The notes beneath the pieces were generated by a model, which did no database searches, was not told where the DNA came from, and worked only from the letters and a program-made list of their open reading frames with translations. From an uncultured Bacilli bacterium (GTDB lineage Bacteria; Bacillota_I; Bacilli_A; RF39; UBA660), in assembly GCA_944332635.1 (NCBI GenBank), contig CALVKI010000016.1, forward strand, positions 1-59,905: a DNA stretch of 59,905 bases, read 5' to 3'. The position numbers and the translations under genes were made by a program. Of the stretch, positions 1-59,905 are shown one piece after another (the first letter of the stretch is position 1; the number at the start of each line of letters is the position of its first letter).

Positions 1-1
1 T

Positions 2-157
2 ACTGATGAAGTTGTTGATTCTAATGATAGCGTTGATATTGATAATGAATTTAGTCCTGAACTTAAATTTGAATTAGATGATTCTAAAACTACTTTTGGT
101 TTTGATTCCTTAACTCTTGGATATGGAATACGGTTTAATATATTTAGTTGGTTATAA
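2..157 (+). CDS. 3' end of an upstream gene of unknown product (acidic C-terminal tail), partial at the window edge
   Basis: Frame 2 is open from the window edge (TDEVVDSNDSVDIDNEF...GIRFNIFSWL) to TAA at 155-157 and is followed by a terminator. It is absent from the ORF track because it has no start. Confidence 0.4.
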   Translation, partial: TDEVVDSNDSVDIDNEFSPELKFELDDSKTTFGFDSLTLGYGIRFNIFSWL

Positions 158-189
158 TGTTTAAATTGCTATGAGTTGTATATAAATAG

Positions 190-225
190 AAATCTTTCCA
201 TAATAAAAAAGGAGAGATTTTTTTA
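190..225 (+). terminator. Rho-independent terminator
   Basis: Stem AAATCTTTCC (190-199) pairs with GGAGAGATTT (211-220) with one G-U pair, followed by a T-run. Confidence 0.6.
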
Positions 226-356
226 TGAAAAAAAAGATAAATCAAAAATACTTATATTTATAAAATTTGACATAATTTAACAATCAAAGATTGAAAATAA
301 AAAAAATAATTAATTATTAATGATATACTAAAAAATATAAGTAAGGTGTGATAAGT

Positions 357-944
357 ATGGAGCAAAAGATAAAAAGCCTATTAATGATAGCATCGGGTAA
401 TTTATTAATAACATCAGCATATACATTATTTGCTATGCCTAATAATATTGTAGATGGAGGTATTACTTCAACTGCATTGTTATTATCACATTATTTAAAT
501 AGCAATCTAACTTATACAATATGCTTTTTGACATTCTTTATATTAATGTTTAGTTACATAACTATGGGTAAATATTTTTTTTTAAAAACATTATATAGTA
601 GTTTATGTTACATCAGCTTTTTTATATTTTTCAATTGGACAGGAGTAGTAATAGCAACAAGTACAATTAATAGTCTGTTAATTGCTGGAGTACTAATTGG
701 ATTAGGTCATTATCTTTGCTTAAAAGAAAATTCATCAACAATAGGCTATGATGTAATAGCTTTATTTTGTCATAAGGTAAATAAAAAATGTTCGACAACA
801 ACAATACTATGGATAATATGTTCTGCAATTTTATTATTGGGAGCCAATTTCTTTGGAATAAAAATAATCATAACGGGTATATTATTTGTATTTATAGAAA
901 CCCAGATAATTTACTGGTGCAGCGATAAAGGTAGGGAAATTTAA
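357..944 (+). CDS. YitT-like multi-pass membrane protein lacking the usual C-terminal soluble domain
   Basis: Motif AYTLFAMPNNIVDGGITSTALLL is typical of the YitT/DUF161 family, and there are several hydrophobic helices. ATG at 357 lies 8 nt after RBS AAGGTG and is preferred over the GTG at 348. Confidence 0.55.
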   Translation: MEQKIKSLLMIASGNLLITSAYTLFAMPNNIVDGGITSTALLLSHYLNSNLTYTICFLTFFILMFSYITMGKYFFLKTLYSSLCYISFFIFFNWTGVVIATSTINSLLIAGVLIGLGHYLCLKENSSTIGYDVIALFCHKVNKKCSTTTILWIICSAILLLGANFFGIKIIITGILFVFIETQIIYWCSDKGREI

Positions 945-999
945 AAGAGTTGGTCAAAAATTTTTTCCATGATATAATAATTTAAAAGGAGTGATTTAT

Positions 1000-2991
1000 A
1001 TGGTAACGCCAAAAAGGGAAGAAAGTGAAATAAATGAAGAAAAAATTGTTAATCAAATACGTTCTTTAGGAATTGATATGATTAATGAAGCTAATAGTGG
1101 TCATCCGGGAATTGTATTAGGTGCAGCACCAATAATATATAGTTTATTTGCTCATCATATGAAAATAGATCCAGAAAACCCAGACTTTTATAATAGAGAT
1201 CGTTTTGTTATGTCCGCAGGACATGGATCTGCATTATTATATGCAACATTATATATGGCCGGATATCCATTGTCATTAGAGGATTTAAAAGACTTTAGAA
1301 AAATAGACTCAAAAACACCAGGACATCCGGAATATAAAAAGACGGTTGGGGTAGAAACTACAACCGGACCTTTAGGTCAAGGATTTGCTACTGCGGTAGG
1401 AATGGCTATTGCAGAAAGAAATTTAAGTGCTCTATTTAATAAAGGAAAAAAAGAAGTTATTGATTTCAATACATATGTTTTGTGTGGTGACGGCGACTTA
1501 ATGGAAGGAATATCTTATGAAGCTGCTTCTCTAGCTGGAACTCTAAAATTAAATAAACTAATTGTTTTATATGATTCTAACAATGTTTGTTTGGATGGTG
1601 CAACAACTGATTGTTTTACTGAAAATGTAGCCATGCGTTTTATAGCACAAGGTTGGAATGTAATTACAGTCGCAGATGGTAATGATATATTATCTATTAC
1701 AAAAGCAATAGAAGATGCAAAAACGTCAATAGACAAACCTACATTAATTGAAATAAAAACAACTATTGGCAAATATTCTAAATTAGAAGGAACACATTTA
1801 GTTCATGGAACACCATTAAATAAAGAAGAAATTACGAGTATAAAAGAAAAAATGCAAATCAGAGACATTCCTTTTTCAATATCACAAATTACAGTAGATG
1901 ATTTTAGAACATTTATCAATAATCGTTGCAAAAATATTACAGAAAAGTTTAACAAAACAATAGAAACAATGGAAGATGAAGATAAAATTTTATTAGAAAA
2001 CTTTATAAACGGAAATAAGTCGTTCGATATAAAAGATATTATTTATGAACCACCACAAGAAAAAGAGGAAGCACTTAGAGTTACATCTGGAAAAATTTTA
2101 ACTACTATTGTTAATAAGTACCCAAGTGTTATAGGTGGCAGTGCAGACCTTTTTGGGCCAACAAAAACTTATATTGAAGGAGTAGGAAATTTTTCTAGTG
2201 AAAATCCAATTGCAAAAAACATTTTCTTTGGTGTAAGAGAACATGCCATGGGAGCAATATTAAACGGTTTGGCTTTATGTGGATACCATCCTTATGGTGC
2301 GACATTCCTAAGTTTTAGTGATTATTTAAAACCAAGCATTAGAATGTCTGCCATGATGAACTTACCAGTGACATATATCTTTACACATGACTCTATTAGT
2401 GTAGGAAAAGATGGAGCAACTCACCAACCGATAGAACAGCTAGTTTCCTTAAGAGCAACACCAAATTTAGAAGTCTTTAGGCCAGCAGATGCCAATGAAG
2501 TAATAGGCGTTTATCGTGCCATCTTCGAAAAAGAAAGTGGCCCTTCAGTAATTTCATTATCACGAAACTCCCTTCCTATTTTAGAAACCACCAAAATAAA
2601 TGAAGTAGCAAAGGGCGGTTACACAGTCTATGATTCTGAAAGAAAATTATCTGGAATACTAATCGCAACTGGAGAAGAAGTTCATTTGGCATTAGAAATA
2701 TCAAAACGTCTAAAAACAAAAGGAATGGATGTAAGAGTAGTATCTATGCCATGTATCAAAAGATTTTTAGAACAAGATCAAGATTATATTGATACTATAT
2801 TACCAGTAGAAGTAAGAAAAATTGTAATAGAAGCAGCATCATCACTGTCATGGAATAGTATTGTATTTAATAAAAAATACTTAATTACTTTAGATCAATA
2901 TGGAGCCAGTGGATCAAAAGATGATGTATATAAAAAATATGGTTTTGACATCGATACCTTGGAAGAAAAAGTAGAAAACTTATTAAAATAA
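1000..2991 (+). CDS. tkt: Transketolase
   Basis: Contains the GHPG thiamine-diphosphate motif (NSGHPGIVLGAAP), GDGDLMEG and THDSISVGKDGATHQP over a full-length protein. ATG at 1000 lies 8 nt after AAAGGAG. Confidence 0.95.
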   Translation: MVTPKREESEINEEKIVNQIRSLGIDMINEANSGHPGIVLGAAPIIYSLFAHHMKIDPENPDFYNRDRFVMSAGHGSALLYATLYMAGYPLSLEDLKDFRKIDSKTPGHPEYKKTVGVETTTGPLGQGFATAVGMAIAERNLSALFNKGKKEVIDFNTYVLCGDGDLMEGISYEAASLAGTLKLNKLIVLYDSNNVCLDGATTDCFTENVAMRFIAQGWNVITVADGNDILSITKAIEDAKTSIDKPTLIEIKTTIGKYSKLEGTHLVHGTPLNKEEITSIKEKMQIRDIPFSISQITVDDFRTFINNRCKNITEKFNKTIETMEDEDKILLENFINGNKSFDIKDIIYEPPQEKEEALRVTSGKILTTIVNKYPSVIGGSADLFGPTKTYIEGVGNFSSENPIAKNIFFGVREHAMGAILNGLALCGYHPYGATFLSFSDYLKPSIRMSAMMNLPVTYIFTHDSISVGKDGATHQPIEQLVSLRATPNLEVFRPADANEVIGVYRAIFEKESGPSVISLSRNSLPILETTKINEVAKGGYTVYDSERKLSGILIATGEEVHLALEISKRLKTKGMDVRVVSMPCIKRFLEQDQDYIDTILPVEVRKIVIEAASSLSWNSIVFNKKYLITLDQYGASGSKDDVYKKYGFDIDTLEEKVENLLK

Positions 2992-3040
2992 TCGACAAAA
3001 ATAGACTCTAACATAGCGTATAGTGATTCTAGGTGATACT

Positions 3041-3472
3041 ATGAGAGTCTATTTTATTTTTGATATAAAAGAACAATTTATAAATTTATATAAAGGAAAC
3101 GAACGCATATTATATAATATTTTAAAAGAAATATACTATTTAGAAAAAGAAGAAGTAGAATATGGTTATCATCTTTTTAAACAGTTAATCAATCCTATAG
3201 AAAAGACCAAAATTGATAGATATTTATTTCTAAAACTTCACCAAGATATTCCATATTCAAAAAGAAAAGATATTCATTATTATAATAATTTATATAGAGA
3301 TGAGATAAGTAGATTAACAGTCAAAAAAAGCTATATAAAAATAGAAGCAGAGCAATTATCTTCTTCCTTTTTTCATTATTTAAATCAGATAAACCCAAGA
3401 TTATTTGTATGTGAATTTAAATATAAAGATTACTTTTTTCTAGAACAATTTGAAGAAAAAGAAACAATATAA
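3041..3472 (+). CDS. sirA: SirA/YneE-like sporulation inhibitor of replication (DUF2522-like)
   Basis: The N-terminus YFIFDIKEQFINLYKGNE resembles B. subtilis SirA (YYTYLIKEEFANHYFGRE, from memory). Size is about 145 aa, and the position between tkt and yneF matches Bacillus. Confidence 0.5.
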   Translation: MRVYFIFDIKEQFINLYKGNERILYNILKEIYYLEKEEVEYGYHLFKQLINPIEKTKIDRYLFLKLHQDIPYSKRKDIHYYNNLYRDEISRLTVKKSYIKIEAEQLSSSFFHYLNQINPRLFVCEFKYKDYFFLEQFEEKETI

Positions 3473-3526
3473 CTTGTAGAATAGTAAAAATTTTAGTAAA
3501 ATGTTATGTAGTAAGGAGATGAATTT

Positions 3527-3736
3527 ATGTTACATGATATATTAATGGTATTATTAGGATTGATTATTGGTTTAATTATCGGAGTCTTTATAGCGAGAAA
3601 ATTAATGAAAAAATATTTAAAAGATAATCCTCCTATTACTGAGGAAATGCTAAAAGGGTTAATGATGCAAATGGGTAGAAAACCAAATCAAAAACAAATT
3701 AATCAAATGATGAAGGCAATGCAAAAATATCAATAA
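3527..3736 (+). CDS. yneF: UPF0154 family small membrane protein YneF
   Basis: 69 aa with one N-terminal TM helix followed by [35 protein letters not shown], which is characteristic of YneF. It is syntenic with tkt-sirA. Confidence 0.8.
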
Positions 3737-3804
3737 AGGAAGAGAAATCTTCTTTTTATTTTTTTAATTTTAAGGTATAATAAATTAGAATTGTTGGTGA
3801 TCAT

Positions 3805-5568
3805 ATGAAAAACTTTAAAGAAAAACTAGATTTAGTTCCTACAAAACCCGGAAGTTATCAAATAAAAAATAAAGATGGCATAATCATTTATGTAGGAAAA
3901 GCTAAAAATTTAAAAAATAGATTAAAAAGTTATTTTACTGGAACGGTAACTGGGAAAACTAGAATGCTAGTAGAAGATATTGATGATTTTGAATATATTG
4001 TAACATCAAGTGAATTAGAATCATTGATTCTAGAAATTACTTTAATTAAAAAATATGACCCTAAATATAATATCTTACTAAAAGATGATAAAACTTATCC
4101 ATATATTGAGTTAACAAATGAAAAATATCCTAGATTAAAAATTGTTAGAAACACCAAGAGAAAAAAAACTAAAGACTATTTATATGGACCATATCCCAAT
4201 GTAGCAGCTGCAAGAAAAACAGTAGAAATAATTAACCGAATTTACCCATTGAGAAAATGTGAAAAGTTAAAAAAAGAGTTATGTCTTTATTATCATATTA
4301 ACGAATGTCTAGGTTACTGTGTAAAAGAAGTAGATGAACAAACTATCACCTCAATGAAAAAAGAAATTATTTCCTTTTTAAAAGGTGATTCAAAAGAAAT
4401 TACTAAAAAAATAGAAAGAGAAATGCAAAAAGCAAGTGACTCCATGAATTACGAAAGAGCACTAGAACTAAAAAATATGTTAGAAGACATTAATATTACA
4501 TTACGTAAACAAAAAATAGATTTAAATAAAAGTTATCAGTTTGATTTAATAAACTACTACAAAGACGAAAATTATTTATCAATTGAATTATTCTTCATTA
4601 GAGATGGTTTACTATTTGGAAGACACAACGAGATTGTTCAAACAATGATTGACCCAATAGAAGAAATAACCGAATATATAATTAAATTTTATGATAAACA
4701 AGGAATATTACCTAAAGAGTTATATCTGCCAGAAGAGTTAAATGCTGAACTAATAAGTAATTATTTTGATATAAAAACTTACACACCTCAAAAAGGAAAA
4801 TTGAAAAGACTTTTGGATTTAGCAAAAGAAAATGCTAAAGAGCAACTTGTTTTGCAAGAAGAAACATTAAAAAAAGATGACAATTTACGTATGGAAGCAA
4901 TCAATGAATTAAAAAAGTTATTGCATCTAGATTCTGTATCCAGAATGGAATCATTTGATAACTCGCATTTATTTGGAACCTTTTATGTAGGTGGCATGGT
5001 TGTATTTGAAGATTTTTTACCACTAAAAAATGAATATCGAAAATTTAAGATATCAATAGATGTAAAAGATGATTTAAATGCTATGAAAGAAGTATTGTAT
5101 AGAAGGTACTACAAAGTATTAATGGAGAATTTAGAAAAACCTGATTTGATTGTCATGGATGGAGGAAAATTACAAATTAGTATAGCTAAAGAAATCATCG
5201 ATTCATTAGGGCTAAATATTCCAATTATTGGTCTTGTAAAAGACGCTAATCATAAAACAAGTTACATTATGAATGATAAATATGAAGTTTTAAAGATAGA
5301 AAAAGATTCGAATTTATTCTTGTTTTTTACTAGGATTCAAGAAGAAGTTCATAGATATGCTATTACCTATCATAGAAACATAAAATCAAAAGGAATGTTA
5401 TCAAGTGTTTTAGATGTAGTTCCAGGAGTTGGAGAAGTAAGAAAAAAAGAATTATTAAAACATTTTGGTTCACTGAAAAAATTAAAAGAAGCAAATGTAG
5501 ATGACTTATCGGCCGTAGTATCTCGGGATGTTGCTGAAAATCTTGTAAGATACTTGAAAGAAATATAG
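3805..5568 (+). CDS. uvrC: Excinuclease ABC subunit C
   Basis: Has an N-terminal GIY-YIG domain (GSYQIKNKDGIIIYVGKAKNLKNRLKSY), a UVR domain (YERALELKNMLEDI), an endonuclease V-like domain and a C-terminal HhH. Length is 587 aa. Confidence 0.95.
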   Translation: MKNFKEKLDLVPTKPGSYQIKNKDGIIIYVGKAKNLKNRLKSYFTGTVTGKTRMLVEDIDDFEYIVTSSELESLILEITLIKKYDPKYNILLKDDKTYPYIELTNEKYPRLKIVRNTKRKKTKDYLYGPYPNVAAARKTVEIINRIYPLRKCEKLKKELCLYYHINECLGYCVKEVDEQTITSMKKEIISFLKGDSKEITKKIEREMQKASDSMNYERALELKNMLEDINITLRKQKIDLNKSYQFDLINYYKDENYLSIELFFIRDGLLFGRHNEIVQTMIDPIEEITEYIIKFYDKQGILPKELYLPEELNAELISNYFDIKTYTPQKGKLKRLLDLAKENAKEQLVLQEETLKKDDNLRMEAINELKKLLHLDSVSRMESFDNSHLFGTFYVGGMVVFEDFLPLKNEYRKFKISIDVKDDLNAMKEVLYRRYYKVLMENLEKPDLIVMDGGKLQISIAKEIIDSLGLNIPIIGLVKDANHKTSYIMNDKYEVLKIEKDSNLFLFFTRIQEEVHRYAITYHRNIKSKGMLSSVLDVVPGVGEVRKKELLKHFGSLKKLKEANVDDLSAVVSRDVAENLVRYLKEI

Positions 5569-5594
5569 AAAAATACTTAAGAGAGGGTGAATTT

Positions 5595-6014
5595 ATGAAA
5601 AAATTAAACAAGAAAGGTTTTACATTGGTGGAATTATTAGCCGTAATAACAATTTTAGGTATTCTTATAGTAATAACAGTAGGTGCATTATTTAGACACC
5701 TTGTTAATAGTAAACAACAGGCTATGGAAACAATTGCCTCTAGCTCCTATGATGGAATGGTTATGTATATGATGGATAATAATATAATGTTAAACAAAAA
5801 TGAAAGTATATCTGTAACAATTGATACTTTATATAATGACCAAAGAATAAAAAGACCAACTGATCCATACAAAGATGATGCTATGTGCACAGGAAAAGTT
5901 ACTGTCATAAATAAAACATCTACTTCTACTGTAGGATTGGAAGATTATAGATATACAGTTGAAGTAAACTGTGCTGCAGGTCATAGTTATAAGCAAACAT
6001 ATCCAAAGGAGTAA
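5595..6014 (+). CDS. Prepilin-type (type IV pilin / ComGC-like pseudopilin) protein
   Basis: Carries a class III signal, KKGFTLVELLAVITILGILIV (G/FTLxE N-methylation motif), and a C-terminal Cys pair (CTGKV...VNCAAG). RBS is GAGAGGGTG. Confidence 0.75.
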   Translation: MKKLNKKGFTLVELLAVITILGILIVITVGALFRHLVNSKQQAMETIASSSYDGMVMYMMDNNIMLNKNESISVTIDTLYNDQRIKRPTDPYKDDAMCTGKVTVINKTSTSTVGLEDYRYTVEVNCAAGHSYKQTYPKE

Positions 6015-6023
6015 GGATTATAA

Positions 6024-7802
6024 ATGAGTAAGATAAAAGTGATGGATGAAATTCTAGCTAACAAAATAGCTGCAGGAGAAGTAGTCGAAAAAACAATGAA
6101 TGTCGTAAAAGAATTAGTAGAAAATGCAATAGATGCAGAAAGCGATGAAATAAAAATAGAATTAATTGATTCAGGTGTAAAAGAGGTAAAAGTTACAGAT
6201 AATGGAATTGGAATGGATAGAGATGATGCAACGCTAGCTTTTTCAAGACACGCAACATCAAAATTAAAGAATTTAGATGATTTATTTAATATTGAGTCAT
6301 TAGGTTTTCGAGGGGAAGCATTACCTTCCATTGCATCTGTCTCAAATATAGAATTAAAAACTTCAAATGGTAAAGTTGGAACATATATTACTTTATCAGG
6401 TGGAAAAAATATGCATATAGAAGATAGCGATTTACAGCAAGGAACAACAATTACAGTAAAAGATTTATTTTATAACACTCCCGTAAGGTTAAAATATTTG
6501 AAAAATTTATATGTTGAATTAGCAAATATCACAGAATATGTAAATAAAATGGCACTATCATATCCAAATATAAAATTCACTTTAATTAATAATGATAAAG
6601 TTCTACTAGATACAGATGGGAAAGGTGATTTACGAAAAGTAATTTATCAGATTTATGGTGCCGATATCACCAAAAAGATGATAGAAGTAACTGGTGAAAA
6701 TGACGATTACTACATACATGGATATATTTCTTATCCAGAAATGACTAAAAGTAATCGTAGTGCTATTACAACTTTAGTAAATGGAAGAGTAATTAAGAAT
6801 AATGAACTAAATAAAATTATTACTGATGCTTATCATACTTATATTCCAAAAGATAAATTTCCAATCATTGTATTAAATATAGATGTAGATCCTATACTAA
6901 TAGATATCAATATTCATCCAACTAAGATGGACATTAAATTTTCTAAAATAGACACTCTAAAAGACTTAGTATTTGACACAGTATCAAAGGAATTAAAAAC
7001 ATTAACATTAATTCCAACAATAAGCACAAGAACAGAAGAAGCCTTAAGAGAGACAACAATTCCGTTATATAATGCCTTTAAAAAGGAAGAACCAACTCCT
7101 AAACCAACTTATGAAGAAACGGTGTTAGATTTTTCTGAGAGTAAAGATTCTTTTGTAGTAGCAGAAAATCAAGAAGAAGTAGTAAAAGAATCAAAAGAAG
7201 AAGAAATAGAATCTTCTCCAAGAATTAAAAAGATGATTCCTAGAGGAATAGTTTATTCTACTTATATTATTGCTGAAAATGAAGATGGAATGTACATAAT
7301 AGATCAGCATGCTGCTGCAGAAAGAATTAATTATGAAAAAGTATTAAACTCATTAAAAGAAAAAGCAATACCAATAGATCTATTAATTCCAATAAAAATT
7401 GAATTAACATCAACTGAATTTTTAATTGTTAAAAACCATTTAGATATTTTAAAAGACTATGGTTTTGAAGCAGAAGAATTTGGTATGAATACTATTATTA
7501 TTAGAAGTCATCCAAACTGGATACCTGATGATGTCGCAGAAGAGTGTATTCGTAAAGTTGTGGATATCATCATTAGTAAGGAAAACTTTGACTTTGATCA
7601 ATTCGTTTGGAGAATGGCTGCAACTATGGCTTGTCGCATGTCTGTAAAAGCTAATGATTATTTGTCCTATGACGATCAAGTATGGCTACTTGAAACACTA
7701 AGACAATGTGAAAATCCATTTACTTGCCCTCACGGACGTCCAACAATTATTACTTATACAAAGTATGATTTAGAAAAGCTGTTTAAACGTTCTCTTGACT
7801 AA
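6024..7802 (+). CDS. mutL: DNA mismatch repair protein MutL
   Basis: GHKL ATPase motifs (IAAGEVVEKTMNVVKELVENAIDA, DNGIGM, GFRGEAL), the C-terminal endonuclease motif DQHAAAERINYE, and CPHGRP. Confidence 0.95.
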   Translation: MSKIKVMDEILANKIAAGEVVEKTMNVVKELVENAIDAESDEIKIELIDSGVKEVKVTDNGIGMDRDDATLAFSRHATSKLKNLDDLFNIESLGFRGEALPSIASVSNIELKTSNGKVGTYITLSGGKNMHIEDSDLQQGTTITVKDLFYNTPVRLKYLKNLYVELANITEYVNKMALSYPNIKFTLINNDKVLLDTDGKGDLRKVIYQIYGADITKKMIEVTGENDDYYIHGYISYPEMTKSNRSAITTLVNGRVIKNNELNKIITDAYHTYIPKDKFPIIVLNIDVDPILIDINIHPTKMDIKFSKIDTLKDLVFDTVSKELKTLTLIPTISTRTEEALRETTIPLYNAFKKEEPTPKPTYEETVLDFSESKDSFVVAENQEEVVKESKEEEIESSPRIKKMIPRGIVYSTYIIAENEDGMYIIDQHAAAERINYEKVLNSLKEKAIPIDLLIPIKIELTSTEFLIVKNHLDILKDYGFEAEEFGMNTIIIRSHPNWIPDDVAEECIRKVVDIIISKENFDFDQFVWRMAATMACRMSVKANDYLSYDDQVWLLETLRQCENPFTCPHGRPTIITYTKYDLEKLFKRSLD

Positions 7803-7850
7803 AATATAAAAAAATGTTATAATATACCAACAATTTAGGGGAGTGTTGGT

Positions 7851-8654
7851 ATGAGTATTAGTGATAAAAAAGTATATCAAGAAGTATATCCTTTTACAAC
7901 AGAAAACATTCAGGGATATATGAAAGAATTGGATTTAGAAGGAAAAAATGTATTAACGGTTGGTTCTTCTCTTGATCAAGCGTATAATGCCTTGGCCTTA
8001 GGCGCAAAAACAGTAAGGGTATTAGATATTAATACAAACACAAAAAAATATTGTGCAATGAAATCAAAATTAATATTATCTCATGGGCGCAAAGACTTAT
8101 ATAGAGCCGTGATGAGTAAAAGAGCTTTCATGGAAGAACAAGGCATAACTTATTCCAATGAACAATTTAATAGAGGCAGAATAGAAGCATGCAATTATTA
8201 TTTACAGAATGAAAAATCTTACGATAGACTAAGAAAAAAATTAGGTAATCCCGAATCTTTAACAATAACAGAAGGAAATATTTTCAAAATGGATGAAGCT
8301 ATAGGAGAGGAAAAGTTTGATAGAATATGCTTTTCTAATGTGCTACAGATGTTAGATTATTTTAAAGACAAAAAAGAAACAGCTTATGATTTATTGGAAG
8401 CACAAATTCCAAATTGGAGTACTCATCTAAACAATGACGGAATCCTACAACTATTCTATTTATATTCTTTCAATCAAAAAGATATTATGACACCAGATAA
8501 TAAAAATGTAGGATATGATTTATCAAAAGTAGTAAAATCCATTAGAAAAACAACTCCAGCAGAAGAGGGAAAATTAGATCTAGTTTTTTTTGAAAGTTGT
8601 ACAGGTACATTAGGTTCTACAGATGCCGCAGTATTATATACAAAAAGAAGGTAG
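7851..8654 (+). CDS. Class I SAM-dependent methyltransferase-like protein (DUF3419/BtaA-like)
   Basis: Has a glycine-rich, Rossmann-like motif I (VLTVGSSLDQAYNALALGAKTVRVLDIN) and a later FDRICFSNVL strand. Family assignment is tentative. Confidence 0.4.
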   Translation: MSISDKKVYQEVYPFTTENIQGYMKELDLEGKNVLTVGSSLDQAYNALALGAKTVRVLDINTNTKKYCAMKSKLILSHGRKDLYRAVMSKRAFMEEQGITYSNEQFNRGRIEACNYYLQNEKSYDRLRKKLGNPESLTITEGNIFKMDEAIGEEKFDRICFSNVLQMLDYFKDKKETAYDLLEAQIPNWSTHLNNDGILQLFYLYSFNQKDIMTPDNKNVGYDLSKVVKSIRKTTPAEEGKLDLVFFESCTGTLGSTDAAVLYTKRR

Positions 8655-8658
8655 ATAC

Positions 8659-9543
8659 ATGAAACCAATTATTGTAATTATTGGTCCAACAGGAGTTGGA
8701 AAAACAAAATTAAGTATTGAGCTAGCAAAGAAGCTAGATGGTGAAATTATTAATGGTGACTCAGTAGCAATATATAAAAAGCTTAATATTGGTAGTGCAA
8801 AACCAACACCAGAAGAACAAAAAGAAGCTCCACATCATTTAATTGATATTAAAGATCCAATTGAAGAATATAGTGTATATGATTATCAACAAGATGCAAG
8901 AAAAAAAATAGAAGAAATAACTCAAAAAGGAAAAAGAGTTATCATCGTGGGGGGAACAGGACTTTATATAAAAGCTGCTCTATATAACTACATATTTACA
9001 ACTGGAACTACAAATAATGATTATGAAGATTTAACTAATGAAGCCATTTTAAATAAAATAAAAGAATATGATAAAGACACAAAAATACATTTAAATAATA
9101 GAAAACGATTAGTTCGTACGTTAAATAAGTATGAAAACCAAGAAGAAATAACAAATGAGAAAGATAAATGTCTATATCCACTATATATAATTGGTCTAAC
9201 TGCTCCTAGAGATATTATCTATGATAGAATCAACAAAAGAGTAGATAAAATGATAGAAGAAGGATTAGTAGATGAAATATTATCTTTAAAAGAATTATAT
9301 CAATCTTCTAGAGTATTAAATACTGCAATCGGATATAAAGAATTTAAAGGATATCTAGAAGATAAAAAGTCTATAGAGCAAGTAAAAGAAGAAATTAAAT
9401 TAAATTCTAGACATTATGCCAAAAGGCAATATACATTCTTTAATCATCAATTTAATACTAATTGGTATAATGTAAACTTTAATAACTTTGAAGAAACAAT
9501 TAATGAAATATACTCAGATATAATAAAAAAAGAAGCCAATTAG
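8659..9543 (+). CDS. miaA: tRNA dimethylallyltransferase
   Basis: P-loop IVIIGPTGVGKTKLSIELA, DSVAIYKKLNIGSAKP and VGGTGLY. ATG at 8659 is preferred over the track start at 8623, which overlaps the upstream gene. Confidence 0.95.
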   Translation: MKPIIVIIGPTGVGKTKLSIELAKKLDGEIINGDSVAIYKKLNIGSAKPTPEEQKEAPHHLIDIKDPIEEYSVYDYQQDARKKIEEITQKGKRVIIVGGTGLYIKAALYNYIFTTGTTNNDYEDLTNEAILNKIKEYDKDTKIHLNNRKRLVRTLNKYENQEEITNEKDKCLYPLYIIGLTAPRDIIYDRINKRVDKMIEEGLVDEILSLKELYQSSRVLNTAIGYKEFKGYLEDKKSIEQVKEEIKLNSRHYAKRQYTFFNHQFNTNWYNVNFNNFEETINEIYSDIIKKEAN

Positions 9544-10457
9544 GCTTCTTTTAATTCACTATAAATACTTTGATTAAAATTATGTTCAGTTTGTTCTAAG
9601 GTCAAAAGGGTAGGTGTATCAATTAAAAAAAAGTTATGTTCTAATATATTTTCACCATTAGAAACAACCGGATCATCCCAAGTAAGATCTAAATGCATCC
9701 ACTTTCCATTGAGATATACAGCATTCCATACATGTTGTTCACTAGAGACTTTATAACTTTTTATTCCCATATTTTCTAAAAACAACTCCATAGCATCGGT
9801 GTAACCCCCACAAATTCCATACCCTTGAAATAAAGGTCCATAAGCAATATCAGAATTATAAGTAGTAATATTATAATCACTCCGATCAGAATCATAAACA
9901 CTATTGTTGATAATATAATCATGCACTCTACGAATATTATTAATATCACTATCACTAGAAATAATTAAATCCTGAGATAAAGCATTAACTCTCTCTTCAA
10001 TTTTTTTAATCTGTTGTTGGGAATAACTTTTTTTAATATGTATAGTAACTTTTCCTAAAGAATCATATTGCGTTTCAATATGATTAAAGCCATTAAATGG
10101 ATGAACAAAATTATTAATATGAGAAAGTAAATCTTGATCATTAGCAATATTTTCTACCTCATCTAAACAACCAGAATAACTACTAGGGCAATAAAAGGTA
10201 AAAACATCAGCACCTGAGTTAATAATAGTATAAAAAACATTTAAAAGATCTTGTCTGTTTTTTGGTTCAAGTTGATTAGTATTTTGTACAAAATCAAAAC
10301 TATAATCTCTATAATATTCATTTTTTTGTAACACTAAATCTTCTTGAGTAAAAATCCTAAGAACTTGGTAATATATTTTTTGTAAATCTTCTTTATATAA
10401 AAATAACACACCCATAATAATTAATGTAATACCCAAAATAACCAAAGATTTTTTCAT
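9540..10457 (-). CDS. Membrane-anchored transglutaminase-like cysteine protease domain protein
   Basis: N-terminal TM helix. The core GICGGYTDAMELF...HVWNAVYLNGKWMHLDLTWDD supplies the Cys-His-Asp transglutaminase-core triad. Confidence 0.75.
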   Translation of the reverse strand: MKKSLVILGITLIIMGVLFLYKEDLQKIYYQVLRIFTQEDLVLQKNEYYRDYSFDFVQNTNQLEPKNRQDLLNVFYTIINSGADVFTFYCPSSYSGCLDEVENIANDQDLLSHINNFVHPFNGFNHIETQYDSLGKVTIHIKKSYSQQQIKKIEERVNALSQDLIISSDSDINNIRRVHDYIINNSVYDSDRSDYNITTYNSDIAYGPLFQGYGICGGYTDAMELFLENMGIKSYKVSSEQHVWNAVYLNGKWMHLDLTWDDPVVSNGENILEHNFFLIDTPTLLTLEQTEHNFNQSIYSELKEA

Positions 10458-10548
10458 AATTCCTCCATTAGCATGATTTTATACTAAATTAATTCTATCG
10501 TGCTTAAAAAGAAAAGTAAATAAAAAATCAACCAATAACTTGATTGAT

Positions 10549-10809
10549 TTACATAACATTTTTCATCTTAGTTAATCTTGACTTTAAACGTGCAGCTTTA
10601 TTTTTATGAACTTTACCGCTAGTCATTGCTTTGTCAATTCTTTGAATTGCGATATTGTAATTAGTGCTAGCTGCTTCTTTATTACCAGCTTTAATTTCTT
10701 TTTCGAAATTTTTAATGGCAGTTCTCATACTAGAAACTACTAAAGTATTTACATTTGTTTTTTTCGCATTAGAACGCACTCTTTTTTTAGCACTTGCTAT
10801 ATTTGGCAT
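10549..10809 (-). CDS. rpsT: 30S ribosomal protein S20
   Basis: MPNIASAKKRVRSNAKK... is a typical S20 N-terminus. Length is 86 aa and the protein is basic. Confidence 0.95.
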   Translation of the reverse strand: MPNIASAKKRVRSNAKKTNVNTLVVSSMRTAIKNFEKEIKAGNKEAASTNYNIAIQRIDKAMTSGKVHKNKAARLKSRLTKMKNVM

Positions 10810-10910
10810 ATTTTCACCTCACTTTTATAAACATATTAATTCTATCAAATTTTTTTTCAAAAAGCAAATATTTTTTCTTTATTTGCAAATATTAAAATTA
10901 GGTGAACATT

Positions 10911-11948
10911 ATGCATACAATAGATTTAAAAAACAATGGATTTAGAACAGACTTAGTAATTGAAGAAATAGCTAGAGAAAAAAATTCGGAAATTACTATC
11001 AAAACATTAAATAAAACAAAAAATATAACAGTAGAAGAAGTAGTGATAGATAAAAGTACTAAAGGAAAATGGAACAAAAAAGAAGGTATCTATAAAACAA
11101 TTACTTTTACAGATATCACCGATAAAAATAACTTCAAACAAATAGAAGAAATTGCTATTAAAACAATGAAGGATATATTAAATGAATTAAAAATAGGAGA
11201 AGAAGCAAAAGTTCTTGTGATAGGTTTAGGAAACGAATCCTCAACTCCAGATGCATTAGGACCAAAGACAATAGACCATGTATTAGTAACGAGACATTTA
11301 TTTTCACTAGGAGATGTGGAAGAAGGGTATAGGAATGTTGCAAGTTTCAAGCCTAGTGTTACAGGAGTAACTGGAATAGAGACAAAGGATTTAATTGAGG
11401 GAATAAAAGAAAAGATACAACCGGATTTACTAATCGTAATAGATGCCTTAGCATCTAGTTCTATTGAAAGATTAAACAAGACCATTCAAATTACTTCTGC
11501 TGGGATATCTCCAGGCAGTGGAGTAGGCAATAATCGTACAGAAATTAGTAAAGATACCTTAAATATACCTGTAATTGCAATTGGAGTTCCGACTGTGGTT
11601 GATGGAGCAACAATAGTAGAAAACACTTTACAATTATTACTAAAAAAAATAAGCTATCAATTAGAAAATAAAGACAACGAAAGATTAAAACTAGTTCCAA
11701 GTACTAGTCAAAACTATCTAAATCATAAAAAAGAATTAAGTAAAGAACAAAAAGAGGATTTGCTAGGAATGGTAGGTTTATTAGATGAGCAAGAGCTAAA
11801 ATCGTTGATATTAGAAGTTTTATTACCAGTAAATTATAATATGATGGTAACACCAAAGGAAATAGACTACTTAATAGAAAAACTTAGTATATTATTAGCT
11901 AATATGATTAATAAAAGTCTACACTCACACTTCAATCCGACAAAATAA
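10911..11948 (+). CDS. gpr: Germination protease (spore protease GPR)
   Basis: IGLGNESSTPDALGPK, LVTRHLF, GVTGIETKD, ISPGSGVGNNR, IPVIAIGVPTVVD and MVTPKEID closely follow B. subtilis Gpr. The gene is divergent from rpsT, as in Bacillus. Confidence 0.9.
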   Translation: MHTIDLKNNGFRTDLVIEEIAREKNSEITIKTLNKTKNITVEEVVIDKSTKGKWNKKEGIYKTITFTDITDKNNFKQIEEIAIKTMKDILNELKIGEEAKVLVIGLGNESSTPDALGPKTIDHVLVTRHLFSLGDVEEGYRNVASFKPSVTGVTGIETKDLIEGIKEKIQPDLLIVIDALASSSIERLNKTIQITSAGISPGSGVGNNRTEISKDTLNIPVIAIGVPTVVDGATIVENTLQLLLKKISYQLENKDNERLKLVPSTSQNYLNHKKELSKEQKEDLLGMVGLLDEQELKSLILEVLLPVNYNMMVTPKEIDYLIEKLSILLANMINKSLHSHFNPTK

Positions 11949-11984
11949 GAAATAAAAAAAAGGTATAGTAAGTATGGTGATAAT

Positions 11985-12920
11985 ATGAAAAAGAGATTTT
12001 TCAAAAGACCAACTTCCAAAAAGAAAAAAGTAAAAAAATTCTTCTTTTTACTTCTTTTTATATTAGGAATCGTATTGACATATCAGTATTTAGATAATTC
12101 TAATATAAAACTAAATGATAAGGAATTAGTTGAAATATTACTATCAAATACAGAAAAAACCTCTACTTTAAAAAAAATAATAACAACACTACTCCCAACA
12201 AAAAAAGAGATGGTAAAAACACTAATTAAATCAAATTATCAAGGATTAATTATAGAAGAAAAACCACAAGAAGTACAACCCACTATTAAAAAGGATGATG
12301 AAAAGCCACTAATATATATATATAATACTCATCAAACAGAAGAATATACACCCAGTAGTTTTGTAGAATATAGCATAATGCCAACAGTTCAAATGAACAA
12401 TTATATACTAGAAGAAAAATTTGAAGAAAAAAATTATCAAACCATTGTAGAAGAAAAAAATATTAAAGAAGTATTAAATAAAAATGGTTGGAATTATGCA
12501 GGAAGTTATCAAGCAAGTCGAGTTTTTTTAGAAGAAGCAAAAAGAAATTATTCATCTTTAAAATATTTTATAGATGTTCATAGAGATAGTTTGCCAAAGG
12601 AAAGAACTACTGTAACTATAGAAAATAAGGATTATGCAACGATATTATTTATAATTGGTTTAGAAAATCCTAATTATCAAGAGAATTTAGTATTCACAGA
12701 GAAAATAAATAATAAGTTAAACGAAAAATATCCTGGACTTTCCAAGGGGATATATAAAAAAGAAGGCGCAGGAGTAAATGGCATATATAATCAAGATTTT
12801 TCACCATACACAATTTTAGTAGAAATGGGAGGGCCAGATAATAGAATAGATGAAGTACTAAATACATCTTTAGCATTTTCAGAGTGTTTTTTGGAGGTGA
12901 TAGAGGAATATGAATTATAA
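11985..12920 (+). CDS. spoIIP: Stage II sporulation protein P
   Basis: N-terminal TM helix, IYIYNTHQTEEY and FIDVHRDS motifs of the SpoIIP amidase family. It is adjacent to gpr. Confidence 0.85.
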   Translation: MKKRFFKRPTSKKKKVKKFFFLLLFILGIVLTYQYLDNSNIKLNDKELVEILLSNTEKTSTLKKIITTLLPTKKEMVKTLIKSNYQGLIIEEKPQEVQPTIKKDDEKPLIYIYNTHQTEEYTPSSFVEYSIMPTVQMNNYILEEKFEEKNYQTIVEEKNIKEVLNKNGWNYAGSYQASRVFLEEAKRNYSSLKYFIDVHRDSLPKERTTVTIENKDYATILFIIGLENPNYQENLVFTEKINNKLNEKYPGLSKGIYKKEGAGVNGIYNQDFSPYTILVEMGGPDNRIDEVLNTSLAFSECFLEVIEEYEL

Positions 12921-13233
12921 AAAAATAGGAGAGTTTATTATAATATCATTAATAGTTTTATTTTTAGGTCTATACATTAGTAACATGACAGGCTATTACA
13001 AGTACACAGAAAGTAAAAAAAATATTCTGACAGAAGAAGCAATGGAAAGATTTGAAGAAGATATAAAAGCAGGAAAAGAAATAGATGTATCTAACTATCT
13101 GAAAGAAACAAAAAACTATAACAATATTTTTTCATCTTTAGGACTAAAAGTATCGTCTTTAATTGAAAAAGGATTTAATAAAACTATGACAGGATTATTT
13201 AAAAAATTATCTCAAGCAATAAATGATAATTAA
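12910..13233 (+). CDS. YqxA-like small membrane protein (DUF3679-like)
   Basis: 107 aa with one N-terminal TM helix. It overlaps the spoIIP stop by 11 nt, and its position downstream of spoIIP matches Bacillus yqxA. Confidence 0.45.
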   Translation: MNYKKIGEFIIISLIVLFLGLYISNMTGYYKYTESKKNILTEEAMERFEEDIKAGKEIDVSNYLKETKNYNNIFSSLGLKVSSLIEKGFNKTMTGLFKKLSQAINDN

Positions 13234-13300
13234 AAAATCTTTAGAAAACATAAAAACTATGCTATACTAAAACTATAAGTATAGAGTAGGAGTTATGTAT

Positions 13301-14710
13301 ATGTATTGTAGTCATTGTGGAAGAAAAAATGATAATAATAGTAAATTTTGTTCTTCCTGTGAAAAAGAATTAATAACAGTAGAAGAAAATAATAGTTTTC
13401 TCCATAATTCTATTATAAGAAAAAGTATCAAAAAAGATGCTATGGAGAAAAATAAAGATCCATTATATTTAGGCAACATTATTATGTTTACAACAGTCAT
13501 AATAACTTTAATAGTAGTAGTGCTCAGTTTTGGTGAAAAAGCAATTGCTAGTTCAGGAGGCACAAACTATTCATTAAATCTTTCAACTAGTGGTTTTTTA
13601 AAATCATTAATAATATATATTATTTTTATGTCAGTTATTCTTTATTTCACTTTAGGTATGAACAAAATAAGCCTAGATATTAGTAGAGATAAAAAGACAA
13701 GTATTGGTAGTATGTTTAAGTATCCATTTCAAAAAATTACTATATATCTCAAAATATTAGGAATAAATACTTTAATATATCTTTTATTGGAACTGTTAAC
13801 ATACATTCCAGTTGTTGGTATTATTTTATATCTAATATTAACAATATATCTAAGCCCAATACTAGTGATGTTTATCTACATTATGATTGATAATACAAAT
13901 ATTTCCATAAGACAGGCAATAAAAAAAGCAATAAGTGTTACGAAAGGTAAAAAAGTAGCATACTATGCTTTAATATTAAGTTTTGCTGGATGGTATTTAT
14001 TAAGTATTTTTACACTTGGACTGTTAACAATTTGGATTATGCCATACATAAATGTTGCGATATCTAACTTTTATTTGTATATAACAAATGAAAAAAAATA
14101 TAAAGCAGCCCCTAAGGGAATTAGTAATGGAGCAATTATAGGAATCACTATAGGAATATATGTTCTATTTATTATTATAATAACGTTTGCTATTTTCACA
14201 TATGCTTTCATAAACGAAGTAAAAGAAGAGGTTAATAAAGATAGTGATATTATAATAGAAGATAACTATATAGATTATTTTGATAACAATATTTCAGGTA
14301 AAACAATAAACATTTCAGGATTAGATGTTTTTATTCCAGATGAATATAAAGAAATTACACTGGAAAACTACGAAAAAGCTTATATGTCAAACGAAGAAAA
14401 TATAGTGATAGGCTTAATAAATTATGATATAGGATATAATATATCTGCTAGTGATTATGCAAATACATATAAATCATCTTTTTCTAGTTCTTATTCCTGC
14501 GGCAATCTACAAGCTTCTAATATTAATCACTATAACTGGGAAACACTAGAATGTAATGGAGTGGGAGTAAATATTCAAAATTATATAGCCATACAAAATA
14601 ATAGATTATATTTACTGATAATTAGTTATGATAATAATTCATTTTCTAAAGCCGAAAGAATAATAAATCATATAGAAAAAAATTTAATGTTTTCAAACAT
14701 AGTAGCATAA
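13301..14710 (+). CDS. Zinc-ribbon plus DUF975-like polytopic membrane protein with an extra C-terminal soluble domain
   Basis: N-terminal CSHCGRKNDNNSKFCSSCEKEL zinc ribbon, about six TM helices arranged like DUF975, and a roughly 170-aa C-terminal non-membrane region. ATG at 13301 lies 8 nt after GTAGGAG. Confidence 0.55.
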   Translation: MYCSHCGRKNDNNSKFCSSCEKELITVEENNSFLHNSIIRKSIKKDAMEKNKDPLYLGNIIMFTTVIITLIVVVLSFGEKAIASSGGTNYSLNLSTSGFLKSLIIYIIFMSVILYFTLGMNKISLDISRDKKTSIGSMFKYPFQKITIYLKILGINTLIYLLLELLTYIPVVGIILYLILTIYLSPILVMFIYIMIDNTNISIRQAIKKAISVTKGKKVAYYALILSFAGWYLLSIFTLGLLTIWIMPYINVAISNFYLYITNEKKYKAAPKGISNGAIIGITIGIYVLFIIIITFAIFTYAFINEVKEEVNKDSDIIIEDNYIDYFDNNISGKTINISGLDVFIPDEYKEITLENYEKAYMSNEENIVIGLINYDIGYNISASDYANTYKSSFSSSYSCGNLQASNINHYNWETLECNGVGVNIQNYIAIQNNRLYLLIISYDNNSFSKAERIINHIEKNLMFSNIVA

Positions 14711-14723
14711 AGCTACTTTTTTA
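14701..14723 (+). terminator. Rho-independent terminator
   Basis: AGTAGC / GCTACT stem overlapping the stop codon, followed by TTTTTT. Confidence 0.5.
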
Positions 14724-14795
14724 TTTAAAAGATATTTTCAATCCATAAAAAATATGCTATACTCTTTTGTAGAATATAGAATAGGGGTGCTAGCG

Positions 14796-15590
14796 ATGCA
14801 AGAACGAGAAATTGTTGAAAAGCTAAAACTAGATATTGAGGACCAAGAGCGTTCATACAAAAAGAATTTAGAAATTATAAAAAAAGAAGACAATCTATTA
14901 AACTATATTAAAGGTATGCTAGATATTACTCAAAACAGTGTTATCAATTTTCCATATTATGATGGTAGAAACAAAGACGAAACTGAAGCTGAAAAAAACT
15001 TTAATATGATGTTAAAGTATACACTAAAAGAAGATAAAATAATTGCATCTTTTAAATCTGAAATAAAAAATCTATATTACTTAGAAAAGATAGGATATGA
15101 GCACGCAGAACAATATAAAGAAATAACAAAAAAATTAGAAGAGTATCGCGTAAAAATAGCAGAAGCATATAATGAATTAATTAAAAATGAAGCATTAAAA
15201 CAAACAACAGTCAAAAAAGAAGAAATGTTAAATAAAATAGCCATTGTAAAAGATTATTTAAAAGACCAGGTAGAAGCAGAAAATATTGACAGCTTCTACG
15301 AAGGTTTACAATATGCTCATTTATCAGAAAATGAAAAAACTTCTATTTTATTGTTTATATTTAAAAAAAATCTAATAATAGAAAAACAAAAGTTAGAAAA
15401 CTTAAGTAACGTAAGATCATGTTTACCAGAAAGAAAAATAGCAAAAGTAAAGAAAGAAAATATTGATAAAATTAAAGCTTCTGTTAAAAAATTAGAAAAT
15501 CAATTTTCAATTAAAATAACTTATCCAACAGATAAATTTCAAGTATCAAAAAGAGCAGAAAAAAATCGGTTTCTATTTGCAGAAATATAG
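14796..15590 (+). CDS. Hypothetical K/E-rich predicted coiled-coil protein (gene 1 of an unknown operon)
   Basis: Long ORF. ATG at 14796 is preceded by AGGGGTG. No TM segment or catalytic motif was recognised. Confidence 0.6.
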   Translation: MQEREIVEKLKLDIEDQERSYKKNLEIIKKEDNLLNYIKGMLDITQNSVINFPYYDGRNKDETEAEKNFNMMLKYTLKEDKIIASFKSEIKNLYYLEKIGYEHAEQYKEITKKLEEYRVKIAEAYNELIKNEALKQTTVKKEEMLNKIAIVKDYLKDQVEAENIDSFYEGLQYAHLSENEKTSILLFIFKKNLIIEKQKLENLSNVRSCLPERKIAKVKKENIDKIKASVKKLENQFSIKITYPTDKFQVSKRAEKNRFLFAEI

Positions 15591-15608
15591 ATAGAAGTAG
15601 GTGACAAT

Positions 15609-17360
15609 ATGACAGATAATTTAATTAATTTATTAAAAAGTACAATTAGTGAAAAGAAAAAAACGATAAAAGAATACAATAATCATCTAGATAAAAATCT
15701 GCCTGATAAAATAGAAATACTAAATAATATGAGAAACGACATAAATGAAATTACAAAAATAGAACTTTCAAAATTAAATGATATAGTAGATAACTTTGAG
15801 ATTACAGATAAAGAAAAAGAAACTATGAAAAAAGAGCTGGATATAATTAAAGTTTTATTGACCTTAAACCAAAAGGAAAAAACAAGTTATACCTTATCCC
15901 CTAATCAATTAGCAATCACATCTTCATTTATAGATAATTTAGAAAAATATATTGAGAGAAAAAACATAGAGCAGCAAGAACTTGATCCAGAATATAAACG
16001 TATTATAACAATAACAAACAAGTATAAGAGTTTATTATATAAAATAAAAAATCCTAATACAAATGAATTGATTACTGATGTAGATATTATTCTACAATTA
16101 TTTCAAGATAGTAATATAACAGAAGTCGAAAAACAAACGATGCTATTAATATTAATTAAATATAATCAAGAAATAATAAAAGGAAAAGAAAAAAATATCA
16201 AGATTTCAAAAGTAGCAGTTAAAGAATTAAATACTATGCTTAATCACTATGGCTATTCCTTGAATAAATTAAATGACAAATTGCAAGATAAATTAATAAA
16301 ATATGGAACCATCAAAAACATGGAAGAAGTATTATCTACAATGCAAAAACTAGATTTTCCTAAGTTTGACGAAGAAAAAGAAGGATTATTATTAACCACA
16401 TATTTAATTGCTACAACCAAAACAACTATTGAAAAAACAACAACATATGCTCAGAAGAGAGGAATAAATGTTAGAGATTTAAAAGATCTAATATGTGCCT
16501 TTATACCAAATGACTATTTATATGAGGATAAATACAAAATAGGAAGATTAGAAGATTTTCCTAAAAACATTTCTCTTTTAGTAGAACATGGAATAAGCAT
16601 TTCAACAGTTATTAGTAAAGGAAGAGACTTGTTACTAATAACAAATGATAGATTGCATAAAAACTTAGACTGGCTGGAATGTTATGGATTATATAGTAAT
16701 ATGCAAGAAAATGCATTATTAGACGATTTTATAACAGCATTAAAGTCACAAAATATTCCAGAGGTTATTGATTTATGGATTGAAAATCATTCTTTAGGCT
16801 TACAATACATCAAAAGTAATTTAAGTATCTTGACTTCTCATATATCAAATCAAGCAATTTTATTTTATAAATTATACAAATCAGAAAAAGAACGAAAAAA
16901 CGATGCATTTCGCTTGACAGTATCAAATGGTGTGAAAAAGCTGAGCTTACGTAAAGAGATGACCCACAGTAATATCGACTATCAAGGTATTCACGATAAA
17001 GAAAGTGCACTTGTTATTACACATCATCAAAAGCCAGTTTTTGCTAAAGAAAAAGATTATGAAATAGCAGCAAAACAATCTTTATATAATAAGATTTCTG
17101 ATGATATATTTGCAAGAGAAGAAATCATAAGTCTAAATCAATTCAGTGATAGCAATGAAACGTTATTATATGACATCAATGGTTTAAAGATTTCAAAATT
17201 AAAAACACTAAGAATATATGATGCACTATGTAAGAATAGTTTAGGAAATACCTTAGATGCACTACTTTATGCAATCTGCTATAACAAAATTATAACAAAA
17301 GAAGAATATGAAAAATTAGTAGTTGATATAAAACAAGCAACTGGATGGAAAGAGGTGTAA
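15609..17360 (+). CDS. Hypothetical 583-aa helical-repeat protein (gene 2 of an unknown operon)
   Basis: Long uninterrupted ORF with RBS GTAGGTGA. The central part shows mTERF-like periodicity (NISLLVEHGISISTVISKGRDLLLITNDRLHKNLDWLECYGL). Confidence 0.7.
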   Translation: MTDNLINLLKSTISEKKKTIKEYNNHLDKNLPDKIEILNNMRNDINEITKIELSKLNDIVDNFEITDKEKETMKKELDIIKVLLTLNQKEKTSYTLSPNQLAITSSFIDNLEKYIERKNIEQQELDPEYKRIITITNKYKSLLYKIKNPNTNELITDVDIILQLFQDSNITEVEKQTMLLILIKYNQEIIKGKEKNIKISKVAVKELNTMLNHYGYSLNKLNDKLQDKLIKYGTIKNMEEVLSTMQKLDFPKFDEEKEGLLLTTYLIATTKTTIEKTTTYAQKRGINVRDLKDLICAFIPNDYLYEDKYKIGRLEDFPKNISLLVEHGISISTVISKGRDLLLITNDRLHKNLDWLECYGLYSNMQENALLDDFITALKSQNIPEVIDLWIENHSLGLQYIKSNLSILTSHISNQAILFYKLYKSEKERKNDAFRLTVSNGVKKLSLRKEMTHSNIDYQGIHDKESALVITHHQKPVFAKEKDYEIAAKQSLYNKISDDIFAREEIISLNQFSDSNETLLYDINGLKISKLKTLRIYDALCKNSLGNTLDALLYAICYNKIITKEEYEKLVVDIKQATGWKEV

Positions 17361-17361
17361 C

Positions 17362-17649
17362 ATGAACTTTTTATTAGACTGTGGTATTACAAAAGATACA
17401 ATAAAAAAGCTAAAAGAAAACTATGAAGAAAGCACCTGCTTTTATTGCTTAACAAAACAAGAAAATGTAAAAGAAGTAATAGAATATCTATTATCGATTA
17501 AAATAGAAGTAATAGATAAGTTATTAATAGACCGTTTAGAATTATTTTTTATACCAAAAGAGAAGATAAAAAAGCGTTTTGAAAACTATAACTTAGAAGT
17601 TTTAGTTCAGTTAATCAATGAAGATATCAATGTTTTAAATAATGTATAA
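17362..17649 (+). CDS. Hypothetical 95-aa helical protein (gene 3 of an unknown operon)
   Basis: Its ATG lies 1 nt after the TAA of the previous gene. FLLDCGITKDTIKKL...VIEYLLSIKIEVIDKLLIDRLELFFIPKEKI resembles the repeats of gene 2. Confidence 0.6.
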   Translation: MNFLLDCGITKDTIKKLKENYEESTCFYCLTKQENVKEVIEYLLSIKIEVIDKLLIDRLELFFIPKEKIKKRFENYNLEVLVQLINEDINVLNNV

Positions 17650-17677
17650 GTAAAGATTAAATTTAATCTTTACTTTT
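17650..17677 (+). terminator. Rho-independent terminator of the three-gene operon
   Basis: Perfect 12-nt arms GTAAAGATTAAA / TTTAATCTTTAC followed by TTTT. Confidence 0.7.
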
Positions 17678-17758
17678 AGCAATAAAGTTTATTTTAAGCA
17701 AGAATCAGTATTATTAATATAATTAATCCCATATAGTAATAATTAGTTTAATACTTAT

Positions 17759-17783
17759 AAAAAAAGCATCTCATTTGAGATGT
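17759..17783 (-). terminator. Terminator downstream of the yidD-lipoprotein gene
   Basis: CATCTCA / TGAGATG stem with a T-run on the minus strand (AAAAAAG on plus). Confidence 0.55.
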
Positions 17784-17788
17784 TTTCT

Positions 17789-18883
17789 TTATTGATATAA
17801 TTCTTGTCTTATCAAATCAAGATTGTTATTCATGATATTGATATATGTAAGTTTATTAGTTCTATCTTCATCAGAAAGATTATTCAATTTATGAAGATTC
17901 TGCCTTTTTAAATCAGAATAAGTAGTAAGTAAATTTTTAGCAACATCATTTAAAGCCTCACCCTCAAAAGAATAAATATAACTGATATCGCCATTCTGAA
18001 TCATGCTCTCAGTATCACTAATAGTTTTAGAACTAGTATCTTTATCAATACAAATAACAGTTAATCCAAATTTTTCAAGATATTTAAGTGCAGAGTTAGC
18101 AACTACAATAGTATGAGAACTAGCATTTTCTACCGCTAATCTATAATCTGCATCGAGTTCTGAAAGCTCAACTTTCAAATCTTCATAAGCAGCATCGATA
18201 TCCTTCTTAAGATAAGTACTAGTAATATACTCATCTAATCCTAAACGAACATTTTGTGCCATCATAAGTAAAGAGGAAGAATTAAGCCATAATTCCTCGG
18301 GAGAATAATCTGTTTCTAACACATATGCAGTATCTATAATTTTTAAATTTGGGTTCAAATCGAGCAAATCAAAAGCCAAATTACTCTCTTTTTTAATTAA
18401 TCCATTATAAATAAACAAATCATATTGACTAAAATCTTTTTTCTGTTTATCACTAATTTTATATTTATCAGTATCAACTCCATCAGGATAAACAGCTGTA
18501 ATACTTGAGTGATCCCCATATAATTTTTCTGTGATATATTCATTAGGATAATTAGTAACTAAAATTTGTATATCATCCATATCATCTTGCTTACAGCCCG
18601 TTGTTGCGAAAATTGCAGTGACAAATAATATAAATAACAATAATAACTTTTTGCTCTTCATTCTTTTTCTCCTTACTTTAGGAACTGGATCATAACCAAA
18701 TTTACTAAAAGGATGGCACCTAAAAACTCTACATATTCCTAGATAAAGACCATAACAAACACCATGAGTCTCTATTGCTTCTATCATGTAATTAGAGCAA
18801 GTTGGAGTAAATCTACAATAGTTATGGAATTTTCCAGGTATTTTTTGGTACAAATGTATAAGGTTAATCAAAATCCTTTTCAT
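17789..18883 (-). CDS. yidD: YidD (membrane protein insertion efficiency factor) reading in frame into a ZnuA/TroA-like lipoprotein
   Basis: The N-terminal 70 aa, LIHLYQKIPGKFHNYCRFTPTCSNYMIEAIETHG...RCHPFSKFGYDPVP, is a canonical YidD. With no stop, it continues into MKSKKLLLLFILFVTAIFATTGC (lipobox; internal ATG at 18661) and a cluster A-I substrate-binding fold. Confidence 0.7.
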   Translation of the reverse strand: MKRILINLIHLYQKIPGKFHNYCRFTPTCSNYMIEAIETHGVCYGLYLGICRVFRCHPFSKFGYDPVPKVRRKRMKSKKLLLLFILFVTAIFATTGCKQDDMDDIQILVTNYPNEYITEKLYGDHSSITAVYPDGVDTDKYKISDKQKKDFSQYDLFIYNGLIKKESNLAFDLLDLNPNLKIIDTAYVLETDYSPEELWLNSSSLLMMAQNVRLGLDEYITSTYLKKDIDAAYEDLKVELSELDADYRLAVENASSHTIVVANSALKYLEKFGLTVICIDKDTSSKTISDTESMIQNGDISYIYSFEGEALNDVAKNLLTTYSDLKRQNLHKLNNLSDEDRTNKLTYINIMNNNLDLIRQELYQ

Positions 18884-18994
18884 ATCATCACCCAGTACCT
18901 TTATTACATATTTCATTTTACTATAAACAGTATAAAATATCAATTATAAGTATACTAATTTTTAGTTTTTTGTTATACTTATAATGGTGATTAT

Positions 18995-19660
18995 ATGAAT
19001 GAACTATTTGAAAAACTTAAAATAAACCCCAAACAAGAAAAACTATATAACACAGCATTTTCTCACAGTTCCTATGCAAATGAACATAAAGCAAAGCAAG
19101 ATTATGAACGATTAGAATTCCTAGGAGATGCTGTTGTAGATTTAGTAGTAGCGGATTACTTATATTCAAATAAAAAAGAAAATGAAGGAGAAATGACCAA
19201 AGTACGTGCTAGTTACGTTTGTGAAAACGCACTGTATGAATATTCTATGTCATTAGGTTTAAATAAATATATAAAAGTAGGGCATGGTGAAGAAAAAGAA
19301 GGTGGCAAATTTAAAAAAACAATCGTTGCAGATATATTTGAAGCCTTGATAGGAGCAATTTATTTAGATTTAGGATATGCAACTGCTAGAAGAACAGTAC
19401 TAAATATAATTGTTCCGTATATTGAAGATCCTAATATTACATTCTTTAGTGATTATAAAAGTGTTTTACAAGAACATGTACAAACAACCCAAAAAAGTTT
19501 GCATTATGAATTAATAAGAGAACAAGGCCCAGCTCATAATCGAGAATTTACAGTACAAGTAAAGATTGATGACATAATTTACGGAACGGGGATTGGAGGT
19601 TCAAAAAAGGAAGCAGAACAAGAAGCAGCTAAAGCCGCTTTAGAAAAACTAGCAATCTAA
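18995..19660 (+). CDS. rnc: Ribonuclease III
   Basis: Signature ERLEFLGDAVVDLVVADYLY plus a C-terminal dsRBD (GPAHNREFTV...GSKKEAEQEAAKAALEKL). Confidence 0.95.
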   Translation: MNELFEKLKINPKQEKLYNTAFSHSSYANEHKAKQDYERLEFLGDAVVDLVVADYLYSNKKENEGEMTKVRASYVCENALYEYSMSLGLNKYIKVGHGEEKEGGKFKKTIVADIFEALIGAIYLDLGYATARRTVLNIIVPYIEDPNITFFSDYKSVLQEHVQTTQKSLHYELIREQGPAHNREFTVQVKIDDIIYGTGIGGSKKEAEQEAAKAALEKLAI

Positions 19661-19745
19661 CTTGGAAAAAAATAAAAAATATGATACAATAACTCTACTC
19701 TAAAAAAGTGAAATAGCTTTTAATAAAACAGAAAGGAGAAGTTAA

Positions 19746-21398
19746 ATGAGTAAAATTAAAATATTTAGTTTAGGTGGATTAAACGAAAATGGGAAAAATT
19801 TATATATCGTTAACGTAGATAAAGATATTTTTGTTTTTGATGCCGGTTTAAAATATGATAATGATTTAAATTTAGGAATAGATTATATTATTCCTAACTT
19901 TGATTATTTAATAAAACACAAAAAAAATATTAAGGGTATATTCTTGACCCACGGTCACGAAAGTAACATGGGAGCTGTACCTGATATATTAGAACAAATT
20001 CCAAACGTTCCAGTATATGGGACAAAATTAACACTTGAAATGGTAAAAAATGACTTAGAACCAAATCAATTAAAAAAGGCAAATTTAAAAGAAATAAAAC
20101 CCCATACTAAAATAAACTTTGGAAAAAACTCTATTTTTCCAATTAGTGTAACACATTCTATTCCAGATGCATTATGTTTCGTTTTATATACACCAGATGG
20201 TGCAATCGTTTATACCGGAGACTTTGTATTTGATGCTACTATGCAAGGGGCTTATAAGACAGATATAGGAAAACTTGCTTATGTGGGAAAACAAGGAGTT
20301 TTATGTTTAATGGCCGAATCGTTCTATGCAGAAAAAGAAGGACATACATCTCCTAACAATCGAGTTGCTGGTTTTATTCGAGAAGTGTTAGCTAAAAATC
20401 CAAATAGAATTATAGCAACAATATTCCCAGCTCACTTTTACCGTATTCAAGAAATATTTAATGAAGTATCTAAAACTCATAGAAAAATGGTAATTATGGG
20501 CAAAGGATTACAAGATATGATTAATAAAGCCGTAGCAGAAGGATATTTAACAGTGGACAAGAGCAGAATAGGAACACTATCTGATTTAGAAAATAAAGAT
20601 ACAGTTATCTTAATATCTGATGAAAAAGAAAAACCTTTTAATAATCTAGAAAGAATTATTAAAGGATTTGATAAGTATATAAAAATCAAAGAAACAGATA
20701 CGATATTTATAACAGAACCTGCATATCCAGGTATTGAAAAAAGATCGGCACTTATTATGGATGAAATTGCTATGCTTGGCGCAAACGCTGTTAGTTTATC
20801 AAGCAAAAAGCATCTATTACATCATGCATCTCGTGAAGACTTGATGTTAATGATTAACTTAATGAGTCCAAAATATTATTTTCCAGTAAAAGGGGAGTAC
20901 CGAAATCAATATGCCAATGCTGAGGTTGCTGAACAAATAGGAATTCCAAGAGAAAATATAATTTTAAAAGAAAATGGGGATGTTGTAGAATTCATTAAAG
21001 GACATCTTACAGACGCCAAAGAACATATTGAAGTAGACCAAATTTTAATTGATGGAAAAAGTCAAGGAGATATTGGAGATTTGGTATTAAAAGATCGTGA
21101 AATGTTAGGCGAAAATGGTATTGTTATTATCAGTTGCACATTAGATAAACAAACAAAAGATATTTTAGGTGGACCAGAAATCTTAACTAGAGGATTTGTT
21201 TATGTAAAAGAAAGTCAAGATTTATTAGAACAAACTAAAGTATTAGCAAAAGAATCAATAGAATCCAATATAGAGAAAAATACTAAAAGAGTTGATTATG
21301 CAAAAATAAAAAATGAAGTAAGAGATTATCTAGGAAAATTTTTCTATCAAGAAACAGGTTCTAAACCAATGATTATCACAGTAATTCAGGAAGTATAA
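19746..21398 (+). CDS. rnj: Ribonuclease J
   Basis: Metallo-beta-lactamase motif THGHESNMGAVP, a beta-CASP region, and the C-terminal domain GENGIVIISCTLD. Length is 550 aa. Confidence 0.93.
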   Translation: MSKIKIFSLGGLNENGKNLYIVNVDKDIFVFDAGLKYDNDLNLGIDYIIPNFDYLIKHKKNIKGIFLTHGHESNMGAVPDILEQIPNVPVYGTKLTLEMVKNDLEPNQLKKANLKEIKPHTKINFGKNSIFPISVTHSIPDALCFVLYTPDGAIVYTGDFVFDATMQGAYKTDIGKLAYVGKQGVLCLMAESFYAEKEGHTSPNNRVAGFIREVLAKNPNRIIATIFPAHFYRIQEIFNEVSKTHRKMVIMGKGLQDMINKAVAEGYLTVDKSRIGTLSDLENKDTVILISDEKEKPFNNLERIIKGFDKYIKIKETDTIFITEPAYPGIEKRSALIMDEIAMLGANAVSLSSKKHLLHHASREDLMLMINLMSPKYYFPVKGEYRNQYANAEVAEQIGIPRENIILKENGDVVEFIKGHLTDAKEHIEVDQILIDGKSQGDIGDLVLKDREMLGENGIVIISCTLDKQTKDILGGPEILTRGFVYVKESQDLLEQTKVLAKESIESNIEKNTKRVDYAKIKNEVRDYLGKFFYQETGSKPMIITVIQEV

Positions 21399-21399
21399 T

Positions 21400-21870
21400 A
21401 TGAGAAAAAACAAAATTATTTTAAGTATATTTATGATATTATTTATAACAATCTGCTGTACTGGATGTAATCCAGAAACAGGAACAATGACATGTACAAT
21501 GTCTTCCTATCCGACAGATGGAATTAAATTAAAATCAGTGTATAAAGCAGATTATAAAAATAATATTGTGAAGATATTAAAATCGACAGATCAAGTCACA
21601 GTAGAAGATAAAGATTATTTAAATACCTACGAAGAAAAATTAGCAGAATTATATGAACCATATAAAAACTTAAAATATTATAAAAATGAAATTGAGATAA
21701 AAGGAAAAACATTAACTAGCACAACTATTATTAATTATGATAAAATTGATACAGATATGCTGATAAAAATTGATGAAGGGAATAGCCAATTAATTAAAAA
21801 CGGAAAAGTAAACATTGATGACTTAAAAGAAGCTTATAAACAAAACGGTTTTAATTGTAAAAAGCAATAA
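21400..21870 (+). CDS. Lipoprotein, DUF1307/YehR-like
   Basis: Lipobox ICCTGC. Shares MTCT, NLKYY and INYDKIDTD...KNGKV.IDD motifs with the paralog at 57211. Its ATG lies 1 nt after the rnj stop. Confidence 0.65.
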   Translation: MRKNKIILSIFMILFITICCTGCNPETGTMTCTMSSYPTDGIKLKSVYKADYKNNIVKILKSTDQVTVEDKDYLNTYEEKLAELYEPYKNLKYYKNEIEIKGKTLTSTTIINYDKIDTDMLIKIDEGNSQLIKNGKVNIDDLKEAYKQNGFNCKKQ

Positions 21871-22076
21871 AATTACTTTGATTAAAATTACTAATATGGG
21901 AAAAGATTCAATTAATAAAAACAATAATTTTTTAAAACAATAAAAAAAGATAACTTTAGTTTAAAAAATATGTTAAAATTAAGATGTATATGTCTGTAGC
22001 ACAATTTGATAGTGCAATCAACTCGTAAGTAAGAGATTATGAATTGAAAAAAAGCCTTATATTATAAGGCTAACAT

Positions 22077-22153
22077 GTCCTTGTAACTCAGTAGGATAGA
22101 GTATTCGCCTCCTAAGCGAAAAGCCGGCAGTTCGAATCTGCCCAAGGACGCCA
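22077..22153 (+). tRNA. tRNA-Arg (anticodon CCT), CCA encoded
   Basis: Hand-folded cloverleaf: acceptor GTCCTTG/CAAGGAC, D stem ACTC/GAGT, anticodon stem TTCGC/GCGAA with loop CTCCTAA, T stem GGCAG/CTGCC with loop TTCGAAT. Confidence 0.93.
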
Positions 22154-22164
22154 TTATTGATAGT

Positions 22165-22203
22165 AAAAAGTCTTGTAATTAAAGGGTTTCAAGGCTTTTT
22201 TTG
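22165..22203 (+). terminator. Rho-independent terminator after the tRNA
   Basis: AGTCTTG / CAAGGCT stem (one G-U pair) followed by TTTTTTT. Confidence 0.6.
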
Positions 22204-22567
22204 TCGTTTTATCGATATTGACTATCATACTTATTCAGCTAATCTTTTAAATTTACCTTTTCTTCTTATTCTCTTTTATTATATGTTCAAAGCTAATCTA
22301 TCTATTTCTGTATTTTATTGTAAGCTTACAACTGTAATATTTAGATATAATAATTCTAATACATTATTAAATGTATAAAACTTACATGTTAGAAAAAATA
22401 TGTAGACGCTTAATATTCCCAATTATATTTTTATTACTAAAAATGGTTGACAGTAAAATTATTGCATGTTATTCTATGCATAGAAAAATAGCGAAGAAGG
22501 AAATCAATAAAATGGAAAAAAAACAAAGAAAAAAAACATAATTTTCCTAGTAGCAATTATAAGTATA

Positions 22568-24532
22568 TTGGGAATAGGAATATTTTGTTATTTTATTTTT
22601 ATGGGTAAAGAAAAAAAACAAAAAAAAATAGATACTAACATAGCTCCAACTATATCAGTAAATAATAAAACTACGGACTTGACACAAAATATTGGAACAG
22701 AAGTTAATTTTGAAGCTAAATTTAAAATTCACGGAGATATAGACTATTATTACAAATGGATGACATATAAAAATGGAATTAAGCAAACAGAATCAGTTTG
22801 TACTAAAATGATTAATAATTATATTGATAAAACAACAATGATTATTGATTCCGAATTAAATGTTGGTAAATGGGTAATATATTCAGACCAAAATTGTACG
22901 AACCAAACAAAAGAATATTTGACTTTAACCTACGAAGGTAAAACTGAAAGTTCATCAAAGAAAACGTTGACAGCAACATTTAGCAACGGGAATGCAAATT
23001 CAATAGGAAGTACTAGTGAAAGTTGTGAGACAATTTTTTTAACTTGTTCAGTAAGAGCACCATCAATTACGCCACCAAGCGGATACGAGGTTGAAGGATG
23101 GAGTGAAAATCCTAATGGAACAGGAATAATATTTAAACCAGGAGATGACATTTTAATAAACGGAAATAATACCTATTATCCAATATTAAAAAAAATAGCT
23201 TCAAAAACACAAAAAAAATACACAGTTACTTTTAATAAAAATAATGCACAAAGCATTGAAAAAACAAAGATAAGTTGTGTTACAACAACAAATCAATGTT
23301 CCGTAAAACTACCGAATATAATAGCACCAAAAGGATATGAAGTAATAGGATGGAGTAGCAAGAAAAATGATGACAATGCAGAGTATGACGTTAATCAATC
23401 CATAAATATATCTTCAAACAAAACTCTATATGCAATAATCAAAAAAATTGATTCAACAAAGGAATTTATAGTAACGTTAAATAAAAATAATGCACAGAGT
23501 ATTGAAAAGACAAAGGTAAGTTGTGTAACATCAAATGCTAGCTGTGAGGTGACATTACCAAGTATAGTAGCCAAAAATGGCTATGAAGTAATTGGCTGGT
23601 CAGACAACCCACAATCACAAAATGCAACATACAAAGTTAATCAAACTATCACGATAACACAAAACAAGATATTATACGCAATAACTAAAGAAAAACCCAA
23701 AATAACTATGACGGATTATTCTAAAATCGATTGGAAAACTGGGGGATATAGTGCTTTTTTGAATATAGAGGTTAAGCCAGCAACAGATACTTATACGGTA
23801 ACTTCATCTAATGAAAATGTTATGGTTATTTATAATGATAAAATATATACAGTAGGATCAGGTACCGCCACTATAACTGCTACCTCATCTTCAGGAGCTA
23901 CTACTTCGTTTGATGTTAGAGTAACAGGACCTGATCCAACGACAAATACTAGTAAATTAAAAAAAGGTGTATTAATGAGTTTTATATACGGAAACACTAA
24001 AGTATACATTGAAAAAGGCTGTTCATTCTCTTTTGCTGAAACATTACAAAATGATGTTAAAGAAACCCCAGCAAAGCTGCGAGATGCTACAAGAGCCATT
24101 TATGCAATGACAACTTCCAGTTATAATGAGGCAACTGGTACGTCTAGTGTTGGACTTACCTATGCGAATGGAATAACAAATGTAATACATATTAATTGCG
24201 ATTATAAATCAAATGATGTATATGGTCATGAATTAGGCCATGCTGTAGATTACCGTTACGCTAAATTATCAGGAGCATCAAATTTTTCAAGTAACCCCAA
24301 TTTAATCACTTTATATAATAAATATAATAATAGTGGAAACAATAATTTACGAACTGATAAGTTTTCTAATTCGAGAGAGTTTTTTGCTGATATATTTAAT
24401 TATAATTTTAGAACCAATATTGCAAAAACTACTAAAAAGGAAAATAGTGAGTATAAAGGATTAACATATCCAAGTGATATTACAAATATAATTGAAACAT
24501 TTATAAATGAATATAATTCTTTGGCAAAATAA
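22568..24532 (+). CDS. Secreted zinc metalloprotease, ATLF-like (anthrax lethal factor-like) domain, with three Listeria-Bacteroides-type repeats and a Big_2-like domain. The N-terminus is frameshifted.
   Basis: HELGHAVDY...REFFADIF at the C-terminus; three repeats of about 76 aa (NKNNAQSIEKTK.SCVT...GYEVIGWS); an Ig-like VTSSNENVMVIY...GTATITATSSSGATTSFDVRVTG. The true ATG is probably at 22512 in another frame (see findings). Confidence 0.75.
   Translation: MGIGIFCYFIFMGKEKKQKKIDTNIAPTISVNNKTTDLTQNIGTEVNFEAKFKIHGDIDYYYKWMTYKNGIKQTESVCTKMINNYIDKTTMIIDSELNVGKWVIYSDQNCTNQTKEYLTLTYEGKTESSSKKTLTATFSNGNANSIGSTSESCETIFLTCSVRAPSITPPSGYEVEGWSENPNGTGIIFKPGDDILINGNNTYYPILKKIASKTQKKYTVTFNKNNAQSIEKTKISCVTTTNQCSVKLPNIIAPKGYEVIGWSSKKNDDNAEYDVNQSINISSNKTLYAIIKKIDSTKEFIVTLNKNNAQSIEKTKVSCVTSNASCEVTLPSIVAKNGYEVIGWSDNPQSQNATYKVNQTITITQNKILYAITKEKPKITMTDYSKIDWKTGGYSAFLNIEVKPATDTYTVTSSNENVMVIYNDKIYTVGSGTATITATSSSGATTSFDVRVTGPDPTTNTSKLKKGVLMSFIYGNTKVYIEKGCSFSFAETLQNDVKETPAKLRDATRAIYAMTTSSYNEATGTSSVGLTYANGITNVIHINCDYKSNDVYGHELGHAVDYRYAKLSGASNFSSNPNLITLYNKYNNSGNNNLRTDKFSNSREFFADIFNYNFRTNIAKTTKKENSEYKGLTYPSDITNIIETFINEYNSLAK
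22964..23692 (+). repeat. Three tandem in-gene repeats of about 230 nt encoding Listeria-Bacteroides (Flg_new-like) repeat domains
   Basis: Protein repeats LTATFSNGNANSIG..., YTVTFNKNNAQSIEKTKISC... and FIVTLNKNNAQSIEKTKVSC.... The second and third copies are also clearly similar at the DNA level. Confidence 0.65.
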
Positions 24533-24750
24533 AAAACTGTATACAATAAAAAATAGAACTCAAATATATTAGCACATCTATATTATTTTAGAAAAAGCAA
24601 AATTTGACTATAAAAGTTCAAATATAATATTATCGAATATATAAAAACTTACTTTTATGTAACAGAAAGTGTGAATATTTATCAAACTCCAAAGATATTT
24701 TTAAGTAAAAAACAAGGAAGTATAATAATATAAAGAAAAGGATGGTCAAA

Positions 24751-25224
24751 ATGAACTTAGAAAAAGATAAATATATTATTGTAGAAATAATACCAACACA
24801 TTCTAAAGAAGAAAAGGGAATTATCGCACAGATATCAGCCTTAAAATTAGAAGGATTAAAATTATTAGATCGGTTTGATTATAGAGTAAAAGACGAATTA
24901 ATTGAAAATGAAGAACTAAAAAAAGTAATCCAATATGATAAAAAAGCATTCACTTACGTAGATAATCCCAATTTCATCCCAGAAAAATTTAAATCATGGG
25001 CAAAAGATTTTCCTTTATTAATTATAGAACAATCATATACTTTAGACTATTTAAAAGAACTTGATAATAAAAAAGAATTAATTTATCCATATCTGAACAT
25101 GGAGCATTCTTACAATGTTTTTAATAAAATTATAAAAAAATATAATCTAGAACCTAGCAATCATCTAGTAGATTTATTATATGAAGCAATCATTTATGAA
25201 AACAACAACAAACAAAAAAAGTAA
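24751..25224 (+). CDS. Hypothetical protein with a degenerate DEDD (DnaQ-like) exonuclease-like layout
   Basis: YIIVEIIPTHS...IIAQISALKLEGLKLLDRFDYRV...PLLIIEQSYTLDYL follows the Exo I/II spacing, but the acidic catalytic residues are replaced. ATG at 24751 follows AAAGGA. Confidence 0.45.
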   Translation: MNLEKDKYIIVEIIPTHSKEEKGIIAQISALKLEGLKLLDRFDYRVKDELIENEELKKVIQYDKKAFTYVDNPNFIPEKFKSWAKDFPLLIIEQSYTLDYLKELDNKKELIYPYLNMEHSYNVFNKIIKKYNLEPSNHLVDLLYEAIIYENNNKQKK

Positions 25225-25323
25225 AAAAAGAAAAATAATAGAAAATAACTATAAATTCTATTAATTATAAATATAATCAATATCTAAGTTAACAATCAGA
25301 TAAAGGAAGTGAATTAACATTAT

Positions 25324-26169
25324 ATGCTTGCTTTAGGAATAGATATAGGTGCAAGTCATATTGGTTTAGGACTATATGATTCTGTTTCCAAAAAGCTTAT
25401 AAAAAAGAAATATATAAAATATAATAGACCATCAAAAATTTGGAATTATTTAACAACAAAAAAATCAACTAACACATATATTAAATATTTAGTAAAAAAT
25501 ATTGATTCTTTTATAGAAAATAGAAAAATTAAAAAAATAGGAATAGGTTGTCCTGGAGGGGTAGATTCCAAAAATGGAATTTTTTACGGCTCTACAGCTT
25601 TAGTGGTTGGAAAAATAGAGTTTAATAAAGTATTAAAAAAATACAATTGTCCTGTGTATATTGAAAACGATGCTAACTGTGCTGCTATTGGAACTATGAG
25701 TATTAGGCAAGAAACAGAGTTTTTAATGATTACAATAGGTACTGGAGTAGGGTTCTCTATTGTAAGAAAAACAGGTAAAAATATAACAATAGCACCAGAT
25801 TTTATTATTTGGAAGATTTTAAAGACAAATAGAATTTCTAATACAAAACACGATAAATATATTTCTAGTTTTAAAAAGTTATTGATGAGGCAAAAAAAAT
25901 CTGAAGAAACTTTTTTTCAAAATATTAATGAAAATTATGGGATATTAATGGATTATATTAAAAACTTCAAAGTTGGAATAGAAAAGATAGACAAGGAACT
26001 ACCAATTAACAATATTTGTATTGGAGGGAGTTTTTCTTTCTATCATAAATATTACATACAGCAGCTACGAACAATTTTACCAGATTTTAATATATTTATT
26101 AGTCCATATTATAATGATGCTGGCATTATTGGTGCAGCATTACTACCAGTTAAAACAGAAGCACAATAA
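25324..26169 (+). CDS. ROK-family sugar kinase-like protein
   Basis: ALGIDIGASHIGLGLYD (phosphate-1), GIGCPGGVD, ENDANCAAIG. The ROK Cys-rich zinc motif was not seen. Confidence 0.7.
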   Translation: MLALGIDIGASHIGLGLYDSVSKKLIKKKYIKYNRPSKIWNYLTTKKSTNTYIKYLVKNIDSFIENRKIKKIGIGCPGGVDSKNGIFYGSTALVVGKIEFNKVLKKYNCPVYIENDANCAAIGTMSIRQETEFLMITIGTGVGFSIVRKTGKNITIAPDFIIWKILKTNRISNTKHDKYISSFKKLLMRQKKSEETFFQNINENYGILMDYIKNFKVGIEKIDKELPINNICIGGSFSFYHKYYIQQLRTILPDFNIFISPYYNDAGIIGAALLPVKTEAQ

Positions 26170-26190
26170 AGGGAGCAATAAGCTCCCTTT
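26168..26190. terminator. Bidirectional terminator between convergent genes
   Basis: AAAGGGAGC-AATAA-GCTCCCTTT perfect hairpin, flanked by A- and T-runs. Confidence 0.7.
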
Positions 26191-26196
26191 AAAAGA

Positions 26197-27012
26197 TTAC
26201 ACTATTCTAGTAATAGAAACAGCAGCTGAATATAGATCATTAGGTACTAAACTAATATCAAGTCCTGAAGTATTAATAAAACGGTAACTTGCTCCAGGCA
26301 TAGCCTCGAAAATGGCATTACCATTAATTGTTCCTGTATCACAAGATGTAAGTTTATTATGTGTAGATGAATGAGCAATTAAAACATCATTAGGCCAGAA
26401 TTGATGAAGCTCGATACCTAAAGCTCGAGGTTCACAACTGACATTCTTATCAGTGTGTCGAACATTAATCCACCAATGTATAATATAAATACCCTTTTCT
26501 GGAATAGAGAAGTCACCTGTTGCTGGATTGTAAGATATTTTATTAGAAATATTAGTAGTTTGAAATAAAACTGGTTGTTGGTTTGCAACAGTAGAATCTG
26601 TCTCATCGTGTACCATTGCATAACTATCTAAAGGAATAGCAGGGGTACCAGCAGGACCAGTGGGACCTATTGCTCCAGTAGCTCCAGTAGGGCCAGTTAC
26701 ACCTTGAGGACCGGTTGCACCAGTAGCTCCAGTAGGACCAGTTACACCCTGAGTTCCTGTTGCACCTGTAGGCCCAGTAGCTCCTCTAGGTCCAGTAGGA
26801 CCTTGAATTCCTGTATCACCCGTTCTACCTTGAGGTCCTGTTGCTCCAGTCGCACCTGTATCTCCACAGCATCCAGCAGGACCAGTGGGACCAGTTGGTC
26901 CAGTAGGACCTTGTCTGTTTTTACATAGGCAATCTATCACCCGGCAAAGACATTCATCATTACAACATTCATCAGTAGATAAAATATCATTTAATTCATT
27001 ATTATTTTCCAT
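26197..27012 (-). CDS. Collagen-like triple-helix repeat protein with a BclA-like C-terminal globular domain (exosporium-type glycoprotein)
   Basis: About 30 uninterrupted GXY triplets ([13 protein letters not shown]...[16 protein letters not shown]), then a 150-aa beta-rich C-terminal domain. ATG at 27012 is preceded by AGGAGGAAAT, so the track start at 27081 is unlikely. Confidence 0.85.
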
Positions 27013-27087
27013 ATTTCCTCCTTTCATAATATCATATGAAGTTAAAAAAAAAAGAAATGAGCTAATAACTAGATAAAACAAAAAATA

Positions 27088-27118
27088 TTGACTTAAAGTA
27101 GACTTTAAGAATTATAAT
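27088..27118 (+). promoter_or_regulatory. MerR-type promoter: TTGACT, 19-nt spacer, TATAAT, with a perfect inverted repeat in the spacer
   Basis: -35 TTGACT at 27088-27093 and -10 TATAAT at 27113-27118. CTTAAAGT-AG-ACTTTAAG at 27092-27109 is centred in the over-long spacer. Confidence 0.55.
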
Positions 27119-27140
27119 AAAAAGAGAAAGGAAGATGAAT

Positions 27141-27467
27141 ATGATAAAACAAACAGCTGGAAGAAACCAGTTAGGTGAATTTGCTCCAAAATTTGCCGAG
27201 TTAAATGATGATATATTATTTGGAGAAGTATGGTCAAGAGAAGATAAATTATCATTAAGAGACCGTTCTTTAATTACTGTAGTAGCATTAATGAGTAAGG
27301 GAATTTTAGATTCTAGCTTACAAACACATTTATTAAATGCCAAGAAAAACGGAATTTCTCAAGAAGAAATGTCTGAAATTATCACACATGCAGCTTTTTA
27401 TGCAGGATGGCCAAATGCTTGGGCAACATTTAGAATAGCTAAAAAGATATATGAAGAGAGTAAATAG
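27141..27467 (+). CDS. Carboxymuconolactone decarboxylase (CMD/AhpD-like) family protein
   Basis: LNDDILFGEVWSREDKLSLRDRSLITVVALMSKG...ITHAAFYAGWPNAW is typical of the CMD family. Confidence 0.8.
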   Translation: MIKQTAGRNQLGEFAPKFAELNDDILFGEVWSREDKLSLRDRSLITVVALMSKGILDSSLQTHLLNAKKNGISQEEMSEIITHAAFYAGWPNAWATFRIAKKIYEESK

Positions 27468-27625
27468 TATATGAAAAAAGTGCTAAAATATTATTATAAA
27501 AAAGTTTCAAAATAAGAATTTAGCAGTTATTTTTTATTCTTATTCCAATGGTGATATTTCAAAGTTTAAAAGTTTTTATAGATAAACTAGAAGAAAAATT
27601 ATATGAAAGTAAGTAGGTGAAATTT

Positions 27626-28114
27626 ATGTCAGATATCTTAGTAATATATTATAGTTACACAGGAAATAGTCGAAAGATAGCAAAATATGCCCAAGAAAAA
27701 TTAAATGCAGATATATTAGAACTACACCCCAAAACACCATTTTCAAGCGACTATGAAAAAGTTATAGAAGAATGGCAAAATAATAGTATTAAAAGAGACG
27801 TAGAAATAGAAAATATTGATAAAGACTTAACTAAATATAAAAAAATAGTATTAATTACCAGTACTTGGTGGTATGGAATTAACCCAGTTATGAAAAGATT
27901 CTTAAGAGAATATGATTTATCCAGAAAAGACATTATAGTAACAGCAACAAATGCTGGTTGGATAGGTCATTGTTTTAAAGATTACAAAGAATTATTACCG
28001 AATTCTAATATAAAAGGAGAGTTAGATATAGTATTTTCATTCGATAGAGAAGAGAATAATAAAATTTTAACACCTTGGCAGAAAATAGATAATTGCTTAG
28101 AAAAACTAAATTAA
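27626..28114 (+). CDS. Flavodoxin-like protein
   Basis: ILVIYYSYTGNSRKIAKYA is an FMN-binding N-terminal motif. ATG at 27626 follows GTAGGTGA. Confidence 0.7.
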   Translation: MSDILVIYYSYTGNSRKIAKYAQEKLNADILELHPKTPFSSDYEKVIEEWQNNSIKRDVEIENIDKDLTKYKKIVLITSTWWYGINPVMKRFLREYDLSRKDIIVTATNAGWIGHCFKDYKELLPNSNIKGELDIVFSFDREENNKILTPWQKIDNCLEKLN

Positions 28115-28125
28115 AGGAGAAAAAA

Positions 28126-28557
28126 ATGAAAGATAAAAATGATTTTGCTAAAGTAAATATATTTGGTCTAGGAGAACCTAATAATGACTATGCACAATAT
28201 TTTATAGGAAATAGTTATCTAAACCCATTAACAGATATTAAAAACTGTAATCTGTTTTTGGCAAATGTAACATTTGAACCAGGATGTAGAAACAATTGGC
28301 ATATTCACCATGCTAAAAATGGTGGTGGACAAATTTTAATTTGTACCGCAGGAGAAGGGTGGTATCAAGAAGAAGGAAAAGAACCAATTTCCTTGAAACC
28401 AGGAACAGTAATAACCATCCCAGCTAATATAAAACATTGGCACGGAGCAAAAAAAGATTCTTGGTTTAGCCACATAGCTATAGAAGTACCAGGAGAAGAG
28501 ACTAAAAATGAATGGTGTGAACCAGTAAGTAATGAAGAATATGATAAATTAAGTTAA
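28126..28557 (+). CDS. Cupin domain protein
   Basis: Cupin motifs NNWHIHHAKNGGGQIL and PANIKHWHGA. ATG at 28126 follows AAAGGAGA. Confidence 0.8.
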   Translation: MKDKNDFAKVNIFGLGEPNNDYAQYFIGNSYLNPLTDIKNCNLFLANVTFEPGCRNNWHIHHAKNGGGQILICTAGEGWYQEEGKEPISLKPGTVITIPANIKHWHGAKKDSWFSHIAIEVPGEETKNEWCEPVSNEEYDKLS

Positions 28558-28584
28558 CACACATCATATTATTATAAAAAATAC

Positions 28585-28633
28585 AAAAGGTAGAATAATA
28601 GAATAAACACAACAATCTATTTTCTACCTTTTT
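28585..28633 (+). terminator. Terminator closing the CMD-flavodoxin-cupin operon
   Basis: 11-nt arms AAAAGGTAGAA / TTCTACCTTTT with a large loop, then a T-run. Confidence 0.5.
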
Positions 28634-28723
28634 ATTCAAGAGAATATAACTAGTGATATTTTTTAAGATTTTTATTTCATCTTTTGGTATACTATTATTG
28701 TAATAAAGAAAATAGGTGGTAGT

Positions 28724-29452
28724 ATGAAAATAAATATTATTGGTAGTGGTTCTATAGGTGCTGATGCTATGAGTGCATCTTGCTTAATAGATGAACATAT
28801 TTTAGTTGATGTACCGAATGGCATCATCAAGCATTTAAAAAACTTAAATTATGATATCTTAAAAATAGATACTATTATAATTACGCATTTACATGGTGAT
28901 CACTTTTTTGATTTACCATTCTTAATGTTAGGCAAATATTTTAATCACGATAAGACACTAGTTAAGATTATCTGTCCTTATGGCACTATAAAAAAATTAA
29001 AAGCTTTATTCCGAATAGGCTTTCCCTATGATTTTCGTAAAGTGATGAATTGTATTAATATAGAATTTATTGAACATAAAGGTAGAAATAATATTCATTT
29101 AGGAGAATATTTAATTGAATCAAAAAATGTGAAACATGGGAAAATAAAACCATCCTTTGGGTATATTATACATAAGGATGGTAAGAAAATAGGAATTTCT
29201 GGAGATTCATGCTACTGTTCAGCCATTGAAAAAATAGTAGAGCAATCTGATATTTCTATATTGGATATGAGCCTAAAGGATGAAGGAAATAAATCTCATA
29301 TGGGGTATTTAAATATTAAAGACATTTGTAATAAATATCAAAATAAAAAAATTATTGCAACTCATATGCATAATAGTGCTAGAAAAGTAGCTATAAATAA
29401 CCCTATTAAAAACTTAATCATTCCAAATGATAATGAAGAGATTATATTATAG
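28724..29452 (+). CDS. MBL-fold metallo-hydrolase (RNase Z-like)
   Basis: Motif IITHLHGDHFFDLP plus a later GDSCY and a C-terminal THMH. Confidence 0.8.
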   Translation: MKINIIGSGSIGADAMSASCLIDEHILVDVPNGIIKHLKNLNYDILKIDTIIITHLHGDHFFDLPFLMLGKYFNHDKTLVKIICPYGTIKKLKALFRIGFPYDFRKVMNCINIEFIEHKGRNNIHLGEYLIESKNVKHGKIKPSFGYIIHKDGKKIGISGDSCYCSAIEKIVEQSDISILDMSLKDEGNKSHMGYLNIKDICNKYQNKKIIATHMHNSARKVAINNPIKNLIIPNDNEEIIL

Positions 29453-29461
29453 GAGAAGAAA

Positions 29462-29833
29462 ATGTATAATATAGATAGTATTATTTTTGATTTGGATGGC
29501 ACTTTATGGAATGCTTTAGATAGTACTATAGAAACCCTAAAAGAAATAAAAAAAAGACACAAAGAAATAACTAAAGATGACATAATGAGTTGTATGGGAC
29601 TAACGTTTGAAAAAACTGCTAAAAAGTACTATAGCTATTTAAGTAAAAGTGAAAGAGAAAAATATACAAAAGAAGCAATTGAAGAAAATTCTCTATATTT
29701 AAAAAAACATGAAGCCAAATTATATAAGGGATTACAAAAAGTAATAAAAATATTATCACAAAACTATTCTTTATATATTGTTAGTAATTGTATAGAAAGC
29801 AATTTAGATGCATTTTTACAAGATCAAATATGA
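29462..29833 (+). pseudogene. Truncated HAD-superfamily hydrolase (N-terminal half only)
   Basis: Motif I IIFDLDGTLWNA and motif II IVSNC are present. The ORF stops at 123 aa, before motifs III and IV, and is followed by about 225 nt of non-coding sequence. Confidence 0.5.
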
Positions 29834-30058
29834 ACTTAAAATTACAATACTTTAGAAAAAAGAAAAAGTTCATCAAGAATTAACCCTTCTTTATGCGTGT
29901 ATAAATTTGAAACAAATCTTATTATACTATTATACACAGTACAAAACTATATTATAGATAGTTAGTTGTCCAATATTTTATTATAAAATATAAAAAAAGA
30001 CAAATGATTTGTATTAATATGCCCACTTATCAACAGCCTGAAGATAATCAATTATCTT

Positions 30059-30763
30059 TTATTTTTTATAAGGCAAGTTATTACATAGATAATTATCTGC
30101 ATAAGGCAAAAAAAGCTGAAGTTCTTTACTATCATATATAGTCCACACAAAAAGGATTTTTTTTACTCTCCATCTTTGTATTCTTTTCTTTTTAATTATT
30201 TTTTTATTTACGGCAATAAAATCAGGATTACAATAACGAATAAAAAAAGAAGAACTAATAAGATAACTATAAAGTTTAGAAGCAGGGTAATCAGTAAGTA
30301 ATAAACCAACCAAAAAATTACTTTTCTTTTTTAAGTATCGAACGATATTAGGGTGAAATGATTTTAAAAGAACTTCTCCAGGATACTTTTTTAATTGTTT
30401 TAAAACCATATTACATAAGTTTTTATAATTATTAGTTTGTTTCAATTCAATATCGATAAGTACTTGTCCTTTTATTAGACTTAAGACTTCATCTAAAGTT
30501 GGAATATATTCACTAGTATTTAAAAGAAAAAAGTCTTTTAACTCTTTATAAGTGTAATCTTCAACATATCCATTAATATTACACATTCTTTTTAAACTAA
30601 TATCATGAAATACAACAACTATATTATCCTTAGTGACTTGAACATCAAACTCGATTGGTATCCCTAAAGATCTTGCTTTCCTAAATGCTGAAAGTGAGTT
30701 TTCTGGTATTTCTTTATTATCAAAAATTCCACGATGAGCTATTTTTAATCCTTTTACTTCCAT
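30059..30763 (-). CDS. Glycerophosphodiester phosphodiesterase
   Basis: IAHRGIFDNKEIPENSLSAFRKA, EFDVQVTKDNIVVVFHD and a later IELK match GDPD family motifs. Confidence 0.85.
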   Translation of the reverse strand: MEVKGLKIAHRGIFDNKEIPENSLSAFRKARSLGIPIEFDVQVTKDNIVVVFHDISLKRMCNINGYVEDYTYKELKDFFLLNTSEYIPTLDEVLSLIKGQVLIDIELKQTNNYKNLCNMVLKQLKKYPGEVLLKSFHPNIVRYLKKKSNFLVGLLLTDYPASKLYSYLISSSFFIRYCNPDFIAVNKKIIKKKRIQRWRVKKILFVWTIYDSKELQLFLPYADNYLCNNLPYKK

Positions 30764-30911
30764 AAAACACCTCTAATATAAGTATAATAAAGTAAATAAA
30801 AATATTACTAATAAAAAGAAAATATTAATAAGCAATAAAAACTAAAGAAGATGTTTTTCATCTCTTTCTTATATTTTATGATAAAATAAATGTATCAGGT
30901 GAGGCGATAAT

Positions 30912-31577
30912 ATGCAAAAAATAAAAATAATCGAAGATGATTTATCTATTGCTAGTGAATTAAAAGAAATGTTAGAAAACGCAGGCTACATCGTAGGTAT
31001 AACAGAAGATTTTTCAAATATTTTAGATCAACTAAAAAAAGAAAAGCCAAACTTAATCCTGCTAGATATTAATCTACCAAAAACAAATGGAGAAATATTA
31101 CTACAACAAATCAGAAAAGAAATGAATATACCAATTATTATGGTAACCAGTAAAAATAGCGAAGCAGATGAAGTATTATCTATGTCTTATGGTGCAGACG
31201 ATTATATCACAAAACCATATAATCCTACTATTTTACTTTTAAGAATAGGTGCAGTTTTAAATCGAAGTAATAAAACAAATGAAAAAAAATTTTATAGAGA
31301 TTTAGAAGTAATACCACAAAAAGGTGTTTTAAAAAAAGAACAAGACGAAATAATTCTAACTAAAAACGAAATGATTATATTTTTATACTTACTTTATAAT
31401 CAACATAAGATTGTAACGAGAGATGAATTAATGACTGATTTATGGAACAATAATGAATATATTAATGATAATGCCTTAACTGTAAATATTTCGAGACTAA
31501 GAGCCAAATTAAAAGAAATAGGATACCAAGATGCAATAGAAACAAGAAAAGGGCAGGGGTATATTTTACATGAATGA
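30912..31577 (+). CDS. OmpR-family response regulator (BceR-like)
   Basis: Receiver domain (LILLDINLP, KPY) and a winged-helix output domain (LTKNEMIIFLYL...VNISRLRAKL...RKGQGYIL). Confidence 0.9.
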   Translation: MQKIKIIEDDLSIASELKEMLENAGYIVGITEDFSNILDQLKKEKPNLILLDINLPKTNGEILLQQIRKEMNIPIIMVTSKNSEADEVLSMSYGADDYITKPYNPTILLLRIGAVLNRSNKTNEKKFYRDLEVIPQKGVLKKEQDEIILTKNEMIIFLYLLYNQHKIVTRDELMTDLWNNNEYINDNALTVNISRLRAKLKEIGYQDAIETRKGQGYILHE

Positions 31578-32598
31578 AAAAGAATATATAAAAGATAAAA
31601 GTTGGTTACTAGTAATAGAAATAATTATATATATAATAATATTATTAATACTGTTAGCTTTTAAGGTAAATAAAGAAGCTACTATAGCAATTTCCCTAGT
31701 CTATATGATAGGAATAATAATAGAGTTACTAATTGATTACTATATAAAAAAAGCATTTTATAATAGCTTTAAAGAAAAGCTAGAAAAACTAGATCAAAAA
31801 TACTTAATTACTGAATTGCTAGATGAACCATCTTTTCTAGAAGGAAAAATATTAACTAATTCTTTATATGAAATTGATAAATCAATGATTGAAAGAATTA
31901 ATAAATATAAGTCCAGAACCCAAGACTTTAAAGAATATGTAGAGCTATGGATTCATGAAGTAAAACTTCCTGTATCATCACTTATATTAATGTTACACAA
32001 TAGAAATCCAGAACAAAATAAAAAACTTTTAGAGCAATTAACTAGGTTAGATAATTATTTAGAGCAAATTCTATATTATGTACGTAGTGAAAATGCAGAA
32101 AATGATTATTTAATCAAAGAAGTATCCTTATCAAAAGTTATTAGTAATGTAGCATTAAAAAATAAAGACCTTTTATTAGAAAAGAAAATAGATTTAATCG
32201 TAAGCGATATAAGTGTATCAGTATTAACCGATTCAAAATGGCTGGAATTTATGATTAATCAAGTGATAGATAATAGTATTAAATACTGTAAAAAACAAAG
32301 ACCATATATTAAAATTGTTTCAAAGGAAGAAAATGACAAAATAAGCCTTATCATTTACGACAATGGCTTAGGTATTTCCACAAGTGACTTGCCTCGTATA
32401 TTTGAAAAAACATTTACTGGTAATAATGGTAGGAAATCAAGTATTAAATCAACAGGAATGGGCTTATATTTATGTAAAAAACTATGTAATAAATTGGGGC
32501 ATAAGATACAGGTTATATCAGAAGAAGGAAAATATACAAAAGTTATAATTACAATTTATAAAAATAATTTTTATAAATTTGATGACAAGGAAGATTAG
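31570..32598 (+). CDS. Intramembrane-sensing histidine kinase (BceS-like)
   Basis: Two N-terminal TM helices joined by a very short loop (KVNKEA), H-box WIHEVKLPVSS, and an ATPase domain (DNGLGIS, GMGLYLCKKL). It overlaps the response regulator stop by 8 nt. Confidence 0.85.
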   Translation: MNEKEYIKDKSWLLVIEIIIYIIILLILLAFKVNKEATIAISLVYMIGIIIELLIDYYIKKAFYNSFKEKLEKLDQKYLITELLDEPSFLEGKILTNSLYEIDKSMIERINKYKSRTQDFKEYVELWIHEVKLPVSSLILMLHNRNPEQNKKLLEQLTRLDNYLEQILYYVRSENAENDYLIKEVSLSKVISNVALKNKDLLLEKKIDLIVSDISVSVLTDSKWLEFMINQVIDNSIKYCKKQRPYIKIVSKEENDKISLIIYDNGLGISTSDLPRIFEKTFTGNNGRKSSIKSTGMGLYLCKKLCNKLGHKIQVISEEGKYTKVIITIYKNNFYKFDDKED

Positions 32599-33330
32599 AT
32601 GAAAACATTAGATTTACGTTATTATTTATTTCATGCAATTGGATCAATATACCAAGCAGATGACAGCAAAACAGCTGACTATAATCGCCTAAAATGCTTT
32701 TTAGAAACAGGCTATATATTTCCAGGAAAAGACGTTAAGAGTCAAATTCCTATAGAGTATCAAAATAAATTTTATGTCAATGACAGAGGGAGCCCATATG
32801 TCCATTTAGCATTAACAGATAATACTATAGTATCACAATCTATTACCAGTAGATCTAGTGAATTTTCTGCTTTCAGTGAGGAAATAGCTGATAAAATGGC
32901 TTTTATGTTTGATGAGAATGTATTAAAAGGGCAAGAACTTGCATTTAAATCATGTATGCTTAATAATGAAGTGCTTCTCTCCACAAAAGTTTCTCTAACT
33001 TTAGCTAGAGCAATTTATTATCCAAAGGATTTTCCTTTTGAATATATAAAAAGATACCTAACTAATTTACGAGAAACGGATCCCATCATTAAAGAAATTT
33101 GCAAAAAAGAAAACGAAAAATTAACACAAGAATTACTTTTACTACTAAATCAACCTGAATTAGTCATAACTGAACAATACCAAGAAGTAGAAAGGATAAC
33201 AAAAATACTTTTAGAGCATAAATTTGACATCCCCATTGTTAATGCAAAAGGGCGTATTCTAGATAAACAAGAAGAACTTAATTATATTACAAACAATTAT
33301 CAAAAAATCAAATCACTCATAAAAAAATAA
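32599..33330 (+). CDS. Hypothetical cytoplasmic protein translationally coupled to the kinase
   Basis: Its ATG at 32599 directly abuts the kinase TAG (32596-32598). 243 aa, with no TM segment and no motif I recognise. Confidence 0.6.
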   Translation: MKTLDLRYYLFHAIGSIYQADDSKTADYNRLKCFLETGYIFPGKDVKSQIPIEYQNKFYVNDRGSPYVHLALTDNTIVSQSITSRSSEFSAFSEEIADKMAFMFDENVLKGQELAFKSCMLNNEVLLSTKVSLTLARAIYYPKDFPFEYIKRYLTNLRETDPIIKEICKKENEKLTQELLLLLNQPELVITEQYQEVERITKILLEHKFDIPIVNAKGRILDKQEELNYITNNYQKIKSLIKK

Positions 33331-33425
33331 ATCTTAGTTATAATATAACTATAAAATGAAATACAAAATTTATAATTGGTTTTGAACAAATAAATGCTAT
33401 GCTAAATAAGATATTTGCTAATAAT

Positions 33426-33470
33426 AAAAAAGGATTGTAACTTGCAAATTATAGATTACAATCCTTTTTT
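33426..33470. terminator. Bidirectional terminator
   Basis: 15-nt arms AAAAAAGGATTGTAA / TTACAATCCTTTTTT between convergent genes. Confidence 0.75.
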
Positions 33471-33478
33471 ATTTGATT

Positions 33479-34138
33479 TTATATAGTAACCCGACCGTTT
33501 ATCAGCTGATAACACACATCAACATGTTTTTTTACTTCTCTAGAATGAGAAATAATAATAACACATTTATTCTCCTTATGAGCAACATTTAAAAAAAGTT
33601 TAATAATTTCTTCTTCAGTTTCTGGGTCTAAGTTACCAGTTGGTTCATCAGCTAATATAATATCTGCATCATAAGACAATGCTCTGGCAATAGCAACTCT
33701 TTGTTGTTCTCCACCAGATAGTTTCAAGATTTTATGGTTAAATAATTCTTCCCTAATACCAACTTTTCGTAACAATCCTTTAGCCTTTTTTATTTTGTCT
33801 TTATTTTTAGGATTATTTAATTCAATAGATAAACAGACATTTTCCACGGCAGTTAATTGTGGTAATAAATTATAAGATTGAAAAACAATTCCAATATCAT
33901 GTGAACGATAACGATCTAGATTTAGACTAGATAAATCAATATCTTTATAAAATATTTGATTTTCATTTATTGTTTCTAATCCAGCTAGTAAAGAAAGTAG
34001 AGTACTTTTTCCAGCTCCACTTCGTCCAAAAATACCATACACCTTACCAGAAAAAAATTCTAAATTAATATCTTTCAATACAGTATGCATATTATCATAA
34101 GAAAAACTTAAGTTTTTAGTTTGTATAATAGCGCCCAT
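33479..34138 (-). CDS. ABC transporter ATP-binding protein (MacB/FtsX-partner type)
   Basis: Walker A GRSGAGKST, Q-loop, signature LSGGEQQRVAIARAL, Walker B IILADEPTGNLD. Confidence 0.9.
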   Translation of the reverse strand: MGAIIQTKNLSFSYDNMHTVLKDINLEFFSGKVYGIFGRSGAGKSTLLSLLAGLETINENQIFYKDIDLSSLNLDRYRSHDIGIVFQSYNLLPQLTAVENVCLSIELNNPKNKDKIKKAKGLLRKVGIREELFNHKILKLSGGEQQRVAIARALSYDADIILADEPTGNLDPETEEEIIKLFLNVAHKENKCVIIISHSREVKKHVDVCYQLINGRVTI

Positions 34139-34148
34139 TTTTCACCTC

Positions 34149-35675
34149 CTAGTTTCTATTTTGTAAAATGGCATTAGGATTATATTTATTAACAAATAAA
34201 CAAGCAACAATACTACTGCCAACAATAAGCAAAAGACTAATATCCAATAATTCTATTATAGTTATTACACTAATATGAACAGTAAGAGAATCCACATAAT
34301 TAGTAACTTGCTGTGTTGGTTTTTTCATATTGTTAGGAATGTCACCATCAGGTCTATTTCCAGGTGTATCATTTTCATTGCCAGATATATCCTGAGATGG
34401 TCGACTGAAACCATTGCCACCAAAGTTAGTCTGTGTATTAGAAACAGATTCTGTATAAGATGCAACTTCATTTTCTAACACTTTATTAGTAACTGGCTGT
34501 GCAAGTAATGTACCACTAGTAGTTCCTATCATTAAAGAAATGAAAGCAACAAAGAAAATCTCTAAAATTAACTGAGTGGATACCATAAGTTTACTCATAC
34601 CTATAGCTCTTAAAACACCAATTTCATATTTTCTATCTCGAATATTTAAAAAATTAATTATAGTTAATACTACAACTCCAATAATTAAAATAACAATTAA
34701 AAACTGAATAGAAAAACTAACAATATTTTGGATAGGTTGTAGTTGTTGACTAATTTCATCTTCATTAGTAGTAACACTATAATAAGTAGATAAACCTTTA
34801 TCTTGAACTTCTTTTTCGAATTGTTCTAAATCATCATTATTATATAGATAAAAAACTGCATTTAAACCATTAGTAGCCACTAATTTACTATTATCATCTC
34901 CTTGATCATTCAATATTTGTTCAACTGTAGTAATATTAGCATAAATTTGATTAGAAGAGTTCAAAGCATTCATTTCCATAAAGTTGGAAGTATTATCAGA
35001 ATTAACATCCTCGAAAATACCTACAACTGTAAAGGTATAAGAAGTATCTTCATCTTCAGGAAGATAAAAGGAAACTTCATCTCCAACTTTAATATCATTA
35101 TCTTCTGCCAAACTTTCAGAAATTACTATTTCATTATCATCACTATCACCAGAGACCATAGTTCCGTCAACTATTTTTTTATTGCCATCAGTAAAATCGT
35201 TTAAATAGGCAAAGTTAGAATAAGCAGTAATACGAAAATCTCCAATATTTCCCATACCTTTTCCATGACCGTTATTTTCATCTACAATATCTTCAGGTGG
35301 ATTTTCATTCTCTTTAGCAGGGCGAACATTATCGTTAACTGCATCAACTTCCTCTGACGAAAGGCTAGCTTCTATAGTGTAATAGTAATCTTTAACCAAA
35401 TCACTGTTACCATAATTTTTTACATCTTCTACTGTAAGAGATGAAAATTCATTCTTTTCATCATCACTTGCACTTCGTAGTTCATTCATGTCTAAAGAAA
35501 AAGTAATAGAAAGAGGATTTGTTTCTTTATATGTTTGAACTAAATTACTCCCAGCTTGATGAATAGCTAAAGCAATACATGTGCATAACGTTATAATTGT
35601 AATAATAATACCAATTAAAAGATTTCTACCTTTATTGCGTATCATATTACGAAACGCATTTTTTACAATAATCAT
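34149..35675 (-). CDS. FtsX-like ABC transporter permease with a large extracytoplasmic domain
   Basis: N-terminal TM helix, an acidic extracellular domain of about 290 aa, a C-terminal FtsX-type TM bundle (NIRDRKYEIGVLRAIGMSK), and a G/N/P-rich loop before the last TM helix. Confidence 0.8.
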   Translation of the reverse strand: MIIVKNAFRNMIRNKGRNLLIGIIITIITLCTCIALAIHQAGSNLVQTYKETNPLSITFSLDMNELRSASDDEKNEFSSLTVEDVKNYGNSDLVKDYYYTIEASLSSEEVDAVNDNVRPAKENENPPEDIVDENNGHGKGMGNIGDFRITAYSNFAYLNDFTDGNKKIVDGTMVSGDSDDNEIVISESLAEDNDIKVGDEVSFYLPEDEDTSYTFTVVGIFEDVNSDNTSNFMEMNALNSSNQIYANITTVEQILNDQGDDNSKLVATNGLNAVFYLYNNDDLEQFEKEVQDKGLSTYYSVTTNEDEISQQLQPIQNIVSFSIQFLIVILIIGVVVLTIINFLNIRDRKYEIGVLRAIGMSKLMVSTQLILEIFFVAFISLMIGTTSGTLLAQPVTNKVLENEVASYTESVSNTQTNFGGNGFSRPSQDISGNENDTPGNRPDGDIPNNMKKPTQQVTNYVDSLTVHISVITIIELLDISLLLIVGSSIVACLFVNKYNPNAILQNRN

Positions 35676-35798
35676 AATATCTCCTTTCCGAAAAAAGTAT
35701 ATGTTTTAATTGTGAAATAAAAGTGAATGGAATGTGGAAGATAAGTGAAACTTAGTATATAATAAAAAAGAAAAGATTAACTTTCTTCCTCCAATACA

Positions 35799-35812
35799 TT
35801 ACAAAACTGTAA
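35799..35812. promoter_or_regulatory. Candidate BceR-type response-regulator box TTACA-N4-TGTAA
   Basis: Perfect inverted repeat TTACAAAACTGTAA in the divergent intergenic region, 43 nt upstream of a TATAAT at 35856-35861 that precedes the BceA-like gene. Confidence 0.55.
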
Positions 35813-35885
35813 TATTCTGTAAGATTAAACTAACGACTAAAAACATAGTTTAACTTATAATGAAAGCATGAAAGGAGAAAAAACT

Positions 35886-36653
35886 ATGAAAAAAATACTA
35901 CAAATCGATAATATTGAAAAATACTATGGTAATAGATCAAATTTAACAAAAGCTATCGATGGTATTTCTTTTGATGTAGAGGAAGGTGAATTTGTTGCTA
36001 TTATGGGAGCCAGTGGCTCTGGTAAAACAACTCTGCTAAACTGTATTTCAACAATTGATAGAGTAACAGCAGGACATATCTATGTAGATAGTGAAGATAT
36101 TACAAAATTAAAAGGTGATAAACTAAATAAGTACAGAAGTCATGAATTAGGATTTATATTTCAAGATTTTAACTTATTAGATACACTAACAGCTTATGAA
36201 AATATTGCTCTAGCATTATCAATTCAAAATGTAAAAGCAAATGAAATTGCTAAAAGAGTAAATGAAGTAGCAAGAAAGTTAGATATTCAAGAAATTTTAC
36301 AAAAATACCCATATCAAATGAGTGGAGGGCAGCGTCAACGAATAGCATCCGCAAGAGCGATTATAACAAATCCCAAATTAGTACTTGCAGATGAACCAAC
36401 AGGAGCATTGGACTCTAAATCTTCAAAAATGTTATTAGAAAGTTTTAATCACTTAAATAAAGAAATTAAAGCCACTATTTTAATGGTCACTCATGACGCT
36501 TTTACGGCTAGTTATGCAACACGTGTTATCTTTATCAAAGACGGAAAAATCTTTAATGAAATAAGAAAAGGAGCATCAACAAGAAAAGAATTCTTTGATA
36601 AAATTATTGACGTAGTAACATTACTTGGAGGGGATTTAAACGATGCTTTATAA
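35886..36653 (+). CDS. BceA-like ABC transporter ATP-binding protein
   Basis: Walker A GASGSGKTT, signature MSGGQRQRIASARAI, Walker B VLADEPTGALD. ATG at 35886 follows GAAAGGAGAAA. Confidence 0.9.
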   Translation: MKKILQIDNIEKYYGNRSNLTKAIDGISFDVEEGEFVAIMGASGSGKTTLLNCISTIDRVTAGHIYVDSEDITKLKGDKLNKYRSHELGFIFQDFNLLDTLTAYENIALALSIQNVKANEIAKRVNEVARKLDIQEILQKYPYQMSGGQRQRIASARAIITNPKLVLADEPTGALDSKSSKMLLESFNHLNKEIKATILMVTHDAFTASYATRVIFIKDGKIFNEIRKGASTRKEFFDKIIDVVTLLGGDLNDAL

Positions 36654-38724
36654 ATTATCCCTAAAAAATATTAAGAAAAGTTTTAAAGATTACACAATAT
36701 ACTTTTTTACTCTTATTTTAGGTGTTGCTATTTTTTATGTATTTAACGCAATAGATAGTCAAACCGTATTATTACAAACAAAAGAATCAACCTATGAAAT
36801 TATTAAATTAATGACACAATCTTTATCAGCAGTCAGTATATTTGTATCTTTTATTTTAGGTTTTCTAATTATCTATGCATCTAGATTCTTAATTAAGAGA
36901 AGAAATAAAGAATTTGCTATTTATATGACTCTTGGAATGGGGAAAAGAAAGATATCAATGATTTTATTCATTGAAACAATAATTATTGGTATGTTATCTT
37001 TAGTAGCAGGATTAGGCTTAGGAATAGTATTATCACAATTAATGAGTTTGGTAGTTGCTAACATGTTTGAAGCAGACATGACTAAATTTGCTTTTATTTT
37101 TTCAAAAAAGGCATTACTAAAAACGTGTTGTTATTTTGGAATCATGTACTTATTAGTTATGTTATTTAATACTATCCAAATCAGTCGTTGTAAATTAATT
37201 GATTTAATCAATGCTAATAAACGCTCTGAAAAAATAAAGATGAAGAGTCCAGTTATTTGTACCATTATGTTCCTAGCAGCAGTTGGTATTTTATCCTATT
37301 GTTATTATAGGGTATCAGTACCAGACGGCACTAATGCTTTGACTGTAAAAGAATTAGGAAATATTATTTTACTTGGGGTAGCCTCAACCTTCTTGTTATT
37401 TTGGTCCTTATCAGGATTGATATTAAAAATTGTACAAATGATTCATTCTGTTTATTATAGAGGGCTAAATAGTTTTATTTTAAGACAAATAAGCAGCAAG
37501 ATAAACACTACAGTTTTTTCAATGACTATCATATGTTTAATGCTATTTGTAACAATATGTGTATTATCTAGTTCATTATCAATTAAAAATTCAATGACAG
37601 CCAACTTAATAGAATTAGCACCAGCTGATATTGAATTAATGAAAAAAAGAAATATTCCCAAAGAGTTACAAGAAGAATATGGTTATACCGACAAACAGTT
37701 AGAGTCAAGTTATAAAACCATTTCTGAAACATTAAAAGAATTGAATATAGACGAAGATAAGTATTTAAAAGATCAAACTACTTTAAATATATATATTGAC
37801 CCAGGATTAACTTATTCGACCTCTATGGGAAAAACATTAGAGAAAACGAAAAAGATGTACCCATACTTAGATTATGATTCACCTGAAGTTATAGTAAAAT
37901 TAAGTGAATATAACAAAATAGCCAAAATATTTGGTAACGAAACATACACTTTAGCTGATGAGGAATATATGATTATTGGAGACTATGAAACTATGACAGA
38001 GTTAAGAAACCAAGCTCTAAAAGAGAAAACACCTCTAACTATTTTTGGTAAAGAATTAACTCCAAAATATAAGAAAGTAAAAAATGGTTTCATAGAAATG
38101 TCTAGTAATCATATTACCGATGGAGTAATAGTAGTACCTGACAGTGTAATTAACTTATCTAAAACATCAACACAACTCGAAAAAGAATATATGATTGCCA
38201 ATTATAAAGCAAATGATCAAAAAACCAAGGAAGAAATAGAAGCTATTTTTACAGATGAGAAATTAAGCAAACTATATCCTGATATTACACTTGAAGGAAC
38301 AAGCAAAATAGCAATTTATGATGCAAGTGTTGGACTTGGTGCTATGATAACATTCATTGGGCTTTATCTAGGAATTATTTTCTTAATATCTAGTGCTGCT
38401 TTACTTGCATTAAAAGAATTGTCAGAAAGCACAGACAATATAACTAGATACACAATGTTAAGAAAAATAGGAGCAAGTAACAAACAACTAAACAAAGCAT
38501 TATTCAAACAGATAGCAATATTTTTCTTATTCCCACTATTAATAGCTGTTATTCATTCTATTTTTGGTATTAAATTTTGCACATATATACTAGAAACATT
38601 TGGAGAAGAAGAAATGTTAGCAAGCGTATCACTAACAATGTTGTTTTTAATACTAATTTATGGGGGCTATTTCTTAATAACATACTATTGTAGTAAAAAT
38701 ATTATTAAAGAAAGAAAATCATGA
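36643..38724 (+). CDS. BceB-like ABC transporter permease (10 TM helices with a large extracellular loop)
   Basis: 693 aa with two FtsX-type TM bundles separated by a soluble loop of about 220 aa. It overlaps the ATPase stop and is paired with the BceRS-like two-component system. Confidence 0.85.
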   Translation: MLYKLSLKNIKKSFKDYTIYFFTLILGVAIFYVFNAIDSQTVLLQTKESTYEIIKLMTQSLSAVSIFVSFILGFLIIYASRFLIKRRNKEFAIYMTLGMGKRKISMILFIETIIIGMLSLVAGLGLGIVLSQLMSLVVANMFEADMTKFAFIFSKKALLKTCCYFGIMYLLVMLFNTIQISRCKLIDLINANKRSEKIKMKSPVICTIMFLAAVGILSYCYYRVSVPDGTNALTVKELGNIILLGVASTFLLFWSLSGLILKIVQMIHSVYYRGLNSFILRQISSKINTTVFSMTIICLMLFVTICVLSSSLSIKNSMTANLIELAPADIELMKKRNIPKELQEEYGYTDKQLESSYKTISETLKELNIDEDKYLKDQTTLNIYIDPGLTYSTSMGKTLEKTKKMYPYLDYDSPEVIVKLSEYNKIAKIFGNETYTLADEEYMIIGDYETMTELRNQALKEKTPLTIFGKELTPKYKKVKNGFIEMSSNHITDGVIVVPDSVINLSKTSTQLEKEYMIANYKANDQKTKEEIEAIFTDEKLSKLYPDITLEGTSKIAIYDASVGLGAMITFIGLYLGIIFLISSAALLALKELSESTDNITRYTMLRKIGASNKQLNKALFKQIAIFFLFPLLIAVIHSIFGIKFCTYILETFGEEEMLASVSLTMLFLILIYGGYFLITYYCSKNIIKERKS

Positions 38725-38822
38725 TACTAACAATAAATTATCAAGAGTTTACTAACAATCCGATAATCATGATTTCACCATTGATTTGTTTAGCTATCTT
38801 ATTTATAATCTTGGCAATATTT

Positions 38823-38854
38823 AAAGGAAGAAAAATAATTAACTTCCTTTTTTG
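38823..38854 (+). terminator. Rho-independent terminator
   Basis: AAAGGAAG / CTTCCTTT stem followed by TTTT. Confidence 0.6.
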
Positions 38855-38980
38855 GTATAAAATGTAATCGCAACCACAACTTGACAATAATCAACCCAAA
38901 TTAACTAGATAAAGCTAAAAAAAAGGGTTATACTAATATCGTTAAAAAAACATAGAAGTTATAAAAGAAGGCAGTAGAAT

Positions 38981-41332
38981 ATGAAGAAATTAAAAAAATA
39001 TAAAAAAGATATACTAATAATTCTTTTGTTTAGTGCAATCTATGCTGGTATTGCATTAATTTTAACACGAGGTAAATATTATTTTGCATCGACTACAGAT
39101 TTTGAAATGCAACATTATATTTTTCCAGAATATTTTAGAAATCTATTTTATGATACATTCGACTTATTCCCCGATTTCGCACTGAATATTGGTGGAGGAC
39201 AAAACATCTATAATTTTTCTTACTATGGCTTATTAAACCCTTTTATTTTAATATCATATTTATTACCAATGATTCCCATGTTTTACTACTTAATAGGATT
39301 AAGTTTTGTTATTGTCGTATCATCAACATTTTTATTTTATAAATTTTTGCAATCCCATAATTTTAAACAGTCTACCTGTCTTATTACAGCACTTCTTTTC
39401 TTATTTGCAACCCCAATTATCTACCACGCCAAAAGACATATTATGTTTATTAATTATTTCCCATTTTTAATTGGTGGACTATTTGCAGTTGATAATTTCA
39501 TTAAAAATAAAAAGCAGGGTTTATTAATATTTTGTATTACATTAATGATTTTTACAAGTTTTTACTATAGTGTATCGGGAATAGTAATGTTAGTGATTTA
39601 TGGACTGTATGCATATATAAAAGAATATAAAACAAAGAATTTAATAAAATTCATAGCAAAGTTCATAGTTCCTTTTGCAATTGCCATACTAACAAGCTCT
39701 GTATTATTATTACCAACAGCCTATGCCTTGTTAGCAGGAAGAGGAGAATCTATTAAAGCACTAGAGTGGTGGATGTTATTTATACCAAACTTTAAATTTT
39801 TATTTAATGCCTATGGTCCTGGTATCACCTTATTAGAATTTATCTTGATTAGTATATTAGTAATAGATAAAGAAAGAAAAAAAGAAATAAGAATATTAGG
39901 TTTATTATTATTAATAATATTTATATTTCCAATTTTTAACTATATTTTAAATGGAACTCTATATGTGAATACTAAGTCTTTAATACCATTTCTACCACTA
40001 GCTTTACTATTGATAGCAGTATGTATGGAAACATTACTAAAAAATAGTAATAAACTAAAGATATATTTGGTAATATCTACTTGTATAATTACAATTGGAG
40101 CTTCATTGCTTGACTTCTTAGTTCCAATAGATGAAAAACAAATATCATACGAAAAAGAATATAAAAAATTAGTAGAAAAAATAAATAGAAAAAATAAGGA
40201 TTTTTATAGAATAGGAAATCAAACCTATCAACCATCATCTTTAAATAGAATATATAACATGAATGAATACAAAAATTCTGTTTATTCATCTACAGAGACT
40301 AGAAAATATCAACTGTGGGTGCAAAAGGAAATAAAAAATAATCAAAATTATCGTAATAACATGATGTTAACTCTAGCCGGGAATCCTATTTCAGAAGCTA
40401 TAATGGGAGAAAAATACATTATTAGTAATCAAAAGTTAGATAGCGGCTATACATTAGTTGATAAAACAAAACAATTATATTTATATGAAAATGAATTGGC
40501 GTTGCCCATAATTTATGCCACCAATAAAAGCTTATCAGAAAAAGAATATGAAAAATTAGAATATCCAGAAAACATAATTGCTACATATAACAAAGAAATT
40601 CCAAATGACAACATGTTTAGTGATACAAAGTTTAAAATAGAAAAGAAAGAGAATATAGAACTAGAAAAACAAGATGATGTTATTAAAATAAGAGCTAAAG
40701 AAAAGGCTAAAATAACATTAGTACCAACAGAAAATTTAAATAATAAAGTAGTATTTGTTACATTCAAAAACAAATTTAATAAAGGTTGTCATCATGGAAA
40801 AAAAGATCAAACAATAACAATTAATCAAACAACAAATAAACTTACTTGCCGCGACTGGAAATATCACAACCAAAACTATACATTTCATTATGTATTAATA
40901 TCTCCAAAAAAACTAGAAGTAACTTTTTCAGAAGCATACTATAAACTAAGAGATATTGAAATAATCTCTATTCCATTAGATGCTATAGCTGAAAGAAAAA
41001 AAGAAATTATTCCACTTGAAATAGACAACAAAAAAACCAAAGGAGATAACATTGTTGGAACAATAGAAGTAAAGAAGAAAAGTAATGTTGAAGTTAGTAT
41101 ACCATATGATAAAGGTTTTAATATAAAGGTGGACGGTAAAAAAACAAAATATAAAGAAAGCATAGAAAACACAATGTCTTTTGAAATAGCAAAAGGAAAA
41201 CATAAGATTGAAATAACTTATGAATCCCCATGGAAAAAAATAGGAGTAGTATTATCTTTACTAGGAATCTTATTATGGATAGGAATTGTTTTTATATATT
41301 GGCGTAAAATAAGTTTAGAAAAATCTGCCTAA
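38981..41332 (+). CDS. YfhO-family polytopic membrane protein (glycosyltransferase-C-type, teichoic acid glycosylation family)
   Basis: 783 aa: about 12 N-terminal TM helices, a large extracytoplasmic domain and a final C-terminal TM helix, which is the YfhO architecture. Confidence 0.75.
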   Translation: MKKLKKYKKDILIILLFSAIYAGIALILTRGKYYFASTTDFEMQHYIFPEYFRNLFYDTFDLFPDFALNIGGGQNIYNFSYYGLLNPFILISYLLPMIPMFYYLIGLSFVIVVSSTFLFYKFLQSHNFKQSTCLITALLFLFATPIIYHAKRHIMFINYFPFLIGGLFAVDNFIKNKKQGLLIFCITLMIFTSFYYSVSGIVMLVIYGLYAYIKEYKTKNLIKFIAKFIVPFAIAILTSSVLLLPTAYALLAGRGESIKALEWWMLFIPNFKFLFNAYGPGITLLEFILISILVIDKERKKEIRILGLLLLIIFIFPIFNYILNGTLYVNTKSLIPFLPLALLLIAVCMETLLKNSNKLKIYLVISTCIITIGASLLDFLVPIDEKQISYEKEYKKLVEKINRKNKDFYRIGNQTYQPSSLNRIYNMNEYKNSVYSSTETRKYQLWVQKEIKNNQNYRNNMMLTLAGNPISEAIMGEKYIISNQKLDSGYTLVDKTKQLYLYENELALPIIYATNKSLSEKEYEKLEYPENIIATYNKEIPNDNMFSDTKFKIEKKENIELEKQDDVIKIRAKEKAKITLVPTENLNNKVVFVTFKNKFNKGCHHGKKDQTITINQTTNKLTCRDWKYHNQNYTFHYVLISPKKLEVTFSEAYYKLRDIEIISIPLDAIAERKKEIIPLEIDNKKTKGDNIVGTIEVKKKSNVEVSIPYDKGFNIKVDGKKTKYKESIENTMSFEIAKGKHKIEITYESPWKKIGVVLSLLGILLWIGIVFIYWRKISLEKSA

Positions 41333-41665
41333 AAATAAGATATATAATTTAAACTAATTGTTATTTATAAGGAATAGACAATCAATAGTTTATTCTTTTT
41401 TAAATAGATAGATTTCTTTTATAATTGAGATCAACTGTTCCAATTTATTTTTTCTACTGTCACTACAACAATATCTAGTATTAATACAGGAAGATTTTTA
41501 TTTAGAGACCTATGTAATATTTGTTTTTTTGTTGCTAATATTTGTAAAATTCTAACACATACTTACTGTAATGCTGTTATTATAATATAAAATTTACTTA
41601 ATTATACCTATTTTCTTCTTTTTTTGTTTGCATACCATTTTTTTACTTTCTATATGAGCATAAAA

Positions 41666-42248
41666 TTACTTTCGTTTTTTTGTATAGATAATGCAATCCG
41701 AATCATTAGTAAAGTTTGTAACAATCCCTTCGATTTGGCAAGATTCTACATCAAAATCCCCTTTAAAAAATCAATGGTATTTGATAATTTTTTCAATTGT
41801 TCCACCTTCATTTAAATGCCTATCATAAATTTCTTTTGGCTGTTTTATTTTAGTTTGAAACAAAGATACATCATTATTGTATTCTAACTGATATACATGA
41901 AAAAATTGTTAAAATCATTAAAATCAAAAATTTCTTCAGAAGATAAAATTTCTGTTTATTCTAATCTATCCTTTACTATATAATAGAGTTCCTTGTTCTT
42001 AAGATAAGGTATCCCATAACGAAGTTTAGATAAATCTCCTCCAATCCCTTTAAATAGATATTTTTTAAATCTGCTAGAAGATTAATACTAAAAATAGTAT
42101 CCCAAGCATTTTGATATCATTCATCACAACTGTAACAATTTATCTTTTGAAACACTGATTTTGATAAATAGTATTTTGAAGTATAATCTACCAAAAACTG
42201 ATCATATTCTTTTGGAGAAAGAGCTAAAATACGAGCTCTTTTTAAATG
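41666..42248 (-). pseudogene. Heavily decayed gene remnant(s) of unknown family
   Basis: Minus-strand frames give protein-like stretches (RARILALSPKEYDQFLVDYTSKYYLSK..., FKKYLFKGIGGDLSKLRYGIPYLKNKELYYIVKDRLE, YNNDVSLFQTKIKQPKEIYDRHLNEGGTIEKIIKYH, FFKGDFDVESCQIEGIVTNF...). These are broken by TGA, TAA and TAG codons and by frame changes. Confidence 0.3.
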
Positions 42249-42433
42249 ATATATAGCTACTTAAATAAGTGTATTTGTTTTAATTTACATTTTAAAGTAT
42301 ATACCATTTATATATATGAAAAGTGTCACATCTTTAATTATAGCATGCAAAAGAACTTTAATAATAAAATGATAAATACTTGCAAATTTCGAAAAAATAA
42401 GTATAATAGATTACGAAAAAAAGAGGTGGAAGT

Positions 42434-42835
42434 ATGAGAAATTACATTCGTTATATTGTGGTATTGGTATTAATTATAGCCGGGGGATTATTAATAATTT
42501 CCGTTGTTAATAAATTTACAGAACCAAACGTATCAAAGATAAAGAATAATCCAACTACAGAAGAAAAAGAAACAGTAACAGATAATAATGCAAATGTAAC
42601 CTTAGATGTAGATTCAAATCAAGATGAAAGTACTGCAACCGAAGATTCTAGTGAAAACAGTACAATTTCTGGCGACACTCCAACTAATAATTTCAATACT
42701 ACTATACCACAAGAGACAACAGATAATGTAGTAGTGCCAAATACAGGTGTTAAAGAAAATTTATTAATAACAGTAACAGGAGTGATTATTCTCTCTCTAG
42801 GAATAATCTATATTAGAAAACAATCAAAAAACTAA
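42434..42835 (+). CDS. Small sortase-anchored surface protein (xPxTG sorting signal)
   Basis: N-terminal signal/TM helix, an acidic T/S/N/D/E-rich low-complexity middle, then VPNTG, a hydrophobic helix and the RKQSKN tail. Confidence 0.6.
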   Translation: MRNYIRYIVVLVLIIAGGLLIISVVNKFTEPNVSKIKNNPTTEEKETVTDNNANVTLDVDSNQDESTATEDSSENSTISGDTPTNNFNTTIPQETTDNVVVPNTGVKENLLITVTGVIILSLGIIYIRKQSKN

Positions 42836-42861
42836 GACATCAGCCGATGTCTTTTTTTTTA
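42835..42861 (+). terminator. Rho-independent terminator
   Basis: AGACATC-AGCC-GATGTCT followed by a 9-T run. Confidence 0.8.
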
Positions 42862-42897
42862 TAAAAATTTATCTTTTTAAAAAATGATAAAAAGATG

Positions 42898-42936
42898 TTG
42901 ACAAAATAAATAGATATTAATATAATGTTAATAACA
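42898..42936 (+). promoter_or_regulatory. Consensus sigma-A promoter with an overlapping palindromic operator (NAD regulon, copy 1)
   Basis: TTGACA (42898-42903), 17-nt spacer, TATAAT (42921-42926). Palindrome TGTTA-A-TAACA at 42926-42936. The 23-nt block ATATTAATATAATGTTAATAACA is identical to 47762-47784. Confidence 0.6.
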
Positions 42937-43000
42937 AGTGGTCAACTTGATAATTTTGTATCATAAGATATTAACAAAAAATTAATAAGAGGAGATAAAT

Positions 43001-43597
43001 ATGAAAAAGATTAAAAATTTAAAAGTCTATGAAGGAATGTTAATAGTAGTAGATATGGTTAAAGGTTTTACAGATGAAGGAATACTACACGACAAAGCGA
43101 TTAAAAAAATTATTGTAAGACAAAAAGAAATAATAGAAGAATCACAAAGGAAAGGACATCTAATTGTTTTCATAAAAGATACTCATGATAAAAATTCAAC
43201 AGAATTAAAACGTTTTGGTAATGTTGGACATTGCATGAAAGGAACTAACGAAGCAGAATTAACAGAAGAATTAAAAGAATATGAAGATATGAATAATACA
43301 ATAATTATTGAAAAAAATTCAACTAGTTTTATGGAAGCACCTCAATTTAGAAAAGTTATGAAACAAGTTCAGAATATACAAGATATAAATATTATTGGTT
43401 GTTGTAGTGACATCTGTGTTATCAATGGGGCAATGGGATTAGCAAATTATTGTGACCAATGGAACCGTGAGGTAGAAATAAAAATTCATGAAGATGCAAT
43501 TGCAACATTTGATGAAGAAAATCGCCAAGACTATACTAATGCAGCTAAATTATTAGGTAAACAACAAGGTATCCAATATGTAAAAAAAATCGCATAA
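43001..43597 (+). CDS. pncA: Nicotinamidase / isochorismatase-family cysteine hydrolase
   Basis: A D-K-C triad is placed as in the family (LIVVDMVKGF, IIIEKNSTSF, IIGCCSDICV). It is the first gene of the NAD salvage operon. Confidence 0.75.
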   Translation: MKKIKNLKVYEGMLIVVDMVKGFTDEGILHDKAIKKIIVRQKEIIEESQRKGHLIVFIKDTHDKNSTELKRFGNVGHCMKGTNEAELTEELKEYEDMNNTIIIEKNSTSFMEAPQFRKVMKQVQNIQDINIIGCCSDICVINGAMGLANYCDQWNREVEIKIHEDAIATFDEENRQDYTNAAKLLGKQQGIQYVKKIA

Positions 43598-43661
43598 AAA
43601 GATAAATATATTTTTTAAAATATGATATTAATAAATTATTAAAAAGAAAAGGAGAATAATT

Positions 43662-45143
43662 ATGAACAATAAAACATTAATGACAGATTTTTATGAGTTG
43701 ACTATGGCTCAAACATATTTTAATGAAGGAAAAAAAGATGAAATAGTATATTTTGATATCTTCTTTCGTAAAAATCCATTTAATGGTGGATACACTATTA
43801 GTGGAGGATTAGATGAAACTATTAATTACATTAATAACTTTCACTTTGAAAAAGAAGAAATAGAATATTTAAGAAGTTTAGGAAATTTTACTGAAGAGTT
43901 TTTAAATTATTTAAGTAATTTAAAATTTAAAGGAGATATTTATGCAGTAGAAGATGGAACTATAGTATTTCCAAATGAGCCAGTCCTTACAGTAAAATCA
44001 GATATTATAACAGCTCAAATTCTAGAGACAACTTTACTTGCAAACTTCAATCATGCATCACTTGTTACAACTGCTACTAAAAGAATCACAAAAGAAGCTA
44101 AAGGAAGAGCAGTAATGGAATTTGGTGCAAGAAGAGGAAGAGGAACAGATTCTGCAATAGAAGCAAGTAAATATGCATATATTGGAGGATGTGCTGGAAC
44201 TTCTAATACATTAGCAGGTATGAAATATGGTATTAAAGTTATGGGAACAATGGCACACTCATTAGTAACTGAAATAGAAGACGAATATGAATCATTTTTA
44301 AGATATGCTAAAAGTAATCCTAATAACTGCATTTTCTTAGTAGATACTTATGATACTTTAAGAAGTGGTATCCCTAATGCTATTAGAGTAGCTAATGAAT
44401 ATTTAAAACCTAATGGTTATAAATTTAAAGGAATTAGAATCGATAGTGGTGACTTAGCATACCTTTCAAAACAAGCAAGAAAAATGTTAGATGAAGCAGG
44501 ATATAAAAATACAGGAATATGTTTATCTAATGGCCTTAATGAATATACAATAAGAGATCTATTAAACCAAGGAGCCCAAGTAAATTCATTTGGAGTTGGA
44601 GATAATATATCAGCAGCAAAAGAACGTGTTGGTGGAGTTTATAAATTAGTAGCAATAGAAGAAAATAAAGAAATAAAACCACGAATTAAAATAAGTGATG
44701 ATAGCATTAAAACAATAAACCCTGGAGTAAAAAAAGTATATCGTTTTTATGATAAAGAAACTGGCTATGCGCTAGGGGATGTAATCAGTTTAAAGGAAGA
44801 AGAAATAAGTAAAGATCATTATACATTAGTTCATCCGGTAGAAACATGGAAAAAAACTGAATTAGAAAATTATAATGTAAGAAGTCTATTAGTACCAATC
44901 TTTTTAAATGGGCAATTAGTATATGAAGACCCTAACTTAGAAGAAAAACAAAAATATTGTCAAGAAGAATTTGCAACATTATATCCAGAAATAACTAGAA
45001 TTGATAGACCTCATGAATATTATGTAGATTTATCTGACAAATTAAGAAATTTAAAACAAGAATTAATTAGTTTTCATCAACAGGAAGTAGAAGAAAAAGG
45101 AAAGGAATACATTAAATGCGCAAAGAAAAACTTGAAGAATTAA
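43662..45143 (+). CDS. pncB: Nicotinate phosphoribosyltransferase
   Basis: LMTDFYELTMAQTYF, FGARRGRG, GTMAHS and IRIDSGDL motifs. Length is 493 aa. Confidence 0.9.
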   Translation: MNNKTLMTDFYELTMAQTYFNEGKKDEIVYFDIFFRKNPFNGGYTISGGLDETINYINNFHFEKEEIEYLRSLGNFTEEFLNYLSNLKFKGDIYAVEDGTIVFPNEPVLTVKSDIITAQILETTLLANFNHASLVTTATKRITKEAKGRAVMEFGARRGRGTDSAIEASKYAYIGGCAGTSNTLAGMKYGIKVMGTMAHSLVTEIEDEYESFLRYAKSNPNNCIFLVDTYDTLRSGIPNAIRVANEYLKPNGYKFKGIRIDSGDLAYLSKQARKMLDEAGYKNTGICLSNGLNEYTIRDLLNQGAQVNSFGVGDNISAAKERVGGVYKLVAIEENKEIKPRIKISDDSIKTINPGVKKVYRFYDKETGYALGDVISLKEEEISKDHYTLVHPVETWKKTELENYNVRSLLVPIFLNGQLVYEDPNLEEKQKYCQEEFATLYPEITRIDRPHEYYVDLSDKLRNLKQELISFHQQEVEEKGKEYIKCAKKNLKN

Positions 45144-45772
45144 GAAACTATATAGAAGAATTACAAATTATCACAAAAGAAAGAAAAAAAGAAGAATTTA
45201 TATATCAAGGAACAGAACCCATCCAAAGAAAAGGATTTATCAATGTAGAAAGTTATAATTGCAAATTACAAAATGGAATAATAATACCAAGAGAAAAAAT
45301 AGTAAAAGGTGGAAAAGATGGTAATGCAGCAATTATCTTACCAATTACTAATGAAGGAAACACTTTATTAGTAATACAACCTAGAGTTTTTACCAAAGAA
45401 ACCGTATGTGTAGAATTACCAGCTGGATATATAGAAGAAAACGAAGATCCTATCACAGCTGGAAAAAGGGAACTAGTAGAAGAAACTGGTTATGTTCCAG
45501 ATCAAATACAGTTGCTAGCTAGCTTTTATCAAGACCAAGGTTGCAGTGCTGCTTACAACTATAGTATGTTAGCTTTAGGTTGTCAAAAAATTAAAAATCA
45601 GAATCTTGATCAAGACGAAATAATTAGATATTTTGAATGCAGTTTTGAAGAAGCACTTGAATTAGTAAATCGTGGCTATATCACAGATCTTCAATCACAA
45701 TTTACACTTGAAAAAGCAAAAAAAATAGTAAAAAAAACAAAATGTTTGACACACTATAAAAAAGGAGAATAA
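45116..45772 (+). CDS. Nudix hydrolase, ADP-ribose pyrophosphatase-like
   Basis: Nudix box GYIEENEDPITAGKRELVEETGY. It overlaps the pncB end, and the exact start is uncertain. Confidence 0.7.
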   Translation: MRKEKLEELRNYIEELQIITKERKKEEFIYQGTEPIQRKGFINVESYNCKLQNGIIIPREKIVKGGKDGNAAIILPITNEGNTLLVIQPRVFTKETVCVELPAGYIEENEDPITAGKRELVEETGYVPDQIQLLASFYQDQGCSAAYNYSMLALGCQKIKNQNLDQDEIIRYFECSFEEALELVNRGYITDLQSQFTLEKAKKIVKKTKCLTHYKKGE

Positions 45773-45774
45773 GT

Positions 45775-47706
45775 ATGAAAGAATTTGGATTTATAAGAGT
45801 AGGAGCAATCGTTAATAAATTAGTTTTAGCTAATCCACTAAAAAATGCCGAAGAAATCATTAAAGAAATAAGAAAAGCAAAAAAACTAGGAGTATCTATC
45901 ATAACAACACCAGAATTAGCATTAACTGGTTATACCTGCGGTGATTTGTTCTTACAAGATAAATTATTAAGTGATAGTGAAAAAGCCTTAGAAAAAGTTC
46001 TAGAAGAAACAAAAAAACTAGATATTATTTCTATATTAGGAATGCCGATAAAACATAATAATCAGCTATTTAACTGCGCTATTGTAATTAGTAAAGGCAA
46101 AATTTTAGGGATAATTCCTAAAACTTATATTCCAAACCATCAAGAATTTTATGAAGCAAGATGGTTCTCTTCAAGTAAAGAATTAAAAAGTTCTAATATC
46201 CAAATATTAGGCCAAATCACACCAGTAACTACCAATATTTTATTTCAAGATCAAACCTTAAAAGAAGCAATATTTGCTATTGAAATATGCGAGGATTTAT
46301 GGTCTGTAACTCCACCAAGTAATAATCACACCCTAGCCGGAGCAACTATGATTTTCAACTTATCAAGCAGTAATGAATTAATAGGAAAACAAGAATATCG
46401 TAAGAGTTTAGTATCTAGTCAATCAGCTAGAACTATCTCTGCTTATATTTATACATCAAGCGGAATTATGGAATCCACATCAGATATCTTATTCGGTGGT
46501 GCTAGTATGATTTACGAAAACGGATCTAAACTAGCGGAAAATAAACGCTTTGAAATAGAAAGTAATATAATTACTGCCGATATTGATATTTTAAAATTAG
46601 CAAACGATCGCAGAAAAAACAGGAGTTATATGAACATGGTTTCTAACACAGACTATATTACTGTTAAAGTAGATATTGCAAATTCTATAAAAACTTTACA
46701 AAGAGATTACAAAGAATATCCATTTGTTCCATCTAACGAACAAGAAAGAAACAAAAGATGTGAAGAAATTATTGAAATTCAGTCTAGCGCACTCGCTAGA
46801 AGATTACTTCAATTAAAAAATCCAAAATGTGTTATTGGCATGAGTGGCGGTCTAGATTCTACATTAGCTTATTTAGTAATTATTAAAGCCTTTGAAAAAT
46901 TAAACAGAGATAATAAGGATATTATTGGTATTACAATGCCAGGTTTTGGTACTACCAACAGAACTTATCAAAATGCAGTAGACCTTATTAAAGAGTATGG
47001 AGCAACATTAAAAGAAATTAGTATAAAAGAAGCATCTCTTCTTCATATGAAAGATATTGGGCTACCAGAAACTGATAGAAGTATTACCTATGAAAATATA
47101 CAAGCTAGAGAACGCACTCAAATATTAATGGATGTTGCTAATATGGAAAATGGATTAGTAATAGGGACTGGTGATTTATCAGAACTAGCATTAGGATGGT
47201 GTACATATAACGGAGATCATATGAGTATGTATGCAGTAAATACTTCTATTCCAAAAACACTAGTACGCTATTTAGTAGCTTGGGTAAAAGATACAACTAC
47301 TGGTAAAAAGAAAGAAGTACTACAAGATATATTAAACACTCCAATTTCTCCAGAATTATTGCCACCAGATGAAGCTGGAAATATCTTGCAAAAAACAGAA
47401 TCAAGCATTGGTCCATATGTTTTACATGACTTTTTCTTATATCATTTTTTAAGATATGGAGCGACTCCTAAAAAAATTTATGCATTAGCTAAATCAACAT
47501 TTAAAAATAGCTTCTCAGCTGAAGAAATAAAAAAATGGTTAAAAATATTTATTAAGAGATTCTTTACTCAACAATTCAAACGAAATTGTATGCCTGACGG
47601 AGTAAAAGTAGGAAGCATCAGTTTATCACCAAGAGGTGATTTACGTATGCCAAGTGATGCCAATATGGAAACCTGGTTAAAAGAACTTGATGAAATAGAT
47701 AATTAA
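45775..47706 (+). CDS. nadE: Glutamine-dependent NAD+ synthetase (CN-hydrolase plus NAD synthetase domains)
   Basis: N-terminal nitrilase-like domain (ELALTGYTCGDLF, EICEDLW) and a C-terminal PP-loop SGGLDST. Length is 643 aa. Confidence 0.93.
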   Translation: MKEFGFIRVGAIVNKLVLANPLKNAEEIIKEIRKAKKLGVSIITTPELALTGYTCGDLFLQDKLLSDSEKALEKVLEETKKLDIISILGMPIKHNNQLFNCAIVISKGKILGIIPKTYIPNHQEFYEARWFSSSKELKSSNIQILGQITPVTTNILFQDQTLKEAIFAIEICEDLWSVTPPSNNHTLAGATMIFNLSSSNELIGKQEYRKSLVSSQSARTISAYIYTSSGIMESTSDILFGGASMIYENGSKLAENKRFEIESNIITADIDILKLANDRRKNRSYMNMVSNTDYITVKVDIANSIKTLQRDYKEYPFVPSNEQERNKRCEEIIEIQSSALARRLLQLKNPKCVIGMSGGLDSTLAYLVIIKAFEKLNRDNKDIIGITMPGFGTTNRTYQNAVDLIKEYGATLKEISIKEASLLHMKDIGLPETDRSITYENIQARERTQILMDVANMENGLVIGTGDLSELALGWCTYNGDHMSMYAVNTSIPKTLVRYLVAWVKDTTTGKKKEVLQDILNTPISPELLPPDEAGNILQKTESSIGPYVLHDFFLYHFLRYGATPKKIYALAKSTFKNSFSAEEIKKWLKIFIKRFFTQQFKRNCMPDGVKVGSISLSPRGDLRMPSDANMETWLKELDEIDN

Positions 47707-47746
47707 GTTTAAATTTTCAAGATTTGAATATAAAAAGAAAAAAGTG

Positions 47747-47784
47747 TTAACAAAAATATAAATATTAATATAATGTTAATAACA
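47747..47784 (+). promoter_or_regulatory. Promoter with overlapping palindromic operator (NAD regulon, copy 2)
   Basis: TTAACA (47747-47752), 16-nt spacer, TATAAT (47769-47774), TGTTAATAACA at 47774-47784. It carries the same 23-nt block as copy 1. A degenerate third copy lies at 47994-48016 (4 mismatches in 23). Confidence 0.55.
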
Positions 47785-48026
47785 GATGAATAAATCTGTA
47801 AAACTTTTGCAATTTGATGTTAACAAAATAATAAAAAGAAAGAAGATATATTATGGAAATGACAATTAGCAAAGTGCAAGCAGAAAAAAATTTAACAACA
47901 TATTATAGAACAAAAAGTGTATTGTAATGGAATCAAAATAGAAGAAAAACAACAAGTAAAGGCATTTAGAAGATAACAAATTTTTTAAATTAGACATTAA
48001 CATAATGATAATAAGAAGGAATAGAT

Positions 48027-48241
48027 ATGCTTGACATAGCCTATAAAAATCATTGTTTTGATAAACTATACACTACAAACTTGTCATATATTCCAGATGG
48101 GTATAAGAAAAAGAATGGCTAAATACAGTAAATTGTTCAAATAACATCGCTGAAATAATCAATATATTACATGAAGGAGCATCTCTTACAAAGTTAAATA
48201 ACAAAGAAAAAAATATTAACTTTAAGAAAGGAGAAAAATCT
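48027..48241 (+). pseudogene. Remnant of a ribose-phosphate pyrophosphokinase (Prs-like) C-terminus, frameshifted
   Basis: FDKLYTTNLSYIPDGYKKK / EWLNTVNCSNNIAEIINILHEGASLTKL aligns without gaps to the E. coli Prs C-terminus [48 protein letters not shown] (from memory). The frame changes at the A5 run 48108-48112, and the first roughly 250 aa are absent. Confidence 0.45.
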
Positions 48242-48868
48242 ATGAAAATAGGTGTATTTGGAGGAAGTTTTAATCCACCACACAAAATGCATAAAAAAAT
48301 TGCGAAAAACATGATAAAAAAAGGTTACGTAGATAAAGTAATCTTCGTACCAACTGGAACTAAATACAAATACAAAACTAACTTAATATCAAATGAAAAA
48401 AGAGTAGCCATGTTATCACTAATGATAGAAAAAGAAAAAAATATGTTAATTAGTAAATATGAATTGCAAGAAAAAGCAGTATATACATACGAAACTTTAA
48501 CACATTTAAGAAAAAAATATAAAAACGATGATATTTATTTCATATGTGGTACAGATAATTTAAGTTATATTGATAAATGGAAACATGGCAAAGAAATTCT
48601 AGAAAATTATAAAATATTGGTTATTAAAAGAAACACCGACAAGATTGCACCACTACTAGAAAAATATAAGCAATATAGGAAAAATATCATTGTTACAACA
48701 ATAAAAGAAAATGCCATTTCATCAACTAAAATAAGAACTTATTTAAATAAAAATAACAACTTAAAAGCTAGATTATATATTGATAAAACAGTTTATAACT
48801 ATATTAAACAGAATAAGTTATATAATTCTGAAAAAGAAAATATCTATCATATGATTAAAAGTTATTAA
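48242..48868 (+). CDS. nadD: Nicotinate-nucleotide adenylyltransferase
   Basis: IGVFGGSFNPPHKMH (HxGH-type motif) and a later ISSTKIR. Confidence 0.9.
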   Translation: MKIGVFGGSFNPPHKMHKKIAKNMIKKGYVDKVIFVPTGTKYKYKTNLISNEKRVAMLSLMIEKEKNMLISKYELQEKAVYTYETLTHLRKKYKNDDIYFICGTDNLSYIDKWKHGKEILENYKILVIKRNTDKIAPLLEKYKQYRKNIIVTTIKENAISSTKIRTYLNKNNNLKARLYIDKTVYNYIKQNKLYNSEKENIYHMIKSY

Positions 48869-48938
48869 AAATATGATAAAGTAGAATTAAATATAAAAAA
48901 ATAGATATTTTAATAATATAAAGTAAAGGAGAAAAAAC

Positions 48939-49412
48939 ATGGATTTTAAAGAAATAATACATATTTTACAAAAAGAAAGAAAAACAATTGCCACTATGGA
49001 GTCTTGTACTGGCGGTGGTGTTGCTAATGCAATTACAAATTGTGAAGGAGCAAGCGAAGTATTAAAATTTAGTGCTGTTACTTATTCAAATGAATATAAA
49101 ATAAAAATGGGTGTATCAAGTGAAGTGATTGACAAATTTACAGTTTATAGTATGGAAACAGCAGATGAGATGAGTAAAAATATTACTAAATTTGCTAGAA
49201 GCGATTACGGAGTTGGTATTACAGGGCAATTAAATAGACAAGATCCTGCAAATCCAGTAGGAAAAGATAATGTTGTTTATGTTAGTATTTATGACAGTAA
49301 AAATAATAAATATTATAGAGATACTATGGAAGTTTATAAAGAAAGTAGAAAGCTTAATAAAGAGCATGTAATTGAAAGAATTATCGAAATGTTGCTAGAA
49401 ATATTAAAATAG
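48939..49412 (+). CDS. pncC: Nicotinamide-nucleotide amidohydrolase (stand-alone CinA C-terminal domain)
   Basis: TIATMESCTGGGVANAITNCEGASEVLKFSAVTYSNEYK is typical of the CinA/PncC domain. Length is 157 aa. Confidence 0.8.
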   Translation: MDFKEIIHILQKERKTIATMESCTGGGVANAITNCEGASEVLKFSAVTYSNEYKIKMGVSSEVIDKFTVYSMETADEMSKNITKFARSDYGVGITGQLNRQDPANPVGKDNVVYVSIYDSKNNKYYRDTMEVYKESRKLNKEHVIERIIEMLLEILK

Positions 49413-49457
49413 CGACATTTTTTCTAAAATATGTTATAATCAATCTATAAATAAGAG

Positions 49458-50297
49458 GTGATTAATTTGAAAAAAGAATATAAAACTGAAGAAGAATTTT
49501 TAAAAGATTATAATCCAAAAGATTTTGACCAATTATCAATGACTTCAGATATATTATTAATTAGCGTTTCAGATGAAGAAAGTAATAATTATCGTAAAAC
49601 AAGTAAAAAAATGATGAGCATCCTATTAGTAAAAAGAGATGATTACCCCTATAAAGGTAAATGGTGTCTACCAGGTGGTTTTTTAAATCCTAAAACAGAA
49701 ACCCTTGAAGATTGTGCTAAAAGAGTATTAAAAACAGAAACAAATCTATCTAATATTTACTTAGAACAATTATATACTTATGATGCAATAAATAGAGATC
49801 CAAGAACAAGAGTAGTATCAACTTCTTATATTGCTTTAGTAGATAAAAATAAATTAACTGAAATGATTAACCCAAATGCATCTTGGTTTGATGTTGTACT
49901 TTTAGAAGAAAAAAATAATGTAGTAGACATTACATTAGATAATGGAAAAGATACTATCCATCTAGCTATCAAAAAAGAATTAAGAGAAAAAACAACCGAC
50001 AGATATCGTTTTATAGAAGTAAAAAATGATGCTTTAGCATTCGACCACGCACTAGTTATACTAGCTGGTCTTGAAAGACTAAAAAACAAACTAAATTATA
50101 CTGATATTGTCTTTAATATGATGCCAGAATACTTTACATTAGGTGAATTACAACAAGTATATGAAGTAATATTAAATAAAAAGTTATTAGATCCAGCATT
50201 TAGAAGAATTATAGCTAGTAAAGTAGCAAAAACTAACAAGATGAAAACTGGAGAAGGTCATCGTCCATCCGCATTATTTAAATATAAAGGAAAATAA
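49458..50297 (+). CDS. nrtR: NrtR-type Nudix-related transcriptional regulator
   Basis: N-terminal Nudix fold with a degenerate box (GKWCLPGGFLNPKTETLEDCAKRVLKTETN) and a C-terminal winged-helix region (PEYFTLGELQQVYEVILNKKLLDPAFRR). The start may be GTG at 49458 or TTG at 49467. Confidence 0.75.
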   Translation: MINLKKEYKTEEEFLKDYNPKDFDQLSMTSDILLISVSDEESNNYRKTSKKMMSILLVKRDDYPYKGKWCLPGGFLNPKTETLEDCAKRVLKTETNLSNIYLEQLYTYDAINRDPRTRVVSTSYIALVDKNKLTEMINPNASWFDVVLLEEKNNVVDITLDNGKDTIHLAIKKELREKTTDRYRFIEVKNDALAFDHALVILAGLERLKNKLNYTDIVFNMMPEYFTLGELQQVYEVILNKKLLDPAFRRIIASKVAKTNKMKTGEGHRPSALFKYKGK

Positions 50298-51089
50298 ATG
50301 AAAAACGTAAGATTATTCGTAAATAATAATGAAAAATCATTAGATATTGCTAATAACATCCAAAAAAAACTAGAAAAGAAAAATTTTCAAATTGTTGAAG
50401 AAGATTATGAAATAGCTATTGCTATAGGCGGAGACGGTTCTTTTCTAAGAATGGTAAAAGAAGCCAATTTTAATGATAAATGTATCTATGTAGGAATCAA
50501 TGCTGGAACCTTAGGTTTTGCTCAGGAAATTAACCTAGATGAAATAAATGAATTTGTTAAAGTTCTAGAACACAATGAATTTAAAATAGAAGAAATCGGT
50601 ATTGCAGAAATAGAAATAGCAACACCAGATAGTAACTCAAAGCAATTAGCGCTAAATGAAATTGTTGTTAGAGATTTAGATTTAAACACAACCAACTTAA
50701 AAATAGAAATAGAGAATAACCTACTAGAAAATTATGTAGGAGATGGTATTTTAATATCTACATCCTTTGGTTCAACTGCTTATAATTTAAGTTTTGGTGG
50801 AAGTATTGTTTACAATACCTTTCATACACTGCAAATAACACCTATTGCGCCACTAAATAATAAAACCTATAGAAATCTATTAAATTCTGTTATCGTTCCA
50901 AGTAACAAAGAAATTATTATTACTCCAGAAAACAGAACAAAAAATTTGCTAATCACCATTGATGGAGATAATAATGAATATAAAAAAGTTGAAAAAATTA
51001 GTGTAAAAGTAGAAGAAAGAACTATAAAGGTATTTAGAAAAAAAGATTACAACTTCATTGATAAAATTAATAATAAATTTTTAAAATAG
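50298..51089 (+). CDS. nadK: NAD kinase
   Basis: GGDGSFLR motif and DGILISTSFGSTAYNLSFGG. Its ATG abuts the nrtR stop. Confidence 0.9.
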   Translation: MKNVRLFVNNNEKSLDIANNIQKKLEKKNFQIVEEDYEIAIAIGGDGSFLRMVKEANFNDKCIYVGINAGTLGFAQEINLDEINEFVKVLEHNEFKIEEIGIAEIEIATPDSNSKQLALNEIVVRDLDLNTTNLKIEIENNLLENYVGDGILISTSFGSTAYNLSFGGSIVYNTFHTLQITPIAPLNNKTYRNLLNSVIVPSNKEIIITPENRTKNLLITIDGDNNEYKKVEKISVKVEERTIKVFRKKDYNFIDKINNKFLK

Positions 51090-51133
51090 ACATAATAAAT
51101 TGTAAATAAAGAAATACTAATATTGGTGATATT

Positions 51134-52066
51134 GTGAAAATTAAATTAGGATACGCATGCATTAGTGAAACACTAAATGCAAATTATAAAACATATACTT
51201 ACAGTAATTTTATAAAAGAAAAAAATGAGAAAAAATTAGAGGAGATAATTACCTCTAATCTTTTTCATTTACAAGAATTATTAAAATATAATAATAGAAA
51301 CAACATTCATTTTTTTAGAATCTCTTCAAACCTAATTCCTTTAGCAACAAAGAAAGAAGTAAACATTAACTACTATACTAAATACAAATCTAATTACTTA
51401 GAAATAGAAAGAGAAATTAAGAAAAATAATATGAGGGTAGATTTTCACCCCAGTGAATATTGTGTGTTAAACAGCACTAAAAAAGAAGTAGTAGACCAAA
51501 GTATAGAAATACTAAAATATCACTATAAGCTACTTTGTTATTTAAAAGTAGAAAATCCATTACTAATTCTACATATAGGAAGCAAAGAATTTGGCAAAGA
51601 AAAATCTTTAACAAGATTTATCAATAATTTTCAAAAATTACCAAAAAATATCCAAAAAGTAATTGCTATAGAAAACGATGACAAATCATTTAATATAGAA
51701 GATTGTATAAACCTATCCAAAAAAATAGATGTACCCATAATACTAGATTATCACCATCATATTTGTAATCCTAGTAGACAAAACATCAAAGAACTATTAC
51801 CCCAAATATTAAAAACTTGGAAAACTACACCTAAAATGCATTTTTCTTCACCAAAAAGTAAATTAAAAAAAGAGTACCGTTCTCATAATGATTATATTAA
51901 TATAGATGAGTTTATAATCTTTTTAAATATCATAAAAAAAGAAAAAGCAGATATTGATATTATGATAGAAGCAAAGAAAAAAGACGAAGCATTATTTAGG
52001 CTAGTTAGAGAACTAAAATATAAAAGTAATGTATTCTTTTTAGATGAAACAACTTTTGTGATATAA
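51134..52066 (+). CDS. uvsE: UV damage endonuclease
   Basis: KLGYACIS, FFRISSNLIPLA, FHPSEY, LILHIGS and AIENDDKSF follow B. subtilis UvsE. The start is a GTG. Confidence 0.85.
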   Translation: MKIKLGYACISETLNANYKTYTYSNFIKEKNEKKLEEIITSNLFHLQELLKYNNRNNIHFFRISSNLIPLATKKEVNINYYTKYKSNYLEIEREIKKNNMRVDFHPSEYCVLNSTKKEVVDQSIEILKYHYKLLCYLKVENPLLILHIGSKEFGKEKSLTRFINNFQKLPKNIQKVIAIENDDKSFNIEDCINLSKKIDVPIILDYHHHICNPSRQNIKELLPQILKTWKTTPKMHFSSPKSKLKKEYRSHNDYINIDEFIIFLNIIKKEKADIDIMIEAKKKDEALFRLVRELKYKSNVFFLDETTFVI

Positions 52067-52089
52067 TACAGAAGAAAGGAAGAAGTATA

Positions 52090-52806
52090 ATGAATCAAAA
52101 AATAGGTATTCTAGACTCGGGTATAGGAGGAACAACTATATTAAAAGAAATAAAAAAATTATTACCTAAAGAAGAATTCATTTATTATGCAGACAACAAA
52201 AACAACCCTTATGGAGAAAAAACAGAAGAAGAAATTTATAAAATTGTAAATAATATTGTAAAGTTTTTGATGTATGAAAAAAAATGTAAAATGATAGTAA
52301 TTGCCTGTAATACGGCAACAACTCGTTGCATGAAAAGGTTAAAAGAACAATACAAAGAAATACCTTTTGTAGGAACCGTTCCTGCCATTAAGGTTGCCTG
52401 TGATAATAATTATAAAAACACTCTTGTATTAGCAACACCAGCAACTATTGATTCTAAAAGAACTCACGAACTAATAAAAGAAAATAAAAAAGCAGGGCAA
52501 GAAATAACCCTAATATCGTGTGATGGACTTGCTAATGCTATTGAAAACAAAAACAAAAAAAGAATAAATGAAATATTAGAAAAAATAAAACAGAAGACAA
52601 AAAATAAAAATGTAGATTCCATTGTTTTAGGATGTACTCATTACCCATTAATAAAAAAAGAAATCAACGAATTTTTCCCCAATGTTACATTATTAGATAG
52701 TTCTTTAGGAGTTGCTAAACAAGTAAAAAGACAATTAAAAAAATATAATATAGAAAACTTAAACGGTACTGGAGAAGTAGAATTTATATATTCAAAAAAC
52801 AATTAA
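52090..52806 (+). CDS. murI: Glutamate racemase
   Basis: IGILDSGIGGTTILKEI, YYADNKNNPYGEKT, ACNTAT, LGCTHYP. Confidence 0.9.
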   Translation: MNQKIGILDSGIGGTTILKEIKKLLPKEEFIYYADNKNNPYGEKTEEEIYKIVNNIVKFLMYEKKCKMIVIACNTATTRCMKRLKEQYKEIPFVGTVPAIKVACDNNYKNTLVLATPATIDSKRTHELIKENKKAGQEITLISCDGLANAIENKNKKRINEILEKIKQKTKNKNVDSIVLGCTHYPLIKKEINEFFPNVTLLDSSLGVAKQVKRQLKKYNIENLNGTGEVEFIYSKNN

Positions 52807-52854
52807 AAATTTACTCTTTTAATTTTTTGTAATATAATTAATTAAGGTGATAAT

Positions 52855-53466
52855 ATGAATAATACAGAGTTTTATAGTGTAATAAAGCCAATATTAAAAG
52901 GATTATTTAACGTCTTTTTTCACCCAAATGTTAAAGGAATTGATAACTTACCAAAAAATCAAAACTATGTACTAGCTGGAAATCATACAAAATGGCTAGA
53001 TCCATTAATGTTAATTGCTGTAGTACCAAAACAAGTACATTTTTTAGCAAAAGACTCTTTGTTTAAAGGAATTACAAAGCCCTTTTTAAAAGGTGCTGGA
53101 GCAATACCAGTAAATCGTAAAATTCATGATCACCAAGCCTTAGACAGTGCAATAAAAGCTTTAAATGAAGGCGATATAATTGGAATTTTCCCAGAGGGAA
53201 CAATTAACAGAGAAAAGAAAACACCAACGCTACCATTTAAAATAGGAGCAGTAAAGATGGCTAATACCACATCACGATTAATAGTTCCTTTTGTTATTAC
53301 AGGAAAATATAAATTATTTTCTTCTAAAATAACTATTGAATTTCTAGACCCAAGAAAAATATCTAATAATTTAGATAAAGAAAACCAAAAATTAAGAGAA
53401 GAAATAGATAAAAAATTGGAGGACTATTATGAACGTAATCAATCTAATAAAACAAAAGATGATTAA
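52855..53466 (+). CDS. plsC: 1-acyl-sn-glycerol-3-phosphate acyltransferase family protein
   Basis: HX4D motif AGNHTKWLDP and FPEGTINRE. Confidence 0.8.
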   Translation: MNNTEFYSVIKPILKGLFNVFFHPNVKGIDNLPKNQNYVLAGNHTKWLDPLMLIAVVPKQVHFLAKDSLFKGITKPFLKGAGAIPVNRKIHDHQALDSAIKALNEGDIIGIFPEGTINREKKTPTLPFKIGAVKMANTTSRLIVPFVITGKYKLFSSKITIEFLDPRKISNNLDKENQKLREEIDKKLEDYYERNQSNKTKDD

Positions 53467-55150
53467 AACACCATGGTCAAAATATTATAAAAAAGAAGAA
53501 AGGAAAATAAAAATAGAGGATATTTCAATATATGAAATGTTAAAAAAAAGTAGTGTAGGAAGAGAAAAAAATATCGCTCTAAACTATTATGGAAAACAAA
53601 TAAACTACAAAGAATTTCTACATAGAATAAATCAAGCAACTAATTCTTTTCGTAGTCAAGGAATAAGACGAGGAGATGTGGTAACAATATGTATGCCAAA
53701 CACTCCAGAAGCTTTAATTTCTTTTTATGCTATTAATAAGATTGGTGCTATAGCAAACATGATTCATCCACTATCTGGAGAAAAAGAAATTAAGGAATAT
53801 CTAAATTCAACGCATAGTGTCATGTTAATTATGATAGATATTTGTTATGAAAAGGTCAAAAATATAATAAAAGAAACAGATGTTTATAAAACTATAGTAA
53901 TATCAGCAAGCGATTCTATGAACTTTTTACTAGCTTTTGGATATCAGATAACTCAAGGATATAAAGTACAAAAACCAAAAAGAAGTGAAGAATACGTATA
54001 TTGGAAAGATTTCATAAGAAAAGGATTAAACTATCATGCTAAAGAAGACTATCATGCAACCAAAGATACCCCAGCAGTAATACTACATAGTGGAGGAACA
54101 ACAGGAAGTCCTAAAGGAATTATCCTAACAAACGGCAATTTTAATGCATTAACAGAACAAGCAAAAATTGCTTTTAAAGAAGTAAAGCCTAGTGAAAAAG
54201 TTTTAGCAATTATGCCAATATTTCATGGATTTGGTTTAGGAGTATCTATTAATGCTCCTCTTGATTTAGGCTGTGAGGTAATTTTAATACCACAATTTAA
54301 TGCTAAAAAATTTGATAAATTAATTGAAAAATATAAACCAAATATCCTATTTGGAGTACCAACTTTATTTGAAGCTTTAATTAATACAAAAAATGAGCGG
54401 CTAAATTTAAGTATGGTCAAATATATGATTAGTGGTGGAGATAGTTTATCACCATCTCTTGAAAGAAGAATAAATGTTTATTTATCTAATCACGGAGCTA
54501 GTATTACAATTTCTCAAGGTTATGGTATGACAGAAGCCCTAGCTGCTGTTGCCTTATCATTTGGAAAAGCAAATAAATCTGGAAGTATCGGAATTCCTTT
54601 ACCTGGAAATTATATGAAAATCGTAAAACCCGGAACTCAAGATGAAGTTCCATATGGAGAAGATGGAGAAATTTGTATTAGCGGACCTACTGTAATGGTA
54701 GGATACTTAGATAATGAAAAAGAAACAAACGAAATGTTACAAATTCACAAAGATGGTATGATTTGGTTACATACTGGAGATATTGGCATGATGGACGAAG
54801 ATGGAGTCATTTATTATAAGCAAAGACTAAAAAGAATGATTATTTCAAGTGGATACAATATCTATCCCGCCTATGTAGAACAAGTAATAGAAGAACATCC
54901 AGCAGTACTAAAATGTACAGTTGTTGGAATACCATATCCATACAAAATAGAAGTACCAAAAGCATTTATAGTATTAAAAAATGGATATAATCCATTAACT
55001 GTAAAGAAAAGTATTAAAGAACACTGTAAAAAGAATTTGGCTAAATACGCTATACCAGCAGACTTTGAATATCGTAAAAGCCTACCAAAAACTTTAATTG
55101 GAAAAGTAGATTTCAAAAAACTACAAGAAGAAAGTAGAGAACAAAAATGA
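53459..55150 (+). CDS. AMP-dependent long-chain fatty acid-CoA/ACP ligase
   Basis: AMP-binding signature ILHSGGTTGSPKGI, GYGMTE, TGDIGMMDEDG and a C-terminal GKVDFKKL. ATG at 53459 overlaps the plsC stop (ATGATTAA). Confidence 0.85.
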   Translation: MIKTPWSKYYKKEERKIKIEDISIYEMLKKSSVGREKNIALNYYGKQINYKEFLHRINQATNSFRSQGIRRGDVVTICMPNTPEALISFYAINKIGAIANMIHPLSGEKEIKEYLNSTHSVMLIMIDICYEKVKNIIKETDVYKTIVISASDSMNFLLAFGYQITQGYKVQKPKRSEEYVYWKDFIRKGLNYHAKEDYHATKDTPAVILHSGGTTGSPKGIILTNGNFNALTEQAKIAFKEVKPSEKVLAIMPIFHGFGLGVSINAPLDLGCEVILIPQFNAKKFDKLIEKYKPNILFGVPTLFEALINTKNERLNLSMVKYMISGGDSLSPSLERRINVYLSNHGASITISQGYGMTEALAAVALSFGKANKSGSIGIPLPGNYMKIVKPGTQDEVPYGEDGEICISGPTVMVGYLDNEKETNEMLQIHKDGMIWLHTGDIGMMDEDGVIYYKQRLKRMIISSGYNIYPAYVEQVIEEHPAVLKCTVVGIPYPYKIEVPKAFIVLKNGYNPLTVKKSIKEHCKKNLAKYAIPADFEYRKSLPKTLIGKVDFKKLQEESREQK

Positions 55151-55752
55151 AAACAAAGGTAAAAGAAAAAATGTTACCCTACAAAATATTAAAACCGATT
55201 TTAGGTCCAATCTTTAAACTATATTATAACCCTAAGATAATAGGCAAAGAAAATATTCCAAAAGAAGGTCCAATCTTAATTGTAGGGAATCATAAGCATT
55301 TATATGATCAATGCCTAGCAATTCTTGCCACTAAAAGACCAATTCACTATATGGCAAAAAAAGAATACTTTGATGGTAAAATGGCTTGGTTTTTCAAAAT
55401 GGCTGGATGTATTCCAGTAGATAGAAAGAAAAAAGATGAAAATGCAACCAAAAAAGCTATAGAAGTTTTAAATAATGGTTTTGCTTTAGGACTATTTCCA
55501 GAAGGAACGAGAAACAAAACAAAAGAATTTCTATTACCATTCAAATTTGGAACAGTATCAATGGCTAAGAAAACAAATGCAACCATTGTACCATTTGGAT
55601 TAACTGGAGATTATAAATTCAGAAGTGAAAATTTAACAATTCGCTTTGGAAAGCCATATAAAATTACAGAAGACTTAGAAACAGAAAATAAAAAACTTGA
55701 ACAAAAAGTTGCTGCATTAATGAAAGAAAGTTTAAAAAGCAGTGGTAAATAG
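55147..55752 (+). CDS. Second PlsC-type lysophospholipid acyltransferase
   Basis: HX4D motif VGNHKHLYDQ and FPEGTRNK. There is an ATGA overlap with the ligase stop. Confidence 0.8.
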   Translation: MKTKVKEKMLPYKILKPILGPIFKLYYNPKIIGKENIPKEGPILIVGNHKHLYDQCLAILATKRPIHYMAKKEYFDGKMAWFFKMAGCIPVDRKKKDENATKKAIEVLNNGFALGLFPEGTRNKTKEFLLPFKFGTVSMAKKTNATIVPFGLTGDYKFRSENLTIRFGKPYKITEDLETENKKLEQKVAALMKESLKSSGK

Positions 55753-55760
55753 TGTCAAAT

Positions 55761-55794
55761 AAAGAAAGTTTCAACAATAAGAACTTTCTTTTTA
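55761..55794 (+). terminator. Rho-independent terminator
   Basis: AAAGAAAGTT / AACTTTCTTT arms followed by Ts. Confidence 0.65.
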
Positions 55795-55818
55795 TGATAA
55801 TATTAAAATGGTGATAGT

Positions 55819-56661
55819 ATGAACAAGAAAAAAATAACAGATCATTTTGGACAAGAAGATACCTATAAATTATATAGAACTGTATATGAAATTATTCATC
55901 CAACCATATCAAAAAAAAATATCTCAAACTACAAAATAATCTTACAAGAAGAATTAATACCTTTAAGAATATTTTATCCCAAAAAGATTTCAAAATTAGA
56001 AAAAGCTATCATATATATTCCCGGAAGATCTTGGGTTGTAAACGGAGTTAAAAGTTATAGTGATGTTTGTCAAGATTTAGCAAAAAAATTAGACATCATT
56101 ATCATTGCCCTAGATTATGAATTAAGAGATAAGGGCTACATGAGGACCGTGAAAGAATGCTATGAAACAATTAAATATTTAATAGATGGACTAAAAAGAG
56201 TAGGCATTGAACAAAAAAAAATAACAGTAATAGGTGACTCTACTGGAGCGAGTATCTTAGCTAATATTTCAATGATTGAAGAAAATAAAATACCAAAACA
56301 AATATTACTATATCCAGCTCTTGATTTGACGTTTAAAGAAAAATACCCATCATTAGACCAAAACAATAAATTAGATTTGTTAACGCTACCTCATATAAAA
56401 AAATTTGCACAAAAATATATAGATAAAAACTACCTATCCCCACTTAAGAGTGAAAGTTATCAAACATGGCCAAAAACATTAATTATTACCGGAGACTTAG
56501 ATCCATTACGTGATGAAGGCGAAAATCTTTACCATAAACTAAAAAAGGAAAAAAAAGTTTCAACATATCTAAATATAAAATTTGCTTGCCATGGTTTTAT
56601 AAATAGCAAAGATGAAGAATCCATAGAAGAATATTTTAAAGAAATAAAGAATTTTATATAA
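55819..56661 (+). CDS. Alpha/beta hydrolase (esterase/lipase, HSL-like fold-3)
   Basis: Nucleophile elbow GDSTGAS, a later DPLRDEG, and a C-terminal CHGF. Confidence 0.7.
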   Translation: MNKKKITDHFGQEDTYKLYRTVYEIIHPTISKKNISNYKIILQEELIPLRIFYPKKISKLEKAIIYIPGRSWVVNGVKSYSDVCQDLAKKLDIIIIALDYELRDKGYMRTVKECYETIKYLIDGLKRVGIEQKKITVIGDSTGASILANISMIEENKIPKQILLYPALDLTFKEKYPSLDQNNKLDLLTLPHIKKFAQKYIDKNYLSPLKSESYQTWPKTLIITGDLDPLRDEGENLYHKLKKEKKVSTYLNIKFACHGFINSKDEESIEEYFKEIKNFI

Positions 56662-56690
56662 AAAACTAGTTATTAAAAAGGATGAGAAAG

Positions 56691-57233
56691 ATGGAAAGAA
56701 GAAGAACAAAAAAAGATATCGTAAAAATGTTGCTAAGAAACAATGAATTAGAAGAACAAGATGAAGAAGAATTATTAAATTTATTAATTGATCAACCAAT
56801 CGCAATTGATGTTGATAAGCAAGAGGAAGCAAAAATGACAAAAGGAGATCATTTTGCCGATAAATTAAGCGAAATTGCTGGAAGCTGGACCTTTATATTC
56901 TTATTTATTGCCTTTTTGCTAGGATGGATTATTTTAAATACTGTTATTTTAGCAAAAGGAGAAGCAATTGATCCATATCCATTTATATTATTAAATCTTG
57001 TTCTATCATGTATCGCAGCTCTACAGGCCCCAATTATTATGATGAGTCAGAATCGTCAAGCAGAAAAAGATAGTTTACGTAACCAAAATGATTATCGAAC
57101 AGATTTAAAAAGTGAACTTATTCTTGAATCTTTACACGATCAAATGAATTTAATTTTAAAAAATCAACGTCAAATATTAAAATATATAAAAGAAAAAGAA
57201 GGGGAAAAACATGAATCTAAAAAAAATAGCTAA
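56691..57233 (+). CDS. DUF1003-family membrane protein
   Basis: FADKLSEIAGSWTFIFLF...DPYPFILLNLVLSCIAALQAPIIMMSQNRQAEKD is the DUF1003 core. Confidence 0.75.
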   Translation: MERRRTKKDIVKMLLRNNELEEQDEEELLNLLIDQPIAIDVDKQEEAKMTKGDHFADKLSEIAGSWTFIFLFIAFLLGWIILNTVILAKGEAIDPYPFILLNLVLSCIAALQAPIIMMSQNRQAEKDSLRNQNDYRTDLKSELILESLHDQMNLILKNQRQILKYIKEKEGEKHESKKNS

Positions 57234-57783
57234 ATTTATGATATTAATTGTAATTGGAATTAGCCTAGTTGGTTGTAGTGATAATAAAAATACAGCTACA
57301 ACTCAAAATAATGAGATACCCAATTCCTCAATTGATACTGCTACCTATGACAGGGGGTATTTAGCAATACCTGAAGAAGAAGTAAAAGACATGGAAAAAA
57401 TGACTTGCACTAGAGATGGAAACGGCAAAGATAATTCAGAAGTAAAATTAAATTACACCCTATACTATCAAGGTGAGTATTTGCAAATATTACATTCGAA
57501 AGAACAAATAATTACAGAAAACCAAAATATCCTAGAGGAATATCAATTAGCATATATTAATATATATAGAAATTATGAAAATCTAAAATATTATGAAACA
57601 AGCGTAGTACGAGAAGAAGACAGTGTCACAAACGATACAGTAATTAATTACAGCAAACTAGATACAAATAAACTCCTTGAAATAGAAGGAGAAGAAGATA
57701 ACATTATCAAAGACGGAAAAGTAAAATTAGACGACTGGTTAAAGTTTGCAGAGCAACTTGGAACAACCTGCGATAAAAACTAG
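57211..57783 (+). CDS. Lipoprotein, DUF1307/YehR-like (paralog of 21400..21870)
   Basis: Lipobox SLVGC. Contains MTCT, NLKYY and INYSKLDTN...KDGKVKLDD motifs. Confidence 0.65.
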   Translation: MNLKKIAKFMILIVIGISLVGCSDNKNTATTQNNEIPNSSIDTATYDRGYLAIPEEEVKDMEKMTCTRDGNGKDNSEVKLNYTLYYQGEYLQILHSKEQIITENQNILEEYQLAYINIYRNYENLKYYETSVVREEDSVTNDTVINYSKLDTNKLLEIEGEEDNIIKDGKVKLDDWLKFAEQLGTTCDKN

Positions 57784-57798
57784 AAAGCTAGTTTTTTT
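57776..57798 (+). terminator. Rho-independent terminator
   Basis: AAAACTAG-AAAG-CTAGTTTT followed by Ts. Confidence 0.6.
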
Positions 57799-57889
57799 AT
57801 ACTTTTCCCGATACTTCAATTTATAAATCAAATTGTTTGATTATTTTGTATTGCCAAACATAAAGAAAAAATATATAATAAAAATAGTT

Positions 57890-57964
57890 GTTCGAGTAGT
57901 TCAATGGATAGAATTTCTCCCTCCGACGGAGACGATACGGGTTCGACTCCCATCTCGAACACCA
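57890..57964 (+). tRNA. tRNA-Arg (anticodon CCG), CCA encoded
   Basis: Acceptor GTTCGAG/CTCGAAC, anticodon stem TCTCC/GGAGA with loop CTCCGAC, T loop TTCGACT. There is one C-A mismatch in the T stem. Confidence 0.8.
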
Positions 57965-57993
57965 TTCATATCGAATGTATAAAATAAATATAC

Positions 57994-58067
57994 GCCGATA
58001 TAGTTTAGTGGTAAAACAGATCCTTGGTAAGGATCAGCGGACAGTTCAATTCTGTCTTTCGGCACCA
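57994..58067 (+). tRNA. tRNA-Thr (anticodon GGT), CCA encoded
   Basis: Acceptor GCCGATA/TTTCGGC (one T-T mismatch), D stem GTTT/AAAC, anticodon stem GATCC/GGATC with loop TTGGTAA, T stem GACAG/CTGTC. Confidence 0.8.
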
Positions 58068-58113
58068 GATTGATAGGGAACTCGAACTTTTATAGTTTCG
58101 AGAGTAATAAATT

Positions 58114-58139
58114 ACTAACAGAAATGTTAGTTTTTTTTA
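58114..58139 (+). terminator. Rho-independent terminator after the tRNA pair
   Basis: ACTAACA-GAAA-TGTTAGT followed by an 8-T run. Confidence 0.75.
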
Positions 58140-58168
58140 TTTAAGAAAGAAAGTGAGAGTGATTATAT

Positions 58169-58432
58169 ATGTTAACAATAGAAACTAAAGAATTAAAAAG
58201 AAAGGTTGAAACGATATGCAGGTTTGCAAATGTTAAGTATACATTTGAAAATGGAAATATTATAAGCATTAAAAAAACAAGTATTGCTTATGTAAAACCA
58301 CACATTTTAAAAGTAAAGAATAATGATCATCTAATCTTTGAAAAATGTGATGCTATTTTTATTAATGGTTATAACGAAAAGATAAAAGTTAAAGATTTAG
58401 AAAATTATATTAAAACTAATGCTATTACATAA
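58169..58432 (+). CDS. Hypothetical 87-aa protein (element cargo)
   Basis: ORF with RBS AAGTGAGAG upstream. No motif was recognised. Confidence 0.4.
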   Translation: MLTIETKELKRKVETICRFANVKYTFENGNIISIKKTSIAYVKPHILKVKNNDHLIFEKCDAIFINGYNEKIKVKDLENYIKTNAIT

Positions 58433-58619
58433 ATATGTAATTGACACTTTAAAAATAAAGTATTTAAGTATAAAACTAATAAAAGCAATGCAGTATCTGT
58501 CTTTTATTAGAAAGTGAGGTACTTATATGTCGAATCGCAAACTATTTAAAAGGATTCAAAGGTAATAGTTTGAACTAGTATTTTTGGCTCTCTTTTTTAT
58601 GGAAAAGGAGTTGATAGAA

Positions 58620-59044
58620 ATGACCGAAAAAAAGAAAATCGCAGGAATATATGTAAGAGTTAGTATATAAGAGCAAAGTTTGGAATGGTTGGAACTATAA
58701 AATCAGGACATATTCTAAATAGAACCCCACTAGGTTTTAAAAGAATTGATAAAAAGTTAGTTCAAAATCTAATTACAAAAGATATCATAGTTAGAGTATT
58801 TGACTTATATTTAGAGGGCAAAAGTCATCAAACTATTGCTAATATTTATAGCAAAGAAAAAGTATTAGGTAAAACTAATTGGTATGACTCTACTATTCAA
58901 AAAATTTTATCATATGAACTTTATAAAGGAGATTTTGTAAATGATAAAAGAACAAAGACTCCTACTTATTATGAAAATGTAGTTGACCCAATAGTTAGTA
59001 AAAAAATGGCAAGGTCTAAAGTATGTGTTAGTTTTGATTATTAG
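58620..59044 (+). pseudogene. Large serine recombinase (integrase) pseudogene with a nonsense codon and an internal deletion of the catalytic domain
   Basis: MTEKKKIAGIYVRVSI-TAA-EQSLE is the resolvase N-terminus with the catalytic Ser context. It jumps directly to the 'recombinase' domain (GHILNRTPLGFKRID...VFDLYLEGKSHQTIANIYSKEKV...WYDSTIQKILSYELYKGDFV) and ends prematurely. Confidence 0.7.
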
Positions 59045-59440
59045 AACAATAAATATTCTAGAAATGTAATAAGATTATGGAATGAAAACAAATATATTGA
59101 TTTTGACATTATAGATAAAACACCCAGTGAAATAGATACTTATAATATAAGTAGAATTAAAGCTGAACTAACTACAAAAATAAATGAATCTAATATTTTG
59201 CTAGTTATAAGTGGAGACTATATTAATACTCCTCATAGGAATAGAAGGGAAATTGGATGTATTAATTGACAAAACTGGGAATGCCAGAAAGCATTGGAGC
59301 TAAACAAAAAAATAATATTAGTGAAATTGAAAAGTTCTAATGAAATTTCAGAAGAATTATTAGGTGAATCTAGAGAAGATGTAGTAGGTTTAGAACCAGA
59401 TAAGATTAACAGAGTAACTTCAAATTTAATGGTGCATTAA
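59045..59440 (+). pseudogene. TIR-like / nucleoside 2-deoxyribosyltransferase-like (DUF1863 or ThsB-like) gene remnant
   Basis: There is no start codon. ...SNILLVISGDYINTP...GCIN-TGA-QNWECQKALELNKKIILVKL fits the strand, W..WE helix, strand pattern of TIR-like domains. The in-frame TGA lies at 59267-59269. Confidence 0.35.
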
Positions 59441-59445
59441 GTATT

Positions 59446-59468
59446 AGTTCCACATTGTGGGACTTTTT
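59446..59468 (+). terminator. Rho-independent terminator
   Basis: AGTTCCACA / TGTGGGACT stem (one G-U pair) followed by TTTTT. Confidence 0.55.
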
Positions 59469-59536
59469 AAATGATAAAATAAAAAAATATAAAATAATGT
59501 GTTATAATATAAGGCAATTAATTTGGTGGTGTTGTT

Positions 59537-59905
59537 ATGCAAGAAAGTAATTATTTCTATAATGGCATACCTTTATCTAAATATTGTAAAGATAATAATA
59601 TTAACATAAGTACTATACGAGCAAGAATATGGAAAAAGAAACAAAGTAAAAAATATGAAAATTATACAGAGCAAGAAATTGTGGATATGGTTATAGAGGC
59701 TTATGGTAGTGCTATTAAATATATGTATAAAGGAATAACTTTAAGGCAATATTGTTTAGATAATGGTATTAATATAGGAACTATAAATTCAAGAATAAAT
59801 AATTTAAAAAAGAAAAATAAAAATCTATCAAATGATGAATTAGTAATTTTAGCAATGGAAGAATTTGATAATCAAAATTTTAGATTTTTTTATAAGGGTA
59901 TACCT
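59537..59905 (+). CDS. Tandem-repeat HTH-like protein, 5' partial (runs off the window)
   Basis: ATG at 59537 follows GGTGGTG, and the frame is open to the window end. It has repeats of about 57 aa: Y.GI.L..YC.DN.INI.TI..RI..(K)KK. It is absent from the ORF track because it has no stop. Confidence 0.55.
   Translation, partial: MQESNYFYNGIPLSKYCKDNNINISTIRARIWKKKQSKKYENYTEQEIVDMVIEAYGSAIKYMYKGITLRQYCLDNGINIGTINSRINNLKKKNKNLSNDELVILAMEEFDNQNFRFFYKGIP

Follow-up and report, generated by a model that had tools for sequence, protein, structure and literature searches.

The three same-strand genes described here lie within the window, the whole 59,905-nt stretch of DNA that was analysed, and are a local, shortened version of a widespread, undescribed module that consists of an X, a Y and a Z gene and sometimes starts with an unrelated W gene. 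For the products we favour, at a probability of roughly 0.4, a non-enzymatic cytoplasmic hetero-oligomer in which mTERF-like repeats would act as an adaptor. Conflict or defence and sporulation roles are weaker rivals, and are weighed below together with an enzymatic role.

Results

A compact operon with its own signals

The preliminary description had reported three tightly packed ORFs bracketed by terminator hairpins and had taken them for one autonomous transcription unit, and all of this was borne out (Table 1). The gap between ORF1 and ORF2 is 18 nt long and contains an RBS-like AGGTGA, and the junction of ORF2 with ORF3 reads TAA-C-ATG. Upstream, the terminator of the DUF975 gene has the stem AGTAGC/GCTACT (14701-14717) followed by a T-run, with a folding energy of -6.9 kcal/mol (z = -2.7). 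The 3' hairpin, an A+T-rich 12-bp stem (17650-17673) followed by TTTT, folds at -11.1 kcal/mol (z = -5.9); it was missed by the G+C rule of the terminator scan because its stem is too A+T-rich, and a hairpin with a T-run follows the ORF3 stop codon in about 15 of 19 related loci. The bidirectional terminator further downstream folds at -13.2 kcal/mol (z = -4.5). No Rfam family was found in or near the operon.

Table 1. Positions of the operon features in the window
Feature	Position	Strand	Basis or remark
Intrinsic terminator that ends the upstream DUF975 gene and bounds the unit on its 5' side	14701..14723	+	scan match, RNA fold
Sigma-A-type promoter	14735..14763	+	promoter scan, 9/12 with TG
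Near-palindrome TATACTCTTTTGTAGAATATA, candidate operator	14758..14778	+	overlaps both the -10 box and the predicted start of transcription
ORF1 RBS AGGGGTG	14783..14789	+	6 nt 5' of ATG 14796
ORF1 (X subunit, short form)	14796..15590	+	264 aa
ORF2 (Y subunit, module-defining protein)	15609..17360	+	583 aa
ORF2 N-terminal helical domain, aa 2-196	15612..16196	+	long helices, pLDDT 60-88; common to ORF1/X
ORF2 central domain, aa 204-427	16218..16889	+	short helices, pLDDT about 90
ORF2 C-terminal alpha/beta domain, aa 430-583	16896..17357	+	secondary structure; conservation in 117 sequences
ORF3 (Z subunit)	17362..17649	+	95 aa
3' terminator hairpin; 3' boundary of the unit	17650..17677	+	immediately 3' of the ORF3 stop codon
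Bidirectional terminator separating the operon from the convergent gene yidD-znuA	17763..17786	.	scan matches on both strands

The promoter consists of a -35 element TTTTCA (14735-14740), a spacer of 17 nt and an extended -10 element TGcTATACT (14755-14763). These elements, the leader and the RBS are kept across 14 related species while the remaining intergenic DNA has diverged, and the RBS region forms an invariant ATAGGGGTGCTAG block. In the mechanical ORF list ORF1 starts at ATG 14754 and has 278 residues. Since that ATG falls within the extended -10 box, an RBS precedes 14796 and homologues align from 14796 onwards, the 264-residue form is the better call. The near-palindrome at the -10 box reads TATACTCTATTATAGAATATA in most relatives, with nine of ten arm positions complementary, and shows no enrichment elsewhere in the window; it is a candidate operator. 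With the conserved promoter, leader and RBS, the recurring 3' hairpin and the abutting or overlapping genes, the three genes look like a single autonomous transcription unit.

A fast-evolving trio at a fixed chromosomal site

Upstream of the operon lie gpr (Peptidase_A25), spoIIP, a yqxA-like gene of 107 codons and a gene for a DUF975 membrane protein; downstream, a minus-strand gene encodes a YidD-ZnuA fusion, and rnc and rnj follow it. The position between gpr-spoIIP-yqxA and yidD/rnc is thus as it had been described, with the addition of the DUF975 gene, which had gone unmentioned. The relatives of this bacterium, which belongs to a lineage of gut Bacilli with reduced genomes, go under the name Candidatus Faecimonas (GTDB order RF39). 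Elsewhere in the genome there is a gene for a collagen-like protein of the BclA type.

Comparison of loci gave a clear answer as to whether the genes stay together. The order and tight spacing of the trio are kept in all 20 related species-level loci long enough to be judged, with start and stop codons overlapping or nearly touching, and also in further metagenome contigs. The arrangement spoIIP-yqxA-(DUF975)-X-Y-Z followed by convergent yidD/znuA and by rnc-rnj was found in every species locus that reaches far enough on each side and in five metagenome contigs (L042, L045, L047, L050 and L052). The DUF975 gene between yqxA and the operon is optional, being present in many genomes. Such conservation is far beyond chance. 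The trio nevertheless diverges much faster than its neighbours: at a depth at which RNase III and RNase J are still 81% and 80% identical, ORF2 is 28-33% identical and ORF1 at most 28% or undetectable. One related contig (L048) retains only X and the N-terminal domain of Y, so that the repeat part of Y can be lost.

Relatives were also sought in mobile elements. Searches by tblastn with three different Y proteins found no match in 50,697 phage records and 72,556 plasmids, a scan of IMG/VR viral contigs with an alignment of close homologues found no relatives, and a Foldseek search of the BFVD viral structures with the ORF2 model found nothing. The stable flanking synteny and the lack of relatives in phage, plasmid and viral-contig collections lead us to conclude that in this clade the trio consists of vertically inherited chromosomal genes, not mobile cargo. 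The earlier suggestion of a lineage-specific complex rather than mobile cargo is upheld in this respect; its lineage-specific part is not, since the module is found beyond one narrow lineage. Two of the sampled contexts look mobile.

No known family, and a module found elsewhere

ORF1, ORF2 and ORF3 gave no significant match to Pfam, NCBIfam, PHROGs, PADLOC or PDB sequences, and neither 80 distant relatives of ORF2 nor the long X homologues that were scanned belong to a curated family. In PADLOC-DB the sole match was that of ORF1 to Ppl (14.7 bits, E 0.0015), which falls on a low-complexity helical stretch; ORF2 and ORF3 had none. When the family alignments of ORF2 and ORF3 were run as profiles against PDB sequences, they returned just coiled-coil noise and a chance match to uL23, with no mTERF among them. 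The three proteins had been called unrecognisable, which is right as far as database families go; they are, on the other hand, related to each other and carry a weak but repeated mTERF-like signal.

Their general features are largely those noted at the outset. Motif scans found no Walker A (P-loop), HExxH, DEAD or PD-(D/E)xK motif in any of the three, and no hydrophobic 19-mer exceeds a KD hydropathy of 1.2, so that there is neither a transmembrane segment nor a signal peptide. K, E, N and I make up 40-47% of the residues. The families are acidic, with median pI values of 4.6 for Z and 5.4 for Y. The helical appearance agrees with the AlphaFold2 models of ORF2 and ORF3, which are almost wholly helical. 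What did not hold was the claim of long heptad-like stretches in ORF1: in all three proteins the heptad periodicity scores no better than in shuffled sequences, and ORF1 is homologous to a helical-bundle-like domain, not to a long coiled coil.

A homologue search with ORF2 returned 213 proteins, all unnamed, and the ORF2 family amounts to 393 clusters at 50% identity, none of them annotated. Wherever the contig continues, an ORF3-like gene lies directly downstream of every ORF2-family gene, and an X gene lies upstream. The Y-Z pair is found at unrelated chromosomal sites, beside ftsH (L032-L035), uvrB (L030) and thyA-folA-tmk (L039). In some modules a gene of 177-197 codons, W, precedes X; comparison showed W to be unrelated to X, Y or Z. 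Some copies stand beside a gene for a DEAD/ResIII/SNF2 helicase of 1345-1563 residues (L024, L032, L033), and one (L037) stands among genes for XRE-HTH, DUF4417, PBECR1 and methyltransferase proteins. The X proteins of other lineages are long, at 545-675 residues, and all share a C-terminal module rich in beta-strands with the pattern R-[IV]-x-Y ... G-Y-G ... K-D; one of seven long X proteins has a weak, sub-threshold match to ParE_toxin (E 0.0014). Among 149 representatives there was no fusion of Y with Z or of X with Y.

Two domains distributed over three proteins

ORF1 has an N-terminal helical domain of about 200 residues, and the tail that follows carries the conserved motifs IKITYP and RFLF. 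In hhalign comparisons it aligns with ORF2 residues 2-196 (90.7%, E 1.2e-6) and with the N-terminus of the long X proteins (99.3%, E 1e-20), and the N-terminal domains of long X and of ORF2 align with each other (82.6%). We therefore take ORF1 to be a paralog of the N-terminal domain of ORF2. Similarly, ORF3 aligns with ORF2 residues 279-369 (85.6%, E 5.5e-6) when deep alignments are used, the first comparison with small alignments having been blank, and on this profile evidence ORF3 is a free-standing copy of that segment.

The models are confident helical-repeat structures, with pLDDT of 83.8 for ORF2 and 94.9 for ORF3. The nine helices of ORF3 form three three-helix units of about 31 residues. 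Internal repeat alignment divides the central domain of ORF2 into six or more degenerate helix-turn units with the mTERF-like form h..h...L...G-h, visible only as low-confidence off-diagonal profile alignments. This domain holds the conserved residues N320, Y359, D388, E392 and Y400. The C-terminal domain, modelled with two short beta-hairpins, is the most conserved part of ORF2. In 117 ORF2-family sequences that average about 20% identity, E392, S529 and K532 are identical, and D388, Y359, Y400, Y521 and R535 are conserved in at least 92%. S529 is located at a strand-to-helix junction of the model.

A weak but repeated mTERF-like signal

When the ORF2 model was compared with the PDB by Foldseek, the first two ranks were taken by mTERF1 (3n6s) and MTERF4 (4fp9), with probabilities of 0.89 and 0.94, and all other entries had at most 0.04. 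The single non-trivial match of ORF3 was MTERF4 (7o9k, TM 0.47). For both models these matches are weak overall, at E 0.1-1 and TM 0.21-0.49. Seven of 45 ORF3 relatives match Pfam PF02536 at 13-18 bits (best E 0.0013), below the gathering score of 23.1 bits; none of 80 ORF2 relatives matches the Pfam mTERF family, and ORF1, ORF2 and ORF3 of the window do not match PF02536 even at E <= 1. In the mTERF motif, position 8 is a proline and positions 11, 18 and 25 are hydrophobic (PMC11417379). In the ORF3 family the hydrophobic spacing of this type is present in degenerate form, and at the corresponding turn some relatives (L019, L020, P0351) read R-P-E-[LI]-F, where ORF3 of the window reads R-L-E-L-F. 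Evidence for mTERF-like repeats in ORF2 and ORF3 thus comes by three independent routes as a weak, repeated signal; as the scores lie under every family threshold, homology to mTERF proteins is not established.

Like the eukaryotic organellar mTERFs, of which human mTERF1 and MTERF4 are the top structural neighbours of both models, the proteins would have an all-helical solenoid of degenerate units of about 30-40 residues with a short three-helix motif and an L...G-type turn, and they have no catalytic site. MTERF4 is one subunit of a hetero-oligomer, with NSUN4 (entry descriptions of 4fp9 and 7o9k), as is proposed for the proteins here. The system described here differs in being bacterial and operon-encoded and in being divided among three polypeptides; it also has an additional N-terminal domain, which is shared, and an alpha/beta domain at the C-terminus. 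It is acidic and, unlike the DNA- and RNA-binding mTERFs, lacks a conserved basic stripe: no such stripe runs along the ORF2 repeats, and K/R reaches 70% or more in just three columns, 530, 532 and 535, all in the C-terminal domain.

Prokaryotic mTERF-like proteins, termed pTERF, have been described from Bacillota metagenome-assembled genomes as single proteins that contain 3-11 regular tandem repeats and bind specific DNA sequences with nanomolar affinity (PMC11417379). Both groups are bacterial, have three-helix repeat units likened to mTERF motifs and share very low sequence identity with eukaryotic mTERFs. Compared by description only, the two differ in that the ORF2 repeats are degenerate and sit inside a multi-domain protein with two partner genes; a single protein with 3-11 near-uniform units is not encoded in the operon.

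Discussion

How the three proteins could work together is suggested by their shared domains. ORF1 and ORF2 would pair via their paralogous N-terminal helical domains of about 195 residues. Of all parts of the ORF2 model, this domain is the one with the lowest pLDDT, as would fit a domain that depends on a partner. In ORF2, six or more degenerate mTERF-like repeats would form a solenoid next to the conserved alpha/beta domain, and the invariant polar residues, D388/E392 with S529/K532/R535, may form a functional site or a latch. ORF3, as a detached three-repeat copy of the solenoid, could stack on and extend it, or compete with it for a ligand. MTERF4 reportedly binds rRNA and recruits NSUN4. 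By analogy, the complex may be no enzyme but a binding adaptor or a roadblock, with a nucleic acid, a ribonucleoprotein or an extended partner protein as its target. That the proteins have no catalytic motifs and no transmembrane segments counts for a non-enzymatic, cytoplasmic role, whereas their acidic composition makes a classic DNA-binding groove less likely. Against the adaptor complex count the sub-threshold scores of every mTERF link, the lack of Y-Z fusion proteins that would support a physical interaction, and the loss of the repeat part in contig L048.

A possible but clearly less probable explanation is that the module serves in conflict, as an anti-phage defence, toxin-antitoxin-like or anti-defence system, with Y and Z as sensor and regulator and long X as the carrier of a RelE/ParE-like effector; the version in the window, with its truncated X, would then be a domesticated or decaying copy. 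Its fast evolution relative to RNase III and RNase J, its occurrence as a discrete module at many unrelated sites, the helicase and PBECR1 neighbourhoods of some copies and the apparent decay in contig L048 would all fit, as would the beta-strand-rich module of long X and its ParE_toxin match. However, that match is one sub-threshold hit among seven long X proteins, PADLOC gave nothing meaningful and no relatives were seen in the phage, plasmid and IMG/VR collections. The operon moreover holds a fixed position among housekeeping genes across species down to 30% ORF2 identity, its trio has long been kept intact although X lacks the putative effector domain, and a genome of about 1.4 Mb (PMC8035907) has kept these 2.9 kb. 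The likeness to RelE/ParE-fold toxins (type II toxin-antitoxin, PBECR-type) is confined to long X: ORF1 lacks the module except for two short strand-like motifs, no protein of the window matches the RelE/ParE toxin fold in Pfam, there is no antitoxin-like DNA-binding partner and the genes are far larger than those of toxin-antitoxin pairs.

An improbable reading is that ORF2 is a novel kind of enzyme, acting through S529-x-x-K532 together with E392, Y400, Y521 and R535, and that ORF1 and ORF3 are accessory subunits. The strict conservation of these residues speaks for it, as does the location of S529, since catalytic serines are often found at strand-to-helix junctions. Yet the pattern also fits a helix N-cap with an interdomain salt-bridge latch (D388/E392 with K532/R535), and no known catalytic motif or fold match, no cofactor-binding signature and no conserved substrate-related neighbour gene was found.

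Slightly less probable still is a structural or morphogenetic role specific to sporulation, under joint regulation with the neighbouring gpr-spoIIP-yqxA. The operon lies directly downstream of these genes in the window and in all close relatives, the BclA-type protein makes spore formation plausible, and spore morphogenetic proteins are often lineage-specific, fast-evolving and outside family databases. On the other side, a sigma-A-like promoter with an extended -10 element belongs to the operon itself, a terminator and in many genomes also the optional DUF975 gene stand between it and yqxA, and inspection by eye revealed no promoter of the sigma-E, F, G or K type. Homologous W-X-Y-Z modules in other lineages adjoin tilS-ftsH, uvrBA or thyA-folA-tmk with no sporulation gene nearby.

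Several other identities were rejected: an LXG/T7SS polymorphic toxin (no LXG Pfam match, no EssC-like gene in any sampled context, and a C-terminal domain of ORF2 that is the most conserved part instead of the most variable), a coiled-coil or SMC-like structural protein (heptad score at shuffled level, no Walker A), and DnaD/DnaB-type loaders and known defence systems, whose defining domains are absent (PADLOC-DB for the latter).

RF39-type Bacilli are common, uncultured gut bacteria. As their genomes of about 1.4 Mb (PMC8035907) keep this operon, it is likely that it does something important, but its function could prove mundane and its significance should not be overstated. This work gives a first definition of the X-Y-Z module, with or without W, and of its internal logic, in which two shared domains are spread across three proteins, and it supplies a testable hypothesis in the adaptor complex with mTERF-like repeats. 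If the mTERF link is true, the module would be a second and much larger prokaryotic group in a family long regarded as specific to eukaryotes; if it is false, there would still be three substantial protein families that deserve database entries.

Operon structure and gene neighbourhood

The three genes of the operon are packed on one strand: ORF1 and ORF2 are separated by 18 nt that include AGGTGA, and ORF2 and ORF3 meet at TAA-C-ATG. A preliminary description made from the sequence had placed these ORFs, their ribosome-binding site (RBS) and junction, and the bracketing terminators between gpr-spoIIP-yqxA and yidD/rnc, and all were found here, together with a DUF975 gene on the upstream side. 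It had also reported proteins rich in K, E, N and I that lack transmembrane segments, P-loop (Walker A), HExxH and nuclease motifs, and this holds for all three, in which K+E+N+I makes up 40-47% of residues; the sole detail to fail was the "heptad-like stretches" of ORF1, which scored no higher than shuffled sequence. A mechanical ORF list offers an alternative start for ORF1 at ATG 14754, which falls within the extended -10 box; the alignment of homologues begins at Met 14796, behind a strong RBS.

Coordinates of the operon and neighbouring features in the window
Feature	Position	Strand	Details
93-aa GTG-start ORF	10664-10945	+	upstream of and overlapping gpr; no Pfam match at E <= 1e-5
gpr, spoIIP, yqxA-like gene	10902-13233		gpr, Peptidase_A25, E 1e-100; spoIIP, E 5e-55
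Zinc-ribbon + DUF975 multi-pass membrane protein	13295-14710	+	between yqxA and the operon
Terminator after DUF975 gene	14701-14717		5' side of operon; followed by T-run
Alternative ATG of ORF1	14754		
Extended -10 box	14755-14763		TGcTATACT
Near-palindrome	14758-14778		possible operator
RBS of ORF1	14783-14789		AGGGGTG
ORF1	14796-15590	+	264 aa
ORF2	15609-17360	+	583 aa
ORF3	17362-17649	+	95 aa
Hairpin after ORF3 stop	17650-17677		12-bp A+T-rich stem + TTTT; -11.1 kcal/mol, z = -5.9
YidD-ZnuA fusion ORF	17789-18943	-	384 aa; YidD domain, residues 22-87; ZnuA-type solute-binding lipoprotein, 127-380
Collagen-like ORF	26197-27081	-	294 aa; long G-P-T / G-x-T triplet repeat and globular C-terminal domain

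The flanking genes are housekeeping and sporulation genes: tkt, uvrC, mutL, miaA, gpr, spoIIP, the yqxA-like gene and the DUF975 gene upstream, and the convergent YidD-ZnuA fusion gene, rnc and rnj downstream. The G+C content is uniform (23-31%) across the operon region and thus gives no sign of foreign DNA. The zinc-ribbon/DUF975 gene is variable, being missing from L005, L007-L009, L011, L014, L016 and deeper relatives, and the two parts of the fusion protein match separate segments or genes in the deeper relatives L016-L023. Since gpr is preceded in the related contig L036 by an oppositely oriented gene for ribosomal protein S20, the 93-aa ORF may be spurious.

Order RF39 is a reduced-genome, supposedly Mollicutes-like group. 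Named relatives are Candidatus Faecimonas, which is GTDB genus CAG-877 of this order with genomes of ~1.4 Mb and ~28% G+C (PMC8035907), and "uncultured Bacilli/Tenericutes" MAGs. The presence of gpr, spoIIP and the yqxA-like gene in a genome with such relatives suggests that the lineage is still spore-forming. The collagen-like ORF, which is the sole G+C spike of the window (0.389), is reminiscent of BclA-type exosporium proteins.

Conservation of the operon and its promoter

Scanning one genome per species, we found 23 loci (L001-L023), and every locus reaching far enough on each side has the order spoIIP, yqxA, optional DUF975, ORF1, ORF2, ORF3, convergent yidD/znuA, rnc, rnj. That the three genes co-occur and stay adjacent is borne out by their junctions, which overlap (ATGA) or leave a gap of 1-30 nt in each of the 20 loci whose ORF2 is complete or nearly so, and by distant contigs with the same arrangement. 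A hairpin of varying sequence with a T-run follows the ORF3 stop in ~15 of 19 loci. In the deepest relatives, identity is 81% for RNase III, 80% for RNase J, ~50% for SpoIIP and 42-48% for ORF3, and falls to 28-33% for ORF2 and to 28% or less, or undetectable by BLAST, for ORF1; the trio is fast-evolving.

The -35 element TTTTCA, extended -10 element TATGcTATACT, leader and RBS block ATAGGGGTGCTAG are kept in 14 species, among which the surrounding intergenic DNA is not conserved. The near-palindrome, TATACTCTATTATAGAATATA in most species, is conserved at the same position in L001-L016 and does not recur in the window. As it lies across both the -10 box and the predicted start of transcription, we speculate that the operon could be tightly regulated, possibly by autoregulation.

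Relationships among the three proteins

None of the three proteins has a significant match in Pfam, NCBIfam, PHROGs, PADLOC or PDB sequences, in line with the preliminary description, which could place none of them in a known family, and they are undescribed as protein families. ORF2 has 213 homologues in a collection of 5.8 billion proteins, with no Pfam domain and no name beyond "hypothetical protein". Searching 1.84 billion cluster representatives with a profile (E <= 0.001) gave 393 clusters, mostly of 550-640 aa; none of 80 distant members, nor any unusually long or short one, has a Pfam domain.

Profile-profile comparison shows that ORF1, ORF2 and ORF3 (hereafter X, Y and Z) are mutually related. 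The ORF1 family (residues 3-202) matches ORF2 residues 2-196 (probability 90.7%, E 1.2e-6) and the N-terminus of the long X proteins of other lineages (probability 99.3%, E 1e-20), which in turn matches the ORF2 N-terminus (probability 82.6%, E 9.7e-6), so that ORF1 is a shortened X consisting of the shared N-domain and a tail. Long X proteins (L024:4134-6008, L032:6324-8207, L034:6358-8229, L036:5809-7668 and others) have in common a beta-strand-rich C-terminal module, R-[IV]-x-Y ... G-Y-G ... K-D, of which ORF1 keeps only the conserved tail motifs IKITYP and RFLF, aligned by MAFFT over two conserved strand-like motifs. The ORF3 family (2-87) matches ORF2 residues 279-369 (probability 85.6%, E 5.5e-6); ORF3 is a portion of the ORF2 repeats that stands on its own. 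When the ORF2 family was compared with itself, at least six degenerate h..h...L...G-h units appeared in residues 204-398, together with an internal duplication inside the N-domain.

A probable mTERF-like fold

The ORF2 model (mean pLDDT 83.8) has long helices in residues 1-196 (pLDDT 60-88), short-helix repeats in 204-427 (pLDDT ~90) and an alpha/beta domain with two beta-hairpins in 430-583. The structure search proposed in the preliminary description led, with weak scores, to mTERF1 and MTERF4: Foldseek against the PDB placed human mTERF1 (3n6s_A, E 0.11, probability 0.89) and MTERF4 (4fp9_B, E 0.41, probability 0.94) at the top for ORF2, all remaining matches having probability <=0.04. ORF3, modelled as nine helices in three three-helix units (pLDDT 94.9), has one non-trivial PDB match, again MTERF4 (7o9k_A2, E 0.99, TM 0.47). 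Moreover, 7 of 45 ORF3 relatives match Pfam mTERF below threshold (at best with E 0.0013 and 18.1 bits, where the cut-off is 23.1). These three lines are weak but agree with one another, and an mTERF-like repeat fold is likely; true homology to mTERF is much less so.

Against a classic mTERF function count the acidity of the families (median pI 4.6 for Z, 5.4 for Y and 5.0 for long X), the confinement of conserved basic residues in the ORF2 family to K530, K532 and R535 of the C-terminal domain, and the missing mTERF matches (none of 80 ORF2 relatives with Pfam mTERF, and none in profile searches of PDB sequences). Since defining features were tested and not found, membership of the trio in mTERF is not established. 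E392, S529 and K532 are strictly invariant in the ORF2 family, and conservation is 92% or higher for Y359, D388, Y400, Y521 and R535. Such a set of residues could make up a ligand or catalytic site or, equally, a helix cap and interdomain salt-bridge latch.

The module at other sites

Distant relatives of ORF2 and ORF3 occur in the same gene arrangement at unrelated genomic places, for example X(572)-Y(575)-Z(98)-uvrB-uvrA-lgt-whiA (L030) and thyA-folA-tmk-532-W(194)-X(675)-Y(588)-Z(96) (L039), where the extra gene W shows no relationship to X, Y or Z. L036 has a window-like site but a long X, spoIIP-yqxA-X(619)-Y(605)-Z(95). The trio is missing from this site in yidD-rnc-rnj contigs with RNase III identity of ~71% or less, so the location of the module is lineage-specific.

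A metagenome contig with spoIIP-yqxA ... yidD-rnc synteny (L048:3322-5313) carries only an X-like gene (464 aa) and what is left of the Y N-domain (197 aa), without repeats or Z, which reflects either decay or an assembly problem. In three contigs (L024:1-787, L032:13031-17068, L033:13032-17723), a DEAD/ResIII/SNF2 helicase of 1345-1563 aa, with an 88-aa gene behind it, is located within a few kb of W-X-Y-Z; it looks like a mobile island, as it is on differing sides of the module and missing from the otherwise syntenic L034. An 874-aa Y homologue (L037:4256-6880) has a long, strongly acidic insertion of low complexity between N-domain and repeats and is surrounded by XRE-HTH, DUF4417, PBECR1 and methyltransferase genes.

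Discussion

Our results confirm the finding of the preliminary description and support its interpretation. Best supported is the view that the operon is autonomous and vertically inherited and encodes a non-enzymatic hetero-oligomer of the cytoplasm. X and Y would pair via their paralogous N-domains, and Y would supply the mTERF-like solenoid and the conserved C-terminal domain; the ligand could be nucleic acid, ribonucleoprotein or protein.

A role of the module in conflict or defence would fit the fast evolution, the portability, the occasionally mobile-looking neighbours and the weak ParE_toxin match of one long X (E 0.0014), but it is opposed by the fixed housekeeping synteny, by the lack of module relatives in INPHARED phages, PLSDB plasmids and IMG/VR contigs, by the lack of any PADLOC match and by the absence of an effector domain from ORF1. 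A sporulation-specific role, suggested by the gene neighbourhood, sits poorly with the operon's own sigma-A-type promoter and with the occurrence of homologues in contexts unrelated to sporulation. An enzyme of a new type that uses the invariant S, K and E residues is a further rival to the non-enzymatic hetero-oligomer.

In kind, the trio comes closest to an mTERF-type helical-repeat adaptor, but it is bacterial and acidic, has several domains and is divided among three genes. The one bacterial precedent for mTERF-like repeats that we found in the literature is pTERF, a DNA-binding tandem-repeat protein family of Bacillota MAGs with a differing architecture (PMC11417379). If homology to mTERF or a new mechanism could be shown, the trio would be of much greater interest.
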